Of a DNA stretch of 64,000 nucleotides, positions 1 to 64,000 are shown in pieces. The notes under the pieces were generated by a model. That model searched no databases and was not told where the DNA came from. It saw only the letters and a program-made list of their open reading frames with translations. The stretch is from Salinispira sp. GTDB taxonomy: Bacteria > Spirochaetota > Spirochaetia > DSM-27196 > Salinispiraceae. A program made the position numbers and the translations under genes. The stretch spans positions 2,016,001 through 2,080,000 of the forward strand of contig OZ271918.1 of the NCBI GenBank assembly GCA_965602015.1. The letters run 5' to 3'. How positions within the stretch are numbered: position 1 is the first letter of the stretch; the number at the start of each line of letters is the position of its first letter.

Positions 1-245
1 GAAAGGTCGATATTGTTTGTCCCGGTGGCCAGAACCCCGATGTATTTCAGGCGGGTCAACAGGTCCATCATGTCCCTGCCGATGGGGACCTTGTTGGTAA
101 GGATGACCTCGGCGTCGGAAGCCTTTTCTACGACTTCGGATGGCTGCATGCGGGGAAAAACCTTCAGCGACCCGAGCTGTTCCAGCGGACTCCAGCTGAG
201 ATCCCCGGGATTCATGGTGTAACCGTCTAAAATGGCAATCTTCAT
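1..245 (-). CDS. D-2-hydroxyacid dehydrogenase (glycerate dehydrogenase-like), N-terminal part; runs off the window
   Basis: Manual translation from ATG at 245: MKIAILDGYTMNPGDLSWSPLEQLG...ILTNKVPI...LKYIGVLATGTNNIDL, a typical N-terminus of this family. Not in the ORF track. Confidence 0.88.
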   Translation of the reverse strand, partial: MKIAILDGYTMNPGDLSWSPLEQLGSLKVFPRMQPSEVVEKASDAEVILTNKVPIGRDMMDLLTRLKYIGVLATGTNNIDL

Positions 246-322
246 GTTTTTAATATGCAGTTTCACCGAAAAACTGTCCAGAAAATATCGCAGGAGAATT
301 TGAGCTATGCTATACTAGGGCC

Positions 323-565
323 ATGCCGAAGCTTCATGACCTGTGCCAGCAATTCTGGGAAGAGATGACTTCCGCCTCCTCCCCCGAAGGCCAAACCCGC
401 AGCGCGGAAGAAATTGTCGATATCGCCTACGCCTATCTTCAGAGGCACATCCCGAGGGACGCCGATGTCCTTCGCCGTCATCTTCTTATTCTTGCCAAAG
501 AGATGAACATTGACGGCACGAGCTACGACAATATCGAACAGCTCACAGAGAGCCTTTTCGGCTAA
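323..565 (+). CDS. hypothetical protein (80 aa)
   Basis: ORF fills the gap before ilvD; TGcTATACT lies 6 nt upstream of the ATG. Confidence 0.6.
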   Translation: MPKLHDLCQQFWEEMTSASSPEGQTRSAEEIVDIAYAYLQRHIPRDADVLRRHLLILAKEMNIDGTSYDNIEQLTESLFG

Positions 566-651
566 TAGAAACCCGGTAAAACCTCCCCTTGCACAACGGC
601 GACCGTCGGGGTAGATTGTCCTGTCTTTGTATATTTATGCAGGAGTCGTGA

Positions 652-2487
652 ATGCCCCGATTGCGAAGCAGCACTAACACCCTCGGCAGGAATATGGCCG
701 GCGCCCGTTCCCTCTGGCGGGCCAACGGCATGGAATCAGATCAGTTCGGAAAACCCATCATTGCCATAGCCAATTCATTTACCCAGTTTGTTCCCGGGCA
801 TGCCCATCTTCACAGTATTGGTCAGCGGGTAAAGTCGATCATCGAGAAATCCGGCTGTTTTGCTGCGGAATTTAACACAATAGCGGTAGACGACGGCATC
901 GCAATGGGGCATGAAGGCATGCTCTACTCCCTGCCGAGCAGGGAAATTATCGCCGACAGCGTAGAATACATGGTTAACGCCCATTGTGCCGATGCCCTTG
1001 TATGCATTTCCAATTGCGACAAAATCACACCGGGAATGCTCATGGCGGCAATGCGCTTAAACATCCCCGCAATCTTTGTCAGCGGAGGACCCATGGAAGC
1101 TGGAAGGGTCGGCGATGAGCGTTATGATCTGGTGGATGTGATGGTCATGGGTCCGGATTCCAGCGTAAGCGACCGGCAGTTATCGATAGTAGAAGAAAAC
1201 GCCTGCCCCACCTGTGGAAGCTGCTCGGGAATGTTCACCGCGAACAGCATGAACTGTCTCAACGAAGCCCTTGGACTGGCGCTTCCGGGGAACGGCACTG
1301 TTTTGGCTACCCACCGGGAGCGCCTTGGGCTGTTCGATAAGGCTGCCGAACGCATTGTCGAGCTGGCGCAGGAGTATTACTTCAACGACAATGAAGCCGT
1401 TCTCCCCCGCAGCATTGCCAGCCGGAGGGCATTCCTCAATGCCATGAGTCTTGATATTGCCATGGGCGGCAGCACCAATACGGTGCTGCATCTTTTGGCA
1501 ATCGCACGGGAAGGCGGGGTCGATTTTACAATGGAAGATATCGATGAGCTGAGCCGGAAGGTGCCTTGTATCTGCAAGGTCAGCCCCAACAGCAGATATC
1601 ATATAGAAGACGTTCACCGGGCCGGCGGAATAATGGGCATTCTCGGTGAACTTAACAGGGGGGGACTTATCGATACCTCGGCTGGCAGGGTTGATTTTCC
1701 GAACCTGGCAGCAGCCCTGGCAAACTTTGACCTTGTATCGGGCAATGGGCTGGCCGGTAAAGAAATACAGAATTTCTATTCCGCTGCCCCGGGCGGCGTA
1801 AAAAACCTTACAATGGGCAGTCAGGACTCACAATTCCGCGAGCTGGATCTGGACAGGAAGAACGGCTGCGTGCGAAGCGTGGACAATGCATACTACCCCG
1901 ACGGCGGCCTGGCTGTTCTATCGGGAAACTTGGCTGAGAACGGTTCCATTGTGAAGACTGCCGGAGTCGATAAAAGCATTTTCACGTTTTCCGGACCTGC
2001 AGTGGTATTTGAAAGCCAGGAGGATGCCATCGCCGGAATTCTCAACGGCGCAGTCGCCGCCGGAGATGTGGTTATTATCCGCTATGAAGGTCCGAAGGGC
2101 GGCCCGGGGATGCAGGAAATGCTGTATCCTACCAGCTATCTAAAAAGCATGAAACTCGGGAAAAGCTGCGCGCTTATTACCGACGGCAGATTTTCCGGAG
2201 GAACCAGCGGCCTCTCCATCGGACACGTGAGCCCCGAAGCCGCAGCCGGAGGAGTTATCGCCCTGGTCGAAAATGGCGACCGGGTAATCATCGACATTCC
2301 CCGGCGAACCCTTGCCCTGGACATCGGCGACAATGTCCTTGAGGAACGCCGCCGGGCTCAGCTGGCGCGGGGCAAGGCAGCCTGGACGCCCTTGAATAGA
2401 AGCAGAACGGTAAGCCGGGCGTTGCAGATTTACGCTCAACACGCCACAAGCGCAGACCAGGGCGCCTTTCGTGAGGTAGGCTTTTGA
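652..2487 (+). CDS. ilvD: dihydroxy-acid dehydratase
   Basis: Motifs [55 protein letters not shown]. Confidence 0.97.
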
Positions 2488-3842
2488 GTACAGCGGTCTA
2501 TCTTGAACAGCCCTATAAACAGACCCTCACGGCCCGCATCGTAAAAACCCTGCATTTGCCGACGTTTCAGCCTCCCCGCACGGGCATCATTCTGGATAAA
2601 ACGATTTTCTATCCTGAAGGCGGCGGCCAACCCGGCGATCGGGGTATGCTCGGCGATCATCCCATACTGGACACAAAAAAAGCCGGTGAACTGGGAATTC
2701 CTGCGGAAGAGTCGGCAGCCGATGAAATCATTCATATAATCGCGCTTAACGGCCTGACCCGGGGGGGCAGCGAGGTCGAGCTCCGGCTGGACTGGGCTCG
2801 TCGCTTCGACTTCATGCAACAGCACAGCGGGCAACATCTTCTGTCGGCAGCCTTCTGGCATATCGGAAAGTATCCCACGGTCTCGGTTCATCAGGGCGAA
2901 GAGTATACAACCATCGAATTTGAAGCCGGGGACATCCCCGACCGTGATATTATCCGGGCATGCGAACTGGCAAATGCCGCCATCCTCGCTGATCTTCCCA
3001 TCGTCTCGCGAACGGTCAGCCGAGAGCAACTGGAAGAGCTCTCCCTGCGCCGCGACGTTAAGGTCAGTGATAACATCAGGATATTGGAAATAGGAGCCGC
3101 CGGTGATACGGGTAATGCCTCCGCAGCCGACTCGAAGGCGATTCTCCATGGACTTCATTACGACGGATTCTCACTGCCCCTTCCCTTCGACAGGGTTGGC
3201 TGTGGGGGAGTTCATTGCCGCAGAACCGGAGAAATACGGCTAATTCAGCATGTAAAAACCGAAAGAATTCGCGGCAGGGTCCGGCTGTACTGGAAAATCG
3301 GAAACCGCGCTCTGGTTGATTACGATCTGAAGCACCGCATTTCCGATAATCTGGTGACCCTTCTCAGCAGGTCGGTACCCGACCTGCCCGACAGGGTGGC
3401 ACAAATGAGCGAAGAAATCGCTTCGCTGCGAAAACAGGTCAGGGACCTGCAGCGCTCAGCCGTTTACCAAAGATTAGACGAGGCATTCGCCCGGGATAAC
3501 AAAGCGCTGTACCTTCAGGACGCGGACATGAACCTCCTGAGAGATTCGGTAAAACGACTGCAAAAACAAGGCGTTACCCAAGGGTTGTTGTGCGCAACCC
3601 ATCGGGATGAGCCGGGCAAGATTTTCTGGTGCCTCTTATGGGACGATGAACCTCCGCTTGATTTCCCCAAACTCAAAAAAGAGATTCTGGATCCCCAGGA
3701 CGCCCGCGGCGGAGGCAAGGCGCCGCTCTGGCAGGGCAGCATTACGCTGGCCGATGATTCAGGAAGGCATCCGACACATGATCTGCTGGAGGAGCGCGCC
3801 AAGGCTTTTCTTTCGCAACTGCAGGCCGCAGTCATTCGCTAA
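2484..3842 (+). CDS. AlaX-type alanyl-tRNA editing protein with C-terminal DHHA1-like domain
   Basis: [24 protein letters not shown] (HxxxH) and CGGVH (CxxxH) zinc motifs; RGGG near the C-terminus; TTG start overlaps the ilvD stop. Confidence 0.88.
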
Positions 3843-3889
3843 CACATCACCTGCAAACAGACAACCCGCGCTGTGTTGTATTCCGCATA

Positions 3890-4048
3890 CTAATCGAGCA
3901 TATCGAAAAAAGACTTGTCCTGGTAACAAATAGGACAGGTCCAATCCTCCGGGAGGTCCTCAAATTCCGTCCCCCCTTCAATTCCACCCTCCGGATCCCC
4001 GGTTTCCGGGTCGTATATGTACCCGCAATTTGAGCAGATATATCTCAT
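3890..4048 (-). CDS. rubredoxin (52 aa)
   Basis: Manual translation: [52 protein letters not shown]. Two CxxC knuckles and the FEDLPEDW motif; GGAGGA SD upstream. Not in the ORF track. Confidence 0.95.
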
Positions 4049-4142
4049 TTTGATCCTCCAAAAATGCGCTAAAAATTTTTATCTTCACTGCACCCTTCAG
4101 GCCAGCATTATTTCCTCAAATCATACCTGAGTCCCGACGGGG

Positions 4143-7100
4143 TTATTCAACATTAAAATACTTCGCCTGGGGGTGATGAACCACAAAGGCGCTAGTTGTC
4201 TGTTCGGGTACCATTTGCTCCTCATCGCTTACGGTGACCCCAATGAGGGAGCTGTCCAGAATTTCACAGAGCACCCGGTTTTGGGCAAGATCAGGACATG
4301 CGGGGTACCCGAAGCTGTAGCGGCTCCCCCGGTATTTTTGGATGACAAAGTCCTGTATACCTTCCCCGTCCTCCTCGGTAATTCCGAGTTCCTGACGAAC
4401 CTTCAAATGCCAGTACTCCGCAAGTGCCTCGGCGGTTTCCACGCTCAATCCGTGAAAAAGCAGGTAATCCTTGTACTCGTTAGCTTCATACAGGTTCTTG
4501 TTGTGGTCGTGGGCGGCCATACCGACGGTGGCTATCTGAAGAGCTATGATGTCTTTCACTCCGCTCTCAAGGGGAAGGAAGTAATCCGCAATGCACTGCC
4601 GCGGAGCCTCCGGTTGCCTGGGAAATGAGAATCTGGCTAACTCTTCTTCGCTTCCCGGCCGGTACATAATCACGTCATTTCCGTCGGAGTTGCACTGGTA
4701 ATACCCGTATATCACCTTGGGCTCCAGCAATTGCCGGGAACGGGCGTCGGCTTTGAGGGCTTCAAACTCCGGGCGGACGGTGTTCTCTATGAGGTCTTCA
4801 TATTCCTCTTTGCTGAGCTTTCCCCGCCGGTATCCCCAGCGGCCGCGGAACAGCACCTCCTCAGTGAGATAATCGTAGACCAGATCGAGATCAATGCCCT
4901 CCACCACCTTGTTGCCAAAAAACGGAGCTTCGGGGATAACAACGCTGCGGTCAACCTCTATTCGCTCGGGTCCATCCTGTTTGATTCTGGGCCGGGGTGC
5001 GGGACGGTTGGCCCGCTTTTCCCGCTCAGCTGCGACAAAATCATCGAGTTGTTTATCCTTAATGAGATTCATCGCCCGCAGGCCGGCAAAAGCATCCGCA
5101 CAGTAGACAACCGGGGCATCAAGTACTGCGCCGCAGGTTTCCCAGACGTAGGAAGGCGTCAATGCGGCGCCTCCCAGGAGCACCGGTATGTCTATTTTCC
5201 TCCGTTGAAGTTCCTCCAGATTTTCCTTCATGATTATTGTCGATTTAACCAGCAGTCCGCTCATGCCAATGGCATCGGCTTTGACTTCCTCGGCCTTCCG
5301 GATAATCGTATCGATTTCGCATTTGATTCCCAGGTTGTGAACTTTGAAGCCGTTGTTGCTCAGGATGATGTCCACGAGATTCTTGCCGATATCGTGCACG
5401 TCTCCCCGGACCGTGGCGAGTACAATGCTTTTTTGCTCGCTGCTATCTTTCTTCTCCATGTGAGGCTCGAGAAAATCCACCGAATACTTCATCACTTCCG
5501 CGGATTGAAGGACAAAGGGAAGCTGCATCTTTCCGTCACCAAAAAGCCGGCCGACCACCTTCATGGCGGGAATAAGCATGCCGTTTATAATCTCGATAGG
5601 ACCGTGGTTTTCCAGCGCCCGGGCCAGCAGCTCCTGCATTCCCCCCTTGGACCCCTGGACAATCTTCTTGCCGATCCGTTCATCAAGGGGGAGGGATTCG
5701 TCGGCCGAGTCATCGGCATCGACGGTTATTCCCGCCCGCTGGGCAAAGTATGCGATAAACTGAAAAAGAGGAGTTTTTCCCTCCGGCGCCGAGTCCGATT
5801 GGTCCATTTTGTTGTAAATAAGATTCCGGGCTACCTGAATATCCTGCTCCTCCAGGTTTGCCAGGGGAAGAATATGCCGGAGGTTGACAATTGCCATATC
5901 GAGCCCCGCTTCCACCGCATCGGCCAGGAAAACGGAATTCAAAACCCGACGGCTGGCCGGGGAGAGGCCAAAGCTCACATTACTCAGCCCGAGCACCGTG
6001 CTTACACCGGGAATTGAATTTTTAATGAGGCGAATTCCTTCGAGGGTGGCCATTGCCGATTCGGTCATGGACTCATCCCCTGCCCCGAGGGTAAAGGTCA
6101 GCGGGTCAAAAATGAGATCCTCGGGTTTCAACCCGTGCTCGGTCACTGCTATTGCATAAATCCGCTGGGCTATCGACAGCTTCCGCTCGGGTTCCCTGGC
6201 CATTCCCTGTTCATCGATTGTCAGGGCAATCAAGGCCGCACCATAGCGCTTGGCGAGGGTGCAGACCCGGTGTGCCCTATCCTCCCCGTCCTCAAGGTTT
6301 ATGGAATTGATAATGGCCCGCCCGCCGTACATTTGCAGGGCACGCTCCATCACCGGCAACTCGGTACTGTCAATCACCAACGGCAGGGGTATCTGGGTTA
6401 CCATCCGCTTCATGGTCTCGCTGATATCTCGTACCTCGTCCCGTCCGGTGTAGGCTACGCAGAGATCAAGGGCATGAACGCCGCTGTGAACCTGCTCCCG
6501 GGCCACATCAACCAGACCGTCCCAATTCTCCTCGAGCAGTAGTTCCCGGAACTTCTTCGAACCGTTGGTATTCGTTCGTTCGCCGATAAAAAACGGGGAA
6601 TTTTCCTGTCTCAGACTTTGGGCGGAAAAAATTCCCGCGACCGACGCGGGAAAGGACGGCTCCTTGACTGCGGGCCCCCAGGAGGAATCCGCCTCCCGGC
6701 GGCGGGTGATTTCATCCGCGAGGGCCTTTATGAACCGGGGATCGGTTCCGCAGCAGCCCCCCACAATGGAAACCCCGTCTTCTTCGATGAAACCCGTCAT
6801 TTCGGTCACATACTCGTCAATCGGAAGGGTGTATTGCAGCTCTCCCCCTACGTTTTGGGGCAGTCCGGCATTGGGATACACCGAGATCGGAAGGGGGCTG
6901 ATTTGGCTGAGCTGTCGGACGTAATTTTTCATATCGGCTGGACCGGTAGCGCAGTTCATGCCCAGGGTGTCTATTCCAAGGGGAGAAATTGCGGCAAACA
7001 CCGCCGGCAGCTCGCTTCCCACTAATAATGTGCCGGTTGTCTCCACGGTGAATGAAACCATGAGGGGAACATCCATTCCCAGGGCTTCCATTTCATCCTG

Positions 7101-7613
7101 GGCTGCCAGGACAGCGCACTTTATCTGGAGGGGATCCTGGCAGGTCTCTATAAGCAGGGCGTCGACGCCACCCTCCAGGAGACCGCCGGCATGATCCCGG
7201 TACGAGGCATACATGCTGTCCCAGTCTGTCTGATTGAGGCTGATAAGCTTGGTGCCTGGGCCCATGCAGCCGGCAACGTAACGGGGCTTTTCCGTACTTT
7301 GCCACTTGTCCGCAGCCCGACGGGCAATCTCCCCCGATAAGCGGCTGAGCTCCCTCGCCCGCTGAGAAATGCCGTACTCCGCAAGCACAATAGCATTTGA
7401 GCCAAAACTGTTGGTTTCCACGATGTCGCTGCCTGCGGCAAAATAATTCTCGTGTATCTGCTGTATTTTTTCGGGTATGCTGACATTGAGTATCTCGCTG
7501 CAGCCCAGCAATCCCTGGTAATCCTCGTCGCTGGGTTCAAGGGCGTGAAGCTGGGTACCCATGGCGCCGTCAAACAGGACTATGCCGTTTTGTATTTTTT
7601 CTCGGAATTTCAT
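4143..7613 (-). CDS. metH: cobalamin-dependent methionine synthase
   Basis: FDGAMGT, GMNCATG/GGCCGT (Zn-homocysteine site), IGERTN pterin domain, GDVHDIGKNLV and SGLL (B12 binding), RYSFGYPACPD activation domain. Confidence 0.97.
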   Translation of the reverse strand: MKFREKIQNGIVLFDGAMGTQLHALEPSDEDYQGLLGCSEILNVSIPEKIQQIHENYFAAGSDIVETNSFGSNAIVLAEYGISQRARELSRLSGEIARRAADKWQSTEKPRYVAGCMGPGTKLISLNQTDWDSMYASYRDHAGGLLEGGVDALLIETCQDPLQIKCAVLAAQDEMEALGMDVPLMVSFTVETTGTLLVGSELPAVFAAISPLGIDTLGMNCATGPADMKNYVRQLSQISPLPISVYPNAGLPQNVGGELQYTLPIDEYVTEMTGFIEEDGVSIVGGCCGTDPRFIKALADEITRRREADSSWGPAVKEPSFPASVAGIFSAQSLRQENSPFFIGERTNTNGSKKFRELLLEENWDGLVDVAREQVHSGVHALDLCVAYTGRDEVRDISETMKRMVTQIPLPLVIDSTELPVMERALQMYGGRAIINSINLEDGEDRAHRVCTLAKRYGAALIALTIDEQGMAREPERKLSIAQRIYAIAVTEHGLKPEDLIFDPLTFTLGAGDESMTESAMATLEGIRLIKNSIPGVSTVLGLSNVSFGLSPASRRVLNSVFLADAVEAGLDMAIVNLRHILPLANLEEQDIQVARNLIYNKMDQSDSAPEGKTPLFQFIAYFAQRAGITVDADDSADESLPLDERIGKKIVQGSKGGMQELLARALENHGPIEIINGMLIPAMKVVGRLFGDGKMQLPFVLQSAEVMKYSVDFLEPHMEKKDSSEQKSIVLATVRGDVHDIGKNLVDIILSNNGFKVHNLGIKCEIDTIIRKAEEVKADAIGMSGLLVKSTIIMKENLEELQRRKIDIPVLLGGAALTPSYVWETCGAVLDAPVVYCADAFAGLRAMNLIKDKQLDDFVAAEREKRANRPAPRPRIKQDGPERIEVDRSVVIPEAPFFGNKVVEGIDLDLVYDYLTEEVLFRGRWGYRRGKLSKEEYEDLIENTVRPEFEALKADARSRQLLEPKVIYGYYQCNSDGNDVIMYRPGSEEELARFSFPRQPEAPRQCIADYFLPLESGVKDIIALQIATVGMAAHDHNKNLYEANEYKDYLLFHGLSVETAEALAEYWHLKVRQELGITEEDGEGIQDFVIQKYRGSRYSFGYPACPDLAQNRVLCEILDSSLIGVTVSDEEQMVPEQTTSAFVVHHPQAKYFNVE

Positions 7614-7637
7614 CCTACCACCTGCATAATTATAGAG

Positions 7638-7671
7638 ATATCAATATATCGCGATTTATCGTTGTATTCAA
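7638..7671 (-). promoter_or_regulatory. metH sigma70-like promoter with overlapping imperfect palindrome (candidate SahR-type operator)
   Basis: Minus strand TTGAAT (7666-7671)-N17-TATATT (7643-7648); + strand ATATCAATATATCGCGATTT at 7638-7657 covers the -10. Confidence 0.55.
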
Positions 7672-7769
7672 GAGCCCACAGCATCCCGGCTTTACTGGAC
7701 ACATGACCCAACATTCCGTATAACATACGTATCATATGCCGACGCATACAAGCAATCCTGGAGGATATT

Positions 7770-8576
7770 GTGAAGGATCCGCGGAGAATAATCTGCATAC
7801 ACGGATATGGAGTCCGGGGCTTTTTCTGGACACCAATCAAGCTGGAACTGGAGCGGTATTTCCAGCACGTAATTACTCCGGACCTCACCATGCAGGACAT
7901 CCCAAGCGCCATATCGGAAGTAAAGCAGCTGGCAAGAGTTCATGCCCAGGAATCGGGCCATCCGGTGATTCTGTTCGGTCATAGTCTCGGCGGCATACTT
8001 TCGGCCATGGCCGGAATGCAAATGAATGACGGAGAAATAGACAGCCTGATAATCATGGCATCCCCATACGGCGAACGAAGAAAGGGAATGCACCCCATAG
8101 TAAAGTTTATGTTGAAATTTCGGCTCATTCCCGGATGGGCTGTTCGTTCCCAGTTCTTCGGGAAAAGGACGCCTGAAAAACTCAAGCGGGAACTGTTTGA
8201 TAATGCGGTTCCCGAATCCCTCTCGGTTCAGGAGGCAGTTGCCGAACCGAAGTGGTTTCACACCGACGAACTGCGGCTGCCGGTGCTTCACAAGGTTCTC
8301 GGCCTGGCGAGCGAAGCAGACCGTATAGTATCTGCCGCCGAGACCCAGAAATTCACCGAGGCTCTGGGTGGCAGCTTTACCCTCTTTCCCCGGGATCTTG
8401 ATATCGGACATGATGACTTCACCGTATTTGAACCTGCAATTCAGGAAGTTATCCGCGTCCTTATACCCTTTCTCGGCCTGAGGCTTCGGGAAGAGCATAA
8501 AAACTCAAAGGCGGCACCCGGGGAAAGTCTTTTTACCGGCGAAGACGACGGCGATTCCATCGTAATGAAGCGATAG
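7770..8576 (+). CDS. alpha/beta hydrolase
   Basis: IHG oxyanion motif, GHSLGG nucleophile elbow, D (ADRIV) and H (GHD) triad residues. Confidence 0.85.
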   Translation: MKDPRRIICIHGYGVRGFFWTPIKLELERYFQHVITPDLTMQDIPSAISEVKQLARVHAQESGHPVILFGHSLGGILSAMAGMQMNDGEIDSLIIMASPYGERRKGMHPIVKFMLKFRLIPGWAVRSQFFGKRTPEKLKRELFDNAVPESLSVQEAVAEPKWFHTDELRLPVLHKVLGLASEADRIVSAAETQKFTEALGGSFTLFPRDLDIGHDDFTVFEPAIQEVIRVLIPFLGLRLREEHKNSKAAPGESLFTGEDDGDSIVMKR

Positions 8577-8640
8577 TCCCCCGGTTTCGGGCCCCCAAAT
8601 AAACCATTTCCGGACGCTCCTTGGAGGCTCTTCCCCGGAA

Positions 8641-10515
8641 CTAGGGAACCAGTGCCAAAGAGATCCACGGAACATAGGTAATAATAAGCACCACCGCGAA
8701 CTGAAGAATCAGAAACGGAATAATGCTTCTGTAGACCTCCGGCAACCCTTTCTGAAAACGGTACGAACTGAGAAACAAATTCAGGCCGACAGGCGGCGTA
8801 ATAAACCCCAACTCCAGGTTCGCGAGAAAAATAATCCCCAGATGCAAAGGATCTATGCCGAACACCTGTCCGAGGGGTACAATGAGGGGCACAACCACAA
8901 AAATCGCCGAGTAGATATCCATCAGCGTACCGGTTATAAGCAGCGCGCCGGTGAGCATGAGCAGAAATACGAGTTTGGATGCGATGTTCTCCTGGGCGAA
9001 CAGCGCGAGATTCTGGGGAATCTGAGCGTCAATAATGAAGGTGCTGAGGCCTTTGGCAAGCATGAGTATTACCAGCACGCCGCCGATTATCCTCATGCTC
9101 TTGAGGATCACCAGATACAGCATGCGGCCCCGGATTTCCCTTTTGACCACAACTTCGATTACCACGGTATACATGAGGGTTATGGCCGCGGTCTCCAGCA
9201 AGGTGGCGGCGCCGGTAAAGTACAGGCCGATGGTCAGCAGGGGAATCATTAACTCCCAGGCGGCGGAGACCACGGCTTTTAAAGCCCGTTTTGGTTCAAA
9301 GGGCACTGCCTTGTTGTGGTTCTTCATTGAAATGGCAATGCCGAACACGCTCCTGCTGAGAACCATAAGGATGCCGGGCAGGATGCCAGCGATAAAAAGG
9401 TTGCGGATATTGATACCGGCCACGGAGCCGTACAGGATTATCGCCAGACTGGGAGGAAATAAGAGACCAATACTCCCCGAGCTTGTGAGCACTCCGATAG
9501 AAAAGCGCTCGTTATACCGTCCGCTGCCGTGCAACACCGCGTAGAGCAGCCCGCCGAGGGCGAGAATCGTGACCCCGCTGGCACCGGTGAAGGTGGTAAA
9601 GACAGCGGACACCAGGATTGCAGCTAAAACCATGCCTCCGGGCATCCAGCCGAAGAGGGCGAGAAAAACTTCAATAAAGCGCTCGCTGGCCTTGCTTTCG
9701 GAGAGAAGGAACCCCGTGAGAGTAAACAGGGCTATGGAGGAAATTGCGGAATTGTCCAAAACCGCATACCCGTCATATAGAACAACCCCCGGGCCTACCC
9801 CGCCCCGGAGAAACAGCAGGGTGGCGATGCCTCCCAGGACGATGTACAGCGGCAAACCGGTGGGCGCAAGCAGAATAAGGAGCACAATCATCACAGGCAA
9901 AACCGGCGGTATGACGCTGTACCACATACCCTCCAGAGTAAAAATCCAGTCCGGTATGGCTGAAGCCGTGGCATACATGATATTCAACAGGGAGGGAAGC
10001 GCGGTAACAATGCCGGCGAGAATTCCCGCAAGATGCGCCCACCACGGATCGGAGCCAAGGTTGCGTTTTAGCCAGTGATAAAAAATTCCCGTGAAGCCCA
10101 AGGGTATAAACGCAATAAAGACCTGTATCGGAATGAACATGATGAGCTCATCCAGAAAAGCCACAAAGAGCATTTCCAGGCTTCCAATTATGTACTGGAT
10201 AATCATAAAGCTGCCCGCAGCATTGCGAAGGGCAATGAGCGGTTTTATCAACGGATGCTTTTTCTTGTCCAGCCCCAGATTCAGACTGAGGTGCTGGTTT
10301 TGACTCTCGGCATAACTTCCCGCCAACGCGGTTATCATCACAATGAGATGAAAGACTATTTCATTTTGATACGGCAGATCAGATCCGCCGACCAAGCGAA
10401 CCAGCCAGGCGATAACCGGAACAAGAGCCAGCAGGGCATACCACAGGATGCCGAATCCCGACTCAATGCTCTCCAGCAGCCAAGGGCGGCGTTTAACGCT
10501 TTGGGACTCGCTCAT
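8641..10515 (-). CDS. TRAP transporter fused small/large permease (DctQ-M, TPAT type)
   Basis: Polytopic membrane protein with FTGASG, GSIGLLFPPS and ELGFITPPVGLNLF DctM motifs preceded by a DctQ-sized segment. Confidence 0.92.
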   Translation of the reverse strand: MSESQSVKRRPWLLESIESGFGILWYALLALVPVIAWLVRLVGGSDLPYQNEIVFHLIVMITALAGSYAESQNQHLSLNLGLDKKKHPLIKPLIALRNAAGSFMIIQYIIGSLEMLFVAFLDELIMFIPIQVFIAFIPLGFTGIFYHWLKRNLGSDPWWAHLAGILAGIVTALPSLLNIMYATASAIPDWIFTLEGMWYSVIPPVLPVMIVLLILLAPTGLPLYIVLGGIATLLFLRGGVGPGVVLYDGYAVLDNSAISSIALFTLTGFLLSESKASERFIEVFLALFGWMPGGMVLAAILVSAVFTTFTGASGVTILALGGLLYAVLHGSGRYNERFSIGVLTSSGSIGLLFPPSLAIILYGSVAGINIRNLFIAGILPGILMVLSRSVFGIAISMKNHNKAVPFEPKRALKAVVSAAWELMIPLLTIGLYFTGAATLLETAAITLMYTVVIEVVVKREIRGRMLYLVILKSMRIIGGVLVILMLAKGLSTFIIDAQIPQNLALFAQENIASKLVFLLMLTGALLITGTLMDIYSAIFVVVPLIVPLGQVFGIDPLHLGIIFLANLELGFITPPVGLNLFLSSYRFQKGLPEVYRSIIPFLILQFAVVLIITYVPWISLALVP

Positions 10516-11504
10516 CTCGTGCGGTACTCCTCAAGTACATCAAAAACCTGATTCATGAAATCGTTTCTGAGCAACTCCGACTCTATCTGCTGGGACTGCT
10601 GTGCGAATACCCCCATCCACTGTTGGCGAATTTCAGGTGTTATTTCATTGACCTGAAGGCCGAAGCGGGTCATCAACTCCATGGCATCCCGTTCCAGTCC
10701 TGCAAGCTCTCCGGCGATTTCCCTTCCGATGCGATCGGTCGCCGCCTTGAGCTCATCGTGAAACTCCTCGGGGATGCGGTTCCATGCCCTCTGATCCATG
10801 AGGATGTTGCCTAAAAACGGGGCAACCTGCAGTTCGAGCATATTATCCGCGACGCCGAACCACTGGTACCCCGCTACCCCGAGCGGAGCATAAATAACCG
10901 TATCAATCAGACCAGAATTCAGTCCTCCGAGAATCTCCGGGGAAGTCAGGGGTACGGGCTGCATTCCCAGATTTCTGAACACCTGATTTATTTCTTCAGG
11001 CAGGGTTCCCGAAGCGATTTTAACAGAAACCAGATCATCAGGTCGGATAATCGGCGAGGTTGAGAAAAACTTTATCCACCCGGCATTGGACCAGCCGAGT
11101 ATCTCATACCCGTTTTCCGAAAAAAGGCTGTTTAACTCATCTCCCAATTCTGCCAGCACAAGATCGAGCTCATCTTCACTTTCGATGACTCCGGGCACGG
11201 AAAGCCCCAGGGTTGCGGGTACCACGGTTGCAAGTCCCGCGGTTGTGAGAACCGCCCCCTGGATTTGACCGAGCCGCATTTTCCTAATGGTATCGCTTTC
11301 ATCACCGGCAACGCCTCCGTGAAAAATCCTCACCTGGATTCGTCCACGGGTGATTCTCGACCACTCGGCAGCGATGCGGTTCAGTCCCTGCCCCCATGGC
11401 GTTGACTCCGGGGCAAGAGAGGCTATTCGAATGACCTGAGCGCCGATGTTTTGAGCAAAAAGCAGCAGTAGCAGCAGTAGTACGGCAATTCGCGTGGGTT
11501 TCAC
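10512..11504 (-). CDS. dctP: TRAP substrate-binding protein DctP (TPAT P component)
   Basis: Signal peptide, IASLAPESTPW, GGVAGDESDTIRKMRLGQIQG; adjacent to the permease and tatT. Confidence 0.9.
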   Translation of the reverse strand: MKPTRIAVLLLLLLLFAQNIGAQVIRIASLAPESTPWGQGLNRIAAEWSRITRGRIQVRIFHGGVAGDESDTIRKMRLGQIQGAVLTTAGLATVVPATLGLSVPGVIESEDELDLVLAELGDELNSLFSENGYEILGWSNAGWIKFFSTSPIIRPDDLVSVKIASGTLPEEINQVFRNLGMQPVPLTSPEILGGLNSGLIDTVIYAPLGVAGYQWFGVADNMLELQVAPFLGNILMDQRAWNRIPEEFHDELKAATDRIGREIAGELAGLERDAMELMTRFGLQVNEITPEIRQQWMGVFAQQSQQIESELLRNDFMNQVFDVLEEYRTR

Positions 11505-11626
11505 ATAAACTCCTTGTCGGTAGCTATTATCCCCTACAGTAGAACATCCTATTTACAGGAAAAAGCGCCCCTTCCTACCAAGTATAGCTCACCATGTATG
11601 AAAGGGTCGCTTGAAACTGCAACTCG

Positions 11627-12553
11627 TCAAAATATGAAATAGTCCTCGAGATTGTCCAGGTACCAACGGGCCCTTCTTTGACTAATGGTATTCAACAGAC
11701 GCAAATCGGGATTAGTATCGGGATCAATGGCCAATGCCTGTTCCAACAAAGAGACAAAGCGTTCCAGATCCTGCGTGGGGATGGCGACAGATGTGGCCAG
11801 GCTCACGTACGGTGAAGCTGAGCTTCCTTCCTGCTTTGTCACAGCCCGGGAAAACGACTGCTCGGCGAGGTCCCTGCTGCCGCCCATTGCTTCGGGAATC
11901 GAGGCGTAAACCTGAATGTATAGTTCATCGAGGGCCGCATTATTAAAATCAGGATCAAGCCCATAGGCTCGATCGAGTATCTCCATGAGTGCGGGAATCC
12001 GGAAGGCAAGCTGCATATCAAACGAATCTATTGAGACGGCGCCGAACCAACCGGCGGCGAGCCAATAGGCGTACGGAACGTCTTCTGTTGTAAAATCAGC
12101 AAGAAGCCTGTCCAGCCCTTCGCCGGAATCAATGGCGTTTTCAAGGCCGGGATATCTGTCTTCGAGAAAATCGAGCATTTGGTCCCTTCCGCGAAGATAC
12201 AGGTTTTTTGCCCGGGCAAGCATTCTCACCCGTTCATCATAATCCTCGGGCGGGAGGTAGAGAGAAGGTGTTTGAAGGAAGGCGTTTGCATACATGATAT
12301 AAAGACTTCCGATGCTAAGCGTTAGTCCAGGATGCCCGGGATTCTGAACCAGCAGGCTCTCATATAACTTTATGGCAAAGGGAAGCGCATCTCCTACCAG
12401 CTCGGGATCATTCTCTTCAAGAAACACCGAGCTGCCTTGGTCCCCGGTCAATGCATCCGAGACCAGGTCTATGGTGTAATCCTGAATGCTGCATGATGAT
12501 AGGGCAAATACGACCGCACTTATCAAGCCCATGGTTCGAGCTGTCTTTTTCAT
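11627..12553 (-). CDS. TRAP transporter TatT component lipoprotein
   Basis: Lipobox LSSC; ENDPELVGDALPFAIKLYESLL, ARAKNLYLRG and PEAMGG; first gene of the TRAP operon. Confidence 0.88.
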   Translation of the reverse strand: MKKTARTMGLISAVVFALSSCSIQDYTIDLVSDALTGDQGSSVFLEENDPELVGDALPFAIKLYESLLVQNPGHPGLTLSIGSLYIMYANAFLQTPSLYLPPEDYDERVRMLARAKNLYLRGRDQMLDFLEDRYPGLENAIDSGEGLDRLLADFTTEDVPYAYWLAAGWFGAVSIDSFDMQLAFRIPALMEILDRAYGLDPDFNNAALDELYIQVYASIPEAMGGSRDLAEQSFSRAVTKQEGSSASPYVSLATSVAIPTQDLERFVSLLEQALAIDPDTNPDLRLLNTISQRRARWYLDNLEDYFIF

Positions 12554-12591
12554 ATTCCCTCCGATGCGTACATCAGCTTTTTAAAATCGTT

Positions 12592-12909
12592 CTATTCCTT
12601 GCCCCGGCTGCCGGGCCCCCGGTAGAATTTTCGGTATCCCCGGCCAATATCGGCCCAGCTCCACCGTTCAGGCAAATCGTCATTTCCGCCGGAGAACCAG
12701 CCCCAGCAACGCAGGATTCTGCCAAGAGCCAGAAGCCCTCCCCGCAGAATCCCGAAACGAAGGATGGCATCCCGGCTGTAACGCGAACAACTCGGACTGT
12801 ACCGGCAGGTACTGGGAAAGAGCGGCGAGATAATTTTTCGATACAACTCAATAGGTATTACGGCGATTTTCCTTACCGCCCTCGTAAATCCGCCATTCTG
12901 ACCAGACAT
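12592..12909 (-). CDS. yidD: membrane protein insertion efficiency factor
   Basis: YRKIISPLFPSTCRYSPSCSRY...RILRC...GGND; ATG at 12909 has a TGGAGG SD. Confidence 0.9.
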   Translation of the reverse strand: MSGQNGGFTRAVRKIAVIPIELYRKIISPLFPSTCRYSPSCSRYSRDAILRFGILRGGLLALGRILRCWGWFSGGNDDLPERWSWADIGRGYRKFYRGPGSRGKE

Positions 12910-12964
12910 GTCAGCCTCCAGCATGATACTCTACCAATGTAATGAAATACAGGACCGAATTGCA

Positions 12965-13630
12965 ATGAATCTACAATGGAAACAACCCATCACCGGCGAT
13001 GCCAAGCGCACGGAACACCCGACCATTATTCTGGCTCACGGTTTCGGAGCCAACATGGACGACCTGCTGCCCATCGCCGCCGAATGCCGGGTCCCGGGAA
13101 ACTGGCTTTTTCCCCAGGCACCAGTTGGGCTTCAGCCGGGAAGCTATGCATGGTTCCCCTCAAGTCAGGAAGAGCTGACGGCGGTTTATCAGGGCCGGTT
13201 CTTTGCAGAGCTTGATACCCTCGATAGCCGTGAGCTGGACAAACGCTGTGATCAGCTTGTCGAGGACTGCGGGGAGATGCACATCGACTGGAGCCGCAGC
13301 TTTCTCGGAGGATTCAGTCAGGGTTCAATGATCGCTTTGAGGACCTGGCTGCGGCACCGCTTGCCGATTCGAGGACTCATCCTGCTTTCAGGCTCTTTGG
13401 TAGACAGGAGCGGCTCTCAGGAGCTTTTGAATGGATGCGAGCCTGTCCCGGTGTTTCAGCGGCACGGAAGTTCCGATGAGATTCTGCCGCTTTCAGGAGC
13501 CCGGGCCTTGCGCGACCAATTGGAGTCCGCAGGACTTCCGATTGACTATGCGGAGTTCTCCGGGGGCCACGCGATCCCTGCCTCCGTAATTTCCGATTTG
13601 GACAGATTTATCTCAGATCGCTCTCGCTGA
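12965..13630 (+). CDS. phospholipase/carboxylesterase family hydrolase
   Basis: HGFGA, GGFSQG, HGSSDEILP and GGHAI motifs; start placed at the third ATG (12965), which avoids overlap with yidD. Confidence 0.87.
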   Translation: MNLQWKQPITGDAKRTEHPTIILAHGFGANMDDLLPIAAECRVPGNWLFPQAPVGLQPGSYAWFPSSQEELTAVYQGRFFAELDTLDSRELDKRCDQLVEDCGEMHIDWSRSFLGGFSQGSMIALRTWLRHRLPIRGLILLSGSLVDRSGSQELLNGCEPVPVFQRHGSSDEILPLSGARALRDQLESAGLPIDYAEFSGGHAIPASVISDLDRFISDRSR

Positions 13631-14261
13631 TGTCGACAAACCATTCATCCTGATTGCGCGAAATGCTCACCTGCCGGTACATTGTTCGAATGTGCTCGTC
13701 GAGACCGAGTAAATCATAGATTACCGGATCGCTTCCGCTGGGTACGAGGATGCTGAAACTATCACCCCGGGCGAATATGGTTTCATCATCCAAAATATCC
13801 ACCCCCCACATTGTCGAATCCGACGGACTGAGAAACAGATACCAAATGTCCGCCTCAGTGGCGTTGGTAATAATCAGCTCGGAAAAATAGAGATCGTCGT
13901 AGCCGTGAGGATCATAAAGCTCAAGGGTGATTTCCACCAGGGCTTCCTGCCCGTCGCTGATTTCCACTTCCGATAGAAAATAAGCATCGCCCGCCTCGTC
14001 GATGGCGAAGACGGAAAAGCGATTACGTGCTTCGGGATAGTGAACGTAGAAGCTGATGATCTGACCATCTGCCAGCACCCTGCGTGAGCCGAGTATATCC
14101 GGTCCCCACCAGTCGCTGTCCGCAGGAGAAAAAAACAGATATTCGATATCGTAGCCGGTCTGATTAGAGAAGCTCACCCGGTTCAATTCTCCGGGATCAA
14201 ATCCGAAGGCTACTGCGGCGAGAAGCAGCAGCTGCCAGGCAATTACCGCCCGTTTAATCAT
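13608..14261 (-). CDS. secreted hypothetical protein with an internally duplicated domain
   Basis: Signal peptide; two copies of NxTxxDIxYLFxSPxDSxxWGxDIL. Confidence 0.75.
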   Translation of the reverse strand: MIKRAVIAWQLLLLAAVAFGFDPGELNRVSFSNQTGYDIEYLFFSPADSDWWGPDILGSRRVLADGQIISFYVHYPEARNRFSVFAIDEAGDAYFLSEVEISDGQEALVEITLELYDPHGYDDLYFSELIITNATEADIWYLFLSPSDSTMWGVDILDDETIFARGDSFSILVPSGSDPVIYDLLGLDEHIRTMYRQVSISRNQDEWFVDISESDLR

Positions 14262-14968
14262 TGAGCATCTCCCGGTCCTGTTTCATCAGATGGCAGCTGT
14301 GCGCCGGGCTCAACACTTCCGGCGGAAGGAATGATCTCCGGGTCGCCGAGAAATCTCGGTTGCCGGGAAAAAATGTGGACGTCCAGAAGCGCTTTAATCC
14401 GGGCGAGTACTTCACGGGCTAGAACCGAGGCGCCGGCATACCCGCCTACCGAGTCGGCATTAAAACCGTATGCCCTGATGTTCTCACTTGAAGCGATGTA
14501 CAACGCCCGTTCGTTATGAAAGCGCTGGGAAATAATGATTAACTCTTCCTGACCAAAGACCTGACGGGCCCTGATAACCGAATCAAGGGTCGAGAAACCG
14601 GCGTAATCCAAAACGATCCGGTCTGCCGGAACACCCCGACGCATCAACTCTTTTTGCATATACACCGGTTCGTTGTAGAAAATGCTGCCGTTGTCTCCGC
14701 TGGCGAGGATAAATTCTACTGTTCTACTATTGTACAATTCGACCGCGGCGCTTATGCGGTTGTTAAAGAATTCGCTGGCGGTGCCGCTGCGGGTTCGCGG
14801 GCTGGTCCCGAGGAGCAAACCAACTTTGACCGGAGGCACCAATGCGGGGTCATCGAATATCCGCTGCCTGCTGTGATTACTGATAATACTGTACGACATC
14901 ACCAGAACCAGCAGAAGAAGGGGTATGCTGATAGCAAAAAATTTTGAAAAAAACCGAAACACCTTCAT
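14258..14968 (-). CDS. sanA: SanA/YdcF (DUF218) family protein
   Basis: N-terminal TM; GLLLGT, SGDN, YNEP, LDYAGFSTLDS, SQRFHNERA, REVLAR. Confidence 0.88.
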   Translation of the reverse strand: MKVFRFFSKFFAISIPLLLLVLVMSYSIISNHSRQRIFDDPALVPPVKVGLLLGTSPRTRSGTASEFFNNRISAAVELYNSRTVEFILASGDNGSIFYNEPVYMQKELMRRGVPADRIVLDYAGFSTLDSVIRARQVFGQEELIIISQRFHNERALYIASSENIRAYGFNADSVGGYAGASVLAREVLARIKALLDVHIFSRQPRFLGDPEIIPSAGSVEPGAQLPSDETGPGDAQ

Positions 14969-15000
14969 GTTATCGGAACGGGATTATAGTGGGATAACGG

Positions 15001-15031
15001 AAAAATAAAAACCCCCGCTGATGCGGGGGTT
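15001..15031 (-). terminator. intrinsic terminator
   Basis: AACCCCCGC-ATCA-GCGGGGGTT stem-loop followed by a U-tract on the minus strand, just after the HEAT-repeat gene. Confidence 0.75.
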
Positions 15032-15053
15032 GTGTGTTGACCATTGTGTAAGA

Positions 15054-15764
15054 CTAGCTTCTATTACTGTCGCGGAGCTTGTAAATAACATCCAGGGCCT
15101 TTAAGCGCACCGACTGAATATAGTTGCCGCTGACGACATCGAGTAATGCAGTTAGCACCTCGGGATCGGCTATACCCTCTTCTGAATCCATGAGTTTCTC
15201 AAGAGAGAGCAAACATGCGAAGGCCAGGTTGTTGTCCGGAGTAACCCGGGCAGAGTTACGACTCAGGACATCAGCCAGATAGAGCGTGGTCTCCATGTTG
15301 GTGTTTTCGCCGATAACTCCCAATGCGAAGACCGCCTCGGACAACACCATGGGCTCGGGATCGTCCCGAACAACCCGGAAAAGGATATCCTTGGAGACGT
15401 CGCCCCCGATTTCGCCCAGCAGCTGAACAGCCTGCCGACGAATCTCGGGAAAGTCATTGATGATCCGTCCGCCGGATCGAACCGTACTGCTGACGCCCTC
15501 TCCGGCAAGGGAGTCCAGTACTGTTAGTACTGCCTGATCCGAGTCGGTCACCCTCCCGTCGCCCACCATTTGACGGATGGACTGCAGGGCCAGCAATTTA
15601 TTCTCCCGGTTTTCAGAAACTGCCTGTGACCGGAGAAGTTGAATTTCAATATCGGAACTGAGGAACAGTTCTTCGATGGTAAGCGAACCCGTTTCATTCT
15701 GTGCGGTAATCGCCGTCGTCAGGAGAATCAGGGCAAATATTGCCAACGCCCTCTTGCTCTTCAT
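15054..15764 (-). CDS. secreted HEAT-repeat protein
   Basis: Signal peptide; PEIRRQAVQLLGEIG and PMVLSEAVFALGVIG HEAT/PBS-lyase-like repeats. Confidence 0.8.
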   Translation of the reverse strand: MKSKRALAIFALILLTTAITAQNETGSLTIEELFLSSDIEIQLLRSQAVSENRENKLLALQSIRQMVGDGRVTDSDQAVLTVLDSLAGEGVSSTVRSGGRIINDFPEIRRQAVQLLGEIGGDVSKDILFRVVRDDPEPMVLSEAVFALGVIGENTNMETTLYLADVLSRNSARVTPDNNLAFACLLSLEKLMDSEEGIADPEVLTALLDVVSGNYIQSVRLKALDVIYKLRDSNRS

Positions 15765-15819
15765 AACACGCTCCTTGTGTTGTCTGCAAAGTTCATACAG
15801 TTACCTGTATTGTAGATTA

Positions 15820-16401
15820 TCAACCTTCTATTTTCCACTCATTATCAATTAATCTCAGCCGGTAGACTGATATTCGCTGATCCCGTATCACCATTATTGC
15901 CTCGACCTGATCCTCATCAATAAAGACCAGGTCATCAAGGCGGAGATTCGCCCTGCTGGGTACAACCACCTCGGTGAAAAAGTCCTGTAAATCTTCGAGG
16001 ACTATACCGTTAGCCTGCAATCTGTCGGATTGGGATAATTCAGCCAGTAAATCCGGATCGCTGAAGGTGTTGATATACTCCTCGGTAAGATACCCGATCC
16101 ATCGGTCGTACTGCCCGGCGCGAATTAACGCATTTAACTCACCGATTACCTCTTCCACGGCTTGGAAGGTTTCCACGAAGACTTCTTCGGTGACGACGAA
16201 GTCTTCTTCTTTATCTGGTTGCTCCGGGGCCTGCTCAACGGCTTCATCCTGCTCAGGGGCTTCTTCTGAAGCGACCTCATCGATGACCTGTTCTTCGCGG
16301 GCATCCTCGGGATTTTCAACCACCTCAGGAGCACTCGGGCACCCCGTGAGGAGGAAGGCAAACAGTATGAAAATGACCCTTTTAATAATGATCGGTACCA
16401 T
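15820..16401 (-). CDS. hypothetical lipoprotein
   Basis: Lipobox LTGC and acidic linker; ATG at 16401 follows TTGACA-N18-TATCAT. Confidence 0.72.
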   Translation of the reverse strand: MVPIIIKRVIFILFAFLLTGCPSAPEVVENPEDAREEQVIDEVASEEAPEQDEAVEQAPEQPDKEEDFVVTEEVFVETFQAVEEVIGELNALIRAGQYDRWIGYLTEEYINTFSDPDLLAELSQSDRLQANGIVLEDLQDFFTEVVVPSRANLRLDDLVFIDEDQVEAIMVIRDQRISVYRLRLIDNEWKIEG

Positions 16402-16502
16402 ATAGTATGATGATAGCGACTTTATTTCTTTTTTGTCAAACATTGTTAGCAAAAACCTGAGCATGGTATACACTTGTTCACAGACGGAGGCGAACGCAGC
16501 AG

Positions 16503-18542
16503 ATGTCTTCACCGATAGATGTAATTCGGCTGTTATCCGGATATTTAAAAACCCATAGAAATCCCGCTATTAGCTATAGCCAGCTTCTCGCATATACCGA
16601 ACGGTTCGTCCAACAAAATGAACTCGATAATCCTCATTTTGAAGATTTGAGAAGGGATGCCCATAGGGTTTTATCTCATCATCTTCGAAGCCTCGAGCAG
16701 AAAGGAAGAATTGAGATTCAGCGCAGCCAGGATCAGCCTGTCAGCATTTTCTTCGAAGAGTACTTTCATGAGAAAATCAATGAATACTACCTAAAAGTTC
16801 TGGAAGATCCGAAGCATACCCTGGCGACCGAAGAGAGCCTGCGGCTTGAGTTACCGGAGGAGAGAATTCACGCCATCGACATAAAAAAAGACTTTGTCGA
16901 TTGGCTCAGGGACGACAGCGAACGGGTCAAAATCATCAGATTATTGTTTCCCTCGGGCATCAGCAGTGTCATAGCCACCAATGCCCTCATGAAAAAAACC
17001 TTGCTCACCGCTTCAATACAAAAAATCCGGCAATATCTTCAGCAACAGAGAAACAGCAGTTACATTGCGCAAAAACTGATTCCGGTTTTCAAGGGCCGGG
17101 AAGTAGCGGTTCGGGACCTGATGCGGCTCATTACCCAATCAGCGGAAGGCGCCACCAGGACCGTAGTACAGTCGTCGGATTTCTCGTTTCAAGCTTGGAC
17201 GCAGTTGTCCACCTTTATCATTAAGGAATACGAAGGCAAGGTGGACAAACTCGAGGAAGAACACAACTACTGCCAGGCTGCATATCTGATCGGTTACTAT
17301 TGCGTGTATTTTAAGGGCCGGGAGCAGAAGAAGAAGGATCAGGAAGGGGCGATGAAGACCCTTGTCACCATGCTGAAGCGCCCGCCTTATGCCTTTACCA
17401 TCACGGAGATCCAAGCGCTCAAGGACGACAAGGGGATTCCACTTCTGAAGAAATTCAGCAAGGAATCCCTGATGGAATTCCTCGGCAAAGAGGTCGAAAC
17501 CCCCGAGGGCTCGGACCTCCCGCCCCTGCTTAATCTGCAGCTGCCGAATAACAGCCAGGTCTATATATACCGCTCCAGCGTTGCCAAGGTCCTGGAAAAC
17601 CAGAGGATGAGAGCGAGCAAATCATTTCGGGAGTTCTACAAAAACAGCTGGTATTCCGCCCTCATGGAAAATGACGAATTATCAACAATGAATGATGATG
17701 AGGCATTCCGCAACCATATTTATAACCGGCTGCGCGAACGTTTTCCCATGTTGTTTTCCCTGCTCCGCTTCGAACTTCTGTACTTGATGACTCAGGAGAA
17801 GAGCAACCCCGATGAAATAAAACAGACCTGCATGCGCTATCTCGATTTAAATAATGAACGGATTAAGGAACTTGATGAGATTCTTGAACTGGACCGGCGC
17901 AAAATTCTCCAGGATGCGAGAATACTGCTGCCGTTCTGGATGTCAATTCCGGTTTTGAGAGGCATAGTCCATCTTTTTCGAAGGATTTTTTTGGGAAGGG
18001 ATTTCGTCGACCGCTACCACGCCGAGCGTTTTGACCACGAAGACCAAAAAAGCCTTAAAAAGAAAAAGCGGCGGGCTCAGAGTGTAGAGACAGCCAGCAA
18101 ACAATTCGGTTCCCTCAGCCGAAGCGGAAGCGATGACTCCACCAGGGTCCGGGCACGGGAAGCTCAAGCCGAGGTAGCTGCCTCCGGGCCTCAAAGCAGC
18201 AAGGCGCAGAAGGCGGAGTTTAAAAAGAAGGTACAGCGGCTGGAACCTGAGTTCCTTGAACGGGGCAAGAGTCTAGAAATGACCCTAAGGGAACTGATTG
18301 ATAAATGGAATCCCATCCTTGATGAGGCGAAACGCAAGGATTTGGTCGAAGACGTCAATGCCATGTGCAGGGATTTTATCAGGGGATTGAGAATTTCATA
18401 CCGCAAACCGCCCCCGGATGCCGATGCTATTCGCGAAATGGCCCACCGGCTGGCGGGCAACGGTACCTTCGACAGAATACGCGACCGCAATTATCTGGAG
18501 AAATATATTCAGTTGTACTTTCTCAAAGTCCTCGGAAGATAG
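16503..18542 (+). CDS. hypothetical cytoplasmic protein (679 aa)
   Basis: Long, helical, charged ORF with a GGAGG SD; no recognisable catalytic motif. Confidence 0.75.
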   Translation: MSSPIDVIRLLSGYLKTHRNPAISYSQLLAYTERFVQQNELDNPHFEDLRRDAHRVLSHHLRSLEQKGRIEIQRSQDQPVSIFFEEYFHEKINEYYLKVLEDPKHTLATEESLRLELPEERIHAIDIKKDFVDWLRDDSERVKIIRLLFPSGISSVIATNALMKKTLLTASIQKIRQYLQQQRNSSYIAQKLIPVFKGREVAVRDLMRLITQSAEGATRTVVQSSDFSFQAWTQLSTFIIKEYEGKVDKLEEEHNYCQAAYLIGYYCVYFKGREQKKKDQEGAMKTLVTMLKRPPYAFTITEIQALKDDKGIPLLKKFSKESLMEFLGKEVETPEGSDLPPLLNLQLPNNSQVYIYRSSVAKVLENQRMRASKSFREFYKNSWYSALMENDELSTMNDDEAFRNHIYNRLRERFPMLFSLLRFELLYLMTQEKSNPDEIKQTCMRYLDLNNERIKELDEILELDRRKILQDARILLPFWMSIPVLRGIVHLFRRIFLGRDFVDRYHAERFDHEDQKSLKKKKRRAQSVETASKQFGSLSRSGSDDSTRVRAREAQAEVAASGPQSSKAQKAEFKKKVQRLEPEFLERGKSLEMTLRELIDKWNPILDEAKRKDLVEDVNAMCRDFIRGLRISYRKPPPDADAIREMAHRLAGNGTFDRIRDRNYLEKYIQLYFLKVLGR

Positions 18543-18596
18543 GGCATAGGTAGAAAACTCCCGCTATTCACAGCAAACATTGTCAATGTCCGGGTT

Positions 18597-19163
18597 TTAT
18601 GCCAGTACTTCCTTAATGCTGATTTCTCCCATAAAACTGAGTTCCTGTGCGCAGGAAGTAAAAAGCTTCATGCATTGAATCGAATCATCAACCGCCCGAT
18701 GGGCGTTGTTCAGGGGAAACTTGAGAAATGCCGCGAGGTTTTGCAGCGAATAACTTTTCTGGCCCGGAAAGGCTCTTTTCGCCAACTGCTGGGTGTCGAT
18801 GAGAAGATTGCTGACGTCGGGGCGACCGCTTCCCGCCAAAGCCGCTCTGAGAAAGCCCATGTCGAAACTCGCATTATGGGCGACGAGTATGCTGTCGCCG
18901 ACAAACGCCAGGAACTCATCCAGTACATCTTCCACCGCCGGCTTGTCCGCCACCATTTCGCTGCTGATGCCGGTAATCTTCACCGAATCTTCGGGGATTG
19001 GGATTCCGGGATTAACCAGAGTACCAAAAGTGCCCAAAACTTCAGCGCCCCGGAATTTAACGGCTCCGAACTCAACTATCCTGTCGCTACCCGAGTGAAG
19101 CCCCGTTGTTTCAAAATCAAATGCGGTAAAAACCGTATCTGCTACCGATGCGTTCATGTCCAT
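18597..19163 (-). CDS. DEDDh 3'-5' exonuclease (DnaQ/PolC-exo-like), stand-alone
   Basis: FDFETTG (ExoI), VAHNASFD (ExoII), HRAVDD (ExoIII). Confidence 0.92.
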   Translation of the reverse strand: MDMNASVADTVFTAFDFETTGLHSGSDRIVEFGAVKFRGAEVLGTFGTLVNPGIPIPEDSVKITGISSEMVADKPAVEDVLDEFLAFVGDSILVAHNASFDMGFLRAALAGSGRPDVSNLLIDTQQLAKRAFPGQKSYSLQNLAAFLKFPLNNAHRAVDDSIQCMKLFTSCAQELSFMGEISIKEVLA

Positions 19164-19175
19164 AAAACCTAGGTA

Positions 19176-20564
19176 TCACAATTCACCGCCTTGGGTAAAG
19201 AGTTTTTTGGAATCCCTGTTATACCAGATCATGGTAATGCCCACCGTAATGAGGTCTGCCACCGGGAAGGCCCAGGCCATTGCCCGTACTCCGCCGAGGA
19301 CCGCAAATGCCACAACCAACGGAAGGAGCAGGAGAAACTGTCTGCTGGTGGAGAGAAGAAATGAAGGCCACATCCTCCCCAGCGCCTGAAAATACGAGGC
19401 CCCGAGTATCTGGAACCCGACCAGAGGCAGCATGAGAAAAACGACCCTCAGGAAATATATCCCTGATTCAATAAGCCGTGAATCGCTGCTGAATAAACGC
19501 ATCAATTGCCCCGGAAATGCCATGAAAACTACGAAAAATGCTCCGGAAATAATCACACCCCTGCGGAATGAGAGAGACATTACCTGTTTTACCCGTGCGT
19601 ATTGCCTGGCTCCGAAATTAAAACCGGCAATGGGCTGCATTCCTTGAACAAGGCCAAAAAGCGGCATGAGGGAAAACATCATCAGGCGATTGATAACCCC
19701 CATGACGGCAATAAGAATATCCGGCTGGGCCGAATAGCTGCGGATCACGTTGTTTACCACAATTAAAAGCGCTGAAGTTCCACTCTGGCGAAGAAAGGTG
19801 GGAATACCCAGGCCGCTGATTTCCCGGGCCAGGGCAAGGCGAGGCAGCAGGTAATGAAGTCTTATGTGGTAATTGCTTTTTTTGCTGAGGATGTAGGAAT
19901 ATCCGAGGAAAAAATTAAGAAACTGTCCGGAAATTGTCGCAAGGGCGGCTCCCCGAACACCCCAGCCGAATACAAAAATGAAAATGGGGTCCAAAATAAT
20001 ATTCAATACCGCACCGGAAAGCATAATCAGCATGCTCATCCGGGCGTTCCCCTCGGCGCGGATAAAGTTATTGGCGGTCATTGCCATGCTCAGGGGGATA
20101 AATCCGAATAAAACCGTGCGGGCGTAGTCCCGGGCATAAGGAAGGGTTTCCTCAGTCGCCCCCACGAATACAAGCACGTCATCAAGGAAGAGCTGGAGCA
20201 AAACAAAGCTGATGACCCCCAGCCCAAGGACAAAGGAGATGGCGGTTCCCAGGGTCCGGTCCGCATCTTCCCGCCTTCCCGCGCCTAAAAAACGCGAGGC
20301 CATGGATGCTCCACCAACGCCGAACATTAGTCCCACAGCTCCGATTATCATCTGAATGGGAAATGCCAGCGAAAGGGCCGCGATTCCCAGGGGGCCCACA
20401 CCCTGTCCGACAAAAATGGCATCGACGAAGTTATAGAGGGCATTGATAAACATGGCGAACATTGCCGGGAGCGAGAGATTGGTGAGTAACCGGGAAACCG
20501 GCATTGAACGCAGGCGCTCCTCGCGGCTGAGGGCCGCATCGGAGGCTGAAGTGCTATTTGACAT
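19176..20564 (-). CDS. MATE family efflux transporter
   Basis: LYNFVDAIFVG, NIILDPIFIF...GVRGAALAT, QPIAGFNFGA; about 12 TM segments. Confidence 0.93.
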   Translation of the reverse strand: MSNSTSASDAALSREERLRSMPVSRLLTNLSLPAMFAMFINALYNFVDAIFVGQGVGPLGIAALSLAFPIQMIIGAVGLMFGVGGASMASRFLGAGRREDADRTLGTAISFVLGLGVISFVLLQLFLDDVLVFVGATEETLPYARDYARTVLFGFIPLSMAMTANNFIRAEGNARMSMLIMLSGAVLNIILDPIFIFVFGWGVRGAALATISGQFLNFFLGYSYILSKKSNYHIRLHYLLPRLALAREISGLGIPTFLRQSGTSALLIVVNNVIRSYSAQPDILIAVMGVINRLMMFSLMPLFGLVQGMQPIAGFNFGARQYARVKQVMSLSFRRGVIISGAFFVVFMAFPGQLMRLFSSDSRLIESGIYFLRVVFLMLPLVGFQILGASYFQALGRMWPSFLLSTSRQFLLLLPLVVAFAVLGGVRAMAWAFPVADLITVGITMIWYNRDSKKLFTQGGEL

Positions 20565-20607
20565 AAAAACGATCCTTCCTGATAATCAAATGTAACCAGG
20601 AGGTACC

Positions 20608-20898
20608 ATGAACAGCAAGTTACTAATGGAAGAATACGATGTTGAAATCGATGACGTCCGCTGGTACCTTTCGGTTCTCAGAGCAGAAGAAGTATTATCT
20701 CACTATCAGGAACCAAAAATTTTAATCCGAATGATTTGGGACAAAAGTCTCGAGGACTCACTATACAACATGGAAGAACGGTATTTAGCAGATCTCGACC
20801 GCGAGCTCCTGGACGGGAGCGCCGATGAAGTCAAAATCCGCCAAATATTCAGTGAAATAAAGGCCGCAAGACGGCGGCGCCGCAGCACCACCGTCTGA
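20608..20898 (+). CDS. hypothetical protein (96 aa)
   Basis: Strong AGGAGG SD; fills the intergenic gap. Confidence 0.7.
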   Translation: MNSKLLMEEYDVEIDDVRWYLSVLRAEEVLSHYQEPKILIRMIWDKSLEDSLYNMEERYLADLDRELLDGSADEVKIRQIFSEIKAARRRRRSTTV

Positions 20899-20915
20899 TT
20901 CGAACATAGCGGCGA

Positions 20916-22688
20916 TTACTTTTTCGCCGCCGCAATAACCGACTCGATAAAATCTTCGATGCCTTCAATTTTCTTGTGAACTTCGCGCCGGGATTGTTCC
21001 AGCTCCACCCCGGGCTCGTCTTTAACCGAGGTGTAAAATTTGATCTTCGGTTCGGTTCCGGAAGGCCGGGCATTAAGGATGCTTCCGTCCGCCAAAATGA
21101 ACTGTAGAACGTTGGAACCGGGCAGGTCGATATCTTTTACCTTTTTTCCGCTGGTAATATCCAGGGTGGTACCGTCGGAAATGTCTCTCATTTTTGCAAC
21201 CGCGATGCCCCCGATTTCCTTCGGGGGATTGCTGCGCAAACCGGCCATCATGTTGTTCATAATGCCGATTCCGTCGGCCCCTTCGAAATACTTACTGATC
21301 AGGGTCTCCTGATAAAAACCGAATTCACGGTGAATTTCCGCAAGCCGTTGGAGAAGGGTCTTGCCCTGGCGGCGGTAATACAGAGCCATTTCGATGGTTA
21401 CCACCGTGGCAGTAATGGAATCCTTGTCACGAACCTCGGTGCCGATCATGAATCCGTAACTCTCTTCCCCGCCCATTACGTACTGCGGGCCTCCTGCAGC
21501 TTCGAACTCCCGGATTTTTGACGCAATCCACTTGAAACCTGTGAGGGTCTCAAATGCCTGCGCTCCGTACTTAGCGGCTATCCGCCGTTGCAGGTCTGTG
21601 CTGACAATGGTATTTACGAAGGCGGGCTTTTCCGGGAGGGTTCCCAGCTCCTTCATGGATCCGAAAATATAATCAACAAGGAGGACGCCGTGCTCGTTTC
21701 CGTTCAAGAGCACAAACTCTCCGGCGTCATTTTTTACCGCAATACCTACCCGGTCAGCATCAGGGTCGGTACCCAGCACAATATCAGCATCTTCCTTCTT
21801 TGCCAGGTCTAACGCGAGTTTCATCGCGCTGGCTTCTTCGGGATTGGGAAATTCCACGGTGGGAAAATCACCGTCGGGATCCCGTTGCTCCGGAACAATG
21901 GAAACATGGATTCCCAGTTCATTCATTACCCGTTCGACCATCATTGTTCCGGTTCCGTGAAGCGGAGTATATACGGCCTTGATGTCGTGGGGACCGTGCA
22001 TGAGCATATCGGGTCTGACAATCTGGCGTTTTACCATTTCGACGAATTTATTATCGAGATCCGCATCGATGTATTCTACCATCCCCTTGGCCAGAGCATC
22101 ATCGAAATCCATGCTGCGGACTTCACTGGTCACCGCCTTTACTTCGCCGATAATTCCCGCATCATGAGGAGCGGTTATTTGGGCCCCGTCCTGCCAGTAT
22201 ACCTTGTACCCGTTGTACTTCTTGGGATTGTGACTGGCGGTACAGACTATGCCGCTGGTACAGCCCAGCTCCCGAACGGTAAAACTCAGCTCAGGCGTAG
22301 GCCGGAGTGCAGAAAACAGGTAGACGTGGAGTCCGTTGGCAGCCAATACCTGCGAAGCAGTTCGGGCGAAGAGCGGGGAGTTATGCCGGCTGTCATAGGC
22401 AATGGCGACCGATAATCGGCCCTTGCTGTCTTTTATGCCGTGCTTGAGGAGATAATTGGACAATCCTTGCGTGGTGCGTTGAATTACCAGGGGATTCATG
22501 CGGTTAAAGCCGCCGCCCATTACACCGCGAATACCGCCGGTTCCAAAGCTCAGATCGGTGTAAAACCGCTCAAAAAGCTCTTCTGTATTTTTTTCTTTAA
22601 TCAGGGTTTCGACTTCTGAACGGAAATCACCGTGCTGTTCCTGATCTACATATTCTTTGGCCCGTTCCATGATGGCCTTGGTATCCAT
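20916..22688 (-). CDS. pgm: phosphoglucomutase/phosphomannomutase
   Basis: FGTGGIRG, TASHNP, DPDADR, GEESYG, RPSGTEPKIKFY; ATG at 22688 has a GGAGGA SD. Confidence 0.93.
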   Translation of the reverse strand: MDTKAIMERAKEYVDQEQHGDFRSEVETLIKEKNTEELFERFYTDLSFGTGGIRGVMGGGFNRMNPLVIQRTTQGLSNYLLKHGIKDSKGRLSVAIAYDSRHNSPLFARTASQVLAANGLHVYLFSALRPTPELSFTVRELGCTSGIVCTASHNPKKYNGYKVYWQDGAQITAPHDAGIIGEVKAVTSEVRSMDFDDALAKGMVEYIDADLDNKFVEMVKRQIVRPDMLMHGPHDIKAVYTPLHGTGTMMVERVMNELGIHVSIVPEQRDPDGDFPTVEFPNPEEASAMKLALDLAKKEDADIVLGTDPDADRVGIAVKNDAGEFVLLNGNEHGVLLVDYIFGSMKELGTLPEKPAFVNTIVSTDLQRRIAAKYGAQAFETLTGFKWIASKIREFEAAGGPQYVMGGEESYGFMIGTEVRDKDSITATVVTIEMALYYRRQGKTLLQRLAEIHREFGFYQETLISKYFEGADGIGIMNNMMAGLRSNPPKEIGGIAVAKMRDISDGTTLDITSGKKVKDIDLPGSNVLQFILADGSILNARPSGTEPKIKFYTSVKDEPGVELEQSRREVHKKIEGIEDFIESVIAAAKK

Positions 22689-22815
22689 GATTCCTCCTGG
22701 GCGTCCCATAACCGGACGCCGAACTGCAGCTTGATCTGTTTGCTGCAAATACTACGAAGTCCCAGAGTTATCTGTCAACTGTCGTCTCTTCTCATTATAT
22801 GATAGGATCGGTCAA

Positions 22816-23745
22816 ATGGCTAAAAAAGGGCGTCGGGCAAGCAATACTGACAAAACCGAAGAATTCGAACAGTTTTACTCCCGAATGTATCCTCGAAGAT
22901 GGGCTGAACTGAAGCAGGCCATGCAGGGTAGTCAGTCCTACCACAGGCTGGTCGCGGGCCTTCGCAGCGAGTATTTCCTCGACCCCGCGTCATACCTCAG
23001 CGGCAGCTATCTTGAAGCCCGCGTAGAGCACCGTATTCTGGACCTCTGCGCCGCCCCGGGCGGCAAGACCCTGGTAATCCTGTCCAACATGTTGGCAGAG
23101 GCCGCCGCAGCAGCTCCTGAACTAGCTCTCCAGGAATGTGCATCCCGGTTGGATTTCACCGCGAACGAGCGGTCAGCCAGCCGCCGGGGCCGCTTAAAAA
23201 CCGTCCTCCACAGCCACCTGCCGGAAGAAGTCGCCCAGGTCGTAAAGGTTCGAGGACACGACGCAGCCAGATGGGGGCAGATCGAGCCCGAAGCGTACGA
23301 CCGCATCATGCTGGACGTCCCCTGCTCCTCCGAGCGGCATGTCCTGAAGAGTCCGAAACACCTCGGGCAATGGTCGCCTTCCCGGAGCCACAGACTGGCC
23401 CAGCAGGCCTACAGCTTTTTACTGTCCGCCCTTCAGGCCCTTAAACCCGGCGGCCTGGTGGTCTATTCCACTTGCGCCCTCTCGACCGGAGAAAACGACG
23501 GGGTCATTGACCGGGTGATGAGCAGAGCGCAAAAAAAAGGCGACATGTCAATTATGACCGATAATCGGAGGATTATCGCCGGCCCCTATGCCGCTCTGGC
23601 ACCTGAATACGAAGGGAAAGGGGCCGACGGGGTCGGCAGACCGCTTCCCGAATGGGTGGAGGAGACCGCTCTTGGTTTCGCAGTCCTGCCGGACAAGGCA
23701 GCCGGCCGGGGACCCATGTATTTCTCGCGGCTCAAAAAACTCTGA
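22816..23745 (+). CDS. RsmB/NOP2-family RNA m5C methyltransferase
   Basis: LDLCAAPGGKT, LDVPCS and YSTC; both catalytic Cys present. Confidence 0.9.
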   Translation: MAKKGRRASNTDKTEEFEQFYSRMYPRRWAELKQAMQGSQSYHRLVAGLRSEYFLDPASYLSGSYLEARVEHRILDLCAAPGGKTLVILSNMLAEAAAAAPELALQECASRLDFTANERSASRRGRLKTVLHSHLPEEVAQVVKVRGHDAARWGQIEPEAYDRIMLDVPCSSERHVLKSPKHLGQWSPSRSHRLAQQAYSFLLSALQALKPGGLVVYSTCALSTGENDGVIDRVMSRAQKKGDMSIMTDNRRIIAGPYAALAPEYEGKGADGVGRPLPEWVEETALGFAVLPDKAAGRGPMYFSRLKKL

Positions 23746-23809
23746 GTACCGGTATTTACTGTAGATTTCAGCTTTAATTTCAGACGACCTTGTGATACAA
23801 CTGGCAGAT

Positions 23810-25843
23810 ATGTCCGACAAGCTTCAACACCTTTTAAACCCCGAGCAATACGAAGCGGTAAGCACGGTAAACGGTCCTCTGCTGATTATTGCCGGCGCGG
23901 GATCTGGGAAAACCAGGGTCATCACCTATCGAATAAGCGAAATGCTCAGACAGGGGGTGAACCAGTCGGCGATTCTTGCCCTCACGTTCACCAACAAGGC
24001 AGCCCGGGAAATGTCCGGCCGGGTGAGAGAGCTGGTGGGACGCAAGCTTCCCCAGCTAACGGTTTCGACCTTCCATTCTTTCGGGGTTCAGATTCTCAAA
24101 AAGCATATTTCTGTTCTCGGCTGGCGGGAGAACTTCACCATCTACGACAACAATGACCAAAAGAGTCTTGTAAAGGAATGTGCCAGGGAACTCAAATGGA
24201 ACCTGGAGTACCTTGATTTTAACCACTGCCTCAACACATTTTCGCGGATAAAAACCGGACGAAGCCGATGGGCAGACCCCGAAATCGATGACAGTCTCCA
24301 GCCGCTCTACGAGGAGTATCAAAGTCACCGGAAACTCTACAACGCACTGGATTTCGACGATCTTATTCAATTGCCCATCGAAATTCTCATGAACCATGCG
24401 GCCATTTTGAAAGAATACCAAAAGCGCTACCGCTACATCATGGTGGATGAGTTCCAGGATACTTCGACCCAGCAGTATCAGATGATGAAACTTCTTGCGG
24501 ACGGTAGCAGGAATATCTGTGTTGTGGGAGATGACGACCAGAGCATATATTCCTGGCGGGGTGCGAACTTCGATAACATCAGGAATTTCGAAAGGGATTT
24601 TCCCGAGCTCGTCGAGATAAAACTCGAGCAGAACTACCGGTCGACGGGAACAATTCTCGAGGCTGCCAATCACCTAATAAAAAACAACAAAAACCGGAAG
24701 AAAAAGGCCCTTTGGACCGGGGGCGAGGGCGGGAAACCCATCGAACTGTACCAGCCGGCGGATGAGCGCTCTGAGTCGGGTTTTATCTGCGACATGATAC
24801 AGACCCTTAACCTGCGGGAACGGATCAGGTATCACGACATCTGCGTGCTAATCCGGACCAATGCCCTGGCCCGGCCGATAGAGGAAGAGCTGCTAGCGCG
24901 AAACCTGCCCTACCGCATAACCGGGGGGCAGAGTTTCTTTGAAAGGGCAGAAATTCGGGACATGATTGCCTACATGCGTGCGGTGATCAATCCGGATGAT
25001 GATATCAGCCTTCTCCGGATTCTCAACACGCCCCGAAGGGGAATCGGGAAAAAAACCCTGGAGGACCTCACCGGCCTCGCGGACCGCCAGCCCGGGACAA
25101 GCCTCTTTGGCGCCATGAAAATCCTCACCCTGGCTGAGGATAGCCCTTTAGGTAAAAGATCAAAGGCCGATCTCGAAGAATTCATTGAACTACTCGAAGA
25201 GTACCGGCCAAAGTTTCTTAAACCGGGAAACATCGCCGATACCCTGCGCCATCTCATCGCAAAAATCGATTACTGGGGCCATTTGGTCGGCGAGTTTCAG
25301 GGAAACGACAAAATTGCCAAATTCCGGATGAAAAACGTCGAGTTGTTCTCAGGAATGATTCAACAATGGGAACGGGATCCGGATAATCTAAATCCGTCTA
25401 TTTTTACCTACCTGAACCGGATCACCCTTGCGGGCAAAGATGAAGAGGACAGTGAAGAGGGAAAAATAAACCTCATGACCATCCATTCGGCAAAGGGGCT
25501 TGAGTTCGATGTGGTGTTCATAGCAGGCGTTGAGGAAAACATCATTCCCCATCAGCGCAGTCTTGAAGAGAATGATGCGGGCAGTTACGAGGAAAATCTG
25601 GAGGAAGAGCGGCGTTTGTTTTACGTCGCCCTGACCCGTGCCAAGATGAAGCTGTATTTGACGGTGTGCCAGCAGCGAAAGGTCATGAGAGACCTGATGA
25701 GCATGAACGTCAGCCGGTTCATAGAAGAAATACCCGAGCACCTCATCGATATAAAGGAACCCGACACGGAGATAAGCGAGGAAGAAGCTCATGACTATTT
25801 TGAGCTCATGAAAGCTCGTTTCGCCGCCGTCGAAGAGAAGTGA
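23810..25843 (+). CDS. Rep/UvrD/PcrA superfamily-1 DNA helicase
   Basis: AGAGSGKT, TFTNKAA, VDEFQD, VGDDDQSIY, QNYRS, TIHSAKGLEF, EERRLFYVALTRA. Confidence 0.95.
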   Translation: MSDKLQHLLNPEQYEAVSTVNGPLLIIAGAGSGKTRVITYRISEMLRQGVNQSAILALTFTNKAAREMSGRVRELVGRKLPQLTVSTFHSFGVQILKKHISVLGWRENFTIYDNNDQKSLVKECARELKWNLEYLDFNHCLNTFSRIKTGRSRWADPEIDDSLQPLYEEYQSHRKLYNALDFDDLIQLPIEILMNHAAILKEYQKRYRYIMVDEFQDTSTQQYQMMKLLADGSRNICVVGDDDQSIYSWRGANFDNIRNFERDFPELVEIKLEQNYRSTGTILEAANHLIKNNKNRKKKALWTGGEGGKPIELYQPADERSESGFICDMIQTLNLRERIRYHDICVLIRTNALARPIEEELLARNLPYRITGGQSFFERAEIRDMIAYMRAVINPDDDISLLRILNTPRRGIGKKTLEDLTGLADRQPGTSLFGAMKILTLAEDSPLGKRSKADLEEFIELLEEYRPKFLKPGNIADTLRHLIAKIDYWGHLVGEFQGNDKIAKFRMKNVELFSGMIQQWERDPDNLNPSIFTYLNRITLAGKDEEDSEEGKINLMTIHSAKGLEFDVVFIAGVEENIIPHQRSLEENDAGSYEENLEEERRLFYVALTRAKMKLYLTVCQQRKVMRDLMSMNVSRFIEEIPEHLIDIKEPDTEISEEEAHDYFELMKARFAAVEEK

Positions 25844-26460
25844 TAAAAAAGCCCGGATTGCCACATGATAATGCCCGCATGGTGAGTGAACTCGACGCCC
25901 GACTGGGATTGGGTGAATCCCTGCGACAGGCTTTTTTGGCGGCGGACCGGGCAAGTTTTCTGCCGCCAAGCTCCGACAGCTATGCCGACCATCCCATTGC
26001 AATCGGGTACGGACAAACCAACAGTCAGCCCTATACCGTGGCCTTTATGCTAAAACTGCTGAGTGTAAAAACGGGAATGAGCATCCTGGATGTGGGCTGC
26101 GGTTCGGGATGGAGTACCGCCTTGTTGAGCGTTTTAGCGGGATCCGCAGCGCCGCTGATTGCCACAGAGAGGATACCCGCCATCGCCGACTTTGGAAGGC
26201 AAAATCTTGCGCGTTGGGGCTTGTCCCCTGAGGTTATATGCCCGGCGGGAGAGCAGCCGGGCATACCCGGCAGAAAATTCCAACGCATTCTGGTCTCCGC
26301 CGCGGCGAAGAGTCTCCCGGATGTACTCCTCGATCAGATCGATGCTCCGGGTATCATGGTCATTCCGGTGAAAAACTCTATAGTAAAAATCGAACGGGAT
26401 TCCAGGGAAGAACTCAGCTTTTATGAGTATCCGGGGTTTTCGTTCGTGCCCCTGGTCTAA
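25840..26460 (+). CDS. pcm: protein-L-isoaspartate O-methyltransferase
   Basis: YADHPIAIGYGQTNSQP, LDVGCGSGW, ILVSAAA, FSFVPLV. Confidence 0.9.
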   Translation: MIKKPGLPHDNARMVSELDARLGLGESLRQAFLAADRASFLPPSSDSYADHPIAIGYGQTNSQPYTVAFMLKLLSVKTGMSILDVGCGSGWSTALLSVLAGSAAPLIATERIPAIADFGRQNLARWGLSPEVICPAGEQPGIPGRKFQRILVSAAAKSLPDVLLDQIDAPGIMVIPVKNSIVKIERDSREELSFYEYPGFSFVPLV

Positions 26461-26466
26461 TTATGC

Positions 26467-26886
26467 TTAGTCGGAGTTTTGAGCGGGGATAATTTCGATA
26501 CTGCGTTGCACAATTTCAGGACGAAAACGCCACCGTGAGTTTTGCCCAGGTTCGGCAATTAACACGATTCCACCGAAGACCACCTCATACACGCCCTCAT
26601 CCTCACCGGCTACAATGGTAAAGGCAGGGGGGCTGTCACCCGATGAGATTTCCAATAATCCATTTCGGTCCAGCTGGAAAAGCACGGGATAATCCGGCGT
26701 AATTTTTGATGCGGACTCGGTATCTCCCAATCGGACTGCCCTCAGCAGATCATTCATGTCCGCCTGCAATGCCACACTGTGCGCATCGCCGGAACAGGAA
26801 GAAATGAGAACCATAATGGGGATGATTGCTGCGAGGCAATAAAAAAAAGGAGGGTTTCCCCTCCTTCCTCTCGTAGTAGAGAACAC
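26467..26886 (-). CDS. hypothetical lipoprotein
   Basis: Hydrophobic stretch ending in ISSC; start codon uncertain. Confidence 0.55.
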   Translation of the reverse strand: MFSTTRGRRGNPPFFYCLAAIIPIMVLISSCSGDAHSVALQADMNDLLRAVRLGDTESASKITPDYPVLFQLDRNGLLEISSGDSPPAFTIVAGEDEGVYEVVFGGIVLIAEPGQNSRWRFRPEIVQRSIEIIPAQNSD

Positions 26887-26887
26887 C

Positions 26888-27277
26888 CTAGTTATACTTC
26901 ACCAGGACACCGGTTATGCGTGCGGTTGCCGGAGCAAGAACGCTGCCGGTGAAACCATTAATCAGCAGATCTACGAGGCCTGCGGAATAGGTTACGGTAA
27001 CATTTACTGCAGCGTCGGCGGTGAACTTATTGATTTCCCGCTGAACCGCATCATAGATCGCGGTGTCCATGGCATCTGCGGTAACGTTGCCGAGGTTCGC
27101 ACCACCGGATGTTCCGAGGAACTCCCAAACCTTTACCTCAATGTCGAATTCACCGACGGCGGTATAGTTTTGAAGATTCTTCGTTACCTGAATTCCCGAA
27201 AGCTGGAAGGTTGTACAAGAGCCGAGCAAAAGGACAACCAGCACTGCCAGGGAAATAAGTCGTACAGATTTTTTCAT
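26888..27277 (-). CDS. hypothetical lipoprotein
   Basis: MKK plus hydrophobic core and LGSC lipobox; AAGGAGG SD. Confidence 0.8.
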   Translation of the reverse strand: MKKSVRLISLAVLVVLLLGSCTTFQLSGIQVTKNLQNYTAVGEFDIEVKVWEFLGTSGGANLGNVTADAMDTAIYDAVQREINKFTADAAVNVTVTYSAGLVDLLINGFTGSVLAPATARITGVLVKYN

Positions 27278-27353
27278 CTGTGCCTCCTTGGATTATGGCT
27301 TCCTTAATAGTAGGGAATCTGCACCGGCAACGCAAGTCCATTTGCGCAAAAAT

Positions 27354-28988
27354 CTACAGGACCGCTTCATCTTCCCTTCGCAGCTTGAACTCACTGGTGA
27401 AATGAAAGTTGATATCGGGATTCTCCCTTTGCACGTAATTCAGCTCCCATTGACCCTCAGAAAAAAATACCGTCTCACCGTCGCGATCGACGGCAATTCT
27501 CCGCTGATAGTAATTGATAAACTTGTCGAGTTTTTTGCCATCGTCGCTGGTTATCCAGCAGGCCTGGAAAAACGGGAGATTGGTAAACCTGCAGTCGGCA
27601 CCATATTCATGACGCAGACGGTACTGAATAACGTCAAACTGAAGGTTTCCTACCGTACCGACGATTTTCCGGCGGCCCTGATCCTGGATAAACAGCTGTG
27701 CCAGTCCCTCATCGGTGAGCTGCTGGACACCTTTTTCAAACTGTTTACTGCGCAGGGGATCGGCGTTAACCAGCTCCCGAAACTGTTCAGGGGAAAAACT
27801 CGGAATACCCTGATAATAAAAGTCTTCACCTTCTGTGAGGGTATCTCCTATTTTTAAATCACCCCGGTCGTACAATCCGACCACATCGCCGGGAAAAGCC
27901 CTATCGACTACGTCCTTTCTGGACGCCATAAAACTGTAGGGATTGTTGAATCTCAGCTTTTTATCGAGGCGAACATGCTGATACATGGTGCCCCTCTCAA
28001 ATGTACCGCTGCAGACTCGCAGGAAGGCAATGCGGTCCCGGTGTTTGGGATCCAAATTTGCATGGATTTTGAAGACGAATCCGCTGAAACGCCGTTCATC
28101 GGGTTCGACTATCCGGGTATTTGAGCTCCGGGCAAGCGGCGCAGGGGCCACGTCCAGAAAGGTGTTCAAGAGCTCCCGCACTCCGAAATTATTGAGGGCG
28201 GAGCCAAAAAACACTGGCGCAAGCCGACCGGCAAGGTACTCATTATGGTCAAAATCACCATAGACTCCCTCGATAAGTTCGACATCTTCAGTCAGCCGCG
28301 CCGCATCTTCATTACCGATATGTTCTGCCAATTCACCCTGATCCCGACCTTCGATGAGAATACCGTCATCCTGCAAGGTTTTTGCCCCGGGACGAAAGAG
28401 ATTAAGACTATCCTCCGCCAGGTTATATACCCCTTTGAATCGGGAACCTTGATTTACCGGCCAGGTGAGCGGTCTGACCGAGATGTTAAGTTTTTCTTCC
28501 AACACATCCATAAGTTCAAGGGGGGGGAGACCTTCCCGGTCCATTTTATTAATAAATACAATTACCGGAGTGGCCCGCATTCGACAGACTTCCATGAGCC
28601 GCTCGGTTTGCTCCTCCACACCTTTCACCGAATCGACAACAAGGATGACGCTGTCGACGGCGGTCAAGGTTCGGTAGGTATCTTCGGCAAAGTCCTTATG
28701 TCCGGGAGTATCGAGAATATTAATCAGTTTATGACGGTACTCGAAGCTCATAACCGAGGTGGCAACCGAGATTCCCCGCTGGCGCTCAATTTCCATGAAG
28801 TCGCTGGTGGCGCTACGGTCGATTTTATTCGATTTCACCGCCCCCGCTTCTCTGATGCTCCCTCCGAATAGGAGAAGTTTCTCGGTCAGGGTTGTTTTTC
28901 CCGCATCCGGGTGGCTTATAATAGCAAAGGTCCGGCGCTTTTCTATTTCAGTGTGGAGATTTTGATCGCTTACTATTTCGGTACTCAT
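27354..28988 (-). CDS. prfC: peptide chain release factor 3
   Basis: [42 protein letters not shown]. Confidence 0.97.
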
Positions 28989-29088
28989 TGGGGGCGGATG
29001 GTAGCGTATATTTAAATCTTTTGCTACAGCAAAATGCTCGCTGAAATCCGGGGACCCAATGAACGGGTCCCCGGATTATCATGAGGGG

Positions 29089-29595
29089 TTAGCGAATGCT
29101 CCAGGATGACGCATTGCGGTCCGAACGAAGGCGTTCGACCAGCCGTTCCCGATGTCCACGGGGCAAATCCATGAGCTTCCATGACTGGTATTGCAAACCA
29201 GAGGAGTTAAAGCCCAGATTCACCCGAAATGCCGAGTCCAGAATCGTAACCTGGCCCGGATTGACCCTGAAAGCAATGCGAACATCTCTCGAATCGAGAT
29301 CGGTTTCTGAATCGAAATAATATGCTTCTACCCTTTCGATTACGTATGTTCCCGGAGGAACGCTTGCGCGGATTGCATAGTCTCTGTCGGGGTTTACCAG
29401 CAGGGACATGCCGTTGGAAAAACGCAAGCGGTATCCGATAAAAAAGTTACCCTGGTCCGCGCTGTCACGGATGACGGACATAACGACCACTCCCGTGCCT
29501 TCCGGGTCTCTGGGAAGGGTGGCGCAGGATGCGAGCATAGTTGCCAGCATTACCACTGCCAGGAAAATCGATAGAGCGGGTGACAACTTCTTCAT
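29089..29595 (-). CDS. hypothetical lipoprotein
   Basis: MKK...LASC lipobox; directly follows the PPIase gene. Confidence 0.75.
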   Translation of the reverse strand: MKKLSPALSIFLAVVMLATMLASCATLPRDPEGTGVVVMSVIRDSADQGNFFIGYRLRFSNGMSLLVNPDRDYAIRASVPPGTYVIERVEAYYFDSETDLDSRDVRIAFRVNPGQVTILDSAFRVNLGFNSSGLQYQSWKLMDLPRGHRERLVERLRSDRNASSWSIR

Positions 29596-29597
29596 GT

Positions 29598-30536
29598 TTA
29601 AACCTCCGGTACGTCTATTGTATAGCTCTCCCGCAGCCGCTCGAGCTCGGAGGCAATGGCTTCCTGCTCTTTCTGACCGCTGAGATAGTTGCGAATGCTT
29701 TCCCTCGCCGTTTCGAAGTCGATGAGGCCCGCTTCGCTGCGTTCCCGAACAAAAATCAGGTGAAGCCCGAATTGAGTCTCTACTACCTCACTCACCTCTC
29801 CTACCGGCAAGGCAAATGCGGCTTCCTCGAAGGGTGCGACCATTTGGCCTCGTTCGAAGGCTCCGAGATCGCCGCCGTTGGGCCCGCTCGGTCCCTCGGA
29901 ATACTCCCGGGCCATCTCCGCGAAATCAGCGCCGTCGGAAAGTCTACGGGCAACCTCGTTTATTTTTTGCTCTGCCTCAGTCCTCGTCGCCTGATCGGCA
30001 TCAGGATCAAGCTGAATGAGAATGTGCGAAGCTGTTACGGTCTCCGGCGTTTCAAAATACAGCGGGTTCTCCTGGTAGAATAACTGCATTTCTTCTTCAT
30101 TTACTTCGATTTCTCCGTAAATTTTTTCTTCAATATATTTTCTAATTAAGAGAGCATCGCTAATCTCCGCAAGCAGGAGCTCTTCGGTGTATCCGTATCC
30201 GGAAATAGCATTGAGGTACGCCTCTTCATCGGGAAATTGTGATTTAACAGTCTCCAGCTCGGCATCCAGCTCGCCATCTTCAAGGGAATATCCCGCAGAA
30301 CTGGCTGCGGCCACCAGGAGCTTTCTCTCGACAATCTGCTCAAGCAGACTGCTGCGCATATCCTGAACCTGTGCCTCGGTGATGTTTGCCCCTTGGGCCT
30401 CATACTGATTCATCATGCGGTCAACTTCGAAATTGAGCTCTTCCTCGCTGACGCTGATGACTTCGGCTGTGCCTGCGCAGGAGGCGATCAGGAGCAGCAA
30501 AGCTATAAATACAGTGGTGAAACTACGTTTTTTCAT
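29598..30536 (-). CDS. PrsA/SurA-like parvulin peptidyl-prolyl isomerase lipoprotein
   Basis: IASC lipobox; ASHILI, FAEMAREYSEGPS, GGDLG, MVAPFEEAAF, ETQFGLHLI. Confidence 0.92.
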   Translation of the reverse strand: MKKRSFTTVFIALLLLIASCAGTAEVISVSEEELNFEVDRMMNQYEAQGANITEAQVQDMRSSLLEQIVERKLLVAAASSAGYSLEDGELDAELETVKSQFPDEEAYLNAISGYGYTEELLLAEISDALLIRKYIEEKIYGEIEVNEEEMQLFYQENPLYFETPETVTASHILIQLDPDADQATRTEAEQKINEVARRLSDGADFAEMAREYSEGPSGPNGGDLGAFERGQMVAPFEEAAFALPVGEVSEVVETQFGLHLIFVRERSEAGLIDFETARESIRNYLSGQKEQEAIASELERLRESYTIDVPEV

Positions 30537-30630
30537 GAAAAATCCTCTGATAAAAAATCCCGTCTATATGGGTAAAACGGTCACGCCCACCCTATCAGTT
30601 TGGGGAAATTTCATCCAGTGTTACACAGAA

Positions 30631-31254
30631 CGGTCGCGCCGCTCGTTGGTTTTACGTCCCGGTATTTTTAAAAATAAAAAGCCCTCTGATGAGGGCTTTT
30701 TAATTCTACCGGAGACGGGACTTCCTCCAAGTGGCTCACTTCCTGTTCGCCTCTTTCCGGCCGCCTTCCTCGCTAAAACGCCCTCCGTGGCGTTTTGCGC
30801 TTCCTATTCGGTCGCGCCGCTCGTTGGTTTCAAGTCCCGGTTTTTTAAAATCAAAAAGCCCTCTGATGAGGGCTTTTTAATTCTACCGGAGACGGGACTT
30901 CCTCCAAGTGGCTCACTTCCTGTTCGCCTCTTTCCGGCCGCCTTCCTCGCTAAAACGCCCTCCGTGGCGTTTTGCGCTCCCTATTCGGTCGCGCCGCTCG
31001 TTGGTTTCAAGCCCCGGTTTTTTAAAATCAAAAAGCCCTCTGATGAGGGCTTTTTAATTCTACCGGAGACGGGACTTCCTCCAAGTGGCTCACTTCCTGT
31101 TCGCCTCTTTCCGGCCGCCTTCCTCGCTAAAACGCCCTCCGTGGCGTTTTGCGCTCCCTATTCGGTCGCGCCGCTCGTTGGTTTCAAGTCCCGGTTTTTT
31201 AAAATCAAAAAGCCCTCTGATGAGGGCTTTTTAATTCTACCGGAGACGGGACTT
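30631..31254 (-). repeat. tRNA-Leu-linked tandem array: three 177-bp units plus a 93-bp distal partial unit
   Basis: Units at 30724-30900, 30901-31077 and 31078-31254 differ only at 30802 and 31012. The hairpin GCCCTCTGATGAGGGC starts at 30681, 30858, 31035 and 31212. Each unit ends in TACCGGAGACGGGACTT, the tRNA 3' 17 nt. Confidence 0.97.
31207..31232 (-). terminator. intrinsic terminator of tRNA-Leu (repeated 4 times in the array; potentially bidirectional)
   Basis: AAAAAGCCCTC-TGAT-GAGGGCTTTTT. Confidence 0.85.
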
Positions 31255-31323
31255 GAACCCGTACAGCTTTTTCGAGCCGGGGGATTTTAAGTCCCCTGTG
31301 TCTACCAATTCCACCACTCCGGC
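31238..31323 (-). tRNA. tRNA-Leu(TAA)
   Basis: GCCGGAGTGGTGGAATTGGTAGACACAGGGGACTTAAAATCCCCCGGCTCGAAAAAGCTGTACGGGTTCAAGTCCCGTCTCCGGTA. Cloverleaf with long variable arm and TAA anticodon; CCA not encoded. Confidence 0.97.
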
Positions 31324-31385
31324 ACGGTCGAGGCGATACTACTATGGCCCTTAATCCGTGGTCAAGCTTTTGCTATACTGGGCAT

Positions 31386-32201
31386 ATGCATCAAGAGACG
31401 ATAGCTCACGGGTTTGTAGACAGTCATTTTCACCTCGCCATTCTCGAGTCGAAGAATGTGGACATGGGGGTTCTTGCGAAAAAACTCACAGCATCGGGTG
31501 TGAGTGCCGGCATCGACATTGCCGTCGGCCTTGAGGATTTGGAAGAGAGAAAAAACCGGCTCAAAGTTTTTCCGGGTTTTGGCTACAGTATCGGACTGTA
31601 TCCCTCATATGCCGATCGGGATGATATGGATGCAGAACTCCATAGGCTCAGGCAGGTGGTCGCCGAGCATGCTCGGGACCCCCGCTTTGTCGCGATGGGC
31701 GAAATGGGGCTCGATTATCATTGGAACTATGGAAGCCCTGAGCTTCAGCGGTATATATTGCAATCCCAACTCGATATAGCAGCGGAATCCGGTTTGCCGG
31801 TGGTAATTCATAACCGACAGGCCGATGATGATCTCTTTAAAATTTTACGGGGGTCGGAGAGTCGGGGCATTATGCATTGTTTTTCATCGAATGCCGAGCA
31901 GATGCGGAAGTTTACCGAGTTGGGGATGTACATCAGCTTCGCGGGTAACCTTACCTTCAAAAATGCCCATGATATCCGGCAGGCAGCGGCCGAGGTACCC
32001 CTGGACCGGGTGTTATTTGAAACCGATTCTCCTTTTTTAAGCCCGGTGCCTCTCAGAGGAAAGGTAAACGATCCGACTCATGTCAGGTATGTCTACGATT
32101 TTTTTGCTGAACTTCGTGGATTAGAAAGTAAAGAACTAAAAGACCAGGTGCGCCGGAATTTTAATCGGGCAATACCTCGTTATGAGGCAATTGCAGGGTA
32201 A
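31386..32201 (+). CDS. tatD: TatD family hydrolase
   Basis: DSHFH, GEMGLDY, HNRQA, MHCFS, ETDSPFLSP. Confidence 0.93.
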   Translation: MHQETIAHGFVDSHFHLAILESKNVDMGVLAKKLTASGVSAGIDIAVGLEDLEERKNRLKVFPGFGYSIGLYPSYADRDDMDAELHRLRQVVAEHARDPRFVAMGEMGLDYHWNYGSPELQRYILQSQLDIAAESGLPVVIHNRQADDDLFKILRGSESRGIMHCFSSNAEQMRKFTELGMYISFAGNLTFKNAHDIRQAAAEVPLDRVLFETDSPFLSPVPLRGKVNDPTHVRYVYDFFAELRGLESKELKDQVRRNFNRAIPRYEAIAG

Positions 32202-33342
32202 CCCGGGTGCCCTTTGTTACTGCTGAATCAATGCGAACCACTCCGCCGTGAGCTTCGACAATGGTTTTTACACTTACCATACCGAGACCTGTTCCGCCTT
32301 TCTGCGAGCTGGAGTAAAACGGCTCGAAAATGTGGGCCAACACGTCCTCGCTCATACCGGTTCCGGTATCGGCAACGCTCAGTTCAAGGGATCCGTTTTC
32401 CTGAACACCCCTGATGTGCAGATCGCCTCCCTCCGACATGGCTTTGCGCGCATTATCGCAGAGGTTTATCATCGCCCGAAGCAGGCGCTCTTCATCCACG
32501 TAAAACGGGCGATTTCCCAGGTGTTCAATTTGTAAATTGATGCCGCTACCCTCGAGATTCTTCGTGAGGTACTGATTGAGCTTTTGGAAAATCATGGGGA
32601 AGGAAGTAAACACCCAGTTGAGTCGCAATTCTCCTCGAGAGTAGTCGAGAAGCTCCTGGGCAAACTGATTCAGCCGGATAGTTTCCTGCACTATTTTTTG
32701 CGAATACTCGCGGACCTGATCGGGCTCATCGTACAGAACCTGCATCATCTCGCCGTAACCTTTAATGACCGAAAGAGGGTTACGCAGGTCATGGATAATC
32801 AGGCTTGAGAGCTTACCGAGGTTGGAAAAGCGCTCGCTTCGAATCAGCTCCTTTTGTGCGGCTTTGAGATCTACCAGGGCCTGTTGCAACTCCCTATTCT
32901 GCTCGTTCAAGCTCTGAATAAAGCTGTCATTACTTTTTCGTATCATTCGGCTCAGGGCTCTGAGCACGGCAAACATTATGCTTGGATAAGTCTCTGCCAA
33001 GCGGTAAAAATCTTCCTTCCGCATATAGCGAAGAGTGCAATCGCTGGCGGCGATTACACTGGCGCTTCGGGGTTCATCATCAATGAGTGCCATCTCGCCA
33101 AAAATGCTTCCAGTGCCCTGCTCCGCCAGTTTAGCCCCGTCGTCATGACCGTGATTCTTCCAGATCTCGACTAATCCGGTCACAACGATGAACAATCGGT
33201 CGGCTGCCTCATTCTCGCTGAGAATGCAATCGCCTGCTCTATACTCGGCCTGTTTGAAGTAGGGTGATATTTTGGCAATTTCATGATCTTCAAGAACCTT
33301 GAAGAAATCTGAATTTTTTAGAAAGGCCTCGGTGTTTTTCAT
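32161..33342 (-). CDS. cyclic-nucleotide-binding sensor histidine kinase (orphan, soluble)
   Basis: FGEMALIDDEPRSASV cNMP motif; coiled coil; IHDLRNPL H-box; NLCDNA, DTGTGM and GGTGLG ATPase boxes. Confidence 0.92.
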   Translation of the reverse strand: MKNTEAFLKNSDFFKVLEDHEIAKISPYFKQAEYRAGDCILSENEAADRLFIVVTGLVEIWKNHGHDDGAKLAEQGTGSIFGEMALIDDEPRSASVIAASDCTLRYMRKEDFYRLAETYPSIMFAVLRALSRMIRKSNDSFIQSLNEQNRELQQALVDLKAAQKELIRSERFSNLGKLSSLIIHDLRNPLSVIKGYGEMMQVLYDEPDQVREYSQKIVQETIRLNQFAQELLDYSRGELRLNWVFTSFPMIFQKLNQYLTKNLEGSGINLQIEHLGNRPFYVDEERLLRAMINLCDNARKAMSEGGDLHIRGVQENGSLELSVADTGTGMSEDVLAHIFEPFYSSSQKGGTGLGMVSVKTIVEAHGGVVRIDSAVTKGTRVTLQLPHNEVLPD

Positions 33343-33437
33343 GCCTGATCAGTGTAGTGCCTTAATCTCCGCATTGTAAAGCGTATTTTTGCCGTCATTC
33401 GGGGTGTGACCTTGGAACATACATGCGGTAGTGGCAC

Positions 33438-33468
33438 AAAAAAAAACCGCCGGAAACCGGCGGTTTTT
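33438..33468 (-). terminator. intrinsic terminator after the flaA genes
   Basis: A-run, CCGCCGG-AAA-CCGGCGG, T-run. Confidence 0.75.
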
Positions 33469-33487
33469 AACCTGTTCTGGCTGGTTC

Positions 33488-34189
33488 TTACCAACCGTCG
33501 TCCATATCGTCGGGATCCCGGTTATCTTCCGAAAAGAGATCGGTCCAAACCCGCAGATCATCGAGATATACATAATATGTTCCGATTGCTTCGAGCATGT
33601 TCGGCTCAATGGTAAAACCGACGATCTGAATTCCCTGCTGATTATTGTAATGAGGGTTTCGCTGCTCGACGGTCGGTGGAACTGCAACGGTCAGCCGCTT
33701 CCATCCGCTGAAATTAAGGGTTCCCATGGGAAGGGTTGAACGGCGGCCGAAGAAATCTTCAACGACAACGTTCAATCGGTGATTGAAGTTACGACCGACT
33801 ACCCACACCGAAATGGTTTTGGTTATTCCGGGAACCTGAAGGGGTCGGACCGGAGCGATGGAAATTGTGGTATTTCCTCTACGGAGAAAATCGACCCTGA
33901 CGCCAAGTACGAATTCATCGGGTTCTTCTATGCCCGCTTCTACCTCGGCTTCAATTGGCTCTTTAAGTAATGGTCCGCCTTCGAATCGCCGATGTGAGGC
34001 AAAGCCGTCGTCCAGCGGAATACTCACGGACCAAAAACCCGGATCTTCAAACTTCGAAACCGAAACTTCCTGGAGGGCTTGCTGGGCGCTGTCCACGCCG
34101 ATCTGCGAAGGCACCGGTTCGGTTGCCTGCGCAAAAATCGATCCGGCAAGCAGCAGCAGAACAATGTATGCGATAACTAAGCGCTTCAT
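33488..34189 (-). CDS. flaA: flagellar filament outer-layer (sheath) protein FlaA
   Basis: Signal peptide; VLGVRVDFLRRG, ISVWVVGRNFNH, LNFSGWKRL, YVYLDDL. Confidence 0.88.
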   Translation of the reverse strand: MKRLVIAYIVLLLLAGSIFAQATEPVPSQIGVDSAQQALQEVSVSKFEDPGFWSVSIPLDDGFASHRRFEGGPLLKEPIEAEVEAGIEEPDEFVLGVRVDFLRRGNTTISIAPVRPLQVPGITKTISVWVVGRNFNHRLNVVVEDFFGRRSTLPMGTLNFSGWKRLTVAVPPTVEQRNPHYNNQQGIQIVGFTIEPNMLEAIGTYYVYLDDLRVWTDLFSEDNRDPDDMDDGW

Positions 34190-34962
34190 CAGTTAACCCC
34201 CTGATTCCATAGTGCCTCGACCTCTTCGGGGTCGGAGAGCAGTTCGCCGTCGAAGGGCTGCATAAACACGTCGGTGAAAACCTTTATCTGGTCAAGGTAT
34301 ACGAAGAATCCGCTGACATTCTCATTCGGCGTGGTCCACAGTACAATTTTCACCAGCTCCAGGCCTTTCCGCTGGGGTACATAGGTAACGTTCTGGGGAA
34401 TCGCATTGGGAATGTTTACCATCAAATTCCGCCATCCGCGGTAATTGATGTCGTCCACCCTGATGACGTGACTAATGCCCCGGTAATCCTGGAGATGCAC
34501 TTCCACGTAGTAGTTATAATTAGAGCCCCAAACCCAGAAATCCATATTCTTTACGATACCGGGAATCGGTATTCCCTGGGGAACCGGATTGCCGTCCGCA
34601 TCGTCTTCATCCGCAACCGGAATGAATTCCAGGTAGTTGTAACCCTGCCGGTCAAAGGCAGCTTCAACACCCAGTGCCCGGGGAGTAACGCCCGGGGGAA
34701 CGGGATTGTTGCGGTTGTAAAGCGCTTCGGGATAGGTCTCCACCCACGCGAACCGCGGGTAGTCTTCTGTGATAAATTTACTTCCTCGAACAATCCATCG
34801 AAAGTTCTGTCTGGTACCGTAAATATCGGTGCCGGCAGGGTCATCGAACCGCTCAATTATACGAGACTGCAGATTCTCTGTATCATTTTGGGCGTACAGA
34901 TTTGAAGCAAGTAGAATTATCAGAGCCATCAGGCATAATGTGAGCACGCTGCCTCGTCTCAT
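34189..34962 (-). CDS. flaA: flagellar filament outer-layer (sheath) protein FlaA
   Basis: Signal peptide; FDRQGYNY, WVWGSNYNY, YRGWRNL, VYLDQIK; paralogous to and coupled with the next gene. Confidence 0.88.
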   Translation of the reverse strand: MRRGSVLTLCLMALIILLASNLYAQNDTENLQSRIIERFDDPAGTDIYGTRQNFRWIVRGSKFITEDYPRFAWVETYPEALYNRNNPVPPGVTPRALGVEAAFDRQGYNYLEFIPVADEDDADGNPVPQGIPIPGIVKNMDFWVWGSNYNYYVEVHLQDYRGISHVIRVDDINYRGWRNLMVNIPNAIPQNVTYVPQRKGLELVKIVLWTTPNENVSGFFVYLDQIKVFTDVFMQPFDGELLSDPEEVEALWNQGVN

Positions 34963-35012
34963 TCTCCACTCCTTTGAATGCTAATCGCGGACCCTCATAG
35001 TCCACGTCAAAA

Positions 35013-35041
35013 ATTATATGTTGTCTCCCCCCCTGTGTCAA
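35013..35041 (-). promoter_or_regulatory. consensus sigma70 promoter of the flaA operon
   Basis: Minus strand TTGACA (35036-35041)-N17-TATAAT (35013-35018). Confidence 0.85.
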
Positions 35042-35118
35042 ACATCGGACAGAGACGCACGTTTTAATACTAATCATTTTATCGGCAAAATCAAGGGAAC
35101 AGCCGGCGGGTTTTTTCG

Positions 35119-36105
35119 TTATTTGCTTTCGCTTGTGTCGAAGGGTAGCGCAATGTCTATTTTCCCCGCATTACGGTCGTCCTCTCCACGTTTTTCCTCT
35201 GTCAGCTGCAGCGATAGGGCATCAAACAGCAGAGAAAGGCGCAGGGGAAACCCTGCTGACACCCTACCCCCGACCGGCAGGTAGGGCGCAATGATATGTT
35301 CGACTATCCCGTTTTCAATTTCCGGAATAATCGCAAGGAGTTCCTCCGGGTTCAACAGCAGCACAATCCCATCACCAGCGGCCTCCACGGACCTTCGGCG
35401 AACATCGTCGACCACCGAACCCTGAAAATCGGGATTTTTTACATCGATCACCTCAAGCGTTGCAGCGGGAAGAGTCAACAGTTGTCTCGTAAGCATTGAC
35501 GCGGCAGGAGTCAGACCGCCATCCTCGGCCGCCTCATTTGATTCCCTATGCCCATCGCCGTAGCCCGCGAGAAATTCGAAATCAACATACATAGTCCAGC
35601 TGATGCCGGAAGATGAAAGGTAGCTATAAAAGCTGGAATCTTCCAAATCCGGATAAAAGCGCACATGAGACAGCCGGGGATCGGTTCGCAAGGGATCACC
35701 CACGTAGACGATGCGCGAACTCTCGTGAGCGATACTCAAAATTTCAGCAAGATACGGAAACCATGCAGGGGGCAGAAGAATGACCTGATTCGGCAATGTA
35801 ATCTGCGCGGGAAGGGTTTCAACGTCCAATTGTTCCGCCGGTCCGGGCAGCGGCAAGGGCCGTAATGTCAGGGAGAAACCGGACCGGCCTGCCGAACGGC
35901 TCAGGAACCTGCGGGGATTTTTAACGTCTTCGTTTATCTCTACAAAACGTTCCGTTGCGGGATCCATAACCATTAGCAGATCCTGCCGCGGCGCGCAGGA
36001 CCACAAGGCAACAAGGGTTAATAACAGAACTGCAAGGCCCTGCTCAGATGTGTGACTGGTTTTCCACGTTGCTCGACGTTTGTTTTTGAATATCCGGCTC
36101 ATCAA
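35119..36105 (-). CDS. hypothetical (lipo)protein
   Basis: 328-aa ORF with hydrophobic stretch ending LWSC; start uncertain. Confidence 0.65.
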   Translation of the reverse strand: MMSRIFKNKRRATWKTSHTSEQGLAVLLLTLVALWSCAPRQDLLMVMDPATERFVEINEDVKNPRRFLSRSAGRSGFSLTLRPLPLPGPAEQLDVETLPAQITLPNQVILLPPAWFPYLAEILSIAHESSRIVYVGDPLRTDPRLSHVRFYPDLEDSSFYSYLSSSGISWTMYVDFEFLAGYGDGHRESNEAAEDGGLTPAASMLTRQLLTLPAATLEVIDVKNPDFQGSVVDDVRRRSVEAAGDGIVLLLNPEELLAIIPEIENGIVEHIIAPYLPVGGRVSAGFPLRLSLLFDALSLQLTEEKRGEDDRNAGKIDIALPFDTSESK

Positions 36106-36108
36106 TGG

Positions 36109-36816
36109 CTATGAACCCGGCCGGTAAAAAAGCCTCATTATCGGTTTAATCCGACTCTCCAGGGACAGGCGATACTGAATATCTCCTTCAAGACGCGAGT
36201 AAAACCTGTCGGTTGCCGTCAGTACGCTGAGGATGCCTGCCGCCAATATCCACGCCCAGAAAGGCCGGATGAGTCCGTAGAGCATCTGTACACCCGGCGC
36301 CAGAATAAAAAGGATAATCAGCGAGCTGTACATCAGGAACTGCCAGGCCTTCTCAAAACGGGGAGAGCGCCAAATTGCCCGTGAAACCGTATGAACATAT
36401 AAAAGATGATACAGGGGAATAAAAAGAAGATTTATTTGATCCAGGCTCGTGATAAAAATAAAATACATGCCCAGGTTGTAGAGAATAAAAAAGCCCGAAA
36501 GTTGAGATTGCATAAGCATCAGTCCCCGCTCACCTTCTCTTTCAAAATCTGCCTTAGACCGCAATACGGTGAGAAGACTAAAGATAGTGGGAATGAGAAA
36601 GTACAGGAGGAAACTGTAGAGGTACAGAGAGAGGGGAGTTATGCGATAATCGGTAAACAAGCGCAAAAGCAGTACGATCACAAGGGGGAGCACCGCCCCA
36701 AGCATGCCGCGAATTACCCGTTTGCGAACCGGGATAAAGTCCTTGATCTGTTCCCGTCGACTATAAATAAGATGACCGAGGAACAAGGGAATGGAAAAGA
36801 GAAGAAATACCTGCAT
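36109..36816 (-). CDS. hypothetical integral membrane protein
   Basis: About 7 hydrophobic segments; ATG at 36816 avoids the metX promoter. Confidence 0.7.
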   Translation of the reverse strand: MQVFLLFSIPLFLGHLIYSRREQIKDFIPVRKRVIRGMLGAVLPLVIVLLLRLFTDYRITPLSLYLYSFLLYFLIPTIFSLLTVLRSKADFEREGERGLMLMQSQLSGFFILYNLGMYFIFITSLDQINLLFIPLYHLLYVHTVSRAIWRSPRFEKAWQFLMYSSLIILFILAPGVQMLYGLIRPFWAWILAAGILSVLTATDRFYSRLEGDIQYRLSLESRIKPIMRLFYRPGS

Positions 36817-36886
36817 AATGTTCTGACAGAACCTACCACGGCTGGTCGGAACGAGGCAAGTGAGAAGGCTTTGTAACCGCGCCGTA

Positions 36887-36915
36887 TTGACAGCCCATTT
36901 CGGCGGACATACCAT
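36887..36915 (+). promoter_or_regulatory. sigma70 promoter of metX-metW
   Basis: TTGACA-N17-TACCAT. Confidence 0.65.
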
Positions 36916-36948
36916 CATAATTCCGAAGTGCGGGAAGCAGGAGAAACA

Positions 36949-38094
36949 GTGGATCAGCATAGAATGTCCGTCGGCCTGGTGGAAAGCCGGGAAGTGGTTT
37001 TTGATAGTTCAAAGGCTCTGCGCCTGGAAAGCGGTCAAGATTTCGGCCCCGTGCGGGTCACCTACGAAACCTACGGACGTCTCAATAGTGAAAAAACCAA
37101 TGCCATCTTAATCGTTCACGCATTTTCCGGGGATGCCCATGCAGCGGGATATCACGGAGATTCGGATAAAAAGCCGGGGTGGTGGGACAGTATGATCGGG
37201 CCGGGAAAGGCCTTCGATACCAGGCAGTATTTTGTCATCTGTTCCAACGTCCTCGGGGGCTGCATGGGCACAAGCGGTCCGAACAGCACCGATCCGGCGA
37301 CGGGAAAGCCCTACGCAATGGATTTCCCGGTAATCACCATTCAGGACATGGTAAAGCTGCAAAAAATGCTCATTGACCACCTGGGGATTGATAGCCTGCT
37401 GGCTGTCGCCGGCGGCTCCATGGGGGGGATGCAGGTTCTTGAATGGAGCATCGCGTACCCCGAAAGGCTGCGTACCGCCATCGTCATCGCCTCCACCGGC
37501 CGTCTGAGCGCCCAGGGAATCGCATTTAATGCGGTTGGACGAAACGCCATTATGTTCGATCCGAACTGGCAGCAGGGCAGGTACTACGACAGCGGCAGTT
37601 TTCCCCGGCAGGGATTGTCGATAGCCCGGATGATCGGTCACATCACCTATCTGTCCGAGGAATCAATGAGAATGAAATTCGGCCGTAAGCTTCAGACCAG
37701 GGAAGATTTTAATTTCGACTTCTCCGATCAGTTCCAGGTGGAAAGCTATCTTGAGTACCAGGGCGACCGTTTCGTGGAACGCTTCGACGCCAACTCATAT
37801 ATATATTTGAGCAAGGCGATGGATTACTATGATTTTTCCTCCCGTTTCGGCGGACTTGACCAGTCGCTGAGCAGAACACAATGTTCGTTCCTGGTCATCT
37901 CATACAGCAGCGACTGGCTGTTTCCCTCATATCAGTCCAAAGAACTGGTCTACGCCATGATGAGGCAGGGCCGGGACGTCTCGTATACCGAACTGGACAG
38001 CCCCTACGGCCACGATGCATTTCTCCTGGAAACCGGCCGTCAGGAGCTGATCGTCTCGAGTTTCCTCAAATCCGCCATGGAGGGCCGCCGATGA
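36949..38094 (+). CDS. metX: homoserine O-acetyltransferase (MetX family)
   Basis: [44 protein letters not shown] start with GGAG SD. Confidence 0.95.
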
Positions 38095-38699
38095 GCAGCA
38101 TCAGCCACAGCCGTTTTAGCTACGAGGAAATCCTCAACCTGGTCAAGCCCGGCGCCTCGGTGCTCGATCTGGGCTGCGGCGACGGGGAACTCCTGCTTAT
38201 GTTGGAGGAGCGGCTCGGTTGCCGGGGGCGCGGGGTGGACAGACAGGAAGAAATGGTTCTGGCCTGCATCAGCAAGGGGCTTTCGGTTTTCCAGGGAGAT
38301 TTGGATGAGGGATTAAAAGACTACCCGAGCAAAAGCTACGACTATGTTATCCTCAATCAGACCCTACAGATGCTCCAGGAACCCCGTTTCCTTCTCCAGG
38401 AGATGATGAGGGTCGGCAGACACATTATTGTAAACTTTCCGAATTTCGGTCATTACATAAGCCGTCTGCAGCTGATGTTCGGGGGACGGATGCCCCAAAA
38501 CCGCCAGCTACCCATCCCCTGGTATGAAACGCCGAACATACACTTTTGCACCCGGAAGGACTTCGTCGATCTCTGCGATGAATTAAACCTCGCTATTGTG
38601 GACGAGATCGGTCTGGCCAGCAACGGGCGGAAAATACGCAGGGGCGGGAACCTCAGAGCGGCTCAGGTCTGCATGCTCCTGGAAGGAAAAAACGGCTAA
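38091..38699 (+). CDS. metW: methionine biosynthesis protein MetW
   Basis: [33 protein letters not shown] overlap with metX. Confidence 0.94.
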
Positions 38700-38743
38700 G
38701 TCGTTCCTATCGGATAATATAGATTGGAGAGCTCCGAGCCTAT

Positions 38744-38772
38744 TTGACCTTTTCCCGGCACAATGCTACATT
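38744..38772 (+). promoter_or_regulatory. sigma70 promoter of infC-rpmI-rplT
   Basis: TTGACC-N17-TACATT with extended TG. Confidence 0.65.
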
Positions 38773-38848
38773 GTCAGCTCACAATCCGTATTCTCGGAGC
38801 CTCGGCTACTGGCATAGCCATGCTCCGCACAAACCAAAGGGAGGCATA

Positions 38849-39373
38849 TTGTCCGCAAAAAACCATCGAATTAACGAGCAGATCCGTGTCAGGGAAGTGC
38901 GCCTGATCGATGACGAGGGAGAACAGGCCGGAGTCGTTGCCACAGACAAGGCTCTTGAAATGGCAAAAGAGAAGGGTCTCGACCTGGTCGAGGTCGCGCC
39001 AAACGCCAAACCTCCGGTGTGCAAGCTTATTGATTACGGCAAGTACAAATACGAGATGGATAAAAAGAACCGGGAGTCTAAAAAAAATCAGACTCAGGTC
39101 AAGTTGAAAGAAATCCGTATGCAGCCGAAAATCGAGGGCCACGACCTGCAGTTCAAGACCAAGCACGTCCTGGAATTCCTTCAGGAAGGTAATAAATGCA
39201 AGGTCACCATACGGTTCCGCGGACGGGAGCTGGCCCACACGTACTTAGGAAAGGATGTACTGTTAAAGGTACTTGATATTCTGGGAGAAGAGAATTACAT
39301 CCTCGATCGCCCCCCCACCATGGAGGGACGTTTTATGAGCATGATTCTCAGCCCCCGGAAAAAAACAAAATAG
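38849..39373 (+). CDS. infC: translation initiation factor IF-3
   Basis: [38 protein letters not shown]; non-ATG start (TTG at 38849 after GGGAGG). Confidence 0.96.
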
Positions 39374-39383
39374 AGAGGGTATC

Positions 39384-39581
39384 ATGCCTAAAATGAAAAC
39401 CCGCAAAGCTGCGGCCAAGCGCTACACGGTGACCGCTACCGGTAAGGTTCGATACAAGAAGCAGGGTCTTCGACATATCCTTACCAAAAAGAGCACCAAG
39501 CGCAAACGAAAGCTCCGCAAAACCGGTATTCTCAGCCCCGCTGAGACCATGCGGGTGCGGAAACTCCTGCCCTACGGATAG
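39384..39581 (+). CDS. rpmI: 50S ribosomal protein L35
   Basis: [14 protein letters not shown]...RHILTKKS. Confidence 0.97.
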
Positions 39582-39799
39582 TCCGCCGAGCAGGGGCAGG
39601 ACGGGGTATAACCCGTCGCCAGATTAACGGTCCGAAAGCAGGAAACGGACCGCGATGTAAAAATGCACCGGAATGTGTTTACTTATCGGCTATTCCGGTC
39701 GCCAGGTTCGAGGTTGACGGCATACCGAAGAACCGGCGTTTGTATTATTTCGAAACGGGGAAAGCAGCCTGCGGCTGAGCCCGAAACACAGGAGATCAA

Positions 39800-40153
39800 A
39801 TGCCAAGAGCAGTAGACGGAACCCGTCGCAAAACGCGGCGGAAAAAAGTATTAGATCAGACCAAGGGGTTCTGGGGCCGCCGGAGCACCCTGCACACCAC
39901 CGCGAAAGACGCCCTGAAGAAAAGTCTTCAGTACGCGTACAGGGACCGCAAGGTTAAAAAGCGGGAATTCCGCCAGTTGTGGATCGCCCGTATTTCGGCA
40001 GCGGTACGCGAAGAGGGCATGTCATATTCCCGTTTTATCAACGGGCTGAACAAAGCCAACGTGGAAATCAATAGAAAGGTTCTTTCCAACCTGGCCATCG
40101 AAGATCCCAAGGCATTCCAGGCCTTGGTTGAGCTGGCCAAAAAGAGCCTCTAA
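39800..40153 (+). CDS. rplT: 50S ribosomal protein L20
   Basis: YAYRDRKVKKREFRQLWIARI, YSRFINGL, INRKVLSNLA. Confidence 0.97.
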   Translation: MPRAVDGTRRKTRRKKVLDQTKGFWGRRSTLHTTAKDALKKSLQYAYRDRKVKKREFRQLWIARISAAVREEGMSYSRFINGLNKANVEINRKVLSNLAIEDPKAFQALVELAKKSL

Positions 40154-40187
40154 GAATCATCTTTCCAGTACATTCCTTGAATTAATA

Positions 40188-40220
40188 TCTGCCCGGGGTT
40201 TGCCCGGGCAGTTTCGTTTT
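40188..40220 (+). terminator. intrinsic terminator after rplT
   Basis: CTGCCCGGG...CCCGGGCAG stem followed by TTTCGTTTT. Confidence 0.65.
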
Positions 40221-40311
40221 AAAACACACACACGCAGAAATATCCTTTTATGGACAGACCTTTGGCCAGAACGTATACTGAAACGAGAACACAGCATACG
40301 GGGGGGGGGAA

Positions 40312-40989
40312 ATGATCCGCATTGACCAAATCAAAAAACTAGAAAGCAAGATACAGGAAGCGGTAGAACTACTCAGCCAATATCAGGAAGAAAACAAGCT
40401 GCTAAAAAGCCGCCTCAGCAACTATGAAGGGCGCATAGCCGAGCTGGAGAATCTCATCGATCAGTATCGGGATGAACAGGGAGAAATTGAGGAAGGAATT
40501 ATCAAAGCCCTTCAGCATTTGGACAGCCTTGAAAACGTGGTGGGATCAATTAAAAACGACGCGACGTCTGCCGCATTGGCTGAACAGGAAGCCGACGCCG
40601 TTCAGCGGGAAATCGAAGCCCGGGAAGCCGGAATTGACGGAGAAGATATCGCCGACACCGCGAAGGGAACCGAACAGCCTGATACGGCGAAGGATGAACC
40701 CGGCGACTCTGAACTGCCGTCGGATGAAGAAACTCCGGGCGGGGATGAATCAATGGGGGACTCGGCTCCGGAGAATCCCACTGACGACGGCGATGAGGAA
40801 ATCACAAACGAAGCCGGAGAAGAATCCTCGGACGAAGACGAGGGCTTCATGGATGAAGAAGAATCCCTTGATGAGGATAGCATCGACGACGCTCTGCAGG
40901 ATACCGATGACAATGAATTGGAAGATGACATCGAGATAGAAGATGAGGAAGATGATGAGGATAAAAGCGGTCAACTGGACATCTTTTAG
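40312..40989 (+). CDS. zapB: ZapB-like coiled-coil cell-division protein with long acidic tail
   Basis: QIKKLESKIQEAVELL...EENKLLK coiled coil directly upstream of zapA; D/E-rich C-terminal half. Confidence 0.65.
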   Translation: MIRIDQIKKLESKIQEAVELLSQYQEENKLLKSRLSNYEGRIAELENLIDQYRDEQGEIEEGIIKALQHLDSLENVVGSIKNDATSAALAEQEADAVQREIEAREAGIDGEDIADTAKGTEQPDTAKDEPGDSELPSDEETPGGDESMGDSAPENPTDDGDEEITNEAGEESSDEDEGFMDEEESLDEDSIDDALQDTDDNELEDDIEIEDEEDDEDKSGQLDIF

Positions 40990-40998
40990 GCCCTCGTT

Positions 40999-41373
40999 AT
41001 GAAGGTCGATTTACTGGGAACCAGTTTTACCCTCCAATCCGATGAGTCACCCGAGTATCTGGATAAGGTGGTGGCGTTCTATTCTCAAAAACTCGAAGAA
41101 ATTCGCTCGAGCGTGGAAACCGAAGACCCGGTGAAGCTCGGGATACTCGCGGGCATCCTGGTAGCCGATGAGCTCTTTAAAACCCGCGAGCGGTCAGCCG
41201 AAGGTCTGGCAGAGGATTATCCCTCCCCTGCCCTTCAGTTTTCCCTTGAAGAACTTGACGAGGCCGAGCGCATTACCCTCGAACTCATCGACAGGATCGG
41301 GAACAGCATTGACCGGGCTACCCAGAATGCCGGAGAAAACGACAACGAGGTAAAACCGCCGGATAGCAATTGA
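40999..41373 (+). CDS. zapA: cell division protein ZapA
   Basis: VDLLGTSFTLQSDESPEYL...KLGILAGILVADELFK. Confidence 0.85.
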   Translation: MKVDLLGTSFTLQSDESPEYLDKVVAFYSQKLEEIRSSVETEDPVKLGILAGILVADELFKTRERSAEGLAEDYPSPALQFSLEELDEAERITLELIDRIGNSIDRATQNAGENDNEVKPPDSN

Positions 41374-41407
41374 CTGCAGGCAGGCGTATGACTATTATTT
41401 CACACAC

Positions 41408-42214
41408 ATGTCAGTAGTTACCAGTCAACAAATTTCAAAATTATTCAACGCGTTTTCTCAGGAAGAAGTGCTCTTCAACAAGGATGTGAACCGGGCCCTT
41501 ATGCTCAACAGCAAAGGCGTTCATATCCGCTGCCTCGGGTATCAATGGCCCTGCATCGTGTACTCCAGCTCAATGACGGCGGCGAAGATCATCATAAATG
41601 TCAAAAGCCCGATCAAGCAGATTGTGGACAAGGCGAACCGTATGGTCAGCCTGAATTTCAGCTTTCTTACCAAGGACCGCACGAATCCGGTGAGCTTTTT
41701 TATGAAATCCAAGGTGGTCAGCTACTCACCGTATCATCCTGAGAAACCTGACCTCAATTTCATGACCCTGGAATTCGCCCACCGCCCGCCTGATGAGCTG
41801 ATTTATCGATTGGGAGAGCTATTGGAAGCCCAGACAAGGGCAAATGACCGGAAGGATGAACGAATCATCATCAATCCTGAGGTCCAACGCGTAATCAAGC
41901 TTGATTCCTCCGACCCGGTGAGCATAAAAATTGATAAGGTACCCCGAAAATGTATTCTCCGCGATCTTTCGTTCGGCGGAGCCAAGGTTATTATATTCGG
42001 AGTACCTCATTTTCTGGTAAATAAAAGCGCAGAGCTCACGCTCAGATTTGAAGACCCGGACCAGGCCGTGACCATTGCCGGCACGGTTCTCCGTTTTGAA
42101 GAAGTTCAGGGCAGGAAGGACCTGGCGGCCTTCGCCGTCAGCTTCGACGAAGAAAAACTGCCGACCGAGTATAAACTCCGTCTCAACAGCTACTTCAAAC
42201 TTCGCAAGAAATAA
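41408..42214 (+). CDS. PilZ-domain c-di-GMP receptor (spirochete PlzA-like)
   Basis: RKDER (RxxxR) and DLSFGG (DxSxGG) motifs after an N-terminal beta domain. Confidence 0.85.
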   Translation: MSVVTSQQISKLFNAFSQEEVLFNKDVNRALMLNSKGVHIRCLGYQWPCIVYSSSMTAAKIIINVKSPIKQIVDKANRMVSLNFSFLTKDRTNPVSFFMKSKVVSYSPYHPEKPDLNFMTLEFAHRPPDELIYRLGELLEAQTRANDRKDERIIINPEVQRVIKLDSSDPVSIKIDKVPRKCILRDLSFGGAKVIIFGVPHFLVNKSAELTLRFEDPDQAVTIAGTVLRFEEVQGRKDLAAFAVSFDEEKLPTEYKLRLNSYFKLRKK

Positions 42215-42237
42215 ACCGCATAACAGGATAGCCCATT

Positions 42238-43350
42238 ATGAACTCCCCCAGCCCCATAGATGATCTCATTTTCGTTTCCCTTCCCGAATCAATGCACAAG
42301 GAAATCGGCGGATTTGAGCTGGATCCGACCATAATGCTGCCCGTTGAGACCGGGGGAGTGGGCGGCGATCTCAATCTCGAGACCCTGAGCTGGGAAATGA
42401 TCATTTCAGGTATGCTGAAAATTCTCGCATGGGACCGGGAAAATGAGAATGCCGAGTATTACCGCAACTTTATTTTGGCGGTGAAACCCGAGATCATCGA
42501 TGAGCTCACCCAGTCGGGAATACTCAAGGCCCAAAACCGGGACTGGGATATTGCCGAAGAGGTGTTTTTAGCCCTCTCGGGACTTCAGCCGGGCAACCCC
42601 AGGGCAACCCTGAATCTGGCACTGATGTACGACCAGCGCTCGGAAGGGTACTCAGCCCTGGATAACAGCGAACTCGAGAAAGAGTATGCCGACAAGGCAT
42701 TCAGCGCATACATCAAGGCCCTCCAGGAAAAGCCCGAACTTCCCGAAACTCACATGTATGCCGGACACTTTTTTCTTCGTCAGCAGTCCTGGGGCCGGGC
42801 AAAAAAGGAATTCTCCCGCTTCCTGCAAATTAGCCGTGATGACCAAAAAAAAGCGGAAATTCAGAAAATCCTCGATCAGTTGAAGGGTAGTTCGGACCGG
42901 GACGCCCTGTTCAACGAGGCCTTTGATTTCATCCGTCTCGGCAAAGAAACCGAAGGCCTGGCAAAAATCGATGAATTTCTGGAAATCCAGGACGATGTGT
43001 GGAACGCCTGGTTTCTCAAGGGATGGGCCCTGAGAAGGCTGGAATGCTATCAGGAAGCCTACGATGCGTTTTCCGCAGCGAGAGCCCGGGGGGGGAACAG
43101 TCCAGATCTGTTAAATGAAACGGCGATCTGCGCGATGGAACTTGAGCGATACGAGGAAAGCGCCAGCCTTCTGGAACAGGCTCTTCAGGAGAGCCCCGGG
43201 GACATAAAGCTGCTTTCAAATTTGGGAATCTGTCAGATTAAAATGGGCAATCTGGATGAAGCCCAGGAGGCCTTCCTCAAGGTTTTGGATCTCGACGCTG
43301 AGGATCAGATAGCACTGCAGTATCTGGAGTTCATCGAAGAGCGCCTGTAA
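42238..43350 (+). CDS. tetratricopeptide-repeat protein
   Basis: Multiple TPR-like helices (AWFLKGWALRRL, LLSNLGICQIKMG). Confidence 0.85.
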   Translation: MNSPSPIDDLIFVSLPESMHKEIGGFELDPTIMLPVETGGVGGDLNLETLSWEMIISGMLKILAWDRENENAEYYRNFILAVKPEIIDELTQSGILKAQNRDWDIAEEVFLALSGLQPGNPRATLNLALMYDQRSEGYSALDNSELEKEYADKAFSAYIKALQEKPELPETHMYAGHFFLRQQSWGRAKKEFSRFLQISRDDQKKAEIQKILDQLKGSSDRDALFNEAFDFIRLGKETEGLAKIDEFLEIQDDVWNAWFLKGWALRRLECYQEAYDAFSAARARGGNSPDLLNETAICAMELERYEESASLLEQALQESPGDIKLLSNLGICQIKMGNLDEAQEAFLKVLDLDAEDQIALQYLEFIEERL

Positions 43351-43399
43351 TTTGCAGAAGCCCGCCCGGGCTCCGTACCTCATGCTCACAGCCGCTGCC

Positions 43400-43417
43400 T
43401 GCCGCAGCGGTTTTTTT
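43400..43417 (+). terminator. intrinsic terminator after the TPR gene (3' arm and U-tract; stem begins at 43391)
   Basis: GCCGCTGC-CTGCC-GCAGCGGT-TTTTTT. Confidence 0.7.
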
Positions 43418-43438
43418 ATATTAATTACCCAAATCTGC

Positions 43439-43466
43439 TCAAGTTTTCCCGCGGGCACGCCGATGC
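43439..43466 (+). promoter_or_regulatory. sigma28 (FliA)-like promoter upstream of the first flaB
   Basis: TCAA-N16-GCCGATGC just after a terminator. Confidence 0.6.
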
Positions 43467-43758
43467 TCTGTAGTGGAAGAGTTGCGCTCCGGTTTTACCG
43501 GGGAGACCTTCCTTCCCCTTACTCTGAGTATCGGGATCCGGAATTTAACCTTTAGCAAAAAAAAAGTTTTTTTGCTGATTTTTTCGGGCTAAGCAAATCA
43601 ACGGTTCCGGGCAAGACATACCCCTGGCTGCGATGTGTAATGTGCATTTCACGGGATGTCTTACCCGGGTCCGGGTGAAGATTTCAGGATGCGGATATCT
43701 GTAAAAAGATGTACTCGCCCGCTTCCTGAAATTCGATCCCGGGTCTGAATAGCCGCAT

Positions 43759-43776
43759 CCGGGCATGGACGCCCGG
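43759..43776 (+). promoter_or_regulatory. CsrA-type binding hairpin in the flaB leader
   Basis: CCGGGC-ATGGAC-GCCCGG; ANGGA in the loop about 20 nt upstream of the AAGGAGG SD. Confidence 0.7.
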
Positions 43777-43807
43777 GTAGTCAACCATCATCATCAAGGA
43801 GGATGAG

Positions 43808-44668
43808 ATGATCATTAATCACAACCTTAGTGCCATGTTCGCCCAGCGTCAGAACGGCATTAACAACAACAACGTGACCAAGAACATGGAGAAGCTGAGC
43901 TCCGGTCTCCGGATTAACCGGGCCGGCGATGACGCTTCCGGTCTCGCTGTTTCCGAAAAGCTGCGCAGCCAGATCCGCGGTCTGCAGCAGGCAAGTGCCA
44001 ATGCCGCAAACGGCATCAGCTTCATTCAGACCACTGAAGGATATCTCCAGGAAACCCAGGATATTCTCCAGCGGATCCGTGAACTGTCCATCCAGTCTTC
44101 CAACGGTATTTACTCCACCGAAGACCGAATGCAGATTCAGGTTGAAGTAAGCCAGCTGATCGATGAAGTCGACCGGGTTGCAAGCCATGCCCAGTTCAAC
44201 GGCATGAACATGCTTACCGGCCGCTTCGCCCGTCCCGACGCAGCAGGGGCTCCCGTACAGGAAATGACCTTCCACATCGGAGCCAACATGGATCAGAGGG
44301 AGCAGGCCTTCATCGGTACCATGACCGCGGCGGCCCTGGGCCTCAAGGAACTTGGAACCGGCGACATCCTGACCATCAGCAATCCCGAATCCGCCAACGC
44401 GAACATCGGTGTTGTCGACACTGCCCTGCTTCGGGTAAACAAGCAGCGGGCAGACCTTGGCGCCTACCAGAACCGTCTGGAAATGGCCATCCAGGGAATC
44501 GACATCGGGGCTGAAAACCTGCAGGCCGCAGAAAGCCGGATCCGGGACGTCGACATGGCCAAGGAAATGGTCGAGTACACCAAGAACCAGATCCTGGTTC
44601 AGGCCTCGAACGCCATGCTCGCCCAGGCGAACATGAAAAACCAGTCAGTTCTCCAGCTTCTGGGCTAG
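43808..44668 (+). CDS. flaB: flagellin (periplasmic flagellar core protein)
   Basis: [55 protein letters not shown]. Confidence 0.97.
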
Positions 44669-44867
44669 AGCAGCAGGAGAGCGTAGCGCTGGGGGGAAAC
44701 CCCGGTCTTACCGCAATGTGATACATCAGGTTTCCCCCGATTCAGGCCTGCAATCCGGTTCTTTCCGGAGCAGGCCTGAAGTCGTATCTTATGGGTATTA
44801 GCGGTGGAGATTCTCTTGAATTGTCACCGGAGATGATATACTCTTAAGATGAGTAAGGAGCCGTTAA

Positions 44868-44895
44868 ATATCGGCACCTTTGCAATGATCTTTGA
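44868..44895 (-). promoter_or_regulatory. sigma28-like promoter on the antisense strand between the flagellin genes
   Basis: Minus strand TCAA (44892-44895)-N16-GCCGATAT (44868-44875). Confidence 0.55.
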
Positions 44896-45062
44896 CATAT
44901 TTATGCCCCTTTTTGAACTGCCTGACTAAAAAAATTCTGCTGTGAGCGGAGCGGTCTTCTGATTCCCTGCACAGTATTGCTTCCCGGGCCCCAGGCCCAA
45001 TCGTACGACACCAGTTGCGTCGAATCAGACAGGTCACTCCGCTGAAAACGGCCAGAACGGAG

Positions 45063-45127
45063 CAAAGCGCAAAGGACGGCGCTTTGATGTGCCGAGACAG
45101 CGGGTCCGAAGGCAAGGATTGCCTTCG
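45063..45127 (+). promoter_or_regulatory. two CsrA-type hairpins in the second flaB leader
   Basis: CAAAGCGC-AAAGGACG-GCGCTTTG (45063-45086) and CGAAGGCAA-GGA-TTGCCTTCG (45107-45127). Confidence 0.72.
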
Positions 45128-45148
45128 AGAAGATATCAAGGAGGGGTT

Positions 45149-46003
45149 ATGATAATTAACCACAACATGAGCGCAATGTACGCAAACCGTACATTGGGCG
45201 AGCGGGCACAGCAGACCCAGAGCTCGATTGAAAAACTGAGCTCCGGCGAGCGGATTACCCGCGCAGCGGACGACGCATCAGGTCTTGCGGTTTCCGAGAA
45301 ACTTCGCTCACAGATTCGAGGATTGAATCAGGCGAGCCGAAATATCGCCAACGCGGTATCCTTCATTCAGACCACTGAGGGCTATCTGCAGAATACCGGT
45401 GATATTCTCGGTCGAATTCGGGAACTCTCCGTTCAATCTGCAAACGGTATTTACACTGCTGAAGACCGGACGCAGATTCAGGTGGAAGTTTCCCAGCTGG
45501 TCGACGAAGTTAATCGTATCGCAAGCCATGCACAGTTCAACGGTATGAACATGCTCACCGGTGCATTCGCACAGGACAGCACCACTGGTCAGATTATGCA
45601 GTTCCACGTCGGAGCTAACATCGATCAGAACGAGCAGGTGTTCATCGGAACCATGACTGCTGACGCCCTCGGTCTTACCGACACTCAAGGCGGAACGGGA
45701 ATGATCAACATTTCCAATCCCGAAGCAGCCAATGCGGCAATCGGCACCGTCGATACCGCGTTGAACGTGATCAACAAGCAGCGCGCCGACCTGGGAGCCT
45801 ATCAGAACCGATTTGAAATGGCCCAGAAAGGTGTGGACATTGCTGCTGAAAATCTGCAGGCAGCTGAATCGAGGATTCGCGACGCCGACATGGCATCGCA
45901 AATGGTTGAGTTCACCAAGAACCAGATCCTCACCCAGGCGAATACCGCCATGCTGGCTCAGGCAAACATGCAGAGTCAGTCCGTTCTTCAGCTCCTCGGC
46001 TAA
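45149..46003 (+). CDS. flaB: flagellin (periplasmic flagellar core protein), second paralog
   Basis: [12 protein letters not shown]...EKLSSG...[12 protein letters not shown]...[11 protein letters not shown] at 45149 with AAGGAGG SD. Confidence 0.97.
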
Positions 46004-46125
46004 GTTCAGGCAGAACTCTCCGTTCACTCCGGGGAAGAAAATTCTGGACGTCTTTTCTTTCCCATCCACTCCTTCCCTCCCCGTCCGCGGGGAGGGAGGG
46101 TACTTTCTTACATGGAGGTAAGAAT

Positions 46126-46590
46126 ATGTCATTCGACGTGAACAGCGTGGTCGGACAGGGAAGCATCCGCCCCGCGCAACAACAAACCCAATCTCAATCT
46201 GCCGACCGCCGGCGTCAGGAAGTGGCTCAGGCTGCCCAGCAAAGCAGACAGCGCTCTGAAAACAGGGATAGTCAGATTAGTGCCGAGACTCAGGCCAGAC
46301 AGGAGCGGGATGCAGCCATCAGGGCCCAGGAAAAGCAGGCCGTTGAACAGGCGAGCAGGGAAGATGTTGAGCGCGAAGTGCAGCAGGCACTGGCAGAGCT
46401 CAAAGACATCAATCTCACCTTCAACCACAAGCTCAAGTACACCATCGACAGGGATGAAAACGAGCTCATTGTAAAAGTCATCGATCCCGATACCGATGAA
46501 ATTATTAAGGAACTGCCGCCTTTAGCGATGCAGAAATTTCACAGCCGGCTTCAGGAGTTTATCGGCCTGCTGGTGGATGAAGAAGCCTGA
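46126..46590 (+). CDS. flaG: flagellar protein FlaG
   Basis: LKYTID...IVKVIDPDTDEIIKELPP...GLLVDEEA; lies between flagellin and fliD. Confidence 0.9.
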   Translation: MSFDVNSVVGQGSIRPAQQQTQSQSADRRRQEVAQAAQQSRQRSENRDSQISAETQARQERDAAIRAQEKQAVEQASREDVEREVQQALAELKDINLTFNHKLKYTIDRDENELIVKVIDPDTDEIIKELPPLAMQKFHSRLQEFIGLLVDEEA

Positions 46591-46779
46591 GCTGCACACC
46601 ATTTCCATTTCTCATCTCCTTTATGCCGTAACCTCCGGGTGTCAGTGGCATCTTCCAGTGCGAAGGCCGTCAACGTTTTTCTTCACAGCTCAACCCCGGC
46701 GGTTTTTTTGACGAAAAGTAAGTATATTTTGTGAAGTCATGATAAGTAAAAACGATCGGATACGACACGAGGATTAACG

Positions 46780-48801
46780 ATGTCTGATATTTCAATACCG
46801 GGCGTATCAAGCAGATTCAACACCGAGGCCATGGTTCAGGAGCTGGTTGAAGCGGAAAGCGTCCGCCTCGAGCGGATGCAGCGCGAACTCGAAGGCTTCG
46901 AAACCGAAAAACGGGTCTGGCAAGACCTGAATTCCGGGCTGAACAGTCTTCGACAGAGCGCCCGAACCTTATACAGTTTTGAAAACCCCTTTAATGAACG
47001 CAACGCCCTGTCCAGCGATGAAGCAGTACTGCGCGCCAGCGCAACCCGGGAGGCTTCAGAGGGGGTGACCGAAGTGAGGGTGCTCCAGGTGGCCCGGGCC
47101 GACCGTTTTATTTCAGATGATGTGGACCGGGAAATGCAGGTCGGCCAGGGAATTTACGAGTTTACCGTAGGGGATGACTCGGTGACTCTGCGATTCAGGG
47201 GCGGCAGCCTCAAGGAATTCTCCGATGCAATCAACCGGAGAAACCCCGAGATGCTGCGCTCTTCGGTTATAAATAACCGTCCGGGGAGCCAGGTGATTCT
47301 CATAGAAAGCCTTCGGGAAGGCGCGTCTAATCCCCTGGGTTTTGAGCAGGATGCCCGGGACCTGGCGCTGGAGCTCGGCTGGGTCGAGCGGACACCGGAC
47401 AGCAGCGCCTCCATAAATATTCAGGACACCCGGGTCAGCCAGTGGTCAAAACCTTTGGACAATCAGCCCCTCACCCGTGACGGAGAGATCCTGCAGTTGG
47501 GTCCCGGCGCTGAGCTTTCCCTGCCCTTCCCGTCACCAGTCCAAATTAGCGACGGAATGGTGTTGCGTTACGAAGTCCGCCTGACAACCAATGAAGCATA
47601 CCGTTTTACCCCTCCGGCAGCTCCTCCGGGACCCGGCACCCCGTCAACCGGTTCGGTAACCCTTCAGGACGTTACCCTGCCGGACCTGCCGAGCGCCGTC
47701 GATCTGCCGGAGGCCGGAGAACCCGAACCCCCGGAAATTGTGGAAGAAAACCAGCTTATTTACGCACTGAGCCGGAGCAACACCATTCCCCTGCCGGAAG
47801 TATCCGACAGCCTGAATTTTGTACCCGTTGAGGTTGATATTTCGGATCTGGCGGCCCGGCTAGACGCACTTAACATTCGAAACCCGAACAGCCTCAAAGA
47901 CCTGCAAATCCGGAACATCGAAGTACTCGACCCTAATGCACGGGGAGACCTTCGGCCGAAAAACGCCGTGAGTTCTGCCCGTGATGCCCTCCTGGAGGTT
48001 GAAGGTATACGAATAGAGCGGGAAAGCAACTCCATCGACGATGTAATTCCCGGAGTGACCATGGAACTTCGCCGGGAATCCGATGACGACATTGAAATCA
48101 CCGTTGAGCCCGACCGGGAGCTGGTCAAGGAATCACTCATAGAATGGGTCGCCCGATACAATCAGATAATTCGTGACGTGAACATTTACACCCGCAATAA
48201 CCCGGAAATCATCGATGAAATCGAATACTTCACCGATGACGAGCGGGAAACCTACACCGAGCGCCTGGGAATGTTTCAGGGAGATATTACCATGAACACC
48301 CTCAGAAGCCGGCTTCAGACTCTTACCATGAGCCCTTATGAAACCCGTGCCGGCAGTGATTTGACCCTTCTCGCCCAAATCGGCATCAGCACCAATGCCT
48401 CGGGAGGCTCGAGCGGCGTAAATGTCAGCCGTCTCAGGGGATATTTGGAAATAAACGAGGATATACTCGATAACGCCCTGGCCGAGAACTTTCTGGCTGT
48501 GAAGGACCTTTTTGGACGGGACAGCGACGGGGATCTGGTTATCGATGAGGGGGCGGCATTTGCGGTGGACAGCTTCGTTAATCCCTATGTACAGATCGGC
48601 GGTATACTGGCAAGCAGGACGAGCGGATACGACAGCAGAATAGCAGACATAAACGATGACATTTCAGATTATGAAGAATATCTGCAGGACTTTGAATCCG
48701 AGCAGCGTCGGCAGTTCGGAACCATGGAAGCGGCGATAAATTCGATGGAGCAGGCATCTCAAGGGCTTCAGGGACTAAACAACAACAATAACAACAACTG
48801 A
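46780..48801 (+). CDS. fliD: flagellar filament cap protein
   Basis: MSDISIPGVSS N-terminus, SNSIDDVIPGVT, LAQIGIST, C-terminal QFGTMEAAINSM. Confidence 0.93.
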   Translation: MSDISIPGVSSRFNTEAMVQELVEAESVRLERMQRELEGFETEKRVWQDLNSGLNSLRQSARTLYSFENPFNERNALSSDEAVLRASATREASEGVTEVRVLQVARADRFISDDVDREMQVGQGIYEFTVGDDSVTLRFRGGSLKEFSDAINRRNPEMLRSSVINNRPGSQVILIESLREGASNPLGFEQDARDLALELGWVERTPDSSASINIQDTRVSQWSKPLDNQPLTRDGEILQLGPGAELSLPFPSPVQISDGMVLRYEVRLTTNEAYRFTPPAAPPGPGTPSTGSVTLQDVTLPDLPSAVDLPEAGEPEPPEIVEENQLIYALSRSNTIPLPEVSDSLNFVPVEVDISDLAARLDALNIRNPNSLKDLQIRNIEVLDPNARGDLRPKNAVSSARDALLEVEGIRIERESNSIDDVIPGVTMELRRESDDDIEITVEPDRELVKESLIEWVARYNQIIRDVNIYTRNNPEIIDEIEYFTDDERETYTERLGMFQGDITMNTLRSRLQTLTMSPYETRAGSDLTLLAQIGISTNASGGSSGVNVSRLRGYLEINEDILDNALAENFLAVKDLFGRDSDGDLVIDEGAAFAVDSFVNPYVQIGGILASRTSGYDSRIADINDDISDYEEYLQDFESEQRRQFGTMEAAINSMEQASQGLQGLNNNNNNN

Positions 48802-48857
48802 TTTTTCCCTCAAGAAAGCCGCCTTCCTCCCCGATAATCCGGTCTTCTAACTTTATC

Positions 48858-48884
48858 TCAAAATATGTCATTATATGCCGATAC
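48858..48884 (+). promoter_or_regulatory. sigma28-like promoter for the genes after fliD
   Basis: TCAA-N15-GCCGATAC; a second weaker TCAA-N16-CCCGATAA at 48810-48837. Confidence 0.65.
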
Positions 48885-48907
48885 AATAGGTGAAAAGGGG
48901 GGGCGCC

Positions 48908-49828
48908 GTGCAAATTTTTCTGAACAGCGAACAGTTGGATGTAACCCTTGAAAACGAAGAGACCCTTGGCGAAGTCTATCATTCTCTCAATTCCTGGATA
49001 AACGAGGCGGGGCTCCACCCGCTTTCTCTCTCCGCCGACGGCCGGGCTCTTGAAATAAGCGACCCCGGCCAGTGGGAAAAAACTCCGATACAAGATACCG
49101 AGAATCTGGAAATTACTGCGGGAACCATAAACGCCGTCCGGGCGCAGCAGATCATGACAGCCCTGGATTATATCAATCTGCTGCTTCAGATGTTTCCCAG
49201 GATGCTGGACGGGGAGGAGCTCAACGCGGAGTTTCAGGCGGCGTTTTCCGAGTACCGTCATGTCAGGACCGCCCTGCCCCAAATAATGCAGATAAGCGAT
49301 GGCGGTTTTTCCGAAGATTTTTCCCTGCTCGACGCTGCGGCTGAAAAAACTGCCGCATCGCTGGGGAAGGACAGCCAGCCTGCCTCACCGGTTATCCGCG
49401 ATTTCTCCCAGCGCCTCGAACAGCTCCGTATTTTGCTGCTCGACCGGCTTCAGGAGTACAGCAATCCCGGTCAGGAACTTATCAGCATTTCCGGTCTGAT
49501 CGCCGGCATGCTCCCGTCCCTGGAAGAAGCGGGGATCGCCCTGCAAACCGGCAGGGAAAAAGAGGCGTACAATCTGGTGTTCAAAATTTCGGAAATGTGC
49601 GCCAAACTGGTTCGCGTAATCGATTGCCTGTCCATGGAGGATCCCCGTCAGACAGTCGCCGCAGTGAAAGAAGGAATCAGCAAACTCGGACAGACCATTG
49701 AGGAAATCAATAACAGTATCGCCGCAGGCGATATGGTGCTTCTTTCCGACCTTCTGGAATATGACTTACGGGAAAGCATGGAAGCTCTTATGCAGTCAAT
49801 TTCCGAAGCCCGATTGGGGGCAGAATGA
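48908..49828 (+). CDS. hypothetical helical protein in the flagellar locus
   Basis: About 306-aa ORF ending DMVLLSDLLEYDL; GTG start downstream of the sigma28-like promoter. Confidence 0.72.
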   Translation: MQIFLNSEQLDVTLENEETLGEVYHSLNSWINEAGLHPLSLSADGRALEISDPGQWEKTPIQDTENLEITAGTINAVRAQQIMTALDYINLLLQMFPRMLDGEELNAEFQAAFSEYRHVRTALPQIMQISDGGFSEDFSLLDAAAEKTAASLGKDSQPASPVIRDFSQRLEQLRILLLDRLQEYSNPGQELISISGLIAGMLPSLEEAGIALQTGREKEAYNLVFKISEMCAKLVRVIDCLSMEDPRQTVAAVKEGISKLGQTIEEINNSIAAGDMVLLSDLLEYDLRESMEALMQSISEARLGAE

Positions 49829-50904
49829 ATTTCCTGCCGCTCCAGTTCATCGCGGAAGCCGATCCTACCCAGGCGATAGTCGCCGGCGTTATTTTCGCAG
49901 CGCTGATACTTCTGATTATTATCAGCGCACGACGCAGCGGAAACCCGAGTACCAGCGGCGGCGGCGGGAGCTATAACAAGGGCAGTTTCAAGAAGAGCGC
50001 AAAAAATCTCGGACTTGAAAGCCACCATATCCAGCTGCTGCAACGGGCCGTCAGGGATCAGAATATCCCCAATCCTCAGAGGATTCTGCAAAGCGGAGGC
50101 TACCTCAACAAGATTCTTCAACGGACAATAGCGGATATCGAGGACAGCGACATGTCCCAGGGCGAACGGAACCGGATTATCGCCGAGGTGTTTGAAATCA
50201 AACGGCGGGTTTCCGCCGGGGGCGATCAGGTCAAGCGATACGGGAACACAAAAAACCTGAAGCTCGGGCAGGAAGTCACCATTTACTCAAAGACCCTACC
50301 CCCGAGTCATTCGCGAATAACGGGAAACCTCGAGAGTCATTTGGCATTGGAAACACCGAGAAGCGCCGACGGCTCGCCCATGAAGTACCGTCCGGGAGCT
50401 CCTCTCAAGGTGCGCTTTATCAGGGACAACGGCAAGGTATACGTGTTCCTCACCAGGCTGAGGGAGTACCGAAAAGTCGACCGGATTGAAAACATGCTGG
50501 TGGACCACAGCGCCAAGGTCGAGCAAAACCAGCTCCGCCGGTCCCCACGCAGGGAGTTCAATAAACCGGCGTACTTCCAGCAGGTTGAGATCATTACAGA
50601 GGGCAGCGGCAAGAGGGCGGTCAAACGGGCGGTGGTCAACAAAAACCGGCGATACCTGGGACAAATAGAGGACATCAGCCGGGGAGGATGCGCCCTGTAC
50701 AGCCGAAACCCCATGAGAAAAGGGACCCTCATTAAAATACGCTTTGATATTTCCGGCGGAGATGAGATATCCGCGTTCGGCAAGGTGCGAAGCGTTGAAC
50801 CCACCAAGCCCTTTGGCGCCCTTATGCACGTGGCATTCACCAGGGTCAGCACCCGGCATCTCAATGAAATTCAAAGCTATGTATATGGTTTTTTTGAGGA
50901 CTAA
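49825..50904 (+). CDS. membrane-anchored YcgR/PilZ flagellar-brake-like protein
   Basis: N-terminal TM; YcgR-like middle domain; RRSPR (RxxxR) and DISRGG. Confidence 0.85.
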   Translation: MNFLPLQFIAEADPTQAIVAGVIFAALILLIIISARRSGNPSTSGGGGSYNKGSFKKSAKNLGLESHHIQLLQRAVRDQNIPNPQRILQSGGYLNKILQRTIADIEDSDMSQGERNRIIAEVFEIKRRVSAGGDQVKRYGNTKNLKLGQEVTIYSKTLPPSHSRITGNLESHLALETPRSADGSPMKYRPGAPLKVRFIRDNGKVYVFLTRLREYRKVDRIENMLVDHSAKVEQNQLRRSPRREFNKPAYFQQVEIITEGSGKRAVKRAVVNKNRRYLGQIEDISRGGCALYSRNPMRKGTLIKIRFDISGGDEISAFGKVRSVEPTKPFGALMHVAFTRVSTRHLNEIQSYVYGFFED

Positions 50905-50963
50905 CTTTACCCAGGGGTGACAATAGCTTAGTATTAATGTATTCATCACCGGATTGAGAGAAC

Positions 50964-51227
50964 ATGGTTCAGGCAATAGAAAACATAACAAAAAAACACA
51001 TGCTTATTTCCTACCGGGAAGAGTTTCATGCGGACGCCATACTCGATCTGAGGAAGAACGGCAGCTCCCAGACATGCAAGATCGAGTTCTCCCTTGAACT
51101 CACCCCGCTTGGAAGCAAGAATATCAGAATTCAGTTTCTCGATAACCTTGAGTATCCCCTGATTCCGGTCATCCGGGAATTAAAAACCCACATTAGCCAA
51201 CTGGACAGGAACGGCGGCTTACCGTAG
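50964..51227 (+). CDS. hypothetical protein (87 aa)
   Basis: Fills the gap; IEFSLELTPLG...YPLIPVI. Confidence 0.65.
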   Translation: MVQAIENITKKHMLISYREEFHADAILDLRKNGSSQTCKIEFSLELTPLGSKNIRIQFLDNLEYPLIPVIRELKTHISQLDRNGGLP

Positions 51228-51238
51228 AGTAGCCCATC

Positions 51239-51730
51239 ATGCCAGCAGAACCGCCGTTTCCGTCATCAACAAGCTTGGAAGAGTTCTCCATCTCCAGCAG
51301 CAGTCCCGACGCCACATTTTTACTCGCCCGAAAAATCGGAAGCCGGGCGAGTGCCGGGGAAGTTTTTACCCTGGAAGGCGGCTTGAGCGCGGGAAAAACC
51401 CTGTTCGCCCGGGGATTCGCCCAGGGAATGGGCATTGGGGAATCAGTTACCAGCCCGACCTTTCCCATCATTCAGGAATACGACGGCGAGCCTCCGCTGT
51501 ATCACATGGATCTGTACCGTTTGGGCGGAAGCGAGGAGTTTATCGACATCGGGGGAGAGGAACTGCTGTTCGACCGGGGTATCTGCCTGATAGAATGGCC
51601 TGACCGGGCTGAAGAGCTCCTTCCGGCTTCGCGAATACGCGTTCATCTGGAGATCACCGGTGAGATGGAACGCCTCATTCGCTTTCGCGGCCCCGGAAAG
51701 CGCCTTCGGGAGATAACTCATGACCTATGA
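51239..51730 (+). CDS. tsaE: tRNA t6A biosynthesis ATPase
   Basis: GGLSAGKT, VTSPTF, HMDLYRL, IEWPDR. Confidence 0.94.
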   Translation: MPAEPPFPSSTSLEEFSISSSSPDATFLLARKIGSRASAGEVFTLEGGLSAGKTLFARGFAQGMGIGESVTSPTFPIIQEYDGEPPLYHMDLYRLGGSEEFIDIGGEELLFDRGICLIEWPDRAEELLPASRIRVHLEITGEMERLIRFRGPGKRLREITHDL

Positions 51731-52523
51731 CACAAGCATTTTTTCTTCAAGAAGGGCCGCGGTTCTGGCTATAGAAAGCGGCAGCGAGTATCTTCAACTC
51801 GCCCTGTCCCGCGGCGCAAACGGGGATTTCGAAAAAGCACGTCGCAAGGGTCAAGTCGAACCAGCTTCACAAATCCCCATCTTGACCATGGTCATCAATA
51901 GAGGCTTGAAGCACGCGGAGCTGCTGATGCCGTCCATACGGCAGCTTTTTGAAAGCGCCGAGATGAAAATGTCAGAACTCGACGCCGTGGTGGTGGGCAG
52001 GGGCCCCGGCAGCTTTACGGGCTTGAGAATCGGTATGGCGGCGGCCAAAGGCCTTGCGGCGGCGTTAAACATTCCCCTCGCCTCGGTGCCAAGCCTTGAA
52101 GCCATGGCTTACGCATACCGGATGCTGCCGGAGCCGGTGGTGCCTATTCTGGATGCCCGCAAACAGCGCTTTTACTGCGCGGCATTCATACACGGCGCGC
52201 GCATCCTGGAAGATTCTGATCTGGCCCCCGTGGACATTGCTTCCCTGCTGCCGAAGCTTCATAAAAGCCGGCGAGTTTATATGTGCGGCCCCCACGGAAG
52301 TGGGCTTATGTCTGTCCTCCCTGAATCACCTGAGCATATGGCTAACAAGAGCAGGGAAATAACAAGTAGCGAAGTAATTGACCTGGGCTTTAGCGAATGG
52401 GCGTCTTCCCTCTTAGAGCTCGGAGCAATCAAGCTCGCCGCCGGAGATGCCGACACCGATGACTCAGGACCCGAGTATCTGAGGGTTTCCGAAGCGGAGT
52501 TGGGGATTACCAGGAAGAGCTAA
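51720..52523 (+). CDS. tsaB: tRNA t6A biosynthesis protein
   Basis: HAELLMP, GRGPGSFTGLRIG, LDARK, PEYLRVSEAE. Confidence 0.93.
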   Translation: MTYDTSIFSSRRAAVLAIESGSEYLQLALSRGANGDFEKARRKGQVEPASQIPILTMVINRGLKHAELLMPSIRQLFESAEMKMSELDAVVVGRGPGSFTGLRIGMAAAKGLAAALNIPLASVPSLEAMAYAYRMLPEPVVPILDARKQRFYCAAFIHGARILEDSDLAPVDIASLLPKLHKSRRVYMCGPHGSGLMSVLPESPEHMANKSREITSSEVIDLGFSEWASSLLELGAIKLAAGDADTDDSGPEYLRVSEAELGITRKS

Positions 52524-52528
52524 CGCTG

Positions 52529-52774
52529 CTATTCGCCGGCTTTTTTCCCCGGCGCGGGGGGAAAATCGCCCAGGGAAGGCAAATCGGCGCTCGACTCGGC
52601 CGCCCGTCGGTTTTCATCCTGTATGGCTTCGTAGACTTCGTGACGGAATACCTTGACCGATCGGGGAGCCCGAATTCCGAGCTTGACCTGATCTCCCTTG
52701 ATATCCACTACGGCAATTTCTATGTCATCGCCTATCATAATCGCTTCGTTTATTTTCCGGGTGAGTACCAGCAT
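52529..52774 (-). CDS. csrA: carbon storage regulator
   Basis: [20 protein letters not shown]...[19 protein letters not shown]. Confidence 0.96.
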
Positions 52775-53265
52775 CAGGAACCTCCCCGGGCAGCCATTTC
52801 CTGAAGAATGTAATGCTTGGTCATCCATCGCGGATCGGTCTGTATTCCCTGCATTCCCAGCCGGGCGGCTGGATTAATAACGATGGGTCCCTGAAGGTTG
52901 GCGGTCATGCTGTCTTTGTCACCGGTTACCGTCACAATTGCAAAAACCAGGAGTTCAGCGGGTTCATTGCTCTGATTTACAATGAGATCGCCGGTCTCCT
53001 CCTGTCGGATTCCGATTATATCCAATTCCTGGCTCACCAGACTCAATTCGTAATCCGATCGGAATATGTCCGGCGAGATCATCACAAAGGCGGTCGAGCT
53101 GTCCCCCAGAGACTGCAGCCAGTAAAACGGCGCCTGCGCCGCATCCAGGAGGGCAAAGCGCCGGTGCTCTTCGAAACCGAGGATTCCCTTGGGGAAATCG
53201 ATAATCTGCCGCTCGTCCACTTCAATCTCGCCAAAGGCCCTGGCCTGTATCGTCTTCATTGTCAC
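52774..53265 (-). CDS. fliW: flagellar assembly factor FliW (CsrA antagonist)
   Basis: [26 protein letters not shown]; coupled to csrA. Confidence 0.94.
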
Positions 53266-54506
53266 CTCAAAAAGTCCAGCAGTGTGGGTTGAATCACTTT
53301 AGCGGCCACCGAAAGGGCGGCCCGGTGGGTTTGTTCAAGCATGGAAAACTCGGTGATGGCCTCGGCCAAATCGATATCCGTCAGACGGGAATGGTGTGCG
53401 CTCACGTCGACGAACTCTTTTTCAAGACGTTGGTAGGCCAGTTCCATCCGGCTTGTCCGGGCACCCAGACTGCCGAGGTTGCTGAGCATATTGCTCAGAG
53501 CGGAATCCATGCTCCGTATTCCGTCCCCGCCGATGTCCAGGGTATCGCCTTGCAGCAGGTTGTCCCGCAATCGAATAATGGCGTCAAAAGCGCTGCCCCC
53601 GAAGACCCTTGCGTCCCGGGAAATATTCTGGGGAGGCCGGGCATCTCCGTCCTGGAGTATACCCAAGTCCTGCAATACCGTGCCGTTTTCATCGGCGAGC
53701 CAAAGCTGCCGGGGGCTGGTGGTCTCGAATACCAGGGCTGCGGAGACCGGGTCCAGGCTCGCCCTGGCGCCGGCTCCGGCGTCATTTATTTTGGCCATCA
53801 CCTGGTACACATTGTCCCCTTCCCGAAGCCGGATGGAGGTTCCGTTCACCGTTATTTCACTGTCCGATTGAACAACGTAGTCCCCCGCCTGGGTTTGGGA
53901 ATAAATTTGCTGATTCTCGGCCCAGAACACCTGGTTTCCCGGGAAATTCAGTTCGATATACTTGCCGTCGGCAATTTCAGTCCGCTTTACGCCGATGTCG
54001 CCGATGTACTCCACATCGGTCACCATGGCAGCTCCGGATCCCGGAATGCGGCCCTCGAGCACCCGATACGGCAGATTTCTCGTGCGGTTGCCCGAAAATA
54101 TGCTCAGCCCCTCGGAATCAGTGGCATTTGCCGTGTTGATAAACTCTTTCAGGAGCTCGTCGACCTGGCGGCCCATAGCCTGGAGATCGTTGGCGTCGTA
54201 GGTCCCGTTGCCGCCCATTACGGCGATCTGACGGATTTCCTGCATAATGTCGACGCCGTGGCGCATGTGACCCTCGGCCATGCGGTAGTGGTGAATGCTG
54301 GTTTGAACATTGTCGCTGAATCGCTCCAGGCGATTGAGATAGCTCTGGTGACGGGTCGCATGGGCGGCGGCCGCCGGATCGTCCCGAAGATTGAGAATCC
54401 GGGTCTGGGCCGCCATCCGGTTCTGCGATTCGTTCATTTCCACCTGGCGATTCCTGGTATGGAACTGCAGATTATCATTTGGCAGATTCGTACTGATCCT
54501 GTTCAT
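53262..54506 (-). CDS. flgL: flagellar hook-associated protein 3
   Basis: MNRISTN...LRDDPAAA...[10 protein letters not shown]. Confidence 0.94.
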   Translation of the reverse strand: MNRISTNLPNDNLQFHTRNRQVEMNESQNRMAAQTRILNLRDDPAAAAHATRHQSYLNRLERFSDNVQTSIHHYRMAEGHMRHGVDIMQEIRQIAVMGGNGTYDANDLQAMGRQVDELLKEFINTANATDSEGLSIFSGNRTRNLPYRVLEGRIPGSGAAMVTDVEYIGDIGVKRTEIADGKYIELNFPGNQVFWAENQQIYSQTQAGDYVVQSDSEITVNGTSIRLREGDNVYQVMAKINDAGAGARASLDPVSAALVFETTSPRQLWLADENGTVLQDLGILQDGDARPPQNISRDARVFGGSAFDAIIRLRDNLLQGDTLDIGGDGIRSMDSALSNMLSNLGSLGARTSRMELAYQRLEKEFVDVSAHHSRLTDIDLAEAITEFSMLEQTHRAALSVAAKVIQPTLLDFLR

Positions 54507-54581
54507 TCTCTCCGTCCTTTATGCACCGCCGCACACAACTGCGGCATGGCTCACGGCCCAAGGGGCCGGACTATATTATTT

Positions 54582-56459
54582 TTACACGCCCATCCGGTTG
54601 ATGATGGTATCGAGCATCTGATCGAGCTCGGTGATAAAACGGGATGCGGCGGTGTACCCGTGCTGGTACTTGATCATTTGAGCAAGCTCTTCATCGATAT
54701 TGACCCCGGAAATCGAAGCCCGTGTGTCCCGCAAATCCTTCATGATCCGCTCCTGGGTATCGAGGGCGAGTTCGGCTTCCCTTCCCTTTAATCCGATCTC
54801 CGCCACAACATCAGCGAAGTAATCATCAAAGCGCTCAATGCGTCCCACCATAACCGGCTGGTTGCGAATCGCGGCGATTTCCAGGGCTGCCCGTCCGTCG
54901 CCGATGTCTCCCGGCCTGTCCTGGGAGCCCAGGGCTGTGGCGATGCTCCCCACATCCTGTGCGACCTCATCGCTGATTTGGATCCACCCCGATGGGTGGG
55001 TCAAGGGGGCAACTTCGAAATCCAGAGCGCCGCCCCTCAGCGCCGCCACCGCATCGCTCTGGTCGGAGCTAAACGCGCCGGCATCACCACTGGCCAGGAG
55101 AATCCCCGAATACCCGACGAGGAACTGTCCGCTGTCCTGCACCTGCCGAATAACAAAATCAGGATTGTCGATGGATGCCGACGGTGTGGCTTTGAGGCTC
55201 ATTCGGCCCTCTCTATCGAGTCTGGCCACCACCTCTGCACCTGAGTTGTTAATTCTGAGAATCACGTCCCGAACCGTATCTTCCGGGCGGTATTCCACAT
55301 CGACAGGTCCCGACGGTCCGTTGAGGGTAATGGTGCCGCCGATTCCGATTTCCTGCTGGGGGTCGAGGCTGTTCTGCCCCCGGATGCGGAAAATGTAGGT
55401 TGAGTCGAACTCACCGTCGCCGTCGGCGTCGAAATTGCCGTTAACGTTATTGATGTAGGGGTGCTGATCAAAAAAGTTCAGGCCGGTGCGCCCGTTCATA
55501 CCGAAACCCTCCCGGTGAACTTCATTGACAAGGTCGATAAAGTTGATGGCCATGTTGTCCAGCCCCTGAATCTCCTCCCGGATGTCAACATCCCGCAGTT
55601 CAATGAGGGCGGCAAGTTTTCCGCCTCTAAAATGCGCCTGCTCACCGTCGTATGTCCAAGTCACCCGGGTTTGACCGGAATTTCCCGGATCGGTATCCAG
55701 ACGCAGTTCCTGACGAACCGCGCCCTGTACAAGCTGAATGCCTGAGCTGTGCACATTTATTTCATCGCTGTCGCGATAATCGACGGTTATGTCGATGAGC
55801 TGACCAAGTTCCTCGATGAGAAGATCACGCCGGTCCATGAGATCATTCGGTTCGTCGCCGGCGGCTTTAACTTTGACAATTTCATGGTTGTACTGGGCTA
55901 TTTCCGCACTGAGCTCATTGACCTCGGCGAGGCTGGCGCGGATATCGTCATTCAGCATGCTTCGGATCTGTTCCAGGCCCTGATACCTCAGCTGTATTCC
56001 CTCGACCAAGGCCCGGCCGTTCTCCAGAACTGCCTGGCGCGAAGCCATCTGCTCGGGATAGATGGAAAGCTCCTCCCAGCTGTCCCAAAAGCGGTCCATC
56101 AGGTTCCGAACCGAAAGCTCGCTGGGTTCATTATAAATCTGCTCCATCTGCAGGATGTAGGCGTCCCTGGCCTGCCAATACCCCTCTCCGTTGGCATTGG
56201 CGATAATCCGTCCTTCCAGCAGCTCGTCCCGTACCCGTTCGATGCGGGCGATGTCGACGCCCTGGCCGATCTGCCCAGGGGTGTGGGCCCGGTTGAGCTG
56301 AGGCCGGTACAGGGCGTCGGTGGCTGACATATGGACCCGCTGACGACTATAGCCGTCGGTGGACGCATTGCTCAGGTTATGACCGACGGTGGACAGGGCC
56401 CGGGAGTGGGCAAACAGTGAACGCTTGCCGAGTTCTATTCCGGAAAAAGTACTTTGCAT
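54582..56459 (-). CDS. flgK: flagellar hook-associated protein 1
   Basis: GHNLSNASTDGYSRQ, NDLMDRRD, SGVNIDEE. Confidence 0.95.
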   Translation of the reverse strand: MQSTFSGIELGKRSLFAHSRALSTVGHNLSNASTDGYSRQRVHMSATDALYRPQLNRAHTPGQIGQGVDIARIERVRDELLEGRIIANANGEGYWQARDAYILQMEQIYNEPSELSVRNLMDRFWDSWEELSIYPEQMASRQAVLENGRALVEGIQLRYQGLEQIRSMLNDDIRASLAEVNELSAEIAQYNHEIVKVKAAGDEPNDLMDRRDLLIEELGQLIDITVDYRDSDEINVHSSGIQLVQGAVRQELRLDTDPGNSGQTRVTWTYDGEQAHFRGGKLAALIELRDVDIREEIQGLDNMAINFIDLVNEVHREGFGMNGRTGLNFFDQHPYINNVNGNFDADGDGEFDSTYIFRIRGQNSLDPQQEIGIGGTITLNGPSGPVDVEYRPEDTVRDVILRINNSGAEVVARLDREGRMSLKATPSASIDNPDFVIRQVQDSGQFLVGYSGILLASGDAGAFSSDQSDAVAALRGGALDFEVAPLTHPSGWIQISDEVAQDVGSIATALGSQDRPGDIGDGRAALEIAAIRNQPVMVGRIERFDDYFADVVAEIGLKGREAELALDTQERIMKDLRDTRASISGVNIDEELAQMIKYQHGYTAASRFITELDQMLDTIINRMGV

Positions 56460-56468
56460 CGCTTGCTC

Positions 56469-56954
56469 CTAAAGGCTGTGGTCCAGCACCATCGGCTGGC
56501 TGCTGGTCTGCCGATACCCCGCGGCGGTATAGGTTCCGTCCCTCCGGGATGGATACAGTTCATCGATAATCGATTCCATGGTCTCCATCTGACTGCCGGC
56601 GTAGGCCATAATGCCCTCGTTTACCGTGCGGACCTGGAGTACCGCCACTTTGAGGTCCCGGAATGCGGCTCCGAGTTTCTCGCGCTGGGGCGAATCGAGG
56701 GTGGCAAAGAGCATGGTAAGTCCGTATTCCCGGGAAATATTCAATTGATCGAGTAACTCGACAAAACCCCGCTGACGCTGCAGTTCGCAGTTCCGGATGG
56801 CTTCCGAGAGTTCTTTCATCGCAGAGATGCTTCGATCCGCTTCTATATAGTCCTTGTCGAATACCGCTTCCTGCAGCCGCAACTGATGCTCGGCAAGCTG
56901 CTGGAATAGCACCGTCTGGGTTTCGAGAATACTTTGGAAATCCTGAACCGTCAT
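56469..56954 (-). CDS. flgN: flagellar export chaperone FlgN-like
   Basis: Helical protein directly upstream of flgK; ATG at 56954 with AAGGAG SD. Confidence 0.72.
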   Translation of the reverse strand: MTVQDFQSILETQTVLFQQLAEHQLRLQEAVFDKDYIEADRSISAMKELSEAIRNCELQRQRGFVELLDQLNISREYGLTMLFATLDSPQREKLGAAFRDLKVAVLQVRTVNEGIMAYAGSQMETMESIIDELYPSRRDGTYTAAGYRQTSSQPMVLDHSL

Positions 56955-56974
56955 GAGCTGCTCCTTCTCTATAA

Positions 56975-57001
56975 TCATCGGCAGAAGGAAACATGAGTTT
57001 A
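56975..57001 (-). promoter_or_regulatory. sigma28 promoter of flgN-flgK-flgL-fliW-csrA
   Basis: TAAA-N15-GCCGATGA. Confidence 0.85.
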
Positions 57002-57098
57002 GCCCCGGATTGACTAGCTTGAAGCTCGCCTGGGGCACAGCGACCCTTGATTTTCATCGGTTTATCGGGATAGATTCTGCCACAGAGTTTCCACGGGA

Positions 57099-59003
57099 AT
57101 GATCGACTTATATAAACAAACCGAACATCATAAAAGCAGTCTCCGGCAATACGCACCGGTTCACCTGGCGGCAATAGTAAGCGTGGCGATTTTCCTGGGA
57201 AACCTCCTGAACCCCGATGGTCTCCGTCCGGTAGCGGCGGTTTTTACTCAACCGCCTGCTGACCCGAGTTCCCCGCATGAAAACAGCGCTGCGGATATTC
57301 CGGGAAAGGGCTTTGCCAGCCCGGTTCAAATTAGTGAAGATATCCGACTCGACAGAACCCCAATCTCGGAAGATAAAATTTTCTGGCAGAACGGCAGCGA
57401 CGAGGAAATAATCTCCGAGCTGCTGGATCATATGAGCGATGAGCAAATCGTTTCGCAGGTATTTCTTGTAGGCTGGGAAAGCGAGACCGCCGAGGGTCCG
57501 GTAATGGACTGGATTGAGAAACGGGGCCTCGGAGGGGTAAAAGTCTTCGGCTGGAACGGCAACAACGTGGCCACCCTCGGCAGGGCCCTGAGCATCATGC
57601 AAGCCCGATCTATGGACAACGATGCGGGCATTCCCCTGATAACCGCCACCGATCAGGAAGGCGGATGGGTCAGGCATATTAAGGACACCACCAGCATCAC
57701 TCCGGGCAACATGGCAATCGGCGCATCGGCCCTGCCCATGGATTCATACCTGAGCGGATATTACATCGGTCAGCAGCTGAGAGCCATCGGCGTCAACATG
57801 AATTTTGCGCCGACAGTCGACGTCTATATAAACAACGATGCCCATGTAATCGGCCCGAGGGCATTCTCCGCCGACCCCCTCGAAAGCGGAATTCTGGGAC
57901 TGGCGTTTTACCAGGGAATGCAGATGGCCGGGGTGATGGCCACCGCTAAGCACTTCCCGGGACACGGCAACGCCTACGGCGACAGCCATGGCTATTTACC
58001 GGTAATCGAGGACGATTTCGAAACTGTGTGGCAGAGGGATCTCTTACCCTACCGGATGATGATCCGCGAAGGCCTTCCGGCGGTACTCTCGGGACATTTA
58101 AATTTCCCGAACATTACCGGCAACGAGAGGCCGGCTTCCCTATCACCCTATTTCAAGCAAACCGTGCTTCGCGACCGGCTTAATTTCGAAGGAATCGTGA
58201 TTACCGACGATCTGTACATGAGAGGGGCCATCGACTACGGCGACCAGGAGGGATGGGGCATGGACCGCATTGTTCTGGAAGCCCTGAGGGCGGGCAATGA
58301 CATGGTAATGCTCTCCGAGACCCCGGCGTTGAACGATTCCATCTGGACCCTCGTGCTTGATACCTATCGGGAAGATGAAGAATTTCGTCAGCGGATTCGG
58401 GAATCGGTCTCCCGGGTGTTGCGGGTAAAGCTGCGTTTTCTCAAACCCTCATGGCGGGTTCCCCTGACCATCGATCCGGAAAATGTGTACGACGACATCG
58501 AGACCTTTTCCGGGGAGCCGTTTTTTCAGGAACAGGCGGCTCGGGGGGTAACCCTGATTAGAGACCGGGATATTCCCTTGCTGCCCGAACCGGGGGAGCG
58601 CATCCTGCTGGTTGGTCAGGACTTCGATTTTCTCAGGGAAGGCCGGGAGGCGTATCCCGGTGCGGAGAGTTTTCATTTTAGCTACAATCCGTTTTACGAC
58701 GCCGACCCCGATGTCATCGCCAGGGTGTCCGCCATCATTCCCCGCTACGACAGAATAATTTTTAATCTCGCAAATCCCAACAGCCTGGAAGTCCTGCGAT
58801 CTCTTGAGGACCACGGGAGCAAGATCATCGTATTTTCAAGCCTCACTCCGGTTTACCTCCAGGAACTCCCTTGGGTCGCGTCAGCGCTGGCGGTCTACGG
58901 CTGGGGGAGCGAGTCTTTCGAGGCGGGCTTCGCGGCCCTCTCGGGAAACATCCCCTTTGTCGGCCAGCTGCCGGTGCTGCTGGAAGAAACTCCGGACAGC
59001 TGA
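57099..59003 (+). CDS. glycoside hydrolase family 3 (beta-N-acetylhexosaminidase, NagZ-like)
   Basis: DQEGG, NFAPTVD, KHFPGHG...DSH, ITDDLYM. Confidence 0.9.
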   Translation: MIDLYKQTEHHKSSLRQYAPVHLAAIVSVAIFLGNLLNPDGLRPVAAVFTQPPADPSSPHENSAADIPGKGFASPVQISEDIRLDRTPISEDKIFWQNGSDEEIISELLDHMSDEQIVSQVFLVGWESETAEGPVMDWIEKRGLGGVKVFGWNGNNVATLGRALSIMQARSMDNDAGIPLITATDQEGGWVRHIKDTTSITPGNMAIGASALPMDSYLSGYYIGQQLRAIGVNMNFAPTVDVYINNDAHVIGPRAFSADPLESGILGLAFYQGMQMAGVMATAKHFPGHGNAYGDSHGYLPVIEDDFETVWQRDLLPYRMMIREGLPAVLSGHLNFPNITGNERPASLSPYFKQTVLRDRLNFEGIVITDDLYMRGAIDYGDQEGWGMDRIVLEALRAGNDMVMLSETPALNDSIWTLVLDTYREDEEFRQRIRESVSRVLRVKLRFLKPSWRVPLTIDPENVYDDIETFSGEPFFQEQAARGVTLIRDRDIPLLPEPGERILLVGQDFDFLREGREAYPGAESFHFSYNPFYDADPDVIARVSAIIPRYDRIIFNLANPNSLEVLRSLEDHGSKIIVFSSLTPVYLQELPWVASALAVYGWGSESFEAGFAALSGNIPFVGQLPVLLEETPDS

Positions 59004-59902
59004 TGGGCTGGGCCGACGCCGAGGGGAGCATGGTCCCGGAGATCCACAAATTCCTCCTGCCGCGAGAAGTCCACGCCGCAAGCCTGAGTTCGCGGCTTCT
59101 CAACGGCGGCGGAGGTCTGGGAGTACCCGGTGGAAGGGGAGACCGGCTTTTAGTCCATCGGGGGCATCTTCACTCCGCCAATGGCCCGGAAAGTCTCGAG
59201 ATTGACGCCCTGCTGTATTTGGGCGGCGGCGGATTTACCTTTCCCCTTTTTTCCGGAGAGTTCCGGACGCGAAACCAGTACCCCAGTCGTCGAAGTTCCG
59301 AGTTTCTTGAAAAAGCACTTTTCCAGCATCGCCGGCGCATCTTTTCCATTATGGGCGGCCGCGACGACACCGAGCAGACAATCTCGATGATGGGCAAGCC
59401 CCCCTACCACCGGGTGGATTATGTGGTAATGTTTCGCACGCCCCAGGCACCCGCCCCTCCCCTCTCCTACGATGGAGAGTTTCGAATCGTCCGCTCAGGG
59501 CAAAGGGACATCCAGAGCCTGCTGCCCCTTCAACTGGCATACGAGGCCGAGGAAGTGGTCATCCCGGGGAAGTCGGTCAACCCCTCGTTTACGCTCTCCC
59601 AGCTTCGACGTTCTTTGAGCAGTCAGCGGGTGCTTCACTTGATGTATGGGGACAGGGTGGTCGCAAAGGCTCAGACCAATGCCAGAGGTATGGGAGTCGA
59701 GCAAATAGGAGGAGTGTACACCCTGCCCGAGTACCGAAACCGAGGCCTTGGTTCCATGTTGGTGGAGAAGATAAGCCGAGACATCTGCGGCGACGGGAAA
59801 GTCGCTAGTCTCTTCGTAAAACGGGAAAATCAGCCGGCAATGCGGGTCTATGAAAAATGCGGATTCGAGCCTGGCTCCCGTTTCCTCATCGGATATTTCT
59901 GA
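59003..59902 (+). CDS. GNAT family N-acetyltransferase
   Basis: IGGVYTLPEYRNRGLG, NQPAMRVYEKCGF; overlaps the GH3 stop codon. Confidence 0.87.
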   Translation: MGWADAEGSMVPEIHKFLLPREVHAASLSSRLLNGGGGLGVPGGRGDRLLVHRGHLHSANGPESLEIDALLYLGGGGFTFPLFSGEFRTRNQYPSRRSSEFLEKALFQHRRRIFSIMGGRDDTEQTISMMGKPPYHRVDYVVMFRTPQAPAPPLSYDGEFRIVRSGQRDIQSLLPLQLAYEAEEVVIPGKSVNPSFTLSQLRRSLSSQRVLHLMYGDRVVAKAQTNARGMGVEQIGGVYTLPEYRNRGLGSMLVEKISRDICGDGKVASLFVKRENQPAMRVYEKCGFEPGSRFLIGYF

Positions 59903-60018
59903 TCGCGGTCATTTGATTCCCGGCGGTTAATTCCCCGCCCTTGCCTCTGTCTGGTCAGCGCCTAATCCGGCAATCCATTTTCATCTTTTATATCCCCGAA
60001 TGTGCTACAATATGAGGT

Positions 60019-61488
60019 ATGAAGATTCTGATGGTCAGCAGCGAGGTCCATCCCTACGCGAAGGTCGGCGGGCTCGCCGATGTGATTCCCCATCTCAGCA
60101 CCGAATTGGCCCGTATGGGTCACGATGTCAAAATCCTCATGCCGCGTTACTACAAAATCGAGCGGGTGCTGCTGGACCGTCATCCGGCGCCTTTAAAAAT
60201 TTCTCTCGGGGAGCGGGAGATCTGGACCGCCTTGTTCAGCACTGCCATTCCCGAGAGCAACGTTGAAGTATTTTTTCTTGAACATGAGGACTTCTACGGG
60301 CGGGAGGGAATTTACGGTGATGAAAAAAACCGGGATTTCCCCGATAACCTGCTGCGCTTTGCAGCCCTGTCCATGGCTCCGTTTCCACTCTGCGGTCTAC
60401 TAAACTGGTATCCCGATATCATACACAGCCACGATTGGGCCACCGCCCTGACCCAAACCTACCTCAAAAGCCATGAAAACAGGGGTGAGTTTAACAACAC
60501 CGCCGGAGTGTTCAGCATTCACAATATCGGTTACCAGGGCCTATTTCCCGCAGATCAGCTGGGCACCCTCGGCTTTGGACAGGGGGATTTTCACCCGCTG
60601 GGACTGGAATATCACGGAAAAATCAGCACGTTGAAATCGGCTCTGGTAACTGCGGATGCGGTGAGCACGGTTTCCCCGAACTACGCCCTTGAAATACAGC
60701 AGCCTCGGCTGGGATTCGGTATGGACGGGGTACTCTCCGCCCGAGCGAACCCGGTAGAGGGAATTCTCAACGGAATGGATTACGACGCCTGGGATCCGTC
60801 CCGGGACCAGCTCATTCCCTATCCGTACGATATGCAGAGCCTTGAGAACAAAAGCCTGAATAAGAACTATGTTCAGCAGGAAGCCAATCTCGAAATTTCA
60901 ACCAGGCCGGCAATGATAGGTCTGGTATCCCGGCTGGTCAGCCAAAAAGGCTTTGCCCTGCTGTTAGGAAAGAACGGCGATAATCTGCGCAGAATATGCA
61001 GCGAGCTGGACCTCCAGATTGTCATTCTCGGCACCGGAGAAGACTGGATTGAAGAAGGCATTGTCAAGGTAGCTTCCGAAATGAAAAATCTCAGGGCCTA
61101 TATCCGCTTCAATGAAAAAATGAGCCATGTAATCCAGGCCGCCTCTGATTTTTTCCTCATGCCATCGCTTTACGAACCCTGCGGTCTGACTCAGATGTAC
61201 GCCCTGCGCTACGGCTCATTGCCGATTGTGAGCCCCACCGGCGGACTGAAGGACAGCGTCAGGGATATTTCCCAGGGATCCGGGGGAACGGGCATTCTGA
61301 TTGAGGAAGAAATGGGAGAGCAGCACCTGTTTACCGCCCTCGAACGAGCCGTGGATCTATGGCACAACCGCCAGGAGCTGTATAAGGAAGTACAGCGCAG
61401 AGCCATGGAACAGCGTTTTGACTGGGCCGGCGCCGCCGAACAGTATGAAGGATTGTATGCCCGCGCGCTGGAAACCCGGCGGGGTTAA
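60019..61488 (+). CDS. glgA: glycogen synthase
   Basis: KVGGLADV, HSHDW, SRLVSQKG, PSLYEPCGLTQ. Confidence 0.95.
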   Translation: MKILMVSSEVHPYAKVGGLADVIPHLSTELARMGHDVKILMPRYYKIERVLLDRHPAPLKISLGEREIWTALFSTAIPESNVEVFFLEHEDFYGREGIYGDEKNRDFPDNLLRFAALSMAPFPLCGLLNWYPDIIHSHDWATALTQTYLKSHENRGEFNNTAGVFSIHNIGYQGLFPADQLGTLGFGQGDFHPLGLEYHGKISTLKSALVTADAVSTVSPNYALEIQQPRLGFGMDGVLSARANPVEGILNGMDYDAWDPSRDQLIPYPYDMQSLENKSLNKNYVQQEANLEISTRPAMIGLVSRLVSQKGFALLLGKNGDNLRRICSELDLQIVILGTGEDWIEEGIVKVASEMKNLRAYIRFNEKMSHVIQAASDFFLMPSLYEPCGLTQMYALRYGSLPIVSPTGGLKDSVRDISQGSGGTGILIEEEMGEQHLFTALERAVDLWHNRQELYKEVQRRAMEQRFDWAGAAEQYEGLYARALETRRG

Positions 61489-61536
61489 AAGTCTTCGATA
61501 TTAAAACCCGCCGGGGTTAAACCCGCGCTGGGATTA

Positions 61537-62805
61537 TTACCCACTTTTTGCAATTTTTTTGAGCACCCGTTCCTTTCGCCTCTGCAAATCTTCGATGAGC
61601 GATGGCTGCATCGTTTTTAAGGTCGGCTCGTGGCCGCTGAGATACTCTTCTATTAACTCGGCGCACTGCTGATAATCCCTCACTCGGTGCTCCAGATGCA
61701 CGAGCATGGCTTCGAGCCCCCTGAAATCCCCGAATTCCCGGTAGAGCCGCGACCAGATTTGATGAGCGCCTTCATAGGACCGATGCCGGCGCAGAAGAAC
61801 CGCCAGAAGATAAAAATCCGCGGCTTCCCGGGACTGCGACTGCAGCAGGTCAATTGCGCTTTGCTCATCGAGGCTCACGAGCAGTTGCCGGGCGAGCCCC
61901 CTCACCGACGGTGCGGGCATGGCTTCACCGGAGGGGAGTCCTGGCAGCCCCGAGAGGATTTTGTGAAGATGAATCTGGAAAACCGCCAGGGAGCCGATGT
62001 CGCTTGCGTGGTGCTCCAGTACAGGGATCATCGCAGGATCGGCATCGGGCGGCTGTTCTGCCATGGCGCGTTGAAACTCGAAATACCGGTCGGGAATTTC
62101 GCTTCCGGGAATATCGATATCCCGGCTAATTCCAAGTATGTGCCGCTCAATACTGCCCAAGCGGCAGTTTTCCAGGGATGTGGAATAAAGCCGTCGGGCG
62201 GGATACAGCAAATCGAGCTGAACGTTTTCCAAGGGCTGCATGCCATTCATGAGAAGCCGGGTGGTAAATAGCGGGTTGTCGAAGCTCCGGCCGTTGTAAC
62301 TGACCATTATGGGAGCGGGCCGATCGCCGGGAGAAATTTCATCCAGAATTGCCCGAAGGAAGAGGGGTTCCCCGGGAAAGTCTCCGAGAAACCATTGAAT
62401 GATTTCGAAATCACCCTGCCCGACAAATCGTCCGATTCCAAACAGAAAGACCAGGGTGCCGGCGCCGCTGGAAAGACCGGTGGTTTCGCTGTCAAAATAG
62501 AGCATCTGGTCCCATGACGGCTGCTCCCCGTAAGGAAATTGCCCGGAGGCAAAGAACCTCGTACTGGGAGGAGCCTGCGGCGCTTCGATGTGGATAATCC
62601 GGCGACGGCGCCACACGTACTCAGCCATCAATTCCCACGCGCAGGACTCTTCGTCGGTCTGCGGGTCGACGGATGACGGGATTGGCGCAGGAGGTGAAGA
62701 CTGCTCCGAGGCAGGAACCGGAGGAACCGCAGGTGCAGCAGGTGCCTGAGACAGCGGGCTGCTTCGGGAAGCTTTTATTCGTTTGAGCCGTTCGTAGAGA
62801 TCCAT
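61537..62805 (-). CDS. YprB/MrfB-like RNase H-fold exonuclease with C-terminal TPR-like region
   Basis: YFDSETTGLSSGAG, SYNGRSFD, LDLLYPARR, DIPGSEIP, LEHRVRDY. Confidence 0.87.
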   Translation of the reverse strand: MDLYERLKRIKASRSSPLSQAPAAPAVPPVPASEQSSPPAPIPSSVDPQTDEESCAWELMAEYVWRRRRIIHIEAPQAPPSTRFFASGQFPYGEQPSWDQMLYFDSETTGLSSGAGTLVFLFGIGRFVGQGDFEIIQWFLGDFPGEPLFLRAILDEISPGDRPAPIMVSYNGRSFDNPLFTTRLLMNGMQPLENVQLDLLYPARRLYSTSLENCRLGSIERHILGISRDIDIPGSEIPDRYFEFQRAMAEQPPDADPAMIPVLEHHASDIGSLAVFQIHLHKILSGLPGLPSGEAMPAPSVRGLARQLLVSLDEQSAIDLLQSQSREAADFYLLAVLLRRHRSYEGAHQIWSRLYREFGDFRGLEAMLVHLEHRVRDYQQCAELIEEYLSGHEPTLKTMQPSLIEDLQRRKERVLKKIAKSG

Positions 62806-64000
62806 TGCCTCAGGAATTCCATTATCAGCGGTTTGGGGTTGGTGGTGATTTCCTCATCGGGCAGCCTGGGCCCGATACACGATGGACAGCCTTCCTCGCA
62901 TTCACAGCGGCTGACAAGCTCGAGGGAGGCCTGGAGAATTTCAGACAGCCGGCTCATGATGCTCCGGCTCACTCCCGATCCTCCGGGATAGCGGTCGAAA
63001 AGGTAGATTGCCGCCGCGCCGAAATGCGGATCCCGGATGCGTTCGGAGATTCCCAGGTCGTTGCGATCGCAGAGCAGGAAGGCCGGGGCAGTTTCGCGTA
63101 TGAGGCTCCCAATCCGGCTTATTACTGCAGTCTGCTGCGGACTATCCAGTCCAGAGAGCATGGTTCCGGGACCTGAATCGGGCGAGAAGATGAGAATGCA
63201 GCTCTGGGTGTGCATCTCCTCTTCCGGAAGGTTTACTTCGCCGAAGCCGATGTTTTCGTGGGTATTAAATCTGAGTTTTTTGAATTTGGACACCTGAGTG
63301 CGAACCAAAACATCGCCAAGGACGATGCGCAAACCGGCTTCCACATGCTCTTCATCCTCGAGGAGAACCTTGATATCCCGCTTGGTAACCGCGTCGGTAT
63401 AGAAATTCGTCTCCTTTTCTTCGACATAGCAGCGCCGCTCTTCCAGATTCAGCTCATGTACCAGGTACTGCCGACCGCGGTGCATATACACCGCCAGGGG
63501 GTAAATGAGCTCTTTGGCGCTGGGACGGTCCATCTCGCCGATGACCTGATTTCTGCCCTTGGTGATGTCGATGATCACCACGTTGTCCGCAGTTGCCGAG
63601 CGCAGACTGATGCCCTCTGCGGGGTACCCCCGGTCAGACCAGTAATATCGCCCCCCGGAAAGCCGAACGGTGCCGTCCTCTTCCATGATTTGGAGATAGT
63701 CCCGGGCATCGGGAAAATCCTCATCGCCCTCGGCGGAAAACGGAATCTCGAAGGCCGAGCACTTGACATGATCGAGGCGGACGAAAAAGTTTTGCGGATT
63801 GACATATCCCGATTCGGCGCCCCGCCCCATGAAGTAGGTCTGATGCCGGACCATGTATTGATCCAGCGGCGCCGCCGAGGCCACCAGCACCGCCAGGCTC
63901 GCGGCGCTGGTCCGCCCCGCCCGGCCCGCCTGCTGCCATACCGAGGAGATGGAACCGGGAAACCCCGCAAGAACCGCCGCATCCAGGCCGCCGATGTCAA
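62775..64000 (-). CDS. YprA/MrfA-like DEAD/DEAH helicase with DUF1998, C-terminal part
   Basis: WQQAGRAGR motif VI near the window edge; FDRYPGGSG and CECEEGCPSC DUF1998 Cys cluster; overlaps the yprB-like gene. Confidence 0.9.
   Translation of the reverse strand, partial: DIGGLDAAVLAGFPGSISSVWQQAGRAGRTSAASLAVLVASAAPLDQYMVRHQTYFMGRGAESGYVNPQNFFVRLDHVKCSAFEIPFSAEGDEDFPDARDYLQIMEEDGTVRLSGGRYYWSDRGYPAEGISLRSATADNVVIIDITKGRNQVIGEMDRPSAKELIYPLAVYMHRGRQYLVHELNLEERRCYVEEKETNFYTDAVTKRDIKVLLEDEEHVEAGLRIVLGDVLVRTQVSKFKKLRFNTHENIGFGEVNLPEEEMHTQSCILIFSPDSGPGTMLSGLDSPQQTAVISRIGSLIRETAPAFLLCDRNDLGISERIRDPHFGAAAIYLFDRYPGGSGVSRSIMSRLSEILQASLELVSRCECEEGCPSCIGPRLPDEEITTNPKPLIMEFLRQWISTNGSNE

Follow-up and report, generated by a model that had tools for sequence, protein, structure and literature searches.

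The tandem array behind the tRNA-Leu(TAA) gene of this Salinispira genome is an ordinary member of a family of tRNA-linked units that share one layout, with arms matched to the host tRNA, a fixed junction, inner helices that covary, and copy numbers that differ between congeners. Taken together, the analysis inclines us, with little better than even confidence, to read the units as a structured RNA of the TLR type that would be made by read-through and is possibly a weak ligand of CsrA; the triplication seen here would be recent and probably neutral. The array lies in a window of 64,000 nucleotides (contig OZ271918.1, positions 2,016,001 to 2,080,000), to which coordinates given without a prefix refer.

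Read in tRNA sense, on the minus strand, each period comprises a right arm R (tRNA positions 57-73), a terminator-like hairpin, a left arm L that is the reverse complement of the host T-loop and 3' T-stem, and a core of ~103 nt. TRF reports a 177-bp period in 3.5 copies with 98% matches (30631-31254), and only positions 31012 and 30802 vary among the three full units. The tRNA gene (31237-31324), in which CCA is not encoded, supplies the first R copy as its last 17 nt (31238-31254), and the same 17-nt end recurs from 31061, 30884 and 30707, each of the four being followed by the same hairpin. Copy 1 continues with its hairpin (31207-31232), left arm (31181-31193) and conserved core (31078-31180), the last folding into hairpins B, C (31129-31150) and D (~31088-31104), with GGA in both the C and D loops. 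Copy 2 consists of R (31061-31077), hairpin (31030-31055), L (31004-31016), in which the change at 31012 converts an A-U pair with R to G-U, and core (30901-31003). In copy 3 the corresponding elements are at 30884-30900, 30853-30878, 30827-30839 and 30724-30826, with one change at 30802 in the core. The decayed distal copy (30631-30723; 93 nt, 94.6% identity) retains R (30707-30723), a hairpin (30675-30702), and, at 30631-30661, a decayed left arm (30649-30661) with the first bases of a truncated core. Of the four hairpins, a consensus scan identifies just the distal one as terminator-like; the other three have the same stem and a T-rich tail. Upstream of the tRNA, a sigma-70-like promoter match lies at 31336-31365 on the minus strand (9/12 consensus positions; 1 found against 0.5 expected), and the consensus scan found no such promoter inside the array units. 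The array is bordered by TatD upstream and a SurA-type isomerase downstream. A 291-codon plus-strand frame through the array (30415-31290) was rejected as a gene, as many relatives' periods are not divisible by 3; this antisense frame stays open here because 177 is.

A first-pass annotation of this DNA had described the tRNA gene, three 177-bp units with two variable sites and a decayed distal copy, as well as copies of the 17-nt tRNA end each followed by a hairpin, and TRF, a comparison of the units and the four located sites agree with it. Its account of the unit as a tRNA end plus terminator is correct as far as it goes, but overlooked the inverted T-arm L at each unit's start. Similarly, the polarity of divergence that it proposed holds for the distal remnant, which has diverged, but not for the three full units, across which there is no gradient.

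The units are 99% identical and no contig spans the array in four runs of one sample, as might be expected if the array were an assembly artefact or the one-off slippage of unique DNA. This reading has a very small probability. Units 2 and 3 carry one private change each, a congener has an independent array at the same tRNA, and the collapsed 189-nt unit unitig has a depth of 77-87x in runs X1 and X2 where the flanks have 29-33x. The end-plus-hairpin unitig has 116-129x, so that the unit and the end-plus-hairpin segment stand at ~3x and ~4x the flanks, respectively, these depths coming from one sample that is possibly the source of the assembly itself.

The family extends well beyond this array. 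A core-only profile finds 15 matches in this genome at E<0.01, 12 of which stand behind nine genes (three at Leu-TAA, two at Leu-GAG, and others at Arg-TCT, two Met-CAT, Pro-CGG, Val-TAC, Gly-CCC and tmRNA), while the other 3 stand where a ~51-kb low-GC island, which has its integrase at tRNA-Leu(CAG), ends on the far side. Because tRNA-linked units, those of this genome among them, served to train the profile, hits of this kind are expected, and what is informative is that no hits occur elsewhere. The first-pass annotation had asked whether the inner segment occurs behind other tRNAs with a correspondingly changed end, and such units are found in this genome and in relatives. For instance, the complete genome of a congener (G002) has 27 matches to the corrected model R2 at E<0.001. 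At the same tRNA-Leu it carries two identical units with a different terminator and core, at Pro-CGG six alternating units, and five units each at Asn-GTT and Pro-GGG, where this genome has none. Two terminator-core types alternate in the Pro-CGG array of G002, and in the Pro-CGG arrays of both congeners (L026, L032/L066) a ~42-nt hairpin interrupts the acceptor strand of every right arm.

Within the order, 34 of 57 genomes match the earlier model R1, as do at least 5 of 120 other genomes of the phylum; the structure of R1 is out of register in 3 of its 6 helices, and both counts are mostly sequence-based. With R2, at least 17 of 100 other genomes of the phylum match. For both phylum counts 29-35 candidates were scored per genome, so that misses are not absences, and the weaker matches in the phylum's other groups are tRNA-adjacent in 14 of 15 loci. 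An exact pattern scan of GTDB gave at least 119 stretches, 80 of which were listed and scored. Among the matches listed, all 36 spirochaete-labelled stretches match R2, under the labels Spirochaeta, Salinispira, Alkalispirochaeta, Marispirochaeta, Oceanispirochaeta, Breznakiella, Treponema and others. Three of the 44 listed non-spirochaete stretches have an upstream tRNA, and two score well, an Omnitrophota MAG (64 bits) and a Deltaproteobacteria MAG (43 bits); the remaining 41 have no tRNA nearby and were taken as chance. In the Omnitrophota MAG (L146:295-560) the unit stands behind tRNA-Val(CAC) with the terminator absent, and behind the core there is a second copy of the tRNA end with its ~20-nt trailer, resembling a long target-site duplication. 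There was no match in 50,697 phage records, nor in viral contigs scanned with one exact pattern, both being weak blanks.

Across 80 loci, 118 of 131 matches have an upstream tRNA or tmRNA gene on the same strand. Seven of the other 13 are near contig ends, four are behind the displaced tRNA halves of islands, and two have no called gene, one of these being near smpB. The junction is fixed at tRNA position 55-57 over 13 tRNA/tmRNA labels. In 93 two-armed units, selected by requiring R at 12 of 17 positions, T54 and T55 are kept in 1-2%, C56 in 82%, and positions 57-69 in 98-100%. The left arm is complementary to the whole T-loop, and of 7 variable sites 6.0 agree with the arm's own host, compared with 3.56 for shuffled hosts (maximum 4.28 in 5000 shuffles; 32 hosts). 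At two loci where R differs from the host in the T-stem, the left arm follows R, fully in L022 and partly in L046. The terminator is centred between the T-loop and the left arm (median offset -2.5 nt, 102 segments), and array periods cluster at 177-195 bp, with 1-6 copies per locus in relatives compared with the 3.5 here. Acceptor positions 66-72 are mirrored in the left arm as well at 14 of 60 loci, against an expectation of 2.6 (maximum 8), as if the arm had been fold-back copied and later eroded. Among 61 last units, 52 have the unpaired R positions 66-72 without a mismatch, a count partly forced by the 12/17 filter.

The evidence that the units fold comes from an alignment of 63 non-redundant units out of 81 distinct ones (65 passed the redundancy cut, and two long outliers were dropped). 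In this alignment 86% of cells pair, whereas shuffling leaves 64% and sliding 30-41%, and changes on both sides are seen at 26 of the 32 pairs. Because the structure was derived from the same sequences, and because the basal stem follows the host tRNA, such that its covariation is not independent proof of pairing, the weight is carried by the inner helices, which are 79-95% paired with many pair types. It is here that the notion of the units as functionless scars of past island traffic, kept by recurrent duplication only, meets its main difficulty. Units do stand at island ends, many are truncated, and their presence differs between congeners, but the inner helices show compensatory changes among sequences that are ~58% identical, and do so in a further class of the phylum and two assemblies from outside the spirochaetes too; compensatory changes at such identity require selection on the fold. 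Covariation thus largely refutes the scar reading, which we regard as highly improbable.

Strand signals bear on whether the fold acts as RNA. GGA occurs 7.0 times per unit on the tRNA strand versus 1.5 times on the opposite strand; of the 81 units, 54 have it in loop C, 53 in loop D and 34 in both loops, loop D often being CACGA. Over all stems G-U pairs number 43 versus 29 for A-C, and one single pair accounts for 19 G-U versus 2 A-C. Since G-U is barely above A-C overall, these figures leave room for a fold at the DNA level.

The partner of the left arm depends on the transcript considered. In an isolated unit the left arm is predicted to pair with the unit's own end with a probability of 0.95-1.0, whereas in the fold of the read-through transcript it is predicted to pair with the upstream tRNA over its own end, by 11.7 kcal/mol, a preference computed without modifications or tertiary structure. 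The latter pairing, with tRNA positions 56-64 at a predicted probability of 0.97-1.0, would suit a cis-acting switch on the tRNA precursor, in which the left arm made after read-through extends the terminator hairpin and invades the T-arm. The over-long precursor would then be marked for decay, or its processing delayed until the downstream end copy titrates the arm. Consistent with such a switch are the mirror spacing of the terminator and the fact that the arm keeps the complement of T54-C56, bases absent from the unit's own end, although this is partly forced by the anchor motif. Yet the pairing in isolated units, the left arm following the right arm at both T-stem-substituted loci, and a conserved core that the switch does not explain all speak against it, and the tRNA would presumably fold before the arm is made. 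Comparative support for a switch of this type is slight, and we consider it quite improbable, in either of its outcomes.

How the arrays arose can be addressed by comparing cores. Within arrays, 26 of 43 distinct-core pairs are 80-100% identical and 17 are just 50-66% identical; the latter indicate that duplication alone does not build every array, so that arrays grow by both duplication and accretion. Sharing a tRNA type does not make cores of different families more alike (0.574 identity, versus 0.582 at different types), while within a family same-tRNA cores are 0.687 identical, and in 38 of 56 loci the nearest core neighbour is at another tRNA type. These values would fit vertical descent with repeated retargeting, a signal that is soft (permutation 54/1000) because core identities of ~58% are near saturation.

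Islands appear to explain some of the accretion. The three examined at these tRNAs push repeat units away. In the congener G002, an integrase (2436739-2437395) follows tRNA-Arg(TCT), and 11.5 kb further on an older allele is represented by a displaced tRNA half together with its unit (C1:2447600-2447932, L262). In this genome the island body is gone, and the same old-allele remnant stands directly behind the tRNA (C1:970700-970836, L022), with both arms following the old allele. What survives of the old allele is its displaced 3' half, whose T-loop holds a hairpin module of ~45 nt. A second hairpin module of ~45 nt is seen within units, directly after tRNA-Gly(CCC), after tRNA-Phe and inside right arms (L024, L025, L027, L029, L125), as well as in spacers after the two rRNA-operon-type tRNAs Ala-TGC and Ile-GAT, and seems to insert independently. 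In G045, integrase-less cargo (addiction modules and a TOTE primase-helicase) lies between tRNA-Arg and its displaced half, with units on both sides. Tandem islands lacking an integrase stand at tRNA-Arg(TCT) in L125 (1024-5392) and carry addiction-module, ParE, DUF2442 and AEP-TOTE helicase genes. The ~51-kb island at tRNA-Leu(CAG) in this genome (C1:3600290-3651313; L030, L031) encodes a 387-aa tyrosine integrase and has two att-like junctions, near 3602900 and 3600450, with a displaced tRNA half at each. Each half carries one hairpin in the variable arm and a repeat core in the T-loop, insertions that would likely block clean excision.

The first-pass annotation had interpreted the duplicated tRNA end as repeated site-specific integration at a T-loop attB site, an interpretation that is not supported by the junction, which is mid-loop and drops T54 and T55. 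In the three islands examined (two at tRNA-Arg, one at Leu(CAG)) the anticodon loop is where the displaced half begins, and these islands therefore do not cross over at the 56/57 junction. A related and more elaborate proposal is that each unit is mobile but non-autonomous, with tRNA end, terminator, left arm and core forming a circular cassette that a recombinase acting in trans inserts at tRNA 56/57. The two arms would form, in folded single-stranded DNA, a recombination site like integron attC, and arrays would record repeated insertion. This is the main rival to a read-through RNA, because the RNA reading leaves the fixed junction and the well-kept unpaired R tail unexplained. The exactness of R at positions 66-72 in particular counts against our preferred explanation, as it would not be predicted of a neutral tail. 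The mixed arrays with private terminators and distal decay, the small G-U excess, and the units that flank integrase-less toxin-antitoxin cargo in L125 would likewise suit a cassette, and the tRNA types that host the units are types often used by islands. However, as the first-pass annotation had noted for the array, no integrase is near it, the closest tyrosine integrase being 83 kb off, and there is none within 60 kb of any of the nine tRNA-adjacent loci in this genome. In addition, an integrase with a 7-bp overlap is expected to cross over at the edge of a loop rather than in its middle, the islands examined use the anticodon loop instead, and the purine-rich, strand-biased loops look like RNA. 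We therefore judge both the inserted circle and its attC-like single-stranded fold unlikely, while giving them serious weight.

Repeats linked to tRNA genes have been known in E. coli since 1978, and the primary paper on the RtT repeats is reportedly that of Bosl and Kersten from 1991. RtT repeats are described in the available text of PMC8144298 and PMC4986893. By the definition given in the former, a TLR lies immediately behind the gene in a tRNA or rRNA operon, in one to five copies, its 3' 18-19 bp are the 3' end of the upstream gene, and it is co-transcribed and processed to a small RNA (PMC8144298). The same text counts 22 TLRs in E. coli, with no known function, the RtT phenotype having been retracted (PMC8144298, 2021). 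The array here is directly behind a tRNA gene, has 3.5 copies, and repeats 17 nt of the tRNA end, which is 17 rather than 18-19 because CCA is not encoded. Judged by its layout, which is that of RtT and RrB, the array is a TLR, and not a member of RF00391.

The likeness to E. coli tyrT that the first-pass annotation had drawn is borne out, in that tyrT/tyrV (178 bp) and serX (three units of 181 bp) have the same layout. The serX TLRs (NC_000913.3, ~1.097 Mb) share with the array the succession of tRNA, intrinsic terminator, inverted arm, hairpin core and tRNA end, a reverse-complemented T-stem with GAA behind it in the same register, and three near-identical units with a truncated distal copy. 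They differ in their period of 181, in a right arm that starts from A58, and in a core that scores 7.4 bits (E 1.3) with the spirochaete models. In the case of RtT/rttR (RF00391) at tyrT-tyrV, there are three 178-bp units that each end in 19 nt of tRNA, with a basal stem of inverted arm and tRNA-end copy by predicted pairing, as in the spirochaete units; but the spirochaete model scores RtT at 8-9 bits, and the complementarity of the left arm to the whole T-loop is not shared by RtT. RF00391 (gathering 45 bits), which finds 18 sites in E. coli, has no match at E<=10 in the window or at E<=1 in four spirochaete genomes, and conversely neither R1 nor R2 gives a significant match to the E. coli TLRs. 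Thus, the spirochaete units are best described, on sequence comparison, as a variant of the E. coli-type TLRs, the likeness being one of layout between cores that do not detect each other. No description of TLRs in spirochaetes was found in a literature search that covered a minority of the subscription papers and bioRxiv supplements.

A further group of relevant RNAs is reported to bind CsrA. According to the available text of PMC8144298, RrA, RrB and RrF arise by read-through of the terminator T1 (87% efficient) and bind CsrA with a KD near 100 nM, and like the array units they are flanked by two terminators, finish with a repeat of the 3' end of the gene upstream and have GGA-loop hairpins. 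One RrB hairpin resembles hairpin D (3.2 bits, with 1 of 500 shuffles scoring as high). Unlike the array they stand behind 5S rRNA, and the whole-model score of 8.5 bits (E 0.71) is not significant. A CsrA predictor gave all 19 tRNA-operon TLRs values <0.01 in the same text (PMC8144298). The Csr/Rsm sponges (rsmX, CsrB) and TwoAYGGAY (RF01731) resemble the focal unit in having two GGA-type loops on one basal stem; the rsmX model matches the array at E 0.0035-0.005, with ~28 bits (28.7) that are half of the gathering 56 and lean on the terminator, and the array units differ from such sponges in that no own promoter was found in them. TwoAYGGAY is reported to vary in copy number, and tRNA linkage is absent from the available part of its description (bioRxiv 10.64898/2026.09.22.753630). 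The L. biflexa CsrA-like ncRNA is given without tRNA context in the available text of PMC4863578. TRIP1 repeats were also considered and set aside, being not tRNA-linked in the part of PMC10888264 at hand.

In the read-through explanation that we favour, the unit is a module of ~124 nt consisting of a T-arm reverse complement, a hairpin core and a tRNA-end copy, with the two arms predicted to pair, and its transcription likely depends entirely on polymerase reading through the tRNA terminator. In the manner of E. coli RrB, the minority of transcripts from the tRNA gene that pass the first terminator would yield an RNA of ~170 nt with its end at the following terminator. The earlier suggestion that a small RNA is produced by tRNA processing is doubtful as worded, since the unit has neither a T-loop nor an acceptor helix, and read-through between two terminators, as described for RrB in the available text of PMC8144298, would fit better. 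The GGA-type loops would bind a protein, for which CsrA is the best candidate, probably weakly. The three near-identical units may result from recent slippage or unequal exchange across the ~90-bp repeat of end, terminator and arm, and the added units would probably be neutral because each sits behind one more terminator. On long time scales, the core would move between tRNA loci and have its arms rewritten to match whichever tRNA it then follows; for the left arm, fold-back copying across the terminator palindrome is a plausible route. Islands that target tRNAs, which displace units and can carry them, would explain mixed arrays.

The gene for CsrA is itself in the window (52529-52828), and Pfam places csrA and fliW within 52529-53259, in a flgK-flgL-fliW-csrA cluster (52529-56459; flgK and flgL named by sequence appearance only) that is ~21 kb from the array. 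FliW is the assumed CsrA antagonist in spirochaetes in the available text of PMC8668096, and since fliW adjoins csrA here an RNA antagonist of CsrA is not needed. Against a strict Csr reading, moreover, both loops are GGA in only 34 of 81 units. If the units do bind CsrA, the output of tRNA promoters would be linked to flagellar and carbon regulation in spirochaetes.

A wider proposal would unite insertion and RNA function. The units would be a reprogrammable, protein-less mobile element, whose core inserts at tRNA 56/57 and writes a direct and an inverted arm from its target, the inverted arm guiding an enzyme of the host or of an island by base pairing. In that case one ancient family of tRNA parasites would span the TLRs of E. 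coli through to those of spirochaetes, some members having been domesticated as growth-rate-coupled CsrA ligands. We hold this to be rather improbable. More than 60 diverse aligned members with host-matched arms and strong covariation nevertheless provide handles that are absent from the E. coli copies alone. Programs that search for islands can also be misled by the units, which look like island attachment scars.

Two minor observations concern the surrounding sequence. Two ARAGORN tRNA-Leu calls in this genome (C1:1585127-1585223 and 3184690-3184778) look spurious, with no canonical arms and a coding-like context. Within the window, a 17-nt tandem repeat lies at 59547-59583 (2.1 copies, score 53).
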